Shown here piece after piece: positions 1 to 64,000 of a stretch of 64,000 nucleotides of DNA (position 1 is its first letter; the number at the start of each line of letters is the position of its first letter). The stretch covers positions 480,924 to 544,923 of the forward strand of contig JAAOMT010000514.1 in NCBI GenBank assembly GCA_016748015.1. The letters are read 5' to 3'. Position numbers and translations under genes: made by a program. The notes under the pieces were generated by a model that made no database searches, was not told the DNA's origin, and saw only the letters and a list, made by a program, of their open reading frames with translations. This stretch comes from Geosiphon pyriformis uo1. Its lineage: Eukaryota; Fungi; Glomeromycota.

Positions 1-900
1 AAAAATAATAAAGAAACAAACTTATAAAACAAAATACTGCTCTTTGTTTTGTTTGCTTATAGAATTGTAAATTATAATATAATAAGTTATAAGTTTTTTA
101 TCTGTTCTATGAAAAAATGGCAACTTTATTAATAAAAACTAATATTAAAACAATACTTTTTAAAAAAATTACAATAAAAAAGTACAAAGATATTTTGTAA
201 ATAAAATTTGATATAATTTTTAACTTATTAATACATACATAAATAATTGTCTATAAAAAAATAAAACAATTTCAAAAAACTTAAAAAAAAGAAAACATAC
301 AAATTTTTTTTTCAAGTATTAGTAACTTAGTTTTAGAATATTATTTAAACAAAAATAATGTTTATAGAAATAAGTTTTTTAGCCAGTAAAAAAACTATTT
401 ATAGTTAATAAAATTTTGAATAATAGTTTTTATATCTTATAAGATTAATATAAAATAATCTTTAATAATTAGTTTATACATAGTATACAACTTAAAAAAT
501 ATTACAAACAATTTGATTGATTATTTATTATAATAATATTAATCTAAAAAATCAGCAAAAATCAATTAGAAATAAATATATTATTTCTAAAACAAAAATA
601 TCTTTAATTAATATAAACAATTATTTTTTAAATCAAAACATTTAAAATGTTTTTTATATTTTTTATAAATATTAAACCAAAAATTATTTAGATATTACTT
701 TAATTATTAAAAAACTATTATCAAAAAAAATAACAATAAAATAAATAAATATATGCTTAAATACATAATAATAATTATTTTATCACTTTTTAATATACTT
801 AAAAAAATAATTAAAAAAATTTTTTTTATAGACAAAAACTTGTTTTATAAAAAACAATTAAAACTTTATAATTAACTTAATAAAATTATAAAAAACATAA
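1..900. repeat. Extremely AT-rich non-coding tract, probably terminally decayed transposon sequence
   Basis: Almost no G/C and no ORFs. Similar tracts elsewhere (21635-22143, 30235-32515) can be aligned by eye to TE families in this window. Confidence 0.45.
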
Positions 901-1070
901 AGTGGTTTCTGTTTATATAGGTGTTTAGTGTCGTTCTGATTGGTCCGAGTAGCTGGTCACGTGTAGAAAGTGCATGATTCACACCTAGTTTAGATCATTT
1001 ACATGATGTATAGTGCTAGGCAGTGTTTGGACTTTACTCGTTAAAATAAAAAAAAAGAAAAAAAAAAAGA
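901..1070 (+). mobile_element. Extreme 5'-truncated LINE (last codons of ORF2, 3' UTR and A-rich tail)
   Basis: Reads ...VVSVYIGV* (TAG 926-928), then the conserved LINE 3' UTR (gattggtccgagtagctggtc...ttggactttactcgtt) and an A-rich tail at 1043-1070. The same UTR ends the other LINEs. Confidence 0.85.
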
Positions 1071-1875
1071 ATAATATTATAATTAAAAATTATAGTTTTT
1101 ATTAATAATTATTGATTTAATTAATAATTTGATTATTAATTACTTTAAGTAATTATATAAGCACTAAATTTTTTAACTGTAGAAAAATATATATAAAATT
1201 AAAACAATAAAATAATATTTATATAGTTAATACTTTTTTTATCACTTATTTTTCTTTTCAAATTTTTTATTTTTAAGTATTTAAATATTTATAAATAAAA
1301 AATTACTTGTTAATATTTACATATCTTATCTTTTTTTTGATTTGTATTGTTAAAATTAATTTGAAAAACAATTGTTTTTGTAATTTATTAAATAAAAAAA
1401 TAATTAAAAAGCATAATAATATTTGTTATTAATTCTAAAAATTACGAAATAAGACATAAAATAATAATAATTGTATTGTTTTATTAATAATTATGAATTA
1501 TTTTCAGATTTTTAGATTTTTCAAAAAAAATTAAGTAATTCTAATTATATATATTAAATCTATAAATTTAATTCATTTTTTTGATTAAATTTTTTCTTTA
1601 ATTATTTTTATTTTTTTTAACTTTTTTTTGCTATTTATTAATTTATTATTCTAATTCATAATAATATTTAAAAAATTTTATTATTATTAAAGCCAAATAA
1701 TAATTATTTAAATATTAAAATTTAAATATAAGTAAATAATATATTTAAAAATTTTATTATTATTAAATAATTAATGAATGAAGTTTTTTAAAATATTATA
1801 ATAATAAATTAAATCAAATTTTTAATAACAATATATAAGTATTAAATTTAAAATGAGTTTTTCAACAATGCAAAT

Positions 1876-3408
1876 TTGTCTTCAACTCTTCCCTCAACAT
1901 CAAGTAGTGTTGGTTCTCTGAACGTTCTTGGCTCTAGCAGTTTTATGTCTGTATGTGATCATCTGTCTCAAGTTGGTATTAGTAGTTTATCTGTATATAC
2001 AGATGGGTCTTTAAGGAGTTTGGGCACAGTTGGCTGTAGAGCTGGAGCTGCTGTTTTTTTCGAGGACATTAATTTGGGTTTAGACATTAGAGTATCAGAT
2101 TTGATGTTGTTTACTTTGGCTAAAATGCAGACTATTGCATTGGCTTTAGAATGTGTTCCTTTGTTTGGTTCTGTTTGCTTGTTTTCAGATAGTCAATTTG
2201 TTTTGGATGCTTGCAAGTTGGAATTGGCTTTGGTGTGTCCCAATTTTCATAATCAGTATTGGGTTGAGTGTCAGCATATAGTTAATATTATTTGCAATAA
2301 AAATTTGAGTGTAAGTTGGCACAAGATAAAGGGTTATTCTGGTATCTTGGAAAATGAATATGCTGATTCATTTGCTGGTGATGTGTCTATTTCTAATTGG
2401 TTTTTTCTTTCTTATCTGAGTGAACATTTTTTGATGGCTGATGGCAGTATTATTTCTGGCAATTCTAAACATTTTGTTTGTAATGTTTATCATTCTGTCT
2501 GCTGTGTGCATTAGGAGATTGGTTCTGGCTTAAAATTTTTGTCTCATGGTTTGGTCTCTGAGATTGATTGGCACCATTCTTTGCTGGTGTGGCATCCTGA
2601 TTTACACATGGCCACTGGTTATACCAGCAAGGCCTCAGCTAATATGTGTACTTATTTTATAAAAGCTCTGCATCATTGGTTATCTGTGGCTATTCATAAG
2701 TGCCTCTATGATAAATGTTATTTCAGTATACTGTACTTGTATTGTGGTAAGGTAGAAGTATCAGATTATGTGTTTTCCTGTAGAGTTGATAAGCCTATTT
2801 GACATCAAATACTGAAATTCCATGTGAATTCTTGGAAGTTGCTTTCGGGTCTCTTCCATTCTTCTTCAGGTGTGCTCCAGTTGTTATCGATATGTGTTTC
2901 TGATTTTTCTTTGTTAATGGCTCTTTTTAAAGATTGTGTTTTTAATGGTTGGTTTTATGAGACTATTTTCATTTTCTGTGATTTCAAGATTGCCAGTCAT
3001 GAGGTTGTTGAGTTTGTGCACTCTCTTAGTCTTGCTTTTAGAAATGATGTCTAGTTGGTTCATGCTAAACATTAGGCATATATGGAGAAGAATGGCTTAA
3101 TTCTTTTTGATGGTTCAGTTCTCATATTAGTTTCTAATTTGGCTTTAGGGTTTTCTGCTGGTGTGGTTAAGATGCTTGGCATAGCTGAGACTTTTGGAGT
3201 ACATTTTGGATTTTACAGAGCTTGTTTGTTTTTTTCTGGGATAGATAATTCAGTTTCAGTTTGTATAGCTGCATAGTATTGTCTTGATCAGCCCAAGTAG
3301 CTGGTTGCATGTAGAAAAAGCATGATTCATACTTAGTATAGATCATTTCTTTGATGTATAAAACTAGGTGGTGTTTGGATCTTACTCGTTAAATAAATAA
3401 ATAAAAAA
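1876..3408 (+). mobile_element. 5'-truncated LINE remnant: RNase H, C-terminal Cys/His finger, 3' UTR and tail
   Basis: RNase H motifs VYTDGSL...AGAAVFF...LFSDSQ...WHKIKGYSG..ENEYAD. Four collinear same-frame ORF pieces are separated by point-mutation stops. UTR 3277-3393, then a (TAAA)n tail. Confidence 0.9.
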
Positions 3409-4222
3409 TTTGAAATAATTTTAACAAAATAAATATTACTTAAAAAACAAAAATATTTAATAATATTATTAAACAATTATAATATTTTTATTTATAAAAA
3501 ATTTATTATTATTATTATATAAATTAATATTATATAAATTACAATTATAATTTTTTTATTATGTAAATTTTTTATTAAACTTTTTATTAAAGCAACAAAA
3601 GCTTTAATCAAAATTTTAAAAAAAAACTTTTAAATTCTAAAAAACCAGCCAAAAACAAAAATGATATTTTTTTAATAACTAAAAACTGTTTTAATTTAAA
3701 AATATTAAAAAAAGCTTTTTTATAAATACTTTATTTGATTATTTTTAAAAATATTACTATAAAAAAAATAAATATTGTTTTATTTTACTCCTTATTTACT
3801 TATTTATATTATATTTTTTAAAAAATTAATATTATAATATTAATTATTATATTGTAATTTTATAAAAATTGAAGGTTCTTAACATGTTAAATATTAAAAT
3901 CATATTGAAATAAAAAAGTTAAAAAGCAAAATATTAATTTTTAAAGCCTAAAAATAAAAGAATTAACAACCATCCAAATTGTTTTTTTTTAAAACTTGTA
4001 TCTGTCAACCAACAATTTTGTTTATAATTAAAAAATAAAATAAAATGAAATAAAGACAAATTATTTGATTATATTTAATTTAAATATCTAATACATTCAA
4101 AAAAGCAAACATATATTCTGATTATCTGGCTTAGATTCGGATCGAAAGTCAAACTTACATTGTAGAACACCAAGGATAGCAGCCACACTTTAAATGGGTA
4201 ACCAAACTTCTAGTTTCGATTT

Positions 4223-7200
4223 TCATCCAAAACTTTGGAACTCCGTGTTTCGTCGATTTCCGGCTGTGAGTCGGTGGTCTCCACCGCCAATTGCAGCTCC
4301 ACACTCTGGGCAACGGCTTTGTTGCATAGCTCCGCCGCATTCTCCAATTGTATACTATTCAGAAAAAAGAATTAATAAATCACTCGATAAATGCAAAAAG
4401 GCCCTACCAAATACGAATTATAAAAGCAAATTTAACTTACAGGGTGTCCATTAGGACATTCAAACCAATGATCTGAATTGTAAGTTGATTTTTGTGATAA
4501 GAATGTATTGGGTTGATATGGATTATTGAGAATCTGATCTTACCTCCACCCCCCACTTCGGGTTTCATCGCGCGGAAAATATTCAACTTATCTTCTTTGG
4601 TCAAAATCTCGTTTTGAACCAGTAGCTCATTTACCTCTTCCAAAATTTTCTCAATTTTCTCGTTACACTGGGACTGGAAATAAATAACGTCCATTGTCGC
4701 CAATTTTTTTTTCAATATCTCTAAATCTTCCTTAATCTTCGGACAATGTTTCCGGATATCATTCCTTATTTTCTCTGTGAGGTTTCCACCTGGAGGGTTC
4801 CTTAATAAAAATCTTGCTTTGCGACATGCCATATCAGCTTTTTCTAGGGACGCTATAACAAACCTGCGTTCATGACGAGTTTTTTCAGCCGTTCTCAAAA
4901 TAGTGACCAGATGCGAATTTATTGTTTCGAAAAGATGCAAGCTGAAATCAAGCCATTTTTCCCAAAGTGGCTTTTCCAACGCTTTTTCTTCCGTCACATT
5001 TGCTCTTGTGGGGGTTTCAAATTGTTCTTTTTTCAACTCCGCAACAATCTGAGAAGTTTCCAGAAGCATCGCTTTTTGAACATTGATAATCTCGAGGAAA
5101 GCATCTAAATAAATCCCCTGATCAACCATGGGAGTTGGAATTCCAACTTGCTGAAGACTCTCAAAGTGGTATTTTTGGGAGTCTTTAATGGTTTCAATCG
5201 AAGTTAGGCCTAACTTATTGAAGGAATCCAACACCTCATCCAAATCTAATTCCGTTTTCCTGCGATACAAAGCCGAAACAGCCGCTTCATATGCTCGTTT
5301 ATGGGGCTAAATGTTGAGTTGAAGAATATACGAGTACGAGTTAAAATCCAAAAACTACCACTTCTCTATGTTAAGTAATAAATTACCGGATTTTTAGTAT
5401 CAGCAATAATCAGGGACAAATCATAATAGATAGTAGTCAGAAAAGTTATATGCTTTCTCCACAAATTTTCCTGAGCTCTTGGTATCCCCCAACTTTGTGT
5501 AACTTGCTCAAAACTATTAAAGGGCGTGACCTCAGAAATTCTGCTAGCGATTTTCTCATCAAACTCTGCGCGATATTCAACCTCCTTTTTGTCTTGACTT
5601 TGATAGTCCTTAGTTGATTTTTTGATCCCTTCAAGGAATTTCTCCCTTTTTTGCTCAATCGCTTGCGTAGCTATGCCGAAACTATAACTCAGTTTTTTCA
5701 TTTGCTGATCATATTTTTGCAAAAACTTCTTATTTTGGATATTCAGGGTATTCTTTTTGATTACCCGGCCATATCTGAAAAATAAGAAACTATTGTAAAT
5801 ATCTTTGAAATGACAATTTTCGATGAACTGCTCGATTTACCGGCGGGAATTAATTCTTGCCCGACAATTCGGGCATGTCTTTGGGGCCGAATTTTCAGCT
5901 GGAAGTTGTTTGATCCCCTTCCAGACCATAATGCCGTTTTCAAAAACACTCTCGTAATAGTCATTCAATTCCATAATCCCGTCCATTGATTCTGAAAGAA
6001 AAAGAATATAAATTTATTCTTGCATTTCGAGAGTAAGGTTTTGACATACCCATAGTGAAACAATGATCACAATCTAGCTTTATTAAGCGGTGTTCCTCCT
6101 TCCAATCGACTTCCTCGAACGTTGCCTGCATAATGACATCAACAACCTGTGATCTTATTTTTTCGGGAGCACAGATTGGACAATAATCTTTAGGAGGGCA
6201 ATTTTCCCCACAAACGCCTAAATTATGTTAATTCGAGTGGATAAATTATATGAAGTAGCGCATTCAAGGGTCTTGTAAAGGGTTAATTATTAAATTATCA
6301 TACCTGGACATTGATGTCCACACTCCAGAATTTTGGGACAACGTTGATCACAGGGTAATCGAGAACAAGGGGCACCACAACTTAACGGACAATTCCCTTG
6401 ATGTTCACAGTTCCAATTGCATTCTTCGGCACACGCGCTACATGGGACAGCACATTCTAATTTACAGCTTGAATGATAACAATTTACAGTACATGGTTTT
6501 TTGCAAGGTGGGCATGGGCTTCCTATATGACAAGGTTGTGAACATGAATGACCACAGAATAAACCTCGGCCACATATTTCTCGGCACTTTTGAGCGTGAT
6601 TGCTTCTTATGATTTGGCCATCACCATCAAGAGGCGGTCCCCCATTTGCTAGAATCGATCGATTTTTACAGTTTTCGCATTCAGATTGACAATTATGACC
6701 GCATTCCAAAAGCTTTCCGCATTTCTGAGAGCATCTCGACTTTTTGACGTCTTCGAAACTTTATAAAGTTTTCAATATAAGTAAACAGACAAAGAATAGT
6801 TGGCTGAAAATACTTCAGATACCGACATACCAATGCATATTTTTTTCATGTTCACAAGTCGGAAGCTTTCGATTGACCATCTTATTGCATTTAATCTTAG
6901 CCCGATCTCTTGCTTGGTAACAAAATGGCTTTGTATAGGTATGGCCACATAATAATTCGATGTCTTCAACTTGAAATTTGCACATTCCACAATCTTCACC
7001 GCATTGTTTTTTGCATGGATGTTGACACACCGGATGAAGTCGGGGGCATGGTTTGTGACAAAAAACTCCAACATGTTCCCTATGTCAAATGTATGAAAAT
7101 CAGACCAGTGCCGTGATGAATTGATTGAAAGAAGAGTTTTTATATGAATACCTATCATCAAAATGACATTTATAAGGACATATATGTCCACATTTGGGCA

Positions 7201-10200
7201 AAATTTCTTGACAAGGTTCCATGCATCCACCATCTGGCGAAACCTCTGCAAAGTGCTGCGGATTGGAGATTTCATTAACATACTGGGGATGCCGTTCGCA
7301 TAAAATTGGGAAAGCTGGACCTATTTGGCCACGTTGACGAAGAATATCGATCACTTTATCCCACATTTGAGATTTTTTTTGAAAGAGTTTAGCGTCTCCA
7401 AGAAGATACATTCCATGCTTGGCACGTGATAAGAGAACATTAGTTCGATTATCAGATTTTAAAAAACCAATACTGCCACGCTCATCGCCTTGAGCCGAGT
7501 TGCGAACAAGCGATATTATCACGATTTTAGCCTCCTCTCCTTGAAAATTATCAACAGTTCTTAAGATGACTTGTTTTTGCAAGGAGCTATAGAATTAATA
7601 CAGAATATTATCTTGTTTTTCAAATAAACTGATGAATGCTAAATTTCAGGATTCTAAATAGAATCGGCTTACCGTCTCTCAGCAATTGGGTTTATATGTG
7701 TAACCTCCGGTGAAGTTTGATTAGCATTCGACGCCGAATCGTCTTGGTTCAATTCATCATCAATATTTTCCTGATCACGTTCATCAATGACTACGGTAAC
7801 GTGGGAATTTTTCAGTGCATCCCTTATTTGAATAAGTTGACCCAAATATGGCGTCAGGATCGCAATATCTTTGGGATCGTTATATCCGTTACGGACAAAA
7901 TATTTGACCATTTCAACTACCATTGCTGCTTCGTATGCGTTAGAGTGTGATTGAAGGGCCAATTGATTGCCCCCGGGTTTATCTTGAGAATGTCCATGCT
8001 CTATAAAAAATACATTATGTTGAGCACCATGAACCTTTGGATATTTTTTGGTTACGTCATCGTCTTCCAAATCTCGATACAAAGTATTTCTTATCAAATC
8101 AGAAATTTCAGGACGCATCCGACGCTAGAAAATAGAATCAAAGAATATGATTCTAAAGAATAACAGAAAAAATAGATCTTGCTTAGAAATAATTCTTTTA
8201 TTACCTGAGTTGTGAGTTGAGATAATGGAAGTTTAATCGCATTGTCTCCTCTTACCACTATTTGAGTTGTAAATATTAGACAGGAATAAAATCCACATTC
8301 TACACTGGATTTTTAAGTCGATAAACTTACGCCTTTCGAATAGAGATTTGTCCAACTCGTAATTCTTTCCTCTGTAAAATTCAATGTAGGTAAACCGAAT
8401 TTGTAAGCGAAAAAAATCGACCCTGAAACCAATCTAAAATAAAATTAACAAGATTCAAGACTTACATTGGGGAATCCATAGAGAGACTGTAAGTGGATAA
8501 ATGAGGCCTTAGCTGCTTATGATCTCCTATTAATATCATGTGTTGCGTGGCTTTGCTTAACGAGGTCAAGATATGGGCTTCCAAGACTTCACCAGCTTCT
8601 TCACAAATAATTACACGAGGTCCAATCGAACAAACTAAAGATTGAAATTTAGCGGCGCCGGTGGTGGTCATCCCAATAACCTATACATTTGGAATCAAAG
8701 AGTTTTTTAACAAGTTTAATATGATCTATTCTTATCAATTTTCCCTTATTACCTGTGAATTTTGAAGTATCGGTCGTCGACCCTCATTATAAATCTCATC
8801 CATCTCTTTAGATTTTTCTTCGTAACGGTTTTGTAAGTCTTTGAGCTCTTCGATACTCTCCATTTGAACCTCACGACGCCAATGGTTATGAAGATTAATG
8901 CGTTCTTTTTGCGACATTTTCCAAATATCGGTATCATTAAGCAATTCATCTAATGACCGATTTGTTTTGGGGACTTGCCAGTTTTGCAAGAAAGATGATG
9001 TATACGGTGTATCGAAATCAGAATTTAAAATCGTTTCCTGATCTTGATATATTCCTGACGTTAGGTCTTCTCCAATCTCCTCTTGCACTTCGTCATCTTC
9101 CTCTTTCGCTTTCGTCTTCCCCTTCATCTTCCTTTTTTCTCGAGCTGGAATTGTCTCGGAAGAGTTGAGAGGGTTAAACTTGTTTGGAGAAGCCACCTGG
9201 ATTTGCGGGAGTGATTGCGATAACTTTTGCAATTGTTTTGCACGCTTTATATCTTTAAATGAATTTTAACATGGATTAGTTTTTTTATTTTGTTGATTCC
9301 AACATTCAAGGTTTAACAGATGTTTGCCATCAACTAATGACCAGTAAACCAAATTTAAGGCATACCGTTCCCATGAACCCACTGTTCAAAAAGATTCCTA
9401 GAATTGACATATTTCCAATCATCATCATCATTAGTTTCAATCGAATCGGCGACTTGATCTTGAAATTTGAAATAAAAATCCGTGTAATTGGCATATAGCA
9501 AGGGTTGCACCTCTTTCCATGATAGCCAACGCCGGCGCAGCCGATCTGTAATAGATTTGGTCTTTTCTACAATGTTTTCCAGCGCTGAATGTATCAGGTG
9601 CAACATGTATCTTTCATTGGGTTTTTTGGGACGACTGCGGGAAATTTCCTCCAGACAATATTCCTTGATAATATCACTTTTCGTCCGACTTCCCAAACGT
9701 ACGATATTCTTAATACCAATTTCAGGAGAAAGAAGATCTTCTAGGAATTGGTCGAGCGCATGATTCGTATATGTAATGCAAAGAATTGGTCCAATATTCA
9801 ATTTACACAGGACACGCATTAACTGTACTCCAATATAAGATTTGCCAGTTCCTGGAGGACCTAGATAAAAATTGTGTATAAATAAGGTATTAAGATAAAA
9901 TCTAATGCAAGAATGAGTTTGAGGCAGAAAATTTGAATGGACTATACCTTCAATTAATGCGATCTCACGCGATAACGCGTTCAACATAGCCTCAGATTGG
10001 GTACGATCAACACGCCCAGAAGCTATTAATTTTTCAAGGCAGCTTTTCCGCGACTCTTCATCCTGTACATTCAACAAAATTTCACCGATACCTTTATTTA
10101 TATCAGATGGGTGGCTAAGATCGAATCTGTGACCAGGCGCCCTTGTATAAATGGGGGTAGCAATGACTGCAGACGTATCCGAAGGAAATTCGGGGGCCAA

Positions 10201-12298
10201 ATATCTATCTAATGGTAGGGTTGACGGAATAATTTTTTGAAGTGTTTTGAGGACATGATAATACGCCTCCAAGTAAACTCCAGTCGATTCAACCATGTAG
10301 TTAGAGTATCCATAATTAGTTTCGTTCAAATGTTGCATCGATTCAATAGCAATAGGATATATTGAAGGATCCATAAATTTGATATCAATTTTAGCGATTT
10401 CAACATGTTTCGCTAACTCCTCTTCATTGCGATCACTAACCGTTCTTTAAATAAAGTAAAGATTAACATAAGGCATGAAAAAATGAACTTCCAGTACAAG
10501 CTTACCCGAAAAAAAGTCTATGAGTCCTATTTGAATTGTCAGAATTCTGATCGTGAATTTTTAAATTAGACCAAAGAACGCAAATCAAGCCCCCATTAAT
10601 CAATTTCTTAGACTTCTTCCAAAATTCTTGACGTTCCCTGGCAGTACGAGCATTCCGAATGTTAGGAGGGGTGAATAAAACTCGACATGAAAATCCACGA
10701 CGCTTGTCGATAATAATATCCTCAAAACGAACATTGGAATAAACATTGAGATCACCATTATCAATTCCATTGTCAAATTTAAACCTCCCTTTCTCAAACA
10801 TTCCTCCTTGTGTTTTACGATCAGCACTTGGAATAGACAAATAATGTACAAAATTGGATACCCCAATTCTTATCGGATTGATCATGTCTTCTCTAAAGAG
10901 ACGAAATTGTGAATCAATTAAACGGGCTGGTCCGTTGGGGAGAAAATGTGGTGCACCTGGAATACTTGAGGGAAGAAACGGTTCTCGATCGTTTGTCAAA
11001 ATTTCTTTTTCTGTAGGTAGGATGGAGATCTTACCAATCTCGGAAAAGTCATTATCATGACGTGGGCCTTCTGTAGATAACTCACCTTAAGAAATATTTA
11101 AAAATCATCCCAATAAAGAATCTGGTTTTAATGATGATTCATTTGAAAAAAGGTTTCGATCAAAATTATTGTACGTACCAGGTGGATCATAGTCACTGTT
11201 CAAACGCTCTAACATTGCTTTATATTTCGTTCCAGGATTATCTTTAACTTCGGATTTTGGTTCCGAAAGTCTTTGCTTCCCGCTGGCCAAAACTTTATTC
11301 AGTTTCTCAAATTCGGTATCCAATATATCAAAACAATAAATGCTTTCAGAGGTAGCAGCAAGAGAATCCGAAAATTCAGCTTTCTCTATTCCATCCTGCC
11401 ATTTCTTCCTTAAAGTCTCCAAATGTTTCACTGTTACATGAATCGAATCGTTCAGAGATGCCTCCTTAATTATATTTAAGAGCTCATTCAAAAGCCTGAC
11501 AATACTCAAAAATGGCTGAAAAAAAGATATGGGTATAAATGAATCTGGGTCATATCGCAAGATTGCATCAGAGCTAAGCCGTTGATCATCCAAACTTTTA
11601 CGTTGGATTAGAGTTTCTAAAACGCTTAATACTTGATTTTTTAGAAAGGAGTCAATATTTGGATATAAAACAGAATAAATGGCATTCTTTCGGCCTTCCA
11701 AATTACAGCCAGTGATCGCTGTACGCGTGAGTAAAGCAAGGAACGGAATAATCACACGCTGAAAAGAGAGTAAATTTGGTTCCTGCCCAGCATCTGCCGA
11801 GACACGAAACCCTATTATTTCTCTTAATCGATCCAAACCTTCGCCATACCCAAGCTTAGCTACAAGGTCTTCGACGTCTTCCTTTTTATCATCAGCCGTT
11901 AGAAGGCAAGAATTAACGAAGTGTCGAACTTGCCGCTGGGTCGTTAAAGGTTTATGGATAAGCCTTTTCCATGCTCCGTCTAACTGGTCTGCTTGTAATA
12001 GAAATACAATGGCTTCACTGCCCTCGAAAGAAAGAGCAGCAGAATTAAAGTTTTCCATCAAGCGATCGCGCGATTTTTTGGCAGCTTCTGAAGGAGGGAG
12101 TGCTGCTTGAAGAGCTTTAGCATGGTCATAAAAATGATGCTGTGGACGGTCGCCTCGTGACCGTCCCCCTCTTTGAGGGGTTCCTTGAGGGCGAGAGCCA
12201 CTGCCAGGAGCGTTGTCACCACGTCCCCGACCACGTGAGTTCCATTCTCTTGGGGAATCATCCCGGCGATTCCTTCCACGATAAGCTGGGTTCGACAT
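4223..12298 (-). CDS. ZNFX1: ZNFX1/NFX1-type zinc finger-containing SF1 (Upf1-like) helicase with NF-X1 fingers and C-terminal RZ finger; about 18 exons
   Basis: ATG at 12298 ([14 protein letters not shown]-rich N-terminus). Helicase motifs: Walker [22 protein letters not shown], Walker [43 protein letters not shown]. Repeated CGH.C...C fingers. The last two exons (4472-4441, 4354-4223) splice to [37 protein letters not shown]; stop at 4225-4223. GT-AG introns link the ORF-track pieces. Confidence 0.92.
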
Positions 12299-13461
12299 TG
12301 GTTTTAAAAAAAAAACCACGGTAGTTATGGGTTTATTGTCAAAAAGTTGCGGCTTTATATAACCCTGATTTCAGGCTATGATAAGACTTTAAACTTTAGA
12401 TGTATATACGATCAAATGATGATGATTAATGGTCTTATGGTAAAATCAATATTCGAAAAAAGTGGGATAAAAAAATCAGAAAATAGTCGCAATGGGGTTT
12501 GTCATTATGATATCTCATTTTTACTTTTCATATCATTATTTAAATACGTTTATGCACAAGTTTTTAGTTTCAGCAATAATTAAAAATTCAACTTACACGT
12601 AGTTGTTTTTTTTTTTTTTCAAAAAATTGTTGTAATATATTTTCGTAATAATTTATCAAATTATCATTTTTTAAGAAACATTTTTATTATTAATACCATA
12701 AAAAAATATTATAAATTATTGTCATTAAATTATAATTATTTTTTATTAAGATTATAATTTTTTATTTTAAGTTGTACTTATTAAATTTTAAACTTTTAAA
12801 AATAATATAAAACGTGTTACAAAAAAAATCATACATAGAGAACATTTAATATGAAGCTGTTTATGCTGCCATCAAAATTGCTGAAATTAATTATATAAGA
12901 AACATTTGAATTGTTTTTTTTCAGTTTTTAATTTTTTAGTTTTATTCTTTTTGCTTCAAATTTTAACATAGTCTTTCGAATTATAAAGTTTTTTTCGCAA
13001 TATATTCTTTTTTAATAATGCCAAAAATTTGATTTGATATTTCTTATTTTTGGATTTTATATCTAGAAAACAAGCCACCAATTTTTTATTCTTAAAATGT
13101 TATTTTTTCTAATATTAATCATAAAAAACATTTCTGATCTCTCGATTTTTGGAGCTGTTTGGTAAAAATAAAATAGATAACTTATGTAACTTTATAACTA
13201 TTTATTGTTTGGACAATATTATTATTTTAATTTGATATTGCCAATATTACCTTAATTTATTTAAAACAAAATAAGTCAAATTTTTATTTAAATTTCAATT
13301 TATAATAATAATAATGGATAACATATTTTTGTACAAAAATGCTTCATTAATGTATTTTGTGTTGTTGATCTAATTAATTAATATAAAAGTTGTAACATGT
13401 GATTATCTGGGATATCAGTGATTATCTCTAATTTTTCAGCTTGGGAAACATATTTTCTTCA
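12299..13461. promoter_or_regulatory. Divergent (bidirectional) intergenic region between the ZNFX1-like and AMT1-like genes
   Basis: Start codons at 12298 (-) and 13462 (+) face away from each other across 1163 bp with an AT-rich core. No specific promoter motif identified. Confidence 0.55.
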
Positions 13462-14919
13462 ATGTCACAAACGCCTGATGATTCTGCGGTTCAGCCTTCC
13501 GAGCTGAAAGGCGAGACCGAGCATGAAGAGCTTGAAGAGCTTGACGTTTTTGGTTGTTCTGTGGAGCCTAGTGTTGTCATTGAAGCCAGGTCCAACGTAA
13601 TTGCCACAATTCTGCCTCCTAATTTAGAGGTGGCGGCACAGATTCGAAAACTGCAAAATCGTGAAACAGAACTTCGGCTTCGTATTGATGAGCTATTAGA
13701 TGAGATAACAGCTTTGGAGGCAATCACTGGTACAGAAAACCAGGGGGCTATAGGGAGTATTATAAGTGGCTGTAGCTCAAACGCACAAGCATCTAGCAGC
13801 GCGCCACAGGTAGAAGAGAACGGTAATGGGCTAACGCAGGCAAGAACGATCATTTACGGCACTTTGTAGAATTTCTTGATTGCTCAATGAATTGAATTCG
13901 ATCAGAGATTTGCTGGGAAGAGTTTAAGGCACCTGAGTGGTGTATACCTATAAAGGCTAATGTCTTGACATTTGATTGGGACGTAAGTAAAAAGCATTTT
14001 AAAGGCTACTTTTTTATTTCTCGTTCCAAAATTTGAGCAGAAAAGGAATATAAACTGATCCAAAAGGAACTCGCACGAGAATGTCAATTTGATGTTATAC
14101 TGATGGATCCCCCGTGGCAATTAGCCACTCATGCTCCTACACGTGGTGTAAGTATTTCCTTAAATATTTATTACAATCCTTCTGCAAATGAATCTCAAAA
14201 TATTCCTAACAAAAGGTAGCCATTGCGTATCAACAACTTCCCGATGTATGCATCGAAGAACTCCCAATTGCTAAATTGCAACAAAATGGTTTTCTTTTCA
14301 TTTGGGTAATCAATAACAAGTACGCTAAAGCGTTTGAGATGATGAAAAAATGGGGATATACGTGAGCATATCTTCTTAAAATTATTTTGGTTTTTACTGG
14401 CAAGCTTGTTATCTTCATTATGATCTTTTCTTTTCCATGGTAGGTATGTAGATGATATAACTTGGGTTAAACAAACCGTGAATAGAAGAATGGCAAAAGG
14501 TCATGGCTTTTATTTGCAACATGCTAAAGAGACATGTTTGGTAGGGAAAAAGGTATGTTATATTTTCCTCTTAAATTTTTTTTGACATGTGAATTTGGTA
14601 AGCAAAAATTTTGTTTTCCCTACTTTTTTTTCCAAAGGGAGATGATCCTCCTGGAACTAGATATTCCATTTCTTCTGATGTCATTTTTTCTGAGAGAAGG
14701 GGACAAAGTCAAAAACCTGAGGAGTTATATGAAATGATCGAAGAACTAGTGCCAGATGGTATATAAAGCCCAAACTATTGAAACTGTTTATTAACTTGGG
14801 AATTTGGTTCAATCAAAAATCATATCCCTTGTTTTTCTTACTTAGGAAAATATCTTGAAATCTTTGGACGAAAGAATAATTTAAGAGATTATTGGGTGAC
14901 AATTGGAAACGAGTTATGA
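13462..14919 (+). CDS. AMT1: MT-A70 family N6-adenine methyltransferase, AMT1/MTA1 clade (DNA 6mA at ApT); 7 exons
   Basis: Exons 13462-13822, 13906-13982, 14067-14147, 14216-14361, 14444-14552, 14638-14758, 14846-14919. All introns are GT-AG and frame-consistent; the first donor is the least certain. Spliced product includes FDVILMDPPWQLATHAPTRGVAIAYQQL, GFLFIWVINNKY, VDDITWVKQTVNRRMAKGHGFYLQHAKETCLVGKKG, SERRGQSQKPEELY and YLEIFGRKNNLRDYWVTIGNEL*. DPPW is at 14106-14117. RGVAIAY and AKGHGFYLQHAKE are characteristic of ciliate MTA1/AMT1. Confidence 0.92.
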
Positions 14920-15828
14920 ATAGTAAAATATCGGAAAAATTCAAAATTGAATTTATTCTGTCCAGATTCTATCAACGGAGCATCCATTAATCATTTCATT
15001 AAGACATAATTAATCTAAGTCGTGGGTTTGCTCCCGAACACAAGAATAATGTAAGGTAAGCTTTTTGACGTTACTAAAAATTAGCTGATAGTTTGAACCA
15101 TGATATGATATCAAATTCATTATAATGCCGCTCTGCAAGAAATTAAAGATTATCAAAAAAGAGCACATCTAAATTCCCAATACCTTCAGCGAGATGCATA
15201 TATTTTCTTATGGTACTATTCATACTTTAAGATTATAATGATAAAGTTGCTGACATTCATGATATTGACCCTAGATGTTAATCATTTGTATTTTCCTGAG
15301 AGTGGTGCAAGATACTAGATGTGGGTCCTGTTGATTAGGGCTGCGACCATTGAGGCAATGACAATCGCATCGAATAAAGGTCACTATTGTTTTTTGGGGG
15401 GTCCCTTCATCGTGTAGTATATATTTAAACTTATCAATTTTAACAGTAAAATGTCATTGATCAAAACCGAATCTGTATAAAAAATTGAACCCCCCGAAAG
15501 AACATGTCAAAAAGTCCGAAAATTAAAAATACCAACAGTTTTTAGCAAATAACCTAGAAATTTACCTCTACCAAATTCATCTATTTCGCTTTTTTTCTTT
15601 TATTCTACTACCTAAAAATCTCTTAGTTCCCAATACCCATTTTCCCCTCAATGGACCTATAGTCAAACCGACCTCCCCAGAGTCGAAACCTTTCTCTCTG
15701 TTTTGTATTTCTTTTTGAATATTTTACATTGCTTATTTTAGTACCCCTCTCTCACAATCTATAAACCTACTCAACTCATATTCAGCGATCATTTTGACTA
15801 AAAATTTTAAAACAGCCGTGCAAGACAG

Positions 15829-18800
15829 ATGTCAAACTTTTCTGCCACGTCGGCAACTTATCCTCACGAGGAAAAAAGCGAGGACAACGACGAGGAAGAT
15901 GAAGACCATCCGAAGGTAGTAGACACTGACCCAACCGGTCGGTTTGAACGGTTCGAAGAGTCTTTGGGTAAGGGTGCCTATAAAGAGGTTTTCAAAGCGT
16001 TTGACCAGGAAGAAGGGGTGGAGGTAGCCTGGTGTCAGCTACGCCTGAATTTCTCAAAGAAAAAGGACGCTGAAAAGATACAACGTGAGATTGAGATCTT
16101 ACAATCGTTACGTTGTGAAAACATTATCAATTTTTATGCGTCATGGTTAAAAAAGGGTCCCGATGGAAAAGAACGAGTTTTCTTTGTGACGGAACTTATG
16201 ACATCCGGGACGCTCAAACAATACATTCGAAAGACTAAAGGACAGTTAAAGCCTAAACTTTTAAAATCTTGGGCACGGCAAATCCTCAAGGGTCTCAACT
16301 ATTTGCACACTTCCGTCCCACCCGTAATTCATCGGGACCTAAAATGTGATAATATTTTTATAAATGGAAATAACGGTCAAGCAAAGATCGGTGATCTCGG
16401 TTTGGCGATCATTAAGAATAAAGAACACGCCTCGTCGGTACTTGGAACGGTAGTATTCCTCGAAAACCTTTTTCTCGTTATCTTTCTTCATTTATATTTG
16501 TATTAAAATAAAATCTAACAATTCGAATCATTTCATTAAACATAAATTCCTGGCTCTGAATGAATACTCCTGGAATTTGATTTATCCTGTTGTTTTTCGT
16601 TTGCTGTTTGTGTTCTTGTGCTATTATGCCTTCCAACCATATATCTATTTTAAAACGATTTGATGGGTTTCAATTTTCTGTTGTTTCACTTCGCATTTAA
16701 ACTTTTCTTCGTTTTTCGCATCCAATACAATAGCCCGAATTCATGGCGCCAGAGTTATACGAGGAAAAGTACAATGAAAAAGTGGATATCTATGCATTTG
16801 GAATGTGCGTGTTAGAACTCGTTACAAAGGAATATCCATACACCGAATGTACCAATCAAGCCCAAATTTATCGCAAAGTCACCACCGGGATAAAGCCTCA
16901 AGCCTTGCAAAAAGTGAAAGATGCTGCAACCTTGGAATTTATTGAACTTTGCCTAAAATATAATCCAGATGAAAGACCATCAGCTGCACAGTTATTACAG
17001 CATGAGTTTCTAAAAGAAGATTGTGTTATAGATCAGAATACAAGTAGCTCTTCGAAAGAACGTGATGTTTCTCCTAGACCAGTTACTCCAGGATCGCCAA
17101 AGTCACCCGGATTACAGGGAACTTCAATTTTAATCCAATCTGGCAGTCTAGCAAATGTCACAAGTTCAAGCAACACAATAATTGATAATAAGTTTAATGA
17201 GGAGAATCAAGGCAGTACATCCAAGCCTAATAGCATTCTTTCAGTATCAAAAAACTTGTTACCACCACCAGTGACAACTACTACAAAAACAATTGACGCT
17301 GAAAGCAAAACGTATCATGTAAGCTCCTCCAACTCAACGCAGCTGTCTCGGCATGGTTACAAGGAAACTTCAACACCGCAGCAACTGGGTCTAAATAGTT
17401 CCTCGGCTGAAAAAATCCCAAAACCGTCTCCAATCGAATGTAACATTAGGATTTATCAGCCAAGTGAAAAGGACAAGCAATCTAAAAAATCTAAACAAGC
17501 GAAGAATGAGGTTCAGCTTGCAATGACCATAATCAGCCCTGGTCGCACTGATGTTGAAATTAAGTTTCCCTTTAATTTGGAAGATGATACACCCGAAGAT
17601 GTGGTATCAGAAATGGTCAGGGAGCAGATTTTAGTCCAGGAAGGACACGATTTGGCAAAGAAAAACATCGAAGACATTGTTAATTTGATCCTCTCGGGAA
17701 AACATCCTTTGCAACCAAGAACACCGGACCAGTTTGAACCTGAACAATCTAAATCTAGATCTTCTTCTCGACAAGAAAAATCTCATCCCGAGCAGCAAAT
17801 TTACGAAAATTCACATGAAACCGATAATGAGCTCGCACATCAGGCTAATCAAGGAGCCAGGTTAAATGAAGATTTTGACGCAGGGTTTCAGTCTGAAATT
17901 TCATCATCTTATGATAGTATGGATGTGCCTCGATCTGTTTTTCACAAAGATCCATTATCTTCTGCCGAAAGTCTGACAAGGGCCTCATCAGCACGAACAT
18001 CTTGGGAACGAGATGCAGATAATGAAGTTAGGCTAGTTCTTCATAATTCACGGCACACCAATGATTCTGTGACAGTTAATACTAACATAATGCCCACTCC
18101 TGAATATGGAAAAACTCCACCAATGGGTGCTATTGGAATTGCTCCGAATAATGTATATCCTCCACGCTCTCGATCAGTTTCAATGTCAGGTATGGTCAAT
18201 CAGACTCATAGTCCTCCATCTTCTCGTTCAGGCACAACTACACCTTTTCAATGGCCTTTGGATGATATACTACCGGTTGATGATGCACAAAATTTCAATA
18301 TGGTCTTAAATCCACGATCACCCACTCAGCCTTCATATTCACGTCCATCCTCGGTAGCTTCAGATTCTGCAACACTATATCATCCTCAATTCTCACATCC
18401 CCATCCCATTAAAACAAATCAAAATCCTTCTCAATCACATTATGCCGCAACACCTGATACTCAATATACTTCTGACGCTCCCTATGTACCCGCATCTCCA
18501 CGAACAAACTATACTCGAAGTAATAGCTTTTCCACTCCGCACTCTCCTGGTACCTCTCCTTTAAAGTTGCAAGATACTCAGCGTCGAATAACCAACCCTG
18601 GATTGCCCTCCTCGCCAATACAGCCGGATATTCCGATTAACTCGATTAATGGCTATTCTGGATATTCGAACAACTCGGAACGGATACGCAGATCCTCTAT
18701 ATCTTCAACTACCTCACATTCATCTGCACATTCTGCTATCCCTGAGACCGGATCAGAACCAATGGCTGGAAACCGATCTCAGATATTTCACCATACAAAT

Positions 18801-20522
18801 ATGTCGCAACAACAACAACTTTCAAATATGTTGCAGCATTCACAGCATATGCAACAAGAAGAAATTGTGATGAATCATGATGTAGGGGCAGGTTTGGGAA
18901 TACAGACCGAACAAGGATATCTTCCCGGATATCGACCCGGGGACTCGATCCCTACTATGAGAGGATATGAAATAGGTGTTTCTAGTAATGCTAGTTCGAC
19001 GATTCTATCCCCAGGTGATAATTATGGCCTACAAGACTCGCAACAGCGTCACAATAATCTTTTTCCTCGTTCGACGCCTATCACAGAAAATGCAATTATG
19101 TATCAAGACTCGGAGCGGGGGGGAATGCATTATAGCCATCCTCATCAGCATCACGAGTTCGGTCCCTCGAGCACTGAGAGATTTCCAGAAGATGAAGACA
19201 CAAGTGACGATGATGAAGCAGTCACACTAGCACTGAAAGAAAAGCATCGACTTGAAACAGCCGAATTGCATCAAAAACACGCACAAGAATGGGTGCAATT
19301 AATGAACGAAAGAAAAATGAAGTATAAACACCATCATCACAATCAATCAAAAAGCGGCAACACAAACGTGGCCAAATCACCTGGTAGCTCGCCAAAGATA
19401 AATCGACCTCCCACAACAGATCCTTCCGCCCGACAAAATGGGGTTTCCTCCTTAAATTCAACTCCAGCTCTAGGACCACAAACGATGGTAAGCGACCATT
19501 ATGGTAATATTCCAATGACCTATTCAATGATACATGCATCCCAATTATCGGTGTCTTCAATAAATCCGAATTCCTCAGCCCCGAAAACGGCAATAGCTTC
19601 CAATAATCCTGCTGGGATAAATGGAGGTCAAATTCCAGTATCATTGGTCCAATATAATGTCGCCTCAATGTCACAGGCATCCTCTGTTCCAGGCGGTGGT
19701 TCATCTAAACCCTCTATTCCAATAAAAATCCAATCATCAGCCACTACCACTACCTTCAACACGCATTCATCTATACCTAATACAATATTGCCCTTTTCCA
19801 CAGCCATTCAATCAACGCAATCCTCCTCTTCAACATCATCTTCTATATCATTACCTTCATCCATGACTACCATTCCTTCGGCGAGCGCTCCAACATCTTC
19901 TCATTCCATTAATACATCAGCATCTGCTCCAACTTCAGGAACTCCCAACACACCAAAAATGAAGCCGCAACCAGGTATTGCCCCCAGCACAATAAGATCT
20001 TTGCCTGATGAACTTAACGCCATGACTGAGCTTCAAATCACTGAACTTCAAAAGCTTGCACAAAAAGTTAATGGACAAGCAAAACAGAGCGGCAGTTTGG
20101 CGAATGGAACTACAAATCCAGCTGTTTCAAAAGTGCAAGCTGGGCGTGAGTCGCCAGCAGATGGGACAAGTCGACCAATTTTGCTTTCACAGTCCCTCCC
20201 CCACCAACAACAATTTCACGCGAGTTCTATGGCACAATTGAGTCTTTACGAAATGGAGAAACAACAGAGACAACTTTCAAATCATGACTTGACAACAAAA
20301 TCTTCTGCCCTTCCCAACCCTTTATATCCCAACGTTATTCATAATGCCACTGGGGGATTGGGTTTGAACGAGGTTACCTCTCCTTTTATGCCGGGAAATA
20401 ATGGATATTTTGGATCGCATCAATCCAACGTGTCGCTTGATTTATTAGCAAGTTTCGGAGACTCATTAGGACCCACATTGCCAAGCAAAAAGCATCAAAA
20501 TGAACAAGATTTATTGGGGTGA
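15829..20522 (+). CDS. WNK: WNK-family Ser/Thr kinase (~1469 aa, 2 exons) with a long disordered C-terminus
   Basis: Exons 15829-16449 and 16734-20522 join to give VLGT|[14 protein letters not shown] hallmarks: GKGAYKEV with Lys in subdomain I, VAWC replacing the usual beta3 Lys, [14 protein letters not shown], and DLG instead of DFG. Also a PF2/CCT-like segment [20 protein letters not shown] and an S/P/Q/H-rich tail. Confidence 0.93.
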
Positions 20523-21634
20523 AGCAAAAAACGTTTCACTTGATATTTTTTGATCAGAAAAGACTTTATGGGTATTTGCTTTTTGTGTTCACTTTAGCAT
20601 GATCTGTGTGTGAAATTACAGTCCTTTTTTATGAATATTTATTCACACAATTTCATAGCTAAATAATCATTTCTCTTAAGAACTTTTTTTATTGTATTTT
20701 CTCAAAAATTGGGTTTGGGTCACATTGTGCGTGCTCGTAACTTTATCCCTTTTTCTTTTGTAAATTTTTTAGATTATGTTTTGTTTTCCCTTGCTTTTTT
20801 TAATATTTCAATTTTTGAAATTATTTCGCTTTATTAACCGCTTCAGCTCTTTTTGGCTTTCCTTACCCAACAAAGCAGAAAGATAAAATTTGGCGGAGAC
20901 ATTGAAGGCAGAGTGCCGCCTAAAACAGCTTTGTGTTTCGTGTTTAGCAATTTTATAACCTTTTTTTTTCCAGTGATCTGCCACTATATTTTTCTGTGGT
21001 AACCAAACGAGAGACGAAGCCTGTACTTATTTATTTCGGTGGTGGGCAAATTCTTTAACATTGCACCCGCGGGAAATCCAATCCAACAAATCAAAAAAAA
21101 GTTTGTTTCAGTTGTTTGTTTCGCCTCATTATCATCAAGATGGACGATTCATGGCGATAATGATGACGACGAACCGACGCATGTAATAATATTTCTTCAT
21201 GAATAAATAATCATAGAGGCATTTTTAACAAAATTGTCCAACCGAGTGAGATCAAGTTTGTTTTTACTTGTCATTTTTCAACTATTTGTGTTAATAATTA
21301 ATGTTAAAGGTTCGCGTGTTGTAGAGTGGAAAGAAACTGTGCCTTTACTGCGCTCGGTGAGTTTAATTTGATGCAGGATGATATGTTGAGAATTATCGTA
21401 GTTTTTAAGTTTCTTTGCTTAGAATTTTTCTCATTAAATTCAAGTATAATATTCAATTAATATATTAAAATAATTTTTCAATTAATATATTAAATATATT
21501 GTAACGAATTTTTTTGTATTTGAGAATTATTATTAATTATTGTTTTATTTTTTATACCAATAATTAACAAATTTTATTTTTATACATTTGTATTTAATAT
21601 TTGAATTTTTATTTTTAAAAAATATATAACATAT

Positions 21635-22143
21635 TGTTACGGGTCAGAATAATATGTTAATGAATAGCAAAGAAAACAAGTTTTATATGGTAAAAAAATA
21701 ATCAAAAGGTAAATTCAACTTAAAAAGTGAATTAAATTTGTAAAGATTCATTGTACAAGATCAGTCTCTTTCAAGAAAATCTGAAGATAAAAGAATAATT
21801 TGTATTGTTAACAAAAAATAACACAGCTGCTATAATTATATGTTTTATGTTAGTACTTTTATAATTTAATAATAAATATTGTTTATATTTTTCAGTAAAT
21901 ATTTATTTAATATATTACACAAAAGCTAATAATATACAAATCAAAAAATGAAAAAAAATAGAAATCAAAAGTATAAGTAAATTAAAATTGTTGTATTAAT
22001 CTTGTAAGAAATTAATTTTAATATAAAATAAATTTTTATAGCTTTGAAAAGTTTTACTTAATAACTATTTTTAAAAACAAAGTAATTAATATATATAATT
22101 AGATATATAATATAATTAAAAGCTAAAAAATTTAACCATAAAA
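21635..22143 (-). mobile_element. Highly decayed solo LTR of the same family as 45949-46637
   Basis: tgttacgggtcagaataat...aagattcattgtacaagatcagtctc...aaatctgaagata aligns to the reverse complement of 46637-46430 and continues as an AT-drifted copy. The right end (tttaaccataaaa) is approximate. Confidence 0.7.
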
Positions 22144-22913
22144 TTATTTTTACAAAAAATTAAGCTTTAACAAAATAAAATTATTTAAAAAATTTTTATA
22201 ATAATTGTAGTAATATTAATCAATTTATAAAACTAAATTACAATATAAGTATTTTGGCTTTTTTTACAATATTTAAAACTCTTAGAATATTTAATTATAT
22301 AATATTTAATAATTTTTAAAATTGTTTTCTTTAACAGTTTTATGTTTTTTATAATTTTATCAAGTTGTTTATAATATTTAAATATATTAAAAAATTATTT
22401 TTAACAATTATGTATTTAAATATGTACTTTTTAATTTTTGTTGATTTTTTGTTTTTTTAACCAGTTTTTTATAGATTAATAATAAAACATATTTTAATCT
22501 TATTTTTTATTATAATTTGTTTTTTAATAATAAACAAACCATTTAAATAATTTTTTATTAAATATTGATAAAAAATTAAAAAAAATTTTTTTATATTAAA
22601 TCAAAATATATTTGTTTTAGTGCTTTATTAATTAATATTATAAGTATTATAATAATTAATAATTAAATATGTTTTTTATAATACTTTTTAATTTGTGTAT
22701 TATAAACAAATTAATTATTAAATATTGTTTTATATTAATTTGTAAAATATAAAATTTATTGTTTAATAATTTCTTAATTTTTTTTTTTTATTATGTTTAA
22801 TGAGTGAGGTCCAAATACTACCTAGAACTATACATCAATGAAATGATCTAAACTAAGTGCAAATTATGTGCTTAACCACACGTAACCAGCCACTCAAGCC
22901 AGTCAGAATAATA

Positions 22914-25900
22914 CTATGCAACTATATTAACAAAAACAATGTCACCAATACCCGAAAAAAACAAACAAGACTTGTGAAAGCTAAAAAGAATGCCAAAGGC
23001 TTCAGTAACACCAAGCAATTTAACCACACTAGGCAACAACCTTAAAACCAAACCAAAAACTGGGATGGGAATTGATCCGTCCACTAAGATCAGACTATTT
23101 TTTTCTATAAAAACACGATGCTTGGTATGGACTAACCAAATATCATTCCTAAAAGTGGAGCATAGAGAGCACATAAAATCAGTAATTTTAACACCAACAA
23201 TCTTGGAATCATGGAAGACAGTAACAGCTTCTTGAAGCCATTCATTGAAAACAAAACCCTTGTAAAGAGCCGAAAAAACCAGCAAATCCAAAGCACAGGT
23301 TAACATAAACTGCAACACAACCAAAAAAAGAAGAGAGAGCCCAGAAAGTGACTTTCAAGAAGACATGCAGAATTTCAGAACCTGATGATGAGCCAAATCA
23401 TCAACCACACAAGAAAACACATAATCAGAAATCTTTACCTTACCACAATACAGACACAGGACACTAGGATAACATTTATTGTAAATGTGCTTCCAGACAG
23501 CCACAGGAAGCTGACAGTACAAAGCTTTCATAAGATAAGTATGAGTATCAGCTGTGAGTCTGCTAGCAAAACCAGTGGCCATATGCAAATCAGGGTGCCA
23601 AACCCTAGAAAAACTGAGCCAGTCAACATTTGAACACAAACCACTAGCCAGAAATCCAGATCCAGAACCGATCTTCCAGCGTGCATGACAAACTGCACGA
23701 TAAACATTTCTAACAAAGTGTCTAGAATTACCAGAAACAACACTACCATCTGCCAACAAAAAGTGTCTATCCATGTGAGGAGGAAGATACCAACCAGATA
23801 GAGACGTAGCATCAGTGATGCTATTAGCGCAGTTATTCCCCAAAATGCTGGAGTGGCCCTTGACTTTGTGCCAACTAACTCTCAAATTTTTACTGTGAAT
23901 AACATTCCGAATATGCCGATGCTCGACCCAACATCAATTGCGAAAGTCAGAGCACACCAGGCTTAACTCAGACCTACAAGTATCTAAAGCTGCTTGACTA
24001 TTTGAAAACAAATTAACAGAACAAGCTGCAGGTATGCACTCTAAAGCCAATACTATAGCCTGTAATTCCGCTAAAGTAGATGACACTAAACCCTAAACAC
24101 CAACACCCAAACCCAAATTAATGTTCTCAAAAAAAATGGCAGCCCCAGCTCTACAATCAACTATGCCCAAATACTTCAAAGAACTATTTGTATATACAGA
24201 CAAACTATTGATGTCAACCTGGGAAAGACGACCACGAGCAGTCACAAAATCATCAGACTCACAAAAGTTAAGAGGACCATTACCAACTGAGGCTGTAGAA
24301 GACAAATGAGAAGCCATAAGAAATAGAACAGAAAGTTTGAACCATTCAGGAACTGAGCCACAAGGGTCCAGCCTTTTTCACCACTTGAAGGTGCACCAGT
24401 TAAAACCAACACCATGACAATCACGAAGCTGATCCACGAAGGCAACACCAAAATGCTGGAGAAAAGGTAAAAACTTGAAAAACAAAGACTTACCAAGAAT
24501 GACAAACATAGAAACCCCATTGTGAAATTAAAAAGCACTGGCCAAAGAGCCACCCAAAGACAAATTGCAATCAAAGAGAATGCAAACCATACCAGCCAAG
24601 AAATTATTAGAAACATTGACATGAATACGAGCAGGAGAGATCAAAGAGTGAATGGGCCGTCAACACAGAACCTGTAAGTCATGTGACCTGTGACTGAACA
24701 GATGCCCCAAGGTTCTGTCAGAGTTTGCAAAACTGATAAGTGAAGCTACTTTACTCTCAGATTGACACTGTGAAAAAGATTTTAAACCATAAAAAAAAGG
24801 ATGGTGAATAGTATCACTAGGAAAGTCCATTGGGAGACCAGCTTTTAGCTTCAAGCCTTTGTGAATCAGAACATCTCATTTATCACACACACCAACAGGA
24901 ATATAGCCAAACTGCATTCTGTAGCCAATTATGAGATGAAAAACTGCTGACACCAGATACAAGAACTGCTTATCTGAAACTGCCTTCCTTAGAACCAAAT
25001 TAGTAAAGAAACAAACGTCTGAATGTGCTTTAGCCAAGCTAGGCCTTGAAAGACCCTCAGTTGACAAAAAGATACCGAGATACCAATGAGATTCCCCTCT
25101 ATGGGCAACAAAAATAAGTAAACTACTAATAAAAAGAGATGGAACACTGACCCTGCTGTTGATTGGAATGGCCACAGTTTTGTCATTATTAATTGAAATG
25201 TTATTGACTCAAAAAAATTCACTAGCAATGTTGAAAATATGCTGAGTAGCAGCCTGACTGCTACCAACCCAAATACTATCATCAACAAAGACACCAGCAG
25301 CAAAAAAAGTAGAAAGCCCAGCCTGAAACTTAGTGCGACCACTCCCAAAAACAAAATGAGAATTGAGCCTGTAACCACACACACTCTCTTGACACTTGAC
25401 TTCACACAAAAGAAGATCATAAAATATGTGCCACAGCAGAGAGAAAAAAACTTTACCTTGGTCTAACCCATCAAACACCCAGTAACTATTGGTCAAACCA
25501 AAATCTGTCATGATACAGTTGGTTCAGTCCTTATGAATACTATCAAAAAAGCAAACAAATTTACTACACATTTTGATCCTGACCAAGCTCCTCTCAAGGT
25601 GCTCCCAGCCAACCAAATCATACACCTTCCACATGTCCTGCAGAACAAGCCAAAGTTCCCAGTTTTTTTCCAAAGCATTCTCAATTACTGAGCCAACCAC
25701 AAAAATAGGAAACTGAGTTGTTGTACCCTTTAAAACCGAAAAATTGTCACCACACAGAACATCATATAAGCTGCAAGCCAGTGAGATTCTATCTGAAAGA
25801 ATCTTGGATAGAATTTTGCGAGCTGTTTTAATTAAGGCAATAGGACAAGTATTCATAAGAACACCCTTCCACTCATAAGGTTTGGGAATTATCGAAACCC

Positions 25901-27593
25901 AAGTCTCCTTCCAAGGACCAAGCACCAACTCACAAAACAAACAAGAATTCAAAAGAACCAAAAGCAAACCCAAAACCAACTTATCACAACATTTCCAAAG
26001 CTTATTAGAAATGCCCGAGAGACCAGCAGCTTTCCCATCAAGAAGACTGGTAATCACATGATGCAATTCATCAAAATCAATCTCACCCATCACTTCAGAA
26101 AAAGCATTATCAAAAATGTAGTCCAAAGGTTGGTATTGATGAGACCAAGTATCAGAAATATCATCAACCACCATATGCTTCCTGGTCTATCCTTCCATGA
26201 TAGTATCTACCTTGGACTTAACCAAATCAGATTCAAGAACTAACTCATTACCCACAACCAGATGGTCCAAAACCACTTTGCGAAAGAGACATTCCAACAC
26301 ACTTCTAATTGTACAACCCTTATCCAGCTCAAAACTCTCCATCCTATTGGTAATAGCCTGCCTAATACGAGATTCTTCAGCATGCTTGGACTCCAGCAAT
26401 TTAGAAGAGTGGTATAATCTCCTCGCTTTGGCCAGAGCAAAACAAATGTCATCAAATTTAGCACCAGAAATGAACATAGATCTTACTGTTGAAGCACCAG
26501 CAGAGTTAAAGTTGTCCCATGTACCCAAAAGTGAAGCAAAACTGATGCTAGAACTCAAATGAAAAGTCTTTACCAGCTTGGAAACCAACAGTTCCAGCTT
26601 ATGAAACCTAAATGATACTTTATTGCAAACTGTATCAAAACCTTTGAACCATCTTTTCTTGAAAGTACCACTAGCTAAAAAAATCATGATCTTGTGAATG
26701 ATGTTTCACATAGTGCCAAGATCAGAAAACTTCACAGCATCACCAAACGCACCTGAAAACATAGTAGTATTAGCAGCCGTAGCATCTTTAAACTTAAGCC
26801 ATTTAGCCTCACTGGTATTTTTAACATCAAATTTCCAATGATCTTTATTTGCCTGCTTGCGAAGAGAAAACAAATATGTATCTAATAAACCGCCCAGGCC
26901 TATAGATACAGACACAGCCTGGTGGTCTGTATCAAAATATTCATCAATGTTTGAAACACCACGATGTACCAAAGAATTGACCAGATTCGGTGAAACAAAC
27001 ATATAATCAATAGTTTTCATGACACTCTTAGAATTCGCCCAAATGGACATCTTAATTGCCAGACTTCCAATCAAAGAGTTAACCAACCCCAACTCAAAGC
27101 ACTTTTTGAAACTCACACACTTTTGAGAACCATTTTCATTAAAATCATTACCAAAGACAACAAAAGAAGATTCATTAATGGCTTTAGCAATAAAAGAGTT
27201 GATTTTACCAGTCTGAGAAAACTGAACCACCAATGAAGCACCAGCATAAAGCCCCAAAATAGACACTGAAAGTTTATTTTTGAAAAGCAACTTGATAGAT
27301 AGGAGCCAACCAGACACCTCAGAGACCTTGCAGATGTGTTTTGCTAAAGAAGAATTCACGACAATCAACACACTAGCACCCAAAGAACCAGAATCCAGAC
27401 CAGAAGTAAAAACCCAAACACCATTAAATTTGTCGGTTAACCACAGGTGAACTTTCTATTTAAGCTTTGTCTCTGTAAAAATAGAAACCAAATTGTTCAT
27501 ATTTTTGTGCCAATGAATGACATCATCTTGCTTCACAGGATTGTTTAATCCACGAACATTACACATGGCAATTTTCTATACCAGACTACTCAT
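22914..27593 (-). pseudogene. LINE A ORF2 (AP endonuclease, reverse transcriptase, RNase H, Cys/His finger)
   Basis: APE: KIAMCNVRGLN, GNDFN, TIDYMF, DTDHQAV. RT: KAAGLSGI, PIALIKT, LQDMWKVYD, GLDQG, AGVFVDDSIW. RNase H: VYTNSSL, WHKVKGHS. Many TGG/CAA/CGA-derived stops. Confidence 0.9.
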
Positions 27594-29400
27594 TGAGAAA
27601 TAGGTAGAGAAGAAGCACCATCTGCCAAAGCCAAACCATCCAAGCACACTAATAGGCTCATGACCAAAGCAGAAAGACCTTCCAACATGTTTTCCAATTT
27701 CACAACCTCAGGTGAGGCAGTTGAATCCAAAACAACAGCAGTCTTGTCACTAGTAGCATCATCCGAACCCACTCCCATCACTATATCCTCCCCTTGATTC
27801 TGTGATGGGGGGGTCACTGGCAGCTGACATCCAGAGCTAGACTGAGTAACTGCCAGCACAAATGATTTCAACCTCTTAGCCAAATTACCAATTTGTTCCG
27901 TGAGGCTGACAAGACTGCTTTCAATGCTAACTAAATGTTTTTCCAAATCATTCACTATTGGAGGGAGAGGTTTACTATTTCCAATGGAACCAAGCTGAGA
28001 GTCATATCCAAAAGAAGTGTCTGAAGGAATAGAGCCAACCACTGATGCCCAAGTCTTCCCACCAAAAGCCAAAGAATGAAAAACAGGAGCAGACTTCTTT
28101 TCATAAATCTTCGCCAATCTAAACCAATCCTGAGCCAAGAGAAGAGCCTTCTTGCCCTTTGGACTCAAAAACACACCAGCTGATTTACAATTTCTAGATG
28201 TATGACTAAGAAAGTTGCAAGAAGAACACAAGGCAGCAAACAAGCATGACCAATGGAGACTGACATCTTTTATTACTGGAGTGTTGGCCAGAGCCTGATT
28301 TAGATTGCTCTCAGACTTAAAATATACTGTGGCGCAGTGTGCCTGAGTGTAGTTAACTGAATTGTGCTCGATAACACATGTCTTCTCACCCACTGAACCA
28401 ATAAAATTCCAAAGATCATGTGCATTGGTTCCTACAGGAAAAGTGTAAAGCAATGTCTTAAACTCATTTCTGAAATTCCAAGTCTGTTTATCAACATCAG
28501 CTCTGGCCATCTGGACTGCATCTTTCCTGATAAAAATAGACCACTTGGATGCCAATAAATCAGTCTAATCAGAATCTTCCAAAGTGACAATTGCTTTTTG
28601 CCACAGCTCTACCAACTGTATTTTGATCGACACAACAACCCCAAATTTGGAAACAGCTGCGCACACTGTCTCAATTGATGTACCAACAAAAATCTCCTTA
28701 ATTACAATATCCTGATTTGTACGATTGTTTACCAAATGCTTAAGATTGGTGTTTACCACAACACCATAATCATAAGCCAATTTTTCCGCAACCATCATTG
28801 CCATTTCAGAAGTAAAAGTCACACAAATTATCCCACCAAATTTTGAGGAAGTAGAAGTCCCCCCAAAACCATTCACACCTGCAAAAATTTTCTTGATAAA
28901 ATTCAATTTTTCCTGAGAGGATTTCACCAAATCAATATCCAAAACAAAGAATTTGTGAACAAAAACATGAACGGAAGGTTTAAGCAAAAGAGAAGGTGGA
29001 AGGAGGGCAGACTCATCCAGAAAATCACCATTATCAAAGCCATTTCCAAAGTCAATTTTGCCCAGTGGTTTGCCTAATACTTTCTTGGTCTTGATTTTGA
29101 TATCTGAGCTCTTCGGTATTTGATTGGGGTCTCTACCATCAAAGACATTTCTTTCTCTATAATTGATACTGGTCTTCTCAATAAGGCACTCTTCTTTCAT
29201 GTCAACACTTTCAGACTCAGTAGTGTCACCAGTTTCAGAATGTTGTGAATAATTTCCAGTTGTTTCAACAACACCCCCTTCTATCAAAACACTCTCAGCC
29301 AAAACACCACCCTTTCTTTTTTTTCTTGACAGGACAGATCAAAAATCACCACCAGCACCAGAATTTTTTGCAACCTCTTTTATGACAGTAATAGTAGGGC
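27590..29400 (-). pseudogene. LINE A ORF1 (RRM-like, zinc knuckle, coiled coil)
   Basis: RRM-like IVIKEIFVG...VSKFGVVVSIKIQL, knuckle CSSCNFLSHTSRNC, coiled coil LEKHLVSIESSLVSLTEQIGNLAKRL. Start position approximate. Confidence 0.82.
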
Positions 29401-30234
29401 CAATGGTGACCTCGAAATTAAAAAACAGTTTGGATTTGTCATACTGAATGGCTAAAAACTTCTTTCAATAAAACTTTTGACTTTTTTTTGGAATTTGGGA
29501 TGAAGAAGAGAAAGAAGTTTTTTTTTCTTAATAATAAATAATTTTTTTTATTAATTTTAAAATTTCTTATTAAAAACAATATTTTAATCTAATTAATATT
29601 TAAAAATTAGATATTAATATTTAAAAAAATATTTTATATGTTTTTTTTTGAGTTTTTTAAATCTGTTTTATCTTTTATAAATAATTATTTATGCTTTTAC
29701 TAAGAAATTTAAAATTGTTTTAGGTTTTTTTAATATTTTTTTGTAGTTAAGATTTTATAAAGCATTTAATTAAAATATTTTATTGATTTATTTGTCTAAA
29801 AATAAAAATTTTCAAAGTATATTACAAACTTTTTTTTTACTAATAAATTAAAAAAGCTTTTTATTTAAAAATAAATTTTTAAGACATATTTAATATATAA
29901 TTTTTTATATATAAAATTAACAATTAAAATAGTTATTAAGTTTAATATTACTTGAGTTTTTACTTATTTTGTTAAGTAATTTGTTATAATTATAATATAT
30001 TTGTTTTTATTAAAAATTATTATAAAAAATTTAATAATATTAATTTCAAAAATTAATTAACAAATATTGAATAAATATTTTTTTTTAATTAAATTTATCT
30101 TTTTATTAATAAATATTACAAATTTAAATATATTTGATTTTGTTTTTTTTTAAAGCCAATTAATAATATCTTGTTAATATTTTAAATTATTTTTGTTTTT
30201 TAAAATGTTTTATTAAAAAATTAGTATGTATATT

Positions 30235-32515
30235 TTTATTTTTTTTATTAAGCTTTAATAAATATAACTTAATTACTATCTAAAAATTAAGAACAAACTA
30301 AGTATTTTAGTACTAAATATAGTTTACATACTTTTTATATGTAATCAACTACTTAAGTTAATTTAAGTTATATTATATTAATATTCTAAAAAAAAACATA
30401 TTTAAAGAAAAAATTCTTTAAACAATTTTAAATAATATAGCATTATTACTAATTAATTTAACCAATTATTCAGCTGTTTTTAAAACATCAGTTTTAATAC
30501 CAATAGGTTTATGTTTTCATAATAACATTAAGTTAGAAAACATATTATTATTAATTACAAACAAATTTATATGAGAACCAAACATATTAATATTTTTATA
30601 ACTACACTTAGTTTTTAAAGCAATTATCTTTATTTTAATTACTGATTGCTTTGTTAAAAATATTTATATGTATTAAAATTTTATTGATCTTAAGACTAAG
30701 TATATTACTTGAAACTAAATTCTCATTAACAAATTGCTTAAACACAGCAATTAAAAAACCAACTGGCTTAAAAATAGATTTAACCAATACAAAAAGCTTG
30801 GCCAAATCAGATTTCAGAAAAGCTAATCAAGAAAAAACCATAAAGTTACTAGTCATTATATCAGTAGAAAAAGCTAAACCAATCAGAAAACCAGAAACTA
30901 AAAGAGACACAAAAACAATAACATTAACATAAAGTTTAATACCAATAAAATAAGACACAAAAGTCTTGGAAGTCTTAGAAAAAAAAGTAAAAACATTTTA
31001 CAGTTTATAATTAAATAGCTTATTTTTTAACATCTAAAACAGCATTAAAAATTAATAGTTTTTTATCAAATATGATACTTCTTTAATGTATTAGTTTTAA
31101 CAACTATAGTATTTAAATCAATCTGAGATTTAAATATAATTAATACAAATCAGAAATAACAATTAAAATTAGAAAAGCAAAAAATAAAACAAATTTAGTT
31201 ATCAATCTGAAAAATTATATTACTATTTCAAACATTATACAACCAGAAAAAAAATTAACTAACTTGGCTTTAAACTTATTATAAAACAAAATTATTTTCT
31301 TTTGATTTACAAAAAAAAAATCCGAATACTATTTTTGTTTATCAAAACTAATCAATAATTAAGAGCAGATATTACAATACTCAATTTTTTAAAATAAATA
31401 ACCACATATTGTCAAACACCAACAGACTTTAACACAATATGAACAACTTTATCAAAAACACCAAAAGCTATTTTAATATTGAAAGCAAATACACTTAATA
31501 ATATATTATACAATATAATAGCAATAAAAAAAACTAGACTTAAAAACCACCAAAAATTTGGTAATTTTAAGAGTAGTTAAATATAAAAGCTTATAAACTC
31601 AATTAAAAATACAGTATTTAAAAAACCTTAAAAAACAAACTTTATACAAAAAAGCTTTATATTGTTTTTAGAAACAGATTTTGCACTTAAAAAACCATAT
31701 ACAGATTGAAAAACAGTTTTAATATAAGCCAATTTAATTTTGAAAATAGTATTAAATATTAGAATAAAAGCCACTTACTTAACAAATCTTTAATAACTAA
31801 TAATAATTTCCTAAGTACTATTAATAATAATACCAGAAATCAGCAAAAAAAATAATTCAATTTCTATTTGATTAATTCAATTCTTAAAAACAGATAACTT
31901 AATAGAAAATAATTGTTTTACTTCTAAAACTAATAATAATTTGCCAAAAACACCATATTTGACAATATAGCCAGTAGTTAATCTTGGTTTATTTTAGATA
32001 ATATGTCAAATAATACAAAAGAAATTTTATTTAAGATCTTATTTAAAACTATAAAAAGTGTAATATAACAATAGTAAAAGCAAGTAACTGCTTTTACTTT
32101 TTGGAATCCTTGGTCTTTTTAACCATTTTCAAAAAAGTAGTGCTAGTAATATTAAATATAGCAGCAATAATTGAAAAAACCAACTTATTAATCAGCCTAT
32201 TATTAAAAACTTTTAGGTTTTTAATAAAAGTAGAAGCAATATTAAAACTAATTCAAATATGTTTTTTGGAAAAATTTTAAAAAATAAAAAACTAGCCAAA
32301 AATAAAAAAATGCTTTAGAAGTTAACAAAAACAGTTTTTTTACTATTATTACTTAAAAAAAAAACTTCTAAGACATTTTGTCTAATTGTTTTTACAACAG
32401 AAAAAACTTTTTTAATTGAAACTTTATTAAATATTTTAGAAAAAATATCAGGTGCAGTTTTTTTACTCTTTGTTTTAGTTATAGTTATAAAATTAAAAAG
32501 ACAAAGCATTTTTTT
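30235..32515 (-). mobile_element. Heavily decayed ORF1-only non-LTR element (HAL1-like) ending in the LINE 3' UTR
   Basis: Minus-strand reading gives an RRM-like segment (IKIAFGVFDKVVHIVLKSVGV*QYVVIYF, ~31390-31480), a knuckle relic CFRC*KISYLIINC (~31000-31045) and a coiled-coil tail (LKSDLAKLFVLVKSI). An AT-drifted copy of the LINE 3' UTR (~30255-30375) and a T-rich tail follow directly. No APE/RT between them. Confidence 0.62.
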
Positions 32516-32681
32516 TTGTATATTTTATATAATAACTTTATTTTTTTATTTTTTATTTTTATTTCATTTAATGAGTAAAGTCCAAACACTACCTAGTACA
32601 ATACATCATTAAATGATCTAACTAGGCATGAATCATGCCTTTTCTACACGTGACCAGCCACTTAGACCAGTCAGAACAACA

Positions 32682-35600
32682 CTACGCACTTATATAAACA
32701 AAAACCTCTTCACAAGCACCAGAAAAAAATAAATAAGACCTACGAAACCCGAAACAAATGCTAATTGTATTAGCAACCCCCAACAATCTAACAACACCTG
32801 CTAAAAGGCCCATAGAAAAACCAGAAACAGAGGCAGGAATAGAGCCATCATGAAGAATTAGCCTACTCTTTTCCATCACTGCCTGGTGTCTTGCATGAAC
32901 CAACCAGATTTCATCCCAGAACACAGCACAAAACTCACGCACAAAAGACACCATATTACAAGCTGCCACCCTGGGATCCTTAAAAACAGAGACAGATTCA
33001 TGATACCAATTATTGAAAACAAATCCTTTACATAGGGCCACCCTAACCACACAATTCGAAGCACAAGTGGACAGTAACTGGGAAACGCACGAAAAAGAAC
33101 AAAATAAACCAGAGTGTGTCTCCCAAACAGCCGCATAAGTGTTCATCAAATGCTTACGGCCAATGGCATCAAAAGAGCAGGAAAAAACATGATCAGAGAT
33201 CTTAACCTCACCACAGAATAAGCACACTACACTGGGGTAAAGCCTATCATATAGATGCTTACGCATGGTGACAGGAAGTCAATGATGCAGAGTCTTCATG
33301 AAATAAGTCCGAAAGCCAGCAGTACGCAAACTAGTGAAGCCAGCAGCCATGTGGAAATCCAGGTGCCACACCAAAACAGACCTGGCCCAATCAATATCAT
33401 CTCGCAAACTATCCACCAAAATTCAGGAACTGGATCCAACCTTCCAATACACCCAATGAACTGACTGGAAAATATCACAAACAAAATGTCTTGAATTACC
33501 AGAAATGGCAGAGTCACCAGCTCTTAAAAACCATTCATCAACTCTGTGCAGCAGCCACCAGGAAGATGAGGCAGTGACCCCTGCAAGTGAGTTAGCACAT
33601 TTGTTGCCAGGGACATCTGAATGACCTTTTACTTTGACCCAATTCACATCCAAATTCTTATAACGAATGACATTAGCAATATGACAACACTCAATCCAAC
33701 AACGATTCCTGAAGTCTGGCCGAGCTAGTAGGGATTTGGATTTGTATGCATCCAAAGCAGCCTGGCTGTCCAAGAACAAATCCACTGAACAAAAAGTGGG
33801 AACACACTTGAGAGCCAGAACAATGGCCTGCAACTCCATAAGTGTAGAGAAAACCAAACCAGACACCTTTACACCCAACCCCAAATCAATGTCCTCAAAA
33901 AAAACAGCAGCACCAGCCTTTATACCAACAGTACTCAAACCACTTAGAGACCCATCCATATATACAGAGAGGCAAACAGCAGTGTTAATGTCTAACAAAT
34001 TGTCACAAACAATGCCAAAATTGCGAGAGAGTCGAATATCAGGAGAAGCGTGATCACTCATAGGAGGAGAGCACACAGAAGAAGGAACAATGCTACCAAG
34101 AAACCAAACAGGAACCAGACCATAAGGATCCAGCCTTTTCCAATGTTTGAAGGTCTTCCAACTGAAAGCAACACCATGTCTGTCATGAAGCTGTTCCATG
34201 AAAGCAATATCATAGCACTTAAGCAAAGGGACACATTTGAGAAATCTTGGCTTATCTAAAACAATAGACATAGGAGTGCCACTTCGGAGACGAAAAGCAC
34301 TGGCCAGAAAAGTGCCCAAAGACAAGTCACACCCAGAAAAAATACAAACCACACCTGACAGAAAGTTGTTTGAAAGGCTGACATCAACGTAAGCTGGAAA
34401 CAGCAAAGGGTAACAGGGACGCCAACTGAGAGCCTGAAGATCATAAGACCTGTAAGAAAACAAATGACTCAAAATACCAACTGAATTCACAAAAGCCAAA
34501 ACAGCAGCTGATTTACTCTCAGCTTGGATCTGTTTAAAAGTTTTAAAATTGTACAAAGAAGGATGATAAATTGCATCATTGGAGAAATCGAGTGACAGCC
34601 CAGACTTAGACTTCAAGCACCTGCAAACCATAGAGTCCCACTTATTACACACACTAATAGGAACGAAGCTGAACTGAGTTCTGTAGCTGATGATAGGCAG
34701 AAAAACTACAGAAGCCAAATACGCGAATTGTTTGTCTGGGATCGCCTTCCTCAGAACAAGATTAACAAAGAACTGAATGTCTGAGTGAGCTTTAGCCAGA
34801 CTAGACGTCGAAAGACCTTTAGAAGACAAAAAAATACCCAGATACCAATAAGGTTCACCCTTCTTGGTGATAGAGATAGACAAGCCACTGATAGTCAAAG
34901 AAGGATTTACAATCTGGCTGTTGATAAGAATGGCTACAGTCTTGTTATTGTTAATTAAAATGTTATTAATCCTAAAAAATTCACTAGCAATATCAAAGAT
35001 GTGCTGCGTAGCAGCCCGGCTATCACCAACCCAAATAGTATCATTTACAAAAGCACTTGTAGCCAAGAATAATGTCAGCCTGGCCTGAGGCTCCACCTGG
35101 CCAGTTCTGGAAATAAAATAAGAGTTCAACCTGTAACCACACATGCTTTCTTATCATTTGACTTTACACAAGAGTGAATCTTAAAATATGTACCAAAGAA
35201 GTGACAAAAAAACCTCTCCTTGGTCCAGACCATCATGAACATGGTAACTATTAGTTAAGCCAAAATCCATCATTACCCTGTTGGTGCGACCATTGTGAAT
35301 GTCGTCAAAAAATCTAATAAACTTGTCACACATCTTAATCCCAACCAAACTTCTTCTGAGATGCACCCAGCCAACAGAATCATACACTTTTTGCATATCT
35401 TGCAAAACCAGCCACAGTTCCCAGTTCTTTTCCAATACATCTTCTATCACAGAACCAATGGCAAAAATGAGTGATTGTGTCAACATACTCTTTAATACAG
35501 AGAAATTGTCCCCACACAGAACATCAAATCTGCTGCAGGCTGAAGAAATTCTGTCTGAGAGAATCTTGAAAAGAATTTTGTGGGCCGTTTCAATCAACGC

Positions 35601-37355
35601 AATAGAATGGGTATTCATGAGAACGCTCTTCCATTCATACGGTTTAGGAATCATTGACACCCAAGCTTCCTTCCAAGATTCAGGTACAGATTCATGTTCC
35701 AAACAAAAATTCAGCAATAACAAAAGCATATCCAAAACCATTCTATCACAGTGTTTCCACAATTCATTGGAGATACCAGAAAGACCAGCTGCCTTATCAT
35801 CGGGCAAATTAGAGACAACTGTAAGCAACTCATCAAAACCAATCGAACACATTACTTCAGAAAAGGCATCATTAAAAACATAGTCCAAAGACTGAAATTG
35901 GCGCACCCAGTTATCAAAAATATCCAGCATCACTGCATGCTTCCTAGTCCAACCTTCCATGATCTCATCAACCTTAGATTTAACCAAATCCAGCTCCAGG
36001 ACCAACTTTTTACCTGCGACCAAGTGATCCAGTACCACCTTATGGAAAGGATGCTCCAGAACACTTCTAATGGTGCATCTCTTGTCCACTTCAAAACTCT
36101 CCATCCTTCTCTCAATAGCCTGCTTAATACAAGATTCCTCAGCATGTTTAGACTCCATCATCTTCAAAGAATGGTAAACCTTCCTTGTCTTAGCCAGTTT
36201 AGAGCAAATAGCATCAAAACCAGAACCCAAAAGAAATAGAAACTTCACTGACAAGGCGCCAATTGAGTCAAGCCTGTCCCATGTATCCAACAAAGAAGCA
36301 AAATTCCCACCAAAAACCAGACGAAAGACCTTAACCAGCTTAGACACAAGCAGTTCTAGTCTATGAAACTTAGAAGAAACCTTATTGAAAACACTACTAT
36401 AACTCTTGAATCATTTTTTCTTAAACGTCCCACCAGCTGAGAGAATCAATATTTTGCAAACAACATCTCACATTGCATCCTTATCCAAAAACTTCATAGC
36501 CGCAACAAATGCATCTGAAAGCATAGAAGCATTAGCAGCTGTAGCATTCTTAAACTCTAACTACTTCCCATCACTGGCATTTTTAACATCAAACTTCCAA
36601 TGATTTTTATTGGCCTGTTTGCATAATGACAGCAGCTGCACATCCAACAAACCACCCAGACCCACAGAAACAGAAACAGCCCTATGATCAGTATCAAAAA
36701 AATCCTCAACACCCACCACACCACAATCCACAATTGCATTAACTAAACTAGAGGAAACTAACATGTAATCAATTGTCTTGGCAACACCATGAGAATTGCA
36801 CCATGTTGGTGATCTCACAAAAATGCTTCCACTTAGAGAGTTGACCAGACCCAAATCAAAACATTTCCTGAAACTGGCACATTTATGAGACCCATTTTCA
36901 TTGAAATTGCCACCAAGAATAACAAAAGAAGTCTCATTCACAGCTTTAGCAATAAGAGAATTGATATCACTAGTCTGAGAAAACTGAACTACTGAAGACA
37001 CACTAGCATACAACCCCAGAATAGACACAGAAAGTTTATTCCCAAAGAGCAGCCTTATTGACAACAGCCGACCAGGTACCTCCGAAATCTTGCACACATG
37101 CTTCGCTAAAGAAGAGTCCATAATTATTGCAACACCAGATCCCATGTGACCCGAATTCAGACCAGAAGTAAAAACACAAACACCATCAAACTTATCAGCG
37201 ATCCATGGACGAACCATGCCTCTTAACTTTGTCTCAGTAACAATGGAAACCAGATTGTTCATGTCCTTATGCCAACATATAATGTCTGCCTGCTTTGCAC
37301 AATTGTTCATACCTCTGACATTACATGTGGCAATTTTCCAAATTAAGTGAGTCAT
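32682..37355 (-). pseudogene. LINE B ORF2 (APE, RT, RNase H, CxxC...HxxxC finger)
   Basis: MTHLIWKIATCNVRGMN, TETKL, GGNFN, TIDYML, DTDHRAV; LQDMQKVYD, GLDQGE, AFVNDTIW; VYMDGSL, MELQAI, LDSQAA, VKVKGHS..GNKCAN; CLFCGEVKISDHVFSC. Confidence 0.92.
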
Positions 37356-39293
37356 TAAGAAAACAGGAGAACTAACAAACCCGAACCAGAGCACAGAATA
37401 TTTAACTTATCCAAATTGAACCAACTGAGGCCTCCAAAGCAATCAACTTTGTTTCCAAACCACCCACTTTGGCAGTAAGGACTTTGGAACTACTAGAGCT
37501 GAGCTCAACAACAGCATTGTGAATGATGGGTGGAGGAATACCAGATGAGACCAAAGCAGTATTCACAATCATATCAAAATCCACATTAGAAGTCAAAGTT
37601 TCAGAAACAGCAGGAAGAGAGCTCAGAGAAGGAGTCGCCACAGGAACCAAACCAATGGATTCCAGTTGAACCAAAATGCCAGAAATGTGGTCAGTCAAAA
37701 GCTCCAAAGAGTGCTCCAAAATTGCCAACTGGTCATTCAAATGAGAAACAGTAGGAGAATCAATCGTCATTGAAGAAGTAACCAAACCAGAATGCAAACC
37801 AGCACCAACCAAACCAGAGAGAACCACACGAGAAGGAGAGCCACCAGCAACTTGGGCCCATGTTTTACCACCAAATAAGACTGGATGAGCAATAGGAGCT
37901 GACTTTTTCTTATATATCCCAGTCAAACGAATTCGATCTTGATCAAAAACCACTCTTTTTCCATGAACACCAGAATTCTCACCCAAAAAACAGTTGACCA
38001 TAACATGACTGAATTGTTTACAATGAGTACAACTGGCCAAAAAAAAACCAGCCCAATGCAAACTTACACCCTTGAAAACTGGAACAGTACCAATAGCAGC
38101 CAACTTGGACACCTCATCACCAAAACAAATTATAGCACATTTATCACAAACATATGAATTAGGATTACGGCCAATGAAACAAGTCTTCCTACCATATGAT
38201 TTCAATAAACTGAAAAAGTCATGGACAATGGTGCCAACTAGAAGAGTATAAAGCAAAGCCTGATGCTAATCCCTTAATACCCACGTTTGTTTATCACTGA
38301 CTGCCAAAGCCACATGCACCAAATTTTTTCCCATGAGGACTGACTATTTAGATACAACCAGACTAGCTACTTTAGATGACTCAAACTCAACCAGGGCTTT
38401 TTGCCAAAGACCAATTAGCTGCATTTTGATTGAAACAATTTTGCCAAATTTAAGAAATGCTGAATCCACTGTTGATTTGGGAAGATCCACTGGGATCTCC
38501 TTGACAATCACTTCCCAATCTGAATGGCTGTTTACTTTCCTTAGATCATCATTTACCAAAATCTTCTTACTAATTGCCAATTCCCTTGCCTTAATTAAAC
38601 TTTTTTCAAATGTAAATGATGATCTTATTATTCCTGGAAATTTTGAGAGAGTTGAAGCTCCCCCAAATCCATCAACTCGATAAAAGATTTTTTTAACTGC
38701 CATCAACTTATCAACATTTGTCTTTCCAGGCACTGCTGAAACCTCAATATCCAATGCAAAAAATTTTACTGGCTCAAAATTCCTTTTTTCTGGGCACGTG
38801 ACCTGATATACAGCATCTGATTGGCACCATTGACTATAGGGGGAGGAAGCTCCAGCACATCGTTGTCATCACTCATATGGTTGAACAAAGGTTGCTTTGG
38901 TGGGTTGCCCAGCACGTACGTTTAAGTACAAGTCTTCCTCAGCATATTTTTGTCCATGCCATCATCCTCACCTAATTCTGCATAGCTGGTTTCTTCGGCC
39001 ACTGTGTTCGCCATATTTTTAACATCTGAGAGACCACTAACACTACTAGCAACACTGCCAATCTCACTGCCTCAGGACACCACAGACTTGGCACCAGCAC
39101 CACCAATATCCTCCAGACTCAGCAATCTAGCAGATGAATTGACCACATTACCAGCAGCAGACTTTTTTGGCTTCTTGTAGGATGTATTTTGAGAGTAGAC
39201 TGTATCTACACGCTTCTTTTTTGCACTCTGACAGGTCCCCAAACCAGCCGAAACCAAGCCAGAACCACCAGCAGAAGAGCCTACCAGTTCCAT
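37355..39293 (-). pseudogene. LINE B ORF1 (RRM-like, zinc knuckle, coiled coil)
   Basis: VIVKEIPVDL...KFGKIVSIKMQLIGLWQKALVEF; knuckle CTHCKQFSHVMVNC; coiled coil LTAKVGGLETKLIALEASV. A 1-nt frameshift near 37415 separates it from the natural TAA at 37357-37355. Confidence 0.85.
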
Positions 39294-39662
39294 TGCGACA
39301 AATAGAGGTATAGTAGAAGAAATGACTTGATGAACAAAGGGTGAAGGAATAAAGTAAAGCGATTTCTTTTAAAAATTTTCTCGCTCTCACAGCGGCCAGT
39401 GGATTGACGAGACATTTTTTAAAATTAAATAATTTATTAAAATTAATTAAAACTATAAGTTTTTTTAATACAATTAATTTTAATAAATTAAAGAAATTTA
39501 ATTGTTTATGTAAATGTTTTTTTGCTGTTAATTATAATTTAATAAATGCTAAATAATTTTCTAAATTTATTATCATATTTAATTATAAGCAAAATATTAA
39601 TAATTAATTTGTAAATTTTTATTATTATTGTTTTATAAGTACAGTTTAATTACTATTTAAGA

Positions 39663-41727
39663 ATGAACTTGAAGTTAAAATCTGATTTGCCTCTCAATTT
39701 TTCCAATGATGCATTCTGTTACCCTTTGTTGTATGGTTTAAAAACTTTTGAGCAGGTCCAGACTGAGAATAAAGTAACTTTTATAATGTGTTTTGTAAAC
39801 TCTGTCAGAATTTTAAGTCATTTGTTTTTACACCAGTCTTATAACTTGCAAGTTTTGTCTTAAAGTCCACTTTATTCTTTGGTTTCTCTCACTTATATTA
39901 GAATTAGTGCTTCTAATAATTTTTTGACAGATGTGATTCATATTTTTCTTTGGTGTAAGTTGTCTTTGAGTGGTTATATGAACAATTTTTTCTGTCTTCA
40001 TAATAGGACTTCCATGTTATCTGTTCTTAGCAAATCTGAATTTTTTAAGTTTTTTCCATTTTTTCAATGCTATGATATTGCTTTTATAAAGCAGCTTTGC
40101 TGTAAAAATGGTGCTGTTTTTGATTAAAAAATCTTTAAATATTAGAAATGATTGGATCTGTGTAGTTCTGTTCATGATTGGTTTGGATGTTCTGTTAGCT
40201 TTCTTAATAGTAAGATTTTTTCTCTTACTTGTTTGGCTTCCTTTGGTGTTTCTGAATCTTCAAATGTTTTAAAAACTGGTAAATTTAGGCTTGCACATAA
40301 TTATTTGTTGAATGTTATAGCTAACAGCTTTTTTGTCTATACTGATGGATTTCTAAAAAACTTGGAAGTGTAGATGTTAGGGCTGGTATGATAAGTTATT
40401 ATGAGGATATTGATCTGGGTTTGGAGATTAGAATTTCAGGTCTGATGTTTTCTACTCTGGCAAAATTGCAGACTGTTGTATTGGCTCTCAAGTGTGTTTT
40501 CTCACTTAGCTTGGTTTACTTTTTTACAGACAATTAGACTGCTTTAAATGTGTGCAAATTGGAATTGGGTCTAATGTGTCCAGATTTTTGGAATTAGTAT
40601 TGGGTTGAGCATCAGCACATAGTGAACATTGTTTGAAAAAAAATTTAAACATTAGTTAACACAAAGTAAAAGAATATTTGGGTGTTTCAGGTAATATGTA
40701 TGCTAATATGCTTGCTAATGTGGCTTCTTTTTCTTCATGGTGTTTTCCTTTCCAATTAGATGAACATTACATTTTGGCTGAAGATGATGTTGTTTTTGGC
40801 AATTTTAGGCATTTTGTTCATGAAATCTTTTGGTCTATTTATTATGCATGTTAAAAAGTCAGTTCTGGATAGTAATTTGCTATTAAATATTGATTGGTCT
40901 AGCTTATTTTTGGTGTAGCATCCCAATTTGCATATGGCTGCTGGTTTTACTAATAGACCAACTGCTGATGCTTATACATATTTTATGAAAACTTTACACC
41001 ATTAGCTGCTGGTTGTTGTTTAGAAGTGTCTATATAACAGGAGTTACCCCAATGTGTTATGTCTGTATTATGGTAATATTGAGATCTCAGATCATGCTTT
41101 TTCTTGTATGGTTGATAATTCTGTTCACTGTTAATTGTTGAATGCTTATGTGATTGTTTGAGGTGTACTTTTTGGTCTTCCTTGCTTCTCTTTATGTATG
41201 TTTCAGTTGCTATCCTCTTGTGTTTTAAATATGGCAGTATGTATGGCTCTTTGTAAAGACTTTGTTTTTAATAATTGGCTTCAAGAGACTGTGTTTATTT
41301 TCAGGAATGCAAAGATTGCAAATTAGAAGATTGTGGACTTTGTATGTAACTTCTGCTTTGTTTTCAGAAATGAGGTTTGGGTTGTCTATGCTAAGCATTG
41401 TGTATTTATAGAAAAAAATAGACTGATACTATGTAATAGTTTGGCTCTGATTTCAGTCTCTGGGCTGTTTTCGGTGCTTTCTGCCAGTGTGGTTAAATTG
41501 CTCAATATTGCTGAGGCATTTAGTACTAGCTTTGGATTTTATAAGTTTTGCTTGTTTTTTTTGGGTGTTGGAGATCTTGTTTTTGTTTATATAAATGCTT
41601 AGTGTTGTTCTGATTGGCTTGAGTGACTGGTTACATGTAAAAAATGCATGATTCATGTCTAGTTTAGATCAATTATTTGATGTATTATACTAGATAGTAT
41701 TTGGATCTTGTTTATAAAAAAAAAAAA
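39663..41727 (+). mobile_element. 5'-truncated LINE 'C' (post-RT region, RNase H, 3' UTR, poly(A))
   Basis: LKLKSDLPLNFSND..YGLKTFEQVQ, VYTDGFLKNL, and a C-terminus ...GVGDLVFVYINA* homologous to LINE A and B. UTR 41603-41715, poly(A) 41716-41727. Confidence 0.88.
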
Positions 41728-41729
41728 TT

Positions 41730-42300
41730 TAAGAATATAAAATTAAATAAAACTTTAAATTAAGTATAGCTTATGCTTTTTTTATACATAATCAGCTATT
41801 TAGACTAATCAAAACAGCACTATATATCTAAATTACTTATTAAAAAAACATTATTCAAAAAACCAAAATTTAATCTGAGTAAACAAAAGTGCAACTCAAA
41901 GCAAATATAAATACCTAATCTAACACTAAAACTGCAAATTAATTCAAGAAACCACAAGGATAACAAACCAGAAATTGAAAGAATATTGAATTTATTACAT
42001 GGTAAAAAATTATGTTTTTTATAATAAAATTTCAACTTGATAGCTAACAGTCATATTATAGACTTATAATTCTTAGCAAGACTACAGACTAACTTAACAA
42101 CTAATATACTATTATCAAATCTAATATCCAAACAGCTTATTGTATTAGCCATCCAATTTTTCAACATAAAGTTCTTAATTAGCAATATATACAAATTAGT
42201 AAATATCTTGGTTTTGTACAAAGATTAAACAATTATATTTTTTTTAGTAAATATATCTAATAATTTATTTTATTTTAAGACAATATTTAATAATAATTCA
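41730..42300 (-). mobile_element. Decayed 3' fragment of a divergent LINE, tail-to-tail with LINE C
   Basis: ORF 41820-42035 resembles the ORF2 C-terminus (KKHNFLPC...SISGLLSLW...GIYICF). It is followed on the minus strand by tagtgctgttttgattagtctaaatagctgatt, a drifted copy of the 3' UTR start. Confidence 0.55.
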
Positions 42301-42834
42301 TCTTTAGTATTGTCATTATGCATACACAAAAATAAATAATTAGAGTTTTTTACCAATTTATATTAAATACAAGTCATATTCAGATATTTTAAATTATACA
42401 ATCTCTTTTTTTTAGCTATAAATGTAAATTTTAATTAAAACTTTTTATTATTAAATTATAAATTAAAATAAAATATATTTGTTTAATTGTTTATTTTAAT
42501 ATTTAATTTTATAATTATATTTATTTAATTAAAAATTTTAGTAAATAATTTGTTATATAATTAAACTAAAAGCTTAATAATTTATAAATATTATAAAATA
42601 GATATTTAAAAAATATTTTTTATTGTTTATATAATTATAAAATATTTTATTTAATAATAATATAATTTTATTAACCAAAAACATTATTTTATTAATATAA
42701 ACAATAATATATATTTTGTTATTATTTAATTAAAATAAATAATATTTAATTAAAATTCTAAAGCAATAATATAAATAATAAATTATTTATTTAAATTAAA
42801 TATTATTACCAACAGAAATTTAAGTTATTATTAT

Positions 42835-44675
42835 TATTTTTATTATTATATACAAGTAAGATCCAAATGTCACTTAACACAATACATTAAACTAAGTAAT
42901 TTAAACTAAGTATAAATTATATATTTTCTATATATAACTAGCTACTTAAGTTAATTAAAGCAACATTATAAATTTATCTTAACAGAAACTATGCAACCAG
43001 TACCAAAAAAAAAACTGTAAAACTTATAAAAACCAAAATTAACACTATGCATCTTTGTATTCTAAGCAATCTAACAACATTATTAAAAAGCAAAATTAAA
43101 AAACCACAAATTTCTAAGAGCACAAAACCATTATGTGCAATCAAACTCTTTTTCTTCATAAATATTTTATACTTAGCCCTTATTAATTATACTTTAGTCT
43201 AATAAGCTATTCTCAAATTTTGTATCAGATCAACAATTTTTTTGCTAGTAGTCTTGATACAATCAAACAGAAACAGTTTTTAAATACTATTCATTAAACT
43301 AAAAATTTTTGCATAAAACATGTATACAGTATTGTCAGAAGTATATAAGAAGAGTAATTGTAAAATATGAGACAATAATAAGTTTAAGTCTGATACAAAA
43401 ACTTACTAAACTAAATATAAATCAAGCAGTTTTTTGCAAATACCAAAGTTCATTATGTACATAAAAGAATAATTAGGAAGTTTTACTTCTTGACAATATA
43501 GACACAACATATTAGAATACTTTTTGTTATATAAGTATTTACAAACAAAGTTTTTATAAAATATAAACATAAACCAATAGTAGTTTTACTTATAAAACCA
43601 GATACCATATACAAATTGAAGTACCAAACTGATGAATTTTGAACTCAATTTACATTTTTAATCATGTTTTTACTAATAATATTAGAACCAAGCCCAACTT
43701 CCCAGCAAATGTAATAAACAGTCTTAAAAATATTACAAGTAAAATAATAAACATTTTTAAATACTGCTATTCTACTTTCTCTAATATATATTTTCTTAAC
43801 AAGAACAGAAAATATCAAATTCGAACATGAAGTTAAATTAGCCAATATGTTAGCACATTTATTATTCAAAACATCTAAATGGTTTTTAACTTTGGCTTAT
43901 AAAACATTAAGCTTTTTATATTTAATAAAGTTCACAATACAATATCTTTTAATTCAACAATAATTATAAAAGTCTGATAAAACCATATTTAATTTTACAG
44001 CACAAGCATTCAAAGCAATCTGACTGTTTGAATATATTATAATAGTACTAAAAGCTAAAATACACTCCAAGATTAAAGCAATTGTCTGTAATTTTGCTAT
44101 TGTAAAAAACACCAAACCACTAATCTTGACACCAATACTTAAATTCAAGTTGAAAAAAATACAGTTACACTACACCTTATTTTATGTATACCCAAGTTTT
44201 TTAAAAACTTATCCATATAAACATTAATAATATCCAAATTAGCACCAGAAAACCACTATTTTATTATAAAAAAATTATTAATACCAAAAACATCTAAAAG
44301 CTAAAAGTTACTAACAAGTGACTAAACAATAAGATAAGAAGTAAGATTAATCAAGTAATTACATGCTAATTTGAAACAAACAGGAATTGAGTCTTTAAGA
44401 TTGAGCTTTTTTCAATAATAAAAACTTTTCTAATCAAAAACTAAGCTCTTTTTATTATACAATTTTTTAACAAAAACAATATCAAACTTTTTAAATAAGC
44501 AAAAAACATTATAAAACATCATGTTTTTCAAAATAAAAAATATTGGAATACCACCAGAAAAACAAAATACCAAAAAAAATTATTGGTAAAAAAAAAGCCA
44601 TAAATTAGAAAAATTTTTATCATATTAGTTAAGAAATTATTAACCAGACTGATTTTTAACTTTACAGAAATCTGT
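42835..44675 (-). mobile_element. Strongly decayed LINE 'D' 3' part (RNase H region and 3' UTR), interrupted by a Gypsy element at 44676
   Basis: LSIGVKISGLVFFTIAKLQTIALILEC...YSNSQIAL matches the RNase H of the other LINEs. Drifted 3' UTR at ~42850-42970 (tttggatcttact). Confidence 0.8.
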
Positions 44676-45948
44676 TGTTACAGATAAATTTAATAAAATA
44701 TAATAGTAATATTTGGTGCTTTAAATTTAAATAAAAAGAGTTTGAAGGTTTTTTTTTGTAAGCTTATATAGTATGTTAGTGTTACTAGTCTTTGAAAGTC
44801 TTTTAATGGATGTAAATTTATCTGTATAGTTCTTTGATTTAAGACACAAAGATATAGTTTTACAGTATTGTAATTTGTATATATAAGCTATTTTCTTCAA
44901 GCTAGTCAAGTATAGTTACTAGAGTCTGACAGTATCTTTTCACTTTTCTGATAAGTTAACAAAATAATATTAATATCCAATTCTAGGAGAAGCTTCTCTT
45001 TTTTACCAAGCTATTACAAAATCTATTTTCAAACAGTCAATTTTTTTATGTTGTTGTTTCATGAGAAAATAAAAAAAATGAAAGAAAAAAATTAGTATTG
45101 TTAATTATTATAATTAAGAACAATTGGTTTAAATTATTATTTGTTCAAAGCATTTTATGTTAAGAGCATCTGACCAAGACTAAAGATAAGAAAATAAATA
45201 ATTTGATTTAAACACGAAATTTGAAAATTATAAATGAGTAATTTTTGATTTCAAATATTTTCTTTATTTAAAGTAATATAAATATATAGATAAAATAGAT
45301 CTAATAGATATGAATAATAAATATATTTTTTATTTGACTATTTTTTTTTTCTATTTTTTTTTATTGCTAAAATTATTTATTTTTATATATATTTTTAGTT
45401 TTACAAGATTGTTTTTCAATTACTTGATATTATTAGCTATTGCTTACTATTTTGGTTGTTATTTTGTTTTTTTATACTGTAACTAGTTATTCTATATTAT
45501 AACTAACTATTTCATATTATTGTGTTATCTTGCATTATTTTGAGTTATAATATATTATTCTGTATTATTTTATGTTATTATATTTTTCTATATTATTACA
45601 TTTTTTAATCACATTTTTTTGATATTTTTTGAACTTGTTTTTTTTTTTATTCAGGTAATATTATCTTTTTTTTTTAGAATTGAGCTCTTGTAAAATTATA
45701 TATATTTGTAAAAATTGTTCTTTTGATATAGTATTTAATTATTATATTGAGTATTGCTTTTTGTAAGTCTTCAAACTATGTATTTGTTATATGTTTTATG
45801 CTGTTAACTATAATAGTTTTTAGTGTATTATCTAGTAATATGGCTAAAAAGTATTTAAAAACTACATACAATCAATAAATTGCTTTGTAGTATAATATTA
45901 AGTTGTTTTTTTTTACAAATTCTTCTACTTGTTTAAAAGCTTTTCTAT

Positions 45949-46637
45949 TGTTATGGTTGAAACCCATAATTTTTATTAGTTATCACATGTATTAGTCACT
46001 GATGTCATATAATTAGCCACTCTATTTTTAGATAGTGATCATTGACCTGATCAATGACTTGACTGTTGACCTAATCATTGACCTGATTATTGACCTAATC
46101 GTTGATCTGGTCATTGACCACTTTCAATAGCTATATAAGCAATGAGTCTTTTAACTGTAGAAAATCATCTCTCAGACAAGAATCAAATAAATAAAAATAA
46201 CAACTTTCATCTCAATCACTCTCTTATCACTAATTTCCCTTTCCTTATCTTCAAGTATCTGAACATCTTAAGATAAAAAATTACTTGTTGGCCTTTTCCT
46301 GTTTGAATAATTGTAGTATTTGAAGATTATTTAAATAAATGTGACTGAAAAGCACAAGTTGATACCTAATATTGAATTCTAAGAGTGCTGACATAAGACA
46401 TAAAATTATACCAGTGGTGATCAATTGTTGACAGTATGGACTATCTTTCTATCTTCAGATTTCTCAGTTACCTTTGAAAAAAATAGCAACTGAGATATTT
46501 TATGAGACTGATCTTGCACATTGAATTCTTACTCATTCAATTCGCTCTTTGAAGTTGAATCCTCTTTGATTATTTCCATCACCCTACAATCCTGTTCTTC
46601 CTTGCTATCTGTTAGCTTGTTACTCTAACCCATAACA
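45949..46637 (+). mobile_element. Solo LTR (689 bp) with 4-bp target-site duplication
   Basis: Termini TGTTATGG...CCATAACA. CTAT flanks both sides (45945-45948, 46638-46641). Removing it restores G4 collinearity with G1. Internal 12-bp tandem array, TATATAA at 46132, AATAAA near 46186. Confidence 0.88.
46037..46120 (+). repeat. Tandem array of ~12-bp units (ttgacctaatca-like) in the solo LTR
   Basis: tgatcattgacctgatcaatgacttgactgttgacctaatcattgacctgattattgacctaatcgttgatctggtcattgacc. Confidence 0.8.
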
Positions 46638-47856
46638 CTATTAAAGATTCATTTATTAAGATCTTTATATGGTGTTCTCAATCCTAGTTGTTTATTAATT
46701 TTAAAGAACCAATAGACTAGTGAAAATCTTTCTTTTTATTTTCTGGTGTTTTCTGATGTCTATTTTTCTATATCAAATAGTTTGATTTTCTGAAAAAAAC
46801 TTTATTAGATTTCTTTCAGTATTAAAAACCACATATTTTTTTTTTAATTGTTTTTAGGAATAAAAATTCTCAATTTTAGTTGAACTTTTGCTCACTTTTT
46901 TCTTGTGCAAATTTCTGTATTGTATCTTTTTTTTATTAATTGTAATTTCTATTGGTGTTGTAAATTGTTAAATTGTTTTAAATAATTGTTTTAAAAGTTT
47001 TAGAATTTGATCTAAAAGATTTATGTTGAAAGTTTTATTATCTTTTTTTTTGCTGTCTTGGTCTTTATATATATTTAAATTTGCAATTTTAATTTATTAT
47101 TAGTGGACTATATTTTAATGATGATAATTAGTTCCAAATTTTGTAGTATATTTTTTGGTTTGATTAATGAAATTTGTGTTCTTAGTTGAAGTACAAATAA
47201 TAATAATTCTTGATTAGTATGATAAATTTTCAGTCAATTTTTATGTGTTACTTTCTTTAAAATTTTGTTTTTTAATCATAATTTATATATTTTATTGCTT
47301 AAAATTTTATGTATGTAAAATAATTTATCCCATTTTGGATTAAACTTTCCACTTTACTGTTTCTTAGCTTTAATACAATGTAATAATACTCTGTTTTCAA
47401 TCTTGAATTCAGTTAGTTAGTTAAATAGGTGATTATTATATTTCTTTTTCTGTTATTTTTGATATTGTCAACTGTTATTTTATAATTGTTTTCTAATATT
47501 TCTATTAATTAGTATGTTTTTTGGTATAAGATAGCTTCAAAATTCTCTTTGGTAATTAATTTTGTTAAGAAAAAAAATATTTTTTATTTAATAAATAGAG
47601 TGGCTTGTCTTTTATAGACTAGTTTAAATAGTGTGAACTGAATAATATTTTGCTTTAATGTTTAATATGCAAATAATACAGAAGATATAAATAAGTTTTA
47701 TTCTTGTGCTTTTTTGTAACTTATTTTTATTAATGCTTTACATAATATTTAGTTAAATTATTTTACCAGTTTAATTGTTTATAGGTAATATGATAATAAT
47801 AATAATAATAATAATAATTGCATTATTTCAAATTGTTGACTTAGTTTGATTAATAT

Positions 47857-50800
47857 TGTTACTCATAGAATATAGGAATTATATTAGTACATAAATTAAC
47901 TAATCAGAATAGGTATAGTAAAAGTGAAATTCCAGAATTTTTTTTAGAGAAATTGCAGGATTCCAGAATTCCAAAATTTCTCTTGAAGAATTACAGAATT
48001 CTAAAAATTTCAAGATTCTTGACTAGAGAATTAAAAAATTCAAGGAATCTTGTACAAAAAAATTTATGTATATATAATGATAGTATTAAAAGCAAATAAG
48101 ACAGAATTCTTAGTTTAGAATCTATAGTTCCAATTTCCCATTCATCTTTTTATATAATAGTATCTTATGATATAAAGTAGAAATATTAAATATCAATAAA
48201 ATTTTTATTACTATTACAATTTATCTTTTATTATTAACAAATCCATGTTGATAGTTACTAATATTTAACTACACTAAACCAATAGCTCTTGATTATGACT
48301 ATTAACAATATATTAACTCTTTTTTGTCTTGGCTTATTTTCTTTATTTTTCATTTATTTTATTTTGTTTTTGTTGTTATTTACTAATTAATTTAAGGGAT
48401 TAAGTACTGATTAAATTAAAATTAAGGATAGTTTGGTAAAAAACCCCAAAAAAAGAATATAAAGTTTAAAGAATTTACAAATAGCTTACCAAAAGAACAC
48501 AACTGTCAAAATAAACAGGCTGCTATATTAAAAACAGAAATTGGACAGAATTGCAATTCTGGAAGAATACTAAACAATACTTGAATCTCTGTTCATTATA
48601 CAAAAAACTCCAACCAAAACCTTTAGATTAAGAAAATCTTCAGATATTACCAACTATATCAACTATTGAGCACCAAGTTATAAGTTTGTTATTTGTATTA
48701 ACATCTCAAATAATTATTTGTAACATTTGGTGCTCTCTGTGAGATATAATTTTACAGAGAACCAGTACCAACAACAATTATTCAAAAGTGGCAAAATTAG
48801 AAAGAAGAGAAACAAACTATCTAGTATTTGCCAAATCCTTATTTTAATACTACTGTCAACACTTGGAATTAACCAACAACCAATTATTAGTAAAATCAGC
48901 CTTCAATTTTTACATTAATAAAAAAATTAAATATTTTCTGGAAGAACCAGTAAATACCAAATTAGCAAGAAGAAATTTTTACAATAAATTAATTTAATAC
49001 ACCAGCTTACTATTAAACTACAACTTTGTCCCAATTATTATTAAAATCAACAGAAAAATTGAAAATTACACCCAACAAACATTTCCTATTATCTATGCAA
49101 AAAAAGGCAAAAGAAATCTACAAACACCAGCAGAAACCTCAAAGCAAATATACTTACCTACTTGGAAAAAACAAAGAGTTAATTTACCAGTTAATTTATC
49201 ATATTATTACACATATAAAAGTACCATTAATATAACATCAATAAACATGTTCATAGTAAATGTAACAATATCACTAAACAGAATTTCATTCCAAAGTAAA
49301 CAGAAAAAAACAAAGTTATTAAGAACCTATGATAATTATTTTGAGAAATTTAAATCGTAATTTTCAATGCCATTAAAATTTTGATTACTATTATCTCAAC
49401 CAAATTTCAAAACCACTAGTCTTTAGAAAGTAATAGAATCAAAAGAAAAAGAAGATGAAGATCAAGAATTTAATTATCAAAATCTAATTTCAAAAAACCC
49501 AGAAATACAAACTCTAATTGTTCAAACTTAGTAAAATTCAAACAATCCAAACTCCACCTCTATTGTTTACTAAAACTTACCTCCAGTAATCATAATAGAT
49601 CCACCAGTTGATCCAATTGCTAAACAGCAACAACAACAGTCATAATCACTACCTTAGCAATCACTCCAACAGTAATTATTTCAACAGCAACCATAACAAC
49701 AACAACTGCCACTAGTACAAATAGTCTATGCTCTAATTGCAAAACTCGAGAAATTTACAAGTAAAAAAGATGACATTCAAGCTTGATTCAATAATATAGA
49801 AAAAGCTATTACAGTCAACAGATAAGATGATGTTAGAGCATTATAGATGATTTTATATTTTCTTCAAAATACTGTCAACTTATGGTATTAAAGCCTAATC
49901 TAGAAATCCCAAGACTTCAATGCTTTTAAACTAAAATTTCTTAGATATTTTAATAATAATAATAGTATTAACTGTCTAGTAAATACATTCACAACTATCA
50001 AACAAGGAGATACTAAAGCAGTTATCATATACCTAGGATGCTTTCATAGAAACTTATGCCAAATACAAGCAATTAACATAAATTACTTTACAGTACCACA
50101 GATTTTGAACCAGTTCATCTATGGGCTATACAGTAGTATCCTTCAGTGTGTACATTCAATGCACTCACACACTCTCCAAGATACAGTTACCAATGCCCAA
50201 GATTTTGAATTGGCTAAGCTAAAAGTTAATCATGTCCATATTATTAATCTAGTAATAAACAAATTATCTAAATTGGATTTCAAGTTAAAACAATTTAGTA
50301 ATTTCATTAATCAAAAATTAGAAAGATACTTAGCTAACAATCAGACAATTTATTAACTACCATAATGTCATAATAATCCAGGAAACTCAAATAGTCTCCA
50401 AAATTAATCATGTTTATCATTATTAATCAATTAACAGTGGCAATAAGAAATGCATAATTGTCACTATTGTGGTAAACAAGAATATTTGCAATTCAAATAT
50501 CATAAATGATTAAATAATTAATGATCAGGAAATCAGTATTGAAACTCCAATTGCTGATTTTAAACCAGAATTACATTAGTAATTAATCATCTGAACAATT
50601 TTAACATTAACTGTATTATGCTCAAGTAATACAGCCAATTTATTAATTTCCAGTATATTAAACTCTAACACTTGTAATATATCAGCTGCAATGACAAATA
50701 ATTTATCAACCCCAACCAATTTAAACACCACCAAACTTAGCTCAAATATTATCTGAAAACCAAAGACTAAAAATTACCCACACACAGCAAAACTGGAGAT

Positions 50801-50896
50801 TGGCAATGATAATGCATTAACTAATTTTCAGCTCATTAAACCAGCTATCAAAATTCTACCAGCAAAGTCCAGAAAATGAGTACACTCAAAACTCAA
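47857..50896 (+). mobile_element. Ty3/Gypsy element G3: 5' LTR (47857-48725), PBS and decayed gag; interrupted at 50897
   Basis: LTR termini TGTTACTC...TTTGTAACA, then TT-TGGTGCTCTCTGTGAG (PBS). Gag relics include APIAKLEKFTS, TFTTIKQGDTKAV, QILNQFIYGL and the knuckle CHYCGKQEY. Confidence 0.85.
48728..48743 (+). promoter_or_regulatory. Primer-binding site of G3
   Basis: TGGTGCTCTCTGTGAG lies 2 nt after the LTR end and is complementary to a tRNA 3' end (...GAGCACCA). tRNA identity not determined. Confidence 0.75.
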
Positions 50897-51142
50897 TGTT
50901 ACTAGGAGTTTTTGGTCTCTTTTCTTGAATATTGTTAATGTTTGTTTGTTGTAAATTCACATTTTTTAGAAGTAGTTAAATCTTTAATAACTGAATTTAT
51001 GTTCAAATTATCATTTATAATTTGAACTGCTGGACTTATAAGTAGAATGGCCAATTCCATGCCAGTTACTTTGTGTAGTTACATTGTAGTAAATGTCAAT
51101 TCTTTTTCACAAATTGCTTATCTGAAAGCTCACTAAAGATAT
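50897..51142 (-). mobile_element. Terminal part of an LTR (G5) of the G2 family, interrupted by G1
   Basis: Reverse complement of ~60730-60973 (agtgagct..., gtaactggca..gaattggccattc, aagagaccaaaaac..cagtaaca), ending at TGTTA 50897. Confidence 0.85.
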
Positions 51143-52138
51143 TGTTATAGGTAAACTTGGTGGAGTATGGTGATAATGTTTAATACTCTAATTTAGTATT
51201 CTAAGGTTGTATGTTTTCCACAGGGTTGATATTTATCAGTCTCTGAAGGTCTTTTCTGGATGAGAATTTATCTGTTGAGTTCTTTGGTTATAAGGCACAG
51301 AGTTTGTTTTTCATTGATTGCAATGTTTTCCGTAAATATAAGCTTTTTTTTCTGCACTAACAAGCACAGTTGTTAGGGTCTGGCATTGTCTTGTTGCCCT
51401 TTTGGTAAACTATCAAGATAACGTTAATATCTAAAACTTAGGAGGAGCTTCTCTTTTTTACCAGGCTATCACAAAGTCTATTTCAAAACAGTCAATTTTT
51501 CTATGTTGCCACTCCAAACAAAAGAAGAAAAAAAAATAAAGAAAAAAAAGAAAAAAAAAGAAAAAGAATTAGTTCCTGTCAATCATCGTAATTGAAAGCA
51601 ATTAGTACAAATTGTTAAGAGTTTGAGGCATTTATGCTAATGGCATCTGTCCCAGAACAAAGGTAGGAAATACTGATTTTAATTTCAATTAAAATCCATA
51701 AGATTGGAGAACATGAATAAGTAAATTGGATTTTGTGTTTTTGATAATTATTGTATTTCGGACTATGGATATATGATAGGTAGAATACAAAATAAAATTG
51801 ATTTCTAATTAACTGTCTAACTTCCTTTTTTTTTTACTTTTACAACTACTTATTTTTATACATTCTTTTGGTTTTACAGGATTGCTTTCAATTGCTTTAC
51901 TATTGCTAGCTATTGTTTTGTTATTGTTAGCTATTGTTTATTATTGCTAGCTATTGCTCATTATTGCTATCTATTGCTTATTATTGCTAGCTATTGCTCA
52001 TTATTGCTATCTATTGCTTGTTATTGTTAGCTATTGCTTATATTTGTCTTATGTTACCTCAAGTTGTACCACGTTTTTCTTGTCACATTTTTTTGTCACG
52101 TTTTCCCATAGCTTTTTGGTTTTTCTACTCAGATAACA
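51143..52138 (-). repeat. 3' LTR of G1 (~996 bp) with a ~10-bp tandem array at 51890-52045
   Basis: Inverted termini TGTTAT/ATAACA, adjacent PPT, homology to 44676-45660, a (ctattgctag/ttattgctat)n array, and TATAAAA on the minus strand at 51860-51854. Confidence 0.85.
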
Positions 52139-52151
52139 TTATTCCTCTCTT

Positions 52152-52889
52152 TTAGAATTGAGCTCCTGCAAAATTGTATGTATCTGTTCCTATGTCTTTG
52201 TTTATGTAATGTTTAATGGTTGCATTGAGTATTGTTTTTTGTAGGTCTTCGAACTGTCAATTAGTAATTTGTTCTATGTTGTTAACTGTTATCATTTTTA
52301 TAAATCTATACAACAGTACATTTAAACAGTATTGGAAAGTGGCATATAGTTGGTATGCTGCTTTGTAATATAAGATCAGGTTGCTTTTTCCAACAAATTT
52401 TTCTACTTGTTGTATTGCTTCTTTGTTGAAAGTTTTCTGGTTGAAGTCTCCATATGGCATCTTTAAGTCTAATTGTTCACCTACTTTGTAGAACCAATAA
52501 GCTGGAGGAAGTCTTTTTTTTTATTCCTTTGTATTGTCTAGTGTCTATTCTCTTGTTTTGGGAAGATTGATTTCACAAGCTAAAGCTTCTTTGATTTCTT
52601 TCAGCTTAGAGACCAAGTATCTTCTTTTATAAACTTTTTCTCATTCCTTCATGCTTTTTTTAAGTCCTGTCTGAGATGATTTAATTTTTTTTTGTAAAAT
52701 TCTTTTCTCAAGTGGGATGTAAAGATGAGAACAGTTAGTTCTAATTAAATTCACACCCATTTCTTTTTTGTTCCTATCTTTATAGAGTATTTTTTTTCTA
52801 TCAATTGTCACTTCTATTTGAGCAGAAAATTGTTGAATTGTATCAAATAGTTGTTTTGAAAGTTGTAGAATTTGATCTGACAAATCCAT
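52152..52889 (-). pseudogene. Extra ORF3 of G1 between integrase and PPT (~245 codons, unknown function)
   Basis: ORF-track pieces 52641-52889 and 52257-52460 are in one frame that ends ...YNFAGAQF* next to the PPT. Only point-mutation stops interrupt it. A homologous region is present in G4. Confidence 0.7.
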
Positions 52890-53084
52890 GTTGAAAGTTC
52901 TATCATTTCTTGCTGTTTTTCAGATGCTATATATATTTGAATTTTCTAATTTAATTTGCTACATATTGTCTATATTTTGATGACAATGATTGGTTCCAGA
53001 TCTTATGATATATCTTTTGGTCTGATTAATGAAATTTGTGTTCTTAGCTGAGGTACTGATAATGATAATTTCTGTTTTGCATGA

Positions 53085-54330
53085 TAAATTTTTAACCATT
53101 TTCTATGTGCTACTTTTTTTAAAATTCTGTTTTCCAATCGTAATTTGTAAGCTCTATTTCTTAAAACTTTGTGTATGTGAAATAGACTATTCCACTTTGG
53201 GTCAAATTTTCTGCTCCATTGTTTTTCTGCTTTTATATGATGTAATAGTACTTGGTCTCCAATCTTAAATTCTATTGGTTGTTTGAGTAGATAATTATCA
53301 TGTCTTTCTTTTTGTCATTCTTGAGCATTACTAATATTGTCAGCTGCTATTTTATGATTGTTTTCTAACGTTTCTATTAGCTGGTACATTCTTTGGCATA
53401 AGGTATCTTCAAAATTTTCTTCATTGATAGTTTTTGTTGGATAGAACACTATTTTTTGTTCAATAGATAACATTGTTTTTCTTCCATAGACTAATTCAAA
53501 TGGTGTAAATTATGTTGTATTTTGCTTTAATGTTCAATATGCAAAGAGTACTGAAGATATGAATAAGTCCCATTCTTGTTTGTTTTCGTAATTTATTTTT
53601 GCTAATGCTTCACATAATGTTCTATTAAACTGTTCTACCAGTCCATTTGTTTGTGAGTAATATGGTAATGATAGAAGTCATTTTATACCAAAACATTGAC
53701 TCAATTCAGTTAATGTAGTATTGACAAAATATGTTTCTTGGTCTGACAATAGTTTTTTCAGGCATCCATGTCTGCATATTAAATCTTGGTGTACAAATTT
53801 GGCTACTGTTTTGGCATCAGCTACTTGAATTGCTCTGGTTTCTGGCCATTTTGTAAGATAGTTTATGGCTACTGTGATATAACAATTTTCTTTGGATGTA
53901 ATTAAGAAAAAACCAACCAAATCAATCCTAATTCTATCAAATGGATTTTTAATTGGAATGAGTCAAAGTGGTTCTATTATTCTGGCTTCTCCTCTTCACT
54001 GGCATGAGTTACAACTAAGAACATATTCGAAGATATTCTTATACATTGTAGGCCAATAGTATAGATTTGTTGTTTTTTTCAGAGTCGCATCTTTGTTGAA
54101 GTGTTTTGCAGTTGGGTTGGAATACATATTATATAATATAGCTTTTTTTTTACTGTTCTTGATCAATCGTTGTAAGGTGGTGTGGTTTCATCATTCTCAA
54201 TGATAGAGTTGGCCATTTTGAATAAAGTAATTTTGTGCTTGTTTTTGTATAGTATTTTGTTCCTGTTAAGATAATATCTCCTTGAAACATAGTGTTGATA
54301 GGTATTGATGTAATTGCTAATAAGTAAGTG
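53085..54330 (-). pseudogene. G1 integrase (HHCC, DDE core, GPY/F-like C-terminus)
   Basis: NPTAKHF...YYWPTMY...CNSCQ; RIRIDLVG; AINYLTKWPE; LSDQETYF; QTNGLVEQFN; FDPKWNSLFHI. Confidence 0.88.
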
Positions 54331-54349
54331 TATTCATGGGTTTGAGATT

Positions 54350-55640
54350 AGGTTTGTGGTATTCTCGATAAACTGTTGGCATTGGTGTTCTTAGATCCTT
54401 CCTTGTAATAAACTTTGAGTGAAAATTGTTACAGATAAGTACTCCATCTTACATATTTTCCTTCCAGCTGTGAGTTATTGAGTAACCAGATGAGTTTTTT
54501 ATGATTGGTATATAGATCAAATAGTTGCCTGAGGTAGTGTTTTCATGTTTGTATGGCCCAATAAATGGTGAGGCATTCTAAATCTGTTGTGTTATATATT
54601 TTTTCTGCTGGGCTAGTACTGTAACTGGCCTAAACAATTGGATATTCTCTTCTCTCTGGTCCTATTTGTGATAATACAGTTTCTAGTGCATTTTTTGATG
54701 CATCTGTAGTGACAATAAATTGTTTGGTAAAGTCAGGATAAATCAGTATTAGAGATGTGATTAATTGCTGTTTAAGATAGTCAAAGGCCTTTTGTTGCTC
54801 TTCTTTCTATAGGTACAACACATATTTTAACAACAAGTAATGAAGGGGTTTTGTGATAGTTGAGAATTTTTTGACAAAATTGGTAGTAGTATCCAGCCAG
54901 TTCTAAAAATCCTCATAGCTCTCATAGATTGATTGGGGCTGGAAAATCCTTAACCTTTTGAATTTTGTCTGAATCGGGTTTTACTCTATCTTTGCCAATC
55001 ACATGTCTTAAGAATTTCAGTTCAGTTTTTCTGAAGAAGCATTTATCAGGATTAAGTTTCAATTCAGCATCTTGAAGGCATTCAAAGACTTGTTGCAAGT
55101 GGAGCAAATGTTCATCGAATGTTTCTGAGAAGACATTAGTATTATCCAAGTATACTATGACTGATTTCCACAAGATTTTTTTATATATGACATCTATGAG
55201 ACATTGGAATGTAGTGAGAGCATTGCACAGTTCAAAAGACATTATGTTGAATTCAAAATTTCTATTTCAGGTGGTGAATGCCATTTTTTTTTTGTCTTTC
55301 AGGTCTATTTTGACTTGTTAATATCCACTGGCTAAATCTAGTGACAAGAATCATTTCTTTTTTCCTAAGTTGTCTAGAATTTCTTGGATAAAAGAAGTGA
55401 AATAGCTATTTCCTCAGGTAACACTATTTAATTTCCAGTAATCCACACAAAATTGTATCTTTCCATTCTTCTTTGTGACTAAGACCACTGAAGAAAACCA
55501 AGTGCTTAATGATTCTTTAATCAGCCCATTGTTAAGCATTTATTGTATTTCCTGCTTAATCAAATTATCTCTAAATGGGAGTACTTGATAAGCTCGCTGC
55601 TTAATAGGTCGAGCATCTCCAGTGTCAATTTGGTGTTTCA
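54350..55640 (-). pseudogene. G1 reverse transcriptase-RNase H
   Basis: PIKQRAY, FSSVVLVTKK, FCVDYWKLN, LDLASGY, MSFELCNALTTFQ, VYLDNT (from YLDD), LKLNPDKC, FIVTTDAS, YTNHKKL. Confidence 0.9.
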
Positions 55641-56082
55641 CAATGTCGGTGCATCTGAACTCATTTTTGCTGGCAAAAACATTGGCATATTGGTTCAATA
55701 GAATCTTAAATTGCATTTGCTGTAAAGTGCTCAGGTTTCCCAAATTGAGTTTATTGATTTCTTCTAGTATGAACAAGTAACTTTTCTTTGGCAAGTTCTA
55801 TACTTGTGAGATAATGTCACAAAACAAAAACAATTAAGTGAAATCTGGAATGGGTTAGGGTTTTTCTGAATTCTGAATATCTGAAGATATAGAACCAATG
55901 AGAGTTCCTTCAGGAATTTTGATAATGTCTTTGGTTAGATTATGGATAGGAATTTTAAAGTGTTTATAAGCTTTGGCTGGTACATACAGGTTAGCAATAT
56001 TGGTTAATGAACAGATCTCGGGATTGGCTTCAAAGACTAATGCTTGGTTTTGAATCTTTTGGTCGACTTTGAGAATATACTG

Positions 56083-56679
56083 CTAATAAAAAAGAATGGA
56101 AATAATGGTGTTAGTGTAGATAAGTTTTATCTGATCACTATTTTCCTTCATAAAATTGATCATTATGTTCCCTTTTCTACTTGAGCCAAACCCCTTAATT
56201 CCTTGGGCAGTAAAGCCTAATTCTTCTTGGGTGGTAACTGGGGCTAGTTGAGATATTTTGATTAAAGATAAGAAAATGACTTGGGCAATCTTTTTATAAG
56301 ATTTGATCTTGTAGGATTTATCTGAATTGTTCTGTAGCATCACAATAATGTTTTCCATATATTTGGCATTAATAATTCCTTCTTTTTTGTTGATTTTTTT
56401 CTTTGCAAGGCTTGATTTAAATGCTACTTGTATCATGGTACTAACAGAAATTTCTAGTGTTATTTTGAGATCTATTTTTATCAGAGAATGTAGAGCTATA
56501 ATTATGGATGACTGTCCAAGATATCTTAAGTCAAAACCTGTATTGGTCTCATGTGCTTTTTCTGGACATATCCCTTCGTCATTATTACTATACCACTTTA
56601 ATTCTAATTTTTTGGAGAGATCAGAATACATGAGATATTGTTCTATTTTAGTAGTCTGATTTGGCTCTTGAAATAACAT
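56083..56679 (-). pseudogene. dUTPase domain within G1 pol (between protease and RT)
   Basis: All five trimeric dUTPase motifs in decayed form: TGFDL, KSSLAKK, GIINAKYMENI, KIAQ, QGIKGFGSS. Confidence 0.88.
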
Positions 56680-57599
56680 GTCTTTAGTGAGTAATTCCTT
56701 TTTTTCCTTGGGCTCAGGTAATTCAGTGATTGGATATAAGATTCTGGAAGATGAGTTGAATATGAGATTACACTCATCGCAGTATTGGAAATGACAAGGA
56801 ATTAAGCAGTGATCGCATAGTTTGATATTTAGATCAGCTAAACACTGTTCTTGCTCTTCTCAGATCAGGGCCAATTCTTAATATCAGTTTTAAAATGTGT
56901 CAGAGTTATCTGTAATGAAATCATCTGCAGAGTAGTCAGGTCTATTATATTTGGACATCCAAGAGTTGTTCTTGATTTCTTATATTTCTTCAAATATGAC
57001 ATTTTTGGCTTTGGTGCTTGCCATTCTCCAAATTTTGTGATCATTATATGGATAAACCATTTAGCCTATTGAGTGCTTGTTTCCAAGCGTCTTTGATGGG
57101 AGTTCTCTTTCATATTCAATCATTGATTAATATGGTGTACTAACAAGCCTTGTTGCATGTTCTTTTTCTGTCAGGCACATCATTCCAAAGTCCTTCATTG
57201 GGCAGGATCTCACCACATACAAGGCACGGTGTATTGTCTCACTTGCCTTGTCGTTTTGGTCATCCAAATCTTTTCAGTAAATAAGATCTGCAGTAGTATT
57301 TGGTGGTGATAGGCCATTCTTTATTGTCTCTGATACATGTATCCATAGTGGATAGTTTCTTTTCACAATTGACACATATTAGTCTTAGAGATTGGTAAAA
57401 TAGGTTTCTTTGGTTTGAGATTACATATTCTAGTGATGACAATTAGGGTTCTTTTTCGGCTCTGCCTTTTTTTTTTTCTTCCCAGGTTGGTGATGGGAGT
57501 AGTTCAGTTTGATAATCGTCTGCCCATGAAACCTAATAGATCTCAATGGTCAGTGGTAGTAGTGCATCTTTGAATTCAATAAGGGGTTTCTTGGTATGT

Positions 57600-57985
57600 T
57601 GGGTTTCAAAGTGTCTGCACATAACTGGAACTCAGGCATGTCATCCATTAAAGGTGATTTGTAATTCCTGTGTGTTTTAGTCCAGAATAATATTGGCTTT
57701 TGACAACCAATCATTTCCTACCAGAGCTTAATATTAAGTAGCTTCTATAATGAGTACTTTGGTAGAGATCTGGATTCCATTAATCTCAAAGGAGAAGTTG
57801 TCAATTTCTCCTATGGGGGTTTTTGTGTTTCTATCCACTATAATGATCTGGATGGTAGTGGCATGATCTACTCAGTGATCTAGTTGGTCCATGAACTGCT
57901 TCGTAATTATGCTACTGGCTAATCCACTATTCAGGATTAATTTAATGTTTATTCCTCCAACTCTGGTATCAGTATATAAAACTGT
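57600..57985 (-). pseudogene. G1 aspartic protease (catalytic DSG mutated to NSG)
   Basis: VYTDTRVGGINIKLILNSGLASSIITKQFMDQL...TPIGEIDNFSFEINGIQI...ALVGNDWL; homologous to the G2 protease. Confidence 0.85.
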
Positions 57986-58099
57986 TATTGGTTTATCCTG
58001 ATTGATGGCTGCTCCACTAAAAAGGCTATGAGTGTTCAAATTATTGATGTCAAAAGGAAATATGACAGCTAGAGTAGTGTCTTTGATAATAATGGCTGG

Positions 58100-59987
58100 T
58101 GGAATATTACTTTTTGTTGGCTTAAAAAGTTAAGAGATTGGTTTTATATCCCTTTCTTCCACAGATGTAGATTTATCAAAACCCTGGTTTTCCATAAAAC
58201 TGAGGTAAAAAGCTTGATTTGAGTATCCAGTTGGTGCTGGTCAAAATTGGGCAGGACTATGAAGGATTGGTCGAAACAGTCCATTGTTAGTTTGCATCTG
58301 ATTGTTGTTGAGATTCCTCCATCTCTGATTATAGTCTATGGCTTAAGATCTGGGCTGGTTGTAAAGGGAAGTTTAATAGTGAGGAATTGCTTGTGTCATT
58401 GGTGATAGTTGATAATAATTCCAGGACAGTGGTTGAGTATATGGGACTTGTTGTGTGTACTGGAGTGGTTGATTTTGAGGTATGAAATATTGAGATATTA
58501 TGTTTTGTTAATATCTTGGTTGCTGGTATTGGTTTCTTTGAGTTTGGTCTATTATTTTCTTTCTGCAGTCATGAGCAATGTGTTCAGATTTCTGGCAGTA
58601 GTAACAGTTGTGGAGATCAGATCTCTAAGGTTGTTGCTGTTGCTAATGGTTCTGTTGCTGTGAGTATCTGCTGTTGTTGTTATTTTCTCTTTGTTGTGGT
58701 GGTTGGTAAGTTCCTGTAGTTCCGGCTAAGAATCCCTTAATTTTCTGAGTTAATTTCTCACTTAATTGAGTTATCTTTGCATCAATGTCAGAGGTTTCAT
58801 TGATGGCTAAATTTATAACTTGGGTATGGTTCACTTCTTGTTCTGTAAATTCAAAATCATGAGTGAGAATGACTGCTTCTTGTAAGTTTGTTGGATGGTG
58901 AAGTCATATGGATTTTAAGAGACTGCTTTTTAGTCCTTTAATGAATTGATTGAGGACTTGCATGGTGGTATAATAATTCTGCTCAATGGCTAGAATTTGT
59001 CAAAGGACCTAATTGAATCTTTTGAAATAAGTAGTTACTGCTTCATGGTCATTTTGTTTTATTATACTGAATTGATTTTGCAATTGGATAAGTGTATTAG
59101 GATTACAGAAGTATTACAGAAATGCGAGTTTAAACTCTGTAAAAGAGATAGGTTTCTCTGCAAGGCTCTGGTATTACGAATTGGCAGTTCTAGTCAAAAA
59201 AAATAGTAGTGCCTAAATTGTGTAGTCATCATTCCAATTATTAACAGTAATTGCTTTCTCAGCATCCATGATCCAAGAATATGCATTATTTTCTTCACCA
59301 AAGAATTTCTCCAATTTAGCAATATCCCAGTAAGCCATGATCCAGTTAATGGGTGAAGTGTTACTGGTTACATTTAAGGGGATTGGTGTCCATGTATTTG
59401 AGTATTCTCTGGGTGCTAATGCTAATTGTTTCTCTTTGTTGCTTGAACCAATAGGTTGTAAGATAGCTGTTTCTTCCATCAGAAGAGATATTGATTCTGC
59501 TGGGTTTTGTGCTGGTGGTTGTTCCCAAGTTGACATGTTTCCTTCTGTTTAATTGGCTGTTGAGATAAAATTTCCAAACAGTGATTTGTATTCTCCTAGT
59601 GATTTGGTCCAACTTTGTTGACCCCAAGAGTGTGGATTTTTAGGAGTTTATGGTGTTTCCAACTGGGTTTCCAGAGGTGGATTGAATACAATTCTACTTT
59701 GGGGTGTCTGATGATATGATGGAGTTGTTGGGGAGAGAAACTTTGGTTTTTTGTTGACCATAGACTTATCTTGGACAGTTGTGAGATTATTGGATCCATA
59801 CTCATATTTTTCCAAATCAGATTCTACTGGTTGTTATACTTAAAAGAATTGTTTTGTCACATAGTGTTTAATGTCTGTATTGACTATATGTAGAGTTTTA
59901 GCAATTGCTCGAGTAGTAGTAGTTGTTAAGTACTCTAGTAAGCTTTGATGAATTTGTTTTTCAAGTTTTCCTGTATTAGTTGTACGG
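58100..59987 (-). pseudogene. G1 gag relic
   Basis: DIAKLEKFFGEENNAYSWIMDAEKAITVNNW, QVLNQFIKGL, knuckle relic CYCQKSEHIAHDC. Confidence 0.8.
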
Positions 59988-60973
59988 TGTTATCAGACAA
60001 AATTAGAAATATTGTTTAGCATGAAATTATCATTATAAATCTTATCATTAATTAGCATATATTATCGTTTCAAATTATCACTTATTACATTAGCAAAATG
60101 TCTGAAATTATCATTTAATTAATAATCCAATTTGTACATAACACAAATGTAATTTAAGTGCAATAATCAATCATGCAATACCCCAAAATATGTAATATTT
60201 AAAAGTTCGCCAAAATTTGTAGAAATTTGCCGAAATAATTGATAGTTCACCAAAATATCTAATAGTTTGCAGAAATAACTTGTAGTTCGCCAAAATATAT
60301 CTTTAGTTCAGCGAAATTGTAGAAAAAAGCAAAGTTCAAGTTTATAGAATAGTGTTACAACAAGTTGTATAAAAGAAAAGCTTCTCTCTTTGAAAAAATA
60401 TATCTTACTTCAGATTTAATAATTAGAATCATTCTTTACACACAAAAACAAAATAAATATCAAATAAATTTGAAAAGCCAAATTCTTAAATTATTTTCCT
60501 TGAAATTAACCAATTTCTACTAACAGTTTGAAATTGATTAGCTACCAATTTCAGTAGACTGTTAAAGCACTTCCAGGCCTGGATCCAAAATGACTTCCAT
60601 AAATCATCAGTTTTACTTTTTCTTTTACATTTCTTTTATTCTCTTTCTTTTCTTATTATAAATCATTTGGGTATCCTACAGACAAGAATTCCTGTAGAAG
60701 AGTTGATTTTTACAGCAAAGTAACTACACATTTTTAGTGAGCTTCCAGACAAGCAATTTCTGGAAAAGAGTTGATATTTACTACAATGTAACTATACAAA
60801 GTAACTGGCACAGAATTGGCCATTCCACTTATAAGCCCAGCAGTTCAAATTATAGGAAATAATTTGAAGATAAATTCAGTTATTGGAGGTTCAAACACTT
60901 CCCATAATTGTGAATTAACAGCATTACAACAAACTTACAAGAGCTAAGAAGAGACCAAAAACCTCCAGTAACA
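59988..60973 (+). repeat. 5' LTR of G2 (~986 bp) with a ~20-bp tandem array at 60204-60320
   Basis: TG...CA termini, (agttcgccaaaata...)n array, TATAAAA at 60368, followed by TT and the PBS. Confidence 0.85.
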
Positions 60974-61018
60974 TTTGGTGCTCTTCCACGGAAACAACAC
61001 AGCAAAAACAAATTCAAA

Positions 61019-64000
61019 GTGGTGACCACACCAGACACAACAACTCTAGAGTATTACCAATCAATTTACACCCACTGCAAGCAAAGATTCAACATTCCAG
61101 ACGGAATTGAAATTGTCAAGAAATCAGTATACCAATACATTGAAAACTGCATCAACAATTATCTTTTTGGAAATTACAATATCTCAGAAGTTAGAAGCAA
61201 CTTTTACAATAATTTAGTACACTATTCACAGTTGGAAACTGAAGACCTTAACAGTGAAACACTTGCCACTTACTTTCAAGAATTAAATTTTAACATTATC
61301 AAGTACTGTGAAGAAACATATCCAGTGCAGTTTCAATACTCTATTGATTTTAAATTAGAGACAAAAACAAGCAACAAAGGCAAACAAAAATTGAAGCAAT
61401 ACTCAAAAACCACCCCAAATACCCCAATACTACCAAAAACAACTGCCAAACACTTACAAACACCTGAACAAGGAACCAGTTCAAAACTTCCACTTACTAT
61501 CACACTTTTTCCAGCTTCACTTACACAAGCACAAACACCTAATTTACCCTTAAATCGATTTGCAAGACTAGAAGATTTTACATCACCCAGAAGTTCCACC
61601 AGACAACAAAAACCCCTTCAAACTAGTTCCAATCTCCTTGACTTTCTAGCTGAAAATCAAAGTGAACACTCTGAGATAACAGCAAATGAAGAAAACGACT
61701 CTGAAATATCTGAAGAAGAATCAATAGACAGTGAAAATGAAGAAAATAAAATGACAGCATACATTGCAAAAATCCCTGAATTCAATGGAGAAGACATTGA
61801 AACCAGTCCCCAAGAATGGCTCGACCAAGTTACTAAAGCTGGAGATGCAAATGGATAGAATACTGCCAGAATGTTAAGAACAATTCCTTACTTTCTCAAA
61901 GGAACAGCAGGCGAATGGTTTGAAAACTTGACCACCCCTTTTAATGACTGGACAGCTTTCAAAACTGCCTTCTTAGAACAATTCACCAATAATAACACCT
62001 TAATCACTCTTCGAAATTGTTTTTGCAATATCAAACAAGAACTCTCTGAATCTGTTATGACTTATATTGGGAAATTCAACAAACTTCTCAGACAAATTTG
62101 CCAACTTGAAACTAATGATTATTATTCTGATGCTTAAATTTTGGATCAATTTATCACTGGTTTAAAGGATAAACTAATTAAAAAGGTTTGCCCACATGTC
62201 CCAAAAGATTTAAACTCTGTCATTCAGCATGCAAAGAGATATGAAATGGCCATAGAAGAAGCCAATTGTACAAAACTTGTGAACTTAGCCATTGGAGAAA
62301 CCAGCTTAGCAGCTGAAGAGAAAATTGACCAACTTGCAAAAAAAGTTGAAAACTATTTTACCAACCAACAACAACAGCAACCCCAAAGATATCAACCACC
62401 CCAAAGACAGAATCAAAACAACTTCACATCACCCTCTAATAACCAGCCTCAGAGTTGCCATTACTATGGAATTCCTGGCCACTGGAAAAAAGATTGCAGA
62501 AAGCTACAACAAGACCAACAAAATAGGAGTAATCAACATTACCCTCCACCACAGCAATTTTATTATCAACCACCACCACCAGCTTACTATCCACAAAAAC
62601 CCCAATATCAAAGTAACTATTATCAGCCTGCCCTACAGCCAATCCAACAGCAATACCAACAACCATCCACTCAACATTATCAAGTGTCTGCTCAAAGATT
62701 AATCCTGCAAAATCAATTTACACCACAAAACTGATACCAAGTAAACAACAATAGAATCAATTCGAATAACCAATTAGTTCTCTGAAATCCAGCTTAGCCA
62801 AGACCCACCCATTATTATACTCAACCTAGCTATCTTATAATACCTAAAGAACAGAATTTTCACTATACTGCGCTCTCAGAAGGTAGAGCTGCAGCACGAC
62901 AACAAAACCCTTCCTATACTCCTACCACAATCTCACCAGCCAGAATTGCTGAAAACACTAACCTTTCAGACATATTTCCTTTTGAGTTTGAAGCAAATAA
63001 GTCACCATTCCTGCTTAGCAATGTGGCTGCCAACAAACAAAAAGCAATTACTGCTATGTACACTAAAGCAGAAGTCAAAGGAAAGACAATTTGCTTGATC
63101 CTAAACAGTGGATCTGCCAGAAGCATCATCACCTACCAGTTAATGCAACAGTTAAAAAGAAATGTTGACCGACTAGCTCAAACAGTAATTGTTACTGCTG
63201 ATGGCATGAAAAAGACTCCAGTAGAAGAAATTGACAATTTTCCATTCACTCTTGATGGAATCACCATTCCAGTTAAAGTTTTTGTAATGGATGTGCCCCA
63301 GTATCAAGCTCTTATTGGAAATAATTGGCTTCAAAAAGCCAATGCTAATCTGAATTGGGAGACACAAGAGTTAACAATCTCCTATCAAGGACAACACACC
63401 CAAATACCTGCCACTTGTGGTACATTCAACAAACGCTCTGAAAAAGCCCCAGCTTTTGAATTCAAACCGGAAGAAGAAAAGCCCATCATTAAAACATTTA
63501 TGGCACTTGGATCAACCTCCAATTGAGCCAATGAAACTGAACAACAGTACTTTTCAACAAATAATTCTTTTGAAACAAAAGAACCAGTGACAACCAGATG
63601 GAATGTCCCCTATTCAAAACCAGAACCACAAAAACAACGCCCCTACATTCCACTCAAATGCAAGAACTGCCACAAGAAACTCTCCTCAATGAAAGTCTGC
63701 ATTTCACCTGAAGAAGAATATGAAAATCATACTTGTTATTACTACAAGACTTGCCATAGAGAACAATGGGGCCATCTAATAAAAAGAAGTGGAAAATGGG
63801 ATAACACCTCTTGTTTGAATTGTAGAGATATGCTACCAGAAGAATGCAATTGGATTGATGTAGCAATGAGAGGAGAAGTCTGTGATCAGATCTGCCAATA
63901 TGCTTTATCAATTTCAGAAAAAGTAAAAAGAGAAACACCCTTTAATACAGCATACAACAGTGCTTTCAACAAACTTTATCATTACTCCTATAATACTGAG
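61019..64000 (+). pseudogene. G2 gag-pol 5' part (single frame with point-mutation stops)
   Basis: ORF pieces 61019-61858, 61871-62137, 62141-62734 and 63023-63526 share one frame. The stops derive from TGG, CAA and CGA. Confidence 0.85.

What the first reader, a model, noticed from the sequence alone, without database searches (positions are those of the whole stretch)
13462..14919. Hidden 7-exon AMT1/MTA1-type DNA 6mA methyltransferase
Seen: short exons invisible to the ORF track splice into an intact MT-A70 domain with DPPW, preceded by an acidic/coiled-coil N-terminus. Established: RGVAIAY and AKGHGFYLQHAKE mark the AMT1/MTA1 clade, which writes symmetric 6mA at ApT near active gene starts in ciliates and early-diverging fungi, unlike the RNA m6A writer METTL3/Ime4. 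Inference: this organism has gene-associated 6mApT clusters alongside a separate repeat-directed cytosine system. From recollection (to be verified), some arbuscular mycorrhizal lineages have lost AMT1, so an intact copy would be informative.
Basis: partly seen in the sequence, partly recalled or inferred. Interest (0 to 1): 0.72.

Follow-up and report, generated by a model that had tools for sequence, protein, structure and literature searches.

The report
Known fungal DNA adenine methyltransferase gene
This is an intact, spliced, already catalogued copy of the AMT1/Mta1 gene in the fungus Geosiphon pyriformis, whose enzyme likely marks DNA adenines near active gene starts as in related fungi; it is ordinary, apart from a first intron that is also kept or cut at a second site in some assembled transcripts.

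Summary
Seven exons (13462-14919, +) splice to a 322-aa protein identical to KAG9293588.1 of Geosiphon pyriformis. Spliced contigs show all six junctions: introns 2-6 in two studies, intron 1 in one. The protein is AMT1/Mta1: 251 bits to Tetrahymena MTA1 against 121 to METTL3, with 20 of 21 catalytic and DNA-contact residues identical. It is not hidden or new. A 2025 supplement already lists this accession as Mta1, beside Geosiphon Mta9. The premise that AM fungi lost AMT1 finds no support: all 8 Glomeromycotina in that table have it. CpG is depleted in the flanking retroelements (0.19-0.23 of expected) but not in the gene island (0.91), which fits repeat 5mC. 6mA itself was not measured. Two leftovers: intron 1 also appears retained or cut at a GC donor, both giving helix-only truncations; and AMT1 sits beside METTL3 in Paraglomus. 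The scan's index held no look-alike protein.

The parts
13462..13822 (+). Exon 1: ATG, acidic disordered N-terminus, long amphipathic helix, linker (aa 1-120)
   Evidence: covered by spliced contigs from 13463/13466
13624..13725 (+). Predicted helix aa 55-88; likely the counterpart of the MTA1 Helical domain that binds p1 (inferred)
   Evidence: pLDDT 79-96 over aa 51-90; hydrophobic at aa 61, 64, 71, 75, 78, 82, 85 in 41-42 of 42 fungal rows; PMC9174199 passages
13823..13905 (+). Intron 1 (83 nt, GT..AG, phase 1); three forms seen: spliced, retained (in-frame TAG 13867-13869, 135 aa), or cut from a GC donor at 13840
   Evidence: A+T 0.60 against 0.68-0.79 in 19 other confirmed introns
13840..13905 (+). 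Alternative GC..AG intron (66 nt); shifts the frame, stop TAA 13951-13953, 141 aa
   Evidence: joint 13836>13903 with 3 letters of slack in one X3 contig; shifted by 3 it reads GC..AG
13906..13982 (+). Exon 2 (aa 121-146)
14067..14147 (+). Exon 3 (aa 147-173): catalytic DPPW at 14106-14117 and R172 (= MTA1 R221)
14216..14361 (+). Exon 4 (aa 174-222), begins VAIAY
   Evidence: Pfam MT-A70 E 8e-7
14444..14552 (+). Exon 5 (aa 222-258): substrate-binding loop K231-Q247 with H242 (= MTA1 H291)
14638..14758 (+). Exon 6 (aa 259-299): gate loop 2, R278, Q281, S282, K284
14846..14919 (+). Exon 7 (aa 299-322) and stop TGA
14920..15147 (+). 3' untranslated sequence covered by the spliced contigs (the true end cannot be read from contigs)
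   Evidence: contigs of X2 and X3 reach 15133 and 15147

Best explanation
This gene is the intact, spliced AMT1/Mta1 gene of Geosiphon pyriformis, and its protein likely works with Mta9 and a Myb-like P1 to methylate adenines on both strands of ApT sites just downstream of active gene starts. Shown here: the gene structure, its splicing, the clade, and conservation of the catalytic and DNA-contact residues. Inferred from Tetrahymena, Mucor and Rhizopus work: DPPW and SAM transfer the methyl group to a flipped adenine, H242 and R172 wedge into the duplex, and helix 55-88 binds P1. Also inferred: 6mA marks gene islands such as 4.2-21 kb while 5mCpG marks the retroelement flanks, as in Rhizophagus irregularis, probably at a low overall 6mA level.
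For: The spliced product is identical to KAG9293588.1, listed under Mta1 in Lax 2025's supplement; the same table lists Geosiphon Mta9, Mettl3 and Mettl14 as separate proteins. PDB phmmer scores are MTA1 251 bits, METTL3 121, METTL14 56-60, MTA9 23-35 and the METTL4-type chain 7cv6 22. A Paraglomus METTL3 control reverses the order, METTL3 404 against MTA1 98. In a 50-row tree the query pairs with Ambispora (100/94) inside Glomeromycotina (98/94) and fungal AMT1 (99/91), apart from METTL3 by a 100/99 branch. Foldseek ranks 1-12 are all MTA1 complexes. Of 21 MTA1 residues named in PMC12485025, 20 are identical and K286 is R237, read by hand from the alignment. In Mucor, mta1 deletion removes all symmetric 6mA and DPPW is required. 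R. irregularis has symmetric ApT 6mA in genes together with high 5mC. CpG observed/expected is 0.91 in the gene island and 0.19-0.23 in the flanks.
Against: No 6mA was measured in this organism, and no paper listed held the word Geosiphon. [quoted passage not shown] P1 and P2 could not be looked for because no genome is held. The productive intron 1 junction rests on one contig of one run with 29 letters on its short side, and the other spliced run keeps intron 1. The tree held no named METTL4, MTA9 or METTL14 rows. The AU test (p 4.6e-5) also forced two unnamed METTL3-like rows out of the METTL3 group, which inflates its gap.
Confidence: 0.9

Rival explanations
1. Same enzyme, but its output is tuned at intron 1. 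6mA laid near the gene's own 5' end would favour retention or the GC donor, giving transcripts that are degraded or that make a 135-141 aa helix-only protein able to tie up P1: a negative feedback loop.
For: Three intron 1 forms occur among contigs of X3, and the retained form is X2's only contig, while X2 splices the 19 other introns listed for this gene and its two neighbours. Both unproductive forms keep helix 55-88 and lose the catalytic domain. Intron 1 is the least AT-rich of 20 introns examined. In Paramecium bursaria, retained introns carry more 6mA and AMT1 knock-down lowers retention. Tetrahymena AMT1 regulates its own gene, though positively (abstract).
Against: Contigs give no isoform ratios, and the joint table was cut (11 rows not shown), so other retained introns may exist. 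A Glomus-like transcript contig splices intron 1 but keeps intron 3 (L003), so single-intron retention can be ordinary incomplete processing. A weak donor (GTAATG) and a poor pyrimidine tract explain it without regulation. No conservation of the unproductive forms was shown.
Confidence: 0.07
2. The gene is a conserved but nearly idle AMT1: intact, weakly spliced, and writing only trace symmetric 6mA, as in Mucor lusitanicus, with 5mC doing most of the epigenetic work.
For: Low 6mA in Glomeromycota; few symmetric sites in Mucor despite a working Mta1; unproductive intron 1 forms.
Against: In the one AM fungus whose methylome I read about, 68-73% of 6mA is symmetric ApT and tied to expressed genes. 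The domain is 80% identical to Ambispora gerdemannii over 93% of its length, with all key residues kept. This rival differs from the best reading in amount, not in mechanism.
Confidence: 0.15
3. It is an mRNA m6A writer (METTL3/Ime4) or a METTL4-type enzyme, as the automatic UniRef label 'mRNA m(6)A methyltransferase' on many of its relatives suggests.
For: Shared MT-A70 fold and DPPW; METTL3 chains follow closely in Foldseek (TM about 0.5); automatic database names.
Against: The score to MTA1 is twice that to METTL3. The tree separates them. Geosiphon has its own Mettl3, KAG9293620.1. None of 120 close homologues carries the GHWLNH motif of the METTL3 proteins. Tetrahymena MTA1c shows weak or no activity on RNA.
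Confidence: 0.02

Closest known systems
Geosiphon pyriformis Mta1, KAG9293588.1 (Lax et al. 2025, PMC12019607, supplementary file 5)
   Same: Identical 322-aa protein, already classed as Mta1.
   Different: No difference in sequence. Its splicing and the methylome were not described in the passages and sheets I read.
Mta1 of Rhizopus microsporus and Mucor lusitanicus (MTA1c: Mta1, Mta9, P1)
   Same: Same clade (Mucorales rows in the 99/91 fungal AMT1 group), same motifs and N-terminal helix.
   Different: Function was shown genetically there and is only inferred here. The Geosiphon protein has a longer acidic N-terminus and linker (322 aa against 243-250 aa for the Mucor and Rhizopus rows).
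Tetrahymena thermophila AMT1/MTA1 (PDB 7YI8, 7F4L, 9U9E)
   Same: 251 bits; 20 of 21 catalytic and DNA-contact residues identical; top Foldseek hits.
   Different: The four side chains named as p2 contacts are not kept (H198>E, Q195>gap, D174>E, R358>K, read by hand), in line with Mucor lacking p2.
Rhizophagus irregularis AMT1 and its dual 6mA/5mC methylome (PMC8298701, PMC8647823)
   Same: 73% identical orthologue; the same genes-versus-repeats cytosine pattern is implied by CpG loss.
   Different: Methylation was measured there; here only the mutational trace of 5mC is seen.
METTL3/Ime4 RNA m6A writer
   Same: MT-A70 fold and DPPW.
   Different: Separate clade, half the score, different loop motif; a separate gene in this species.

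Membership tests
AMT1/MTA1 (MT-A70 DNA 6mA methyltransferase) | MT-A70 domain with intact catalytic DPPW | tested here: met
   DPPW aa 160-163; Pfam PF05063
AMT1/MTA1 (MT-A70 DNA 6mA methyltransferase) | Groups with AMT1 and not with METTL3 in phylogeny | tested here: met
   (50 rows; references are proteins on Lax 2025's Mta1 list and named METTL3s). METTL4, MTA9 and METTL14 were compared by PDB score only.
AMT1/MTA1 (MT-A70 DNA 6mA methyltransferase) | Base-flipping and DNA-contact residues of gate loops and substrate-binding loop (R221, K280, K289, H291, F293, R328, K334 and others) | tested here: met
   20 of 21 identical, K286>R
AMT1/MTA1 (MT-A70 DNA 6mA methyltransferase) | N-terminal Helical domain, absent from MTA9 and METTL3 according to PMC9174199 | tested here: met
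   Predicted helix 55-88 with conserved hydrophobic spacing; Foldseek alignments to MTA1 run 263-284 columns against about 190 for METTL3
AMT1/MTA1 (MT-A70 DNA 6mA methyltransferase) | Partner Mta9 (AMT6/7) encoded in the genome | not testable with these tools
   No genome held; listed in print as KAG9285337.1, sequence not checked by me
AMT1/MTA1 (MT-A70 DNA 6mA methyltransferase) | Partner P1 (and sometimes P2) encoded in the genome | not testable with these tools
   No genome held and no P1 query sequence in hand; an image-only supplement of PMC12019607 could not be read
AMT1/MTA1 (MT-A70 DNA 6mA methyltransferase) | Symmetric 6mA at ApT downstream of active gene starts | not testable with these tools
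   Needs raw long-read signal; only contigs were served
METTL3/Ime4 | GHWLNH-type loop and grouping with METTL3 | tested here: not met
   Motif seen in METTL3 rows, absent here and in 0 of 120 homologues; tree and scores
METTL4/DAMT-1 | Closest to METTL4 structures | tested here: not met
   21.6 bits to 7cv6_B against 251 to MTA1; that 7cv6 is METTL4 is recalled, the call names it 'Methyltransferase-like protein 2'
MTA9/AMT6/7 (inactive partner) | Degenerate catalytic motif and closest to MTA9 | tested here: not met
   DPPW intact; 23-35 bits to MTA9 chains

The most novel reading that the evidence does not exclude
Geosiphon throttles its DNA 6mA writer through its own first intron: AMT1-laid 6mA near the gene start drives retention or a GC donor, and the resulting helix-only AMT1 acts as a decoy for P1. 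This would be a splicing-based negative feedback that helps explain the low 6mA of mycorrhizal fungi.
Probability: 0.07. Interest if true: 0.6.

Novelty: already known. Interest (0 to 1): 0.2.

Why it matters
As an enzyme assignment it adds little: the protein is annotated and already classed as Mta1. It does confirm by transcript evidence that Geosiphon, the cyanobacteria-hosting member of the group (its partner is recalled; the table says 'lichenized'), expresses a full AMT1, and that its genome shows the genes-versus-repeats split in CpG decay known from Rhizophagus. That makes it a reasonable species in which to measure 6mA. The intron 1 pattern would matter only if it proved regulated, since what sets 6mA levels across early-diverging fungi is open.

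Tried and rejected
Genome-wide partner search: no genome is held. Run search: no RNA holder is on record, but X2 and X3 contigs skip GT-AG introns exactly in three genes while X1 runs through them, so I treat them as cDNA. In one search, X1 laid nothing, which the tool marks as a possible filter loss. Contig depths for the three intron 1 forms in X3 (25.6, 21.2, 34.6) were not used as ratios. ApT, VATB and SATS counts near gene starts showed nothing usable, and PMC12695648 reports no ApT depletion with 6mA. AMT1 loss in AM fungi was rejected. Acaulospora and Racocetra were not among the listed rows, but only 120 of 670 hits were shown, so this is no evidence of loss. Two Funneliformis models lacking DPPW (P0015, P0340) look like exon-skipping annotation errors, because P0341 and genomic locus L022 have it. 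Intronisation of old coding sequence as the origin of intron 1 was set aside: exon 1 ends at the same residues as the Ambispora models and L022 has the same acceptor. No donor matches the U12 consensus as I recall it. The kinase fused to an Entrophospora METTL3 model is not the window's WNK-type kinase (32% over 94 aa). The near accession numbers of Mta1 and Mettl3 in R. diaphanus are an artefact: different contigs. The first tree (128 rows) lacked named outgroups and was superseded. No complex prediction was run.

Full report
Observation. Seven exons between 13462 and 14919 on the + strand join to 969 nt and translate to 322 residues with no internal stop; the six introns are GT..AG and 68-87 nt. 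A search with exon 4 alone returned as best hit a 322-aa protein of Geosiphon pyriformis, which is identical to my splice and carries accession KAG9293588.1. The gene lies in a 17-kb island between a ZNFX1-like helicase, head to head, and a WNK-type kinase, with decayed retroelements on both sides (the WNK and retroelement labels rest on my reading of the ORFs).

Splicing. Four runs were listed, none on record as RNA. X2 and X3 nevertheless hold contigs that skip GT-AG introns exactly in all three genes, while X1 is contiguous, so they behave as cDNA. Introns 2-6 are skipped in both, which are different studies. Intron 1 differs. X3 has the productive junction in one contig (29 letters on the short side), a second joint that reads as a GC-AG intron 13840-13905, and an unspliced contig 13810-13932. 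X2's single 1307-nt contig keeps intron 1. Retention stops at TAG 13867 after 135 aa; the GC form shifts frame and stops after 141 aa. Contig depths cannot give ratios.

Identity. Against solved structures the protein scores 251 bits on Tetrahymena MTA1, 121 on METTL3, 56-60 on METTL14, 23-35 on MTA9 and 22 on chain 7cv6. A Paraglomus METTL3 run the same way gives 404 on METTL3 and 98 on MTA1. A maximum-likelihood tree of 50 domains (26 named, 24 unnamed representatives, picked by me from the stored proteins) puts the query with Ambispora inside a fungal AMT1 clade and away from METTL3. That tree had no named METTL4, MTA9 or METTL14 rows, and its AU test (p 4.6e-5) is inflated because two unnamed METTL3-like rows were held outside the constrained group. 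The AlphaFold model (mean pLDDT 77.6, 68-row alignment) has MTA1 complexes at Foldseek ranks 1-12. Mapping by hand through the alignment, 20 of the 21 MTA1 residues that PMC12485025 names for catalysis and DNA contact are identical; K286 is arginine, as in 62 of 68 aligned homologues. The 'coiled-coil' is helix 55-88, hydrophobic at seven positions in 41-42 of 42 fungal rows; in Tetrahymena the matching Helical domain binds p1 like a leucine zipper.

How it likely works. Shown: an expressed, intact AMT1. Inferred from orthologues: with Mta9 and P1 it flips and methylates the adenine of hemimethylated ApT near active gene starts. Mucor mta1 or p1 deletion removes all symmetric 6mA and DPPW is needed; the complex is essential in Rhizopus microsporus; across 18 unicellular eukaryotes robust 6mA occurs only with AMT1. 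The amount in Geosiphon is unknown and may be low. That is the trace of 5mCpG deamination rather than of CpA-type RIP (my inference), and it matches measured TE methylation in R. irregularis. An earlier scan note on this genome also speaks of decayed CG in retroelements; I took it as a lead only.

What is known. Lax et al. 2025 list KAG9293588.1 under Mta1, and Geosiphon Mta9, Mettl3 and Mettl14 in other columns; 8 of 8 Glomeromycotina in that table have Mta1 and Mta9. Chaturvedi et al. 2021 found AMT1 in all AMF genomes analysed; the losses they report are in Dikarya and Catenaria. My searches named orthologues in Geosiphon, Ambispora, Paraglomus, Rhizophagus, Glomus, Funneliformis, Entrophospora, Gigaspora, Scutellospora, Cetraspora and, as a 100-aa partial cluster member, Dentiscutata; Diversispora comes from the table. 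A genomic locus of a Funneliformis-like fungus shows the same six intron positions (L022). The premise that made the finding look informative therefore fails.

Leftovers. First, intron 1 is the odd one out: A+T 0.60 against 0.68-0.79 in 19 other confirmed introns of the island, 4 CpGs against 0-1 in this gene's other introns, a weak donor. Both unproductive forms would keep the P1-binding helix and lose the enzyme. 6mA promotes intron retention in Paramecium bursaria, so feedback is conceivable. Against it, a Glomus-like contig keeps intron 3 instead (L003), and weak splicing explains the data. I give it 7%. No title or abstract start listed described this for a fungal AMT1; I read only the listings plus the papers named below. 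Second, AMT1 and METTL3 are neighbours in Paraglomus: consecutive gene numbers on a 58,921-bp contig in P. brasilianum and tail to tail, about 120 bp between stops, in locus L016. Accessions are 32 apart in Geosiphon and 48 apart in Diversispora epigaea, which hints at one scaffold but was not verified; in R. irregularis the longest contigs differ (5.30 and 4.94 Mb). No listed paper held the word Paraglomus. Shared ancestry of gene order is the simplest reading.

Papers seen: passages of PMC8298701, PMC11258239, PMC12485025, PMC13297926, PMC12695648, PMC9174199, PMC10173741, PMC8647823; passages and supplementary file 5, parts 3-5, of PMC12019607, whose image-only file 7 could not be read, and whose figures may bear on P1/P2; abstract and outline only of PMC11760949. 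Others were seen as search listings.

Verdict. A real, correctly read, already known gene. Interest 0.2; the intron 1 feedback reading would deserve 0.6 if true.

Noticed in passing
L016:1-1120; P0330 and P0290 (Paraglomus brasilianum 3627_t and 3626_t): The DNA 6mA writer AMT1 and the RNA m6A writer METTL3 are adjacent genes, tail to tail with about 120 bp between stops, in Paraglomus; accession numbers hint at looser linkage in Geosiphon and Diversispora, and none in Rhizophagus irregularis.
   Followed up: partly
window 4200-21000 versus 1-4100 and 22000-64000: Sharp two-compartment pattern: CpG at 0.91 of expected in the gene island and 0.19-0.23 in the retroelement flanks, with TpG/CpA gain.
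   Followed up: yes
window about 4200-12295, minus strand: Large ZNFX1-like helicase gene, head to head with AMT1, with 13 listed introns confirmed by spliced contigs.
   Followed up: partly
window 11250-12190: A second, diverged copy of the 5' part of the helicase gene exists elsewhere: contigs with many substitutions and small gaps, in the genomic run too.
   Followed up: no
window 15829-20522, plus strand: Protein kinase gene, WNK-like by my reading, with one confirmed 284-nt intron and a long low-complexity tail.
   Followed up: no
P0004 vs P0005 (Rhizophagus), P0024 vs P0344 (Gigaspora): Database models of AMT1 in two other genera disagree on the intron 1 donor by about 17-20 codons in frame; this may be gene-prediction noise or a second donor.
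   Followed up: partly
P0181, P0184, P0243: Unnamed AMT1-clade representatives with APPL in place of DPPW yet intact RGV and GHGxYLQH motifs: possibly inactive AMT1 paralogues.
   Followed up: no
P0342, P0343, P0348: Entrophospora candida has two AMT1 models (288 and 309 aa) in separate clusters.
   Followed up: no
L003:455-580: A Glomus-like AMT1 transcript contig that keeps intron 3 while splicing the others.
   Followed up: partly
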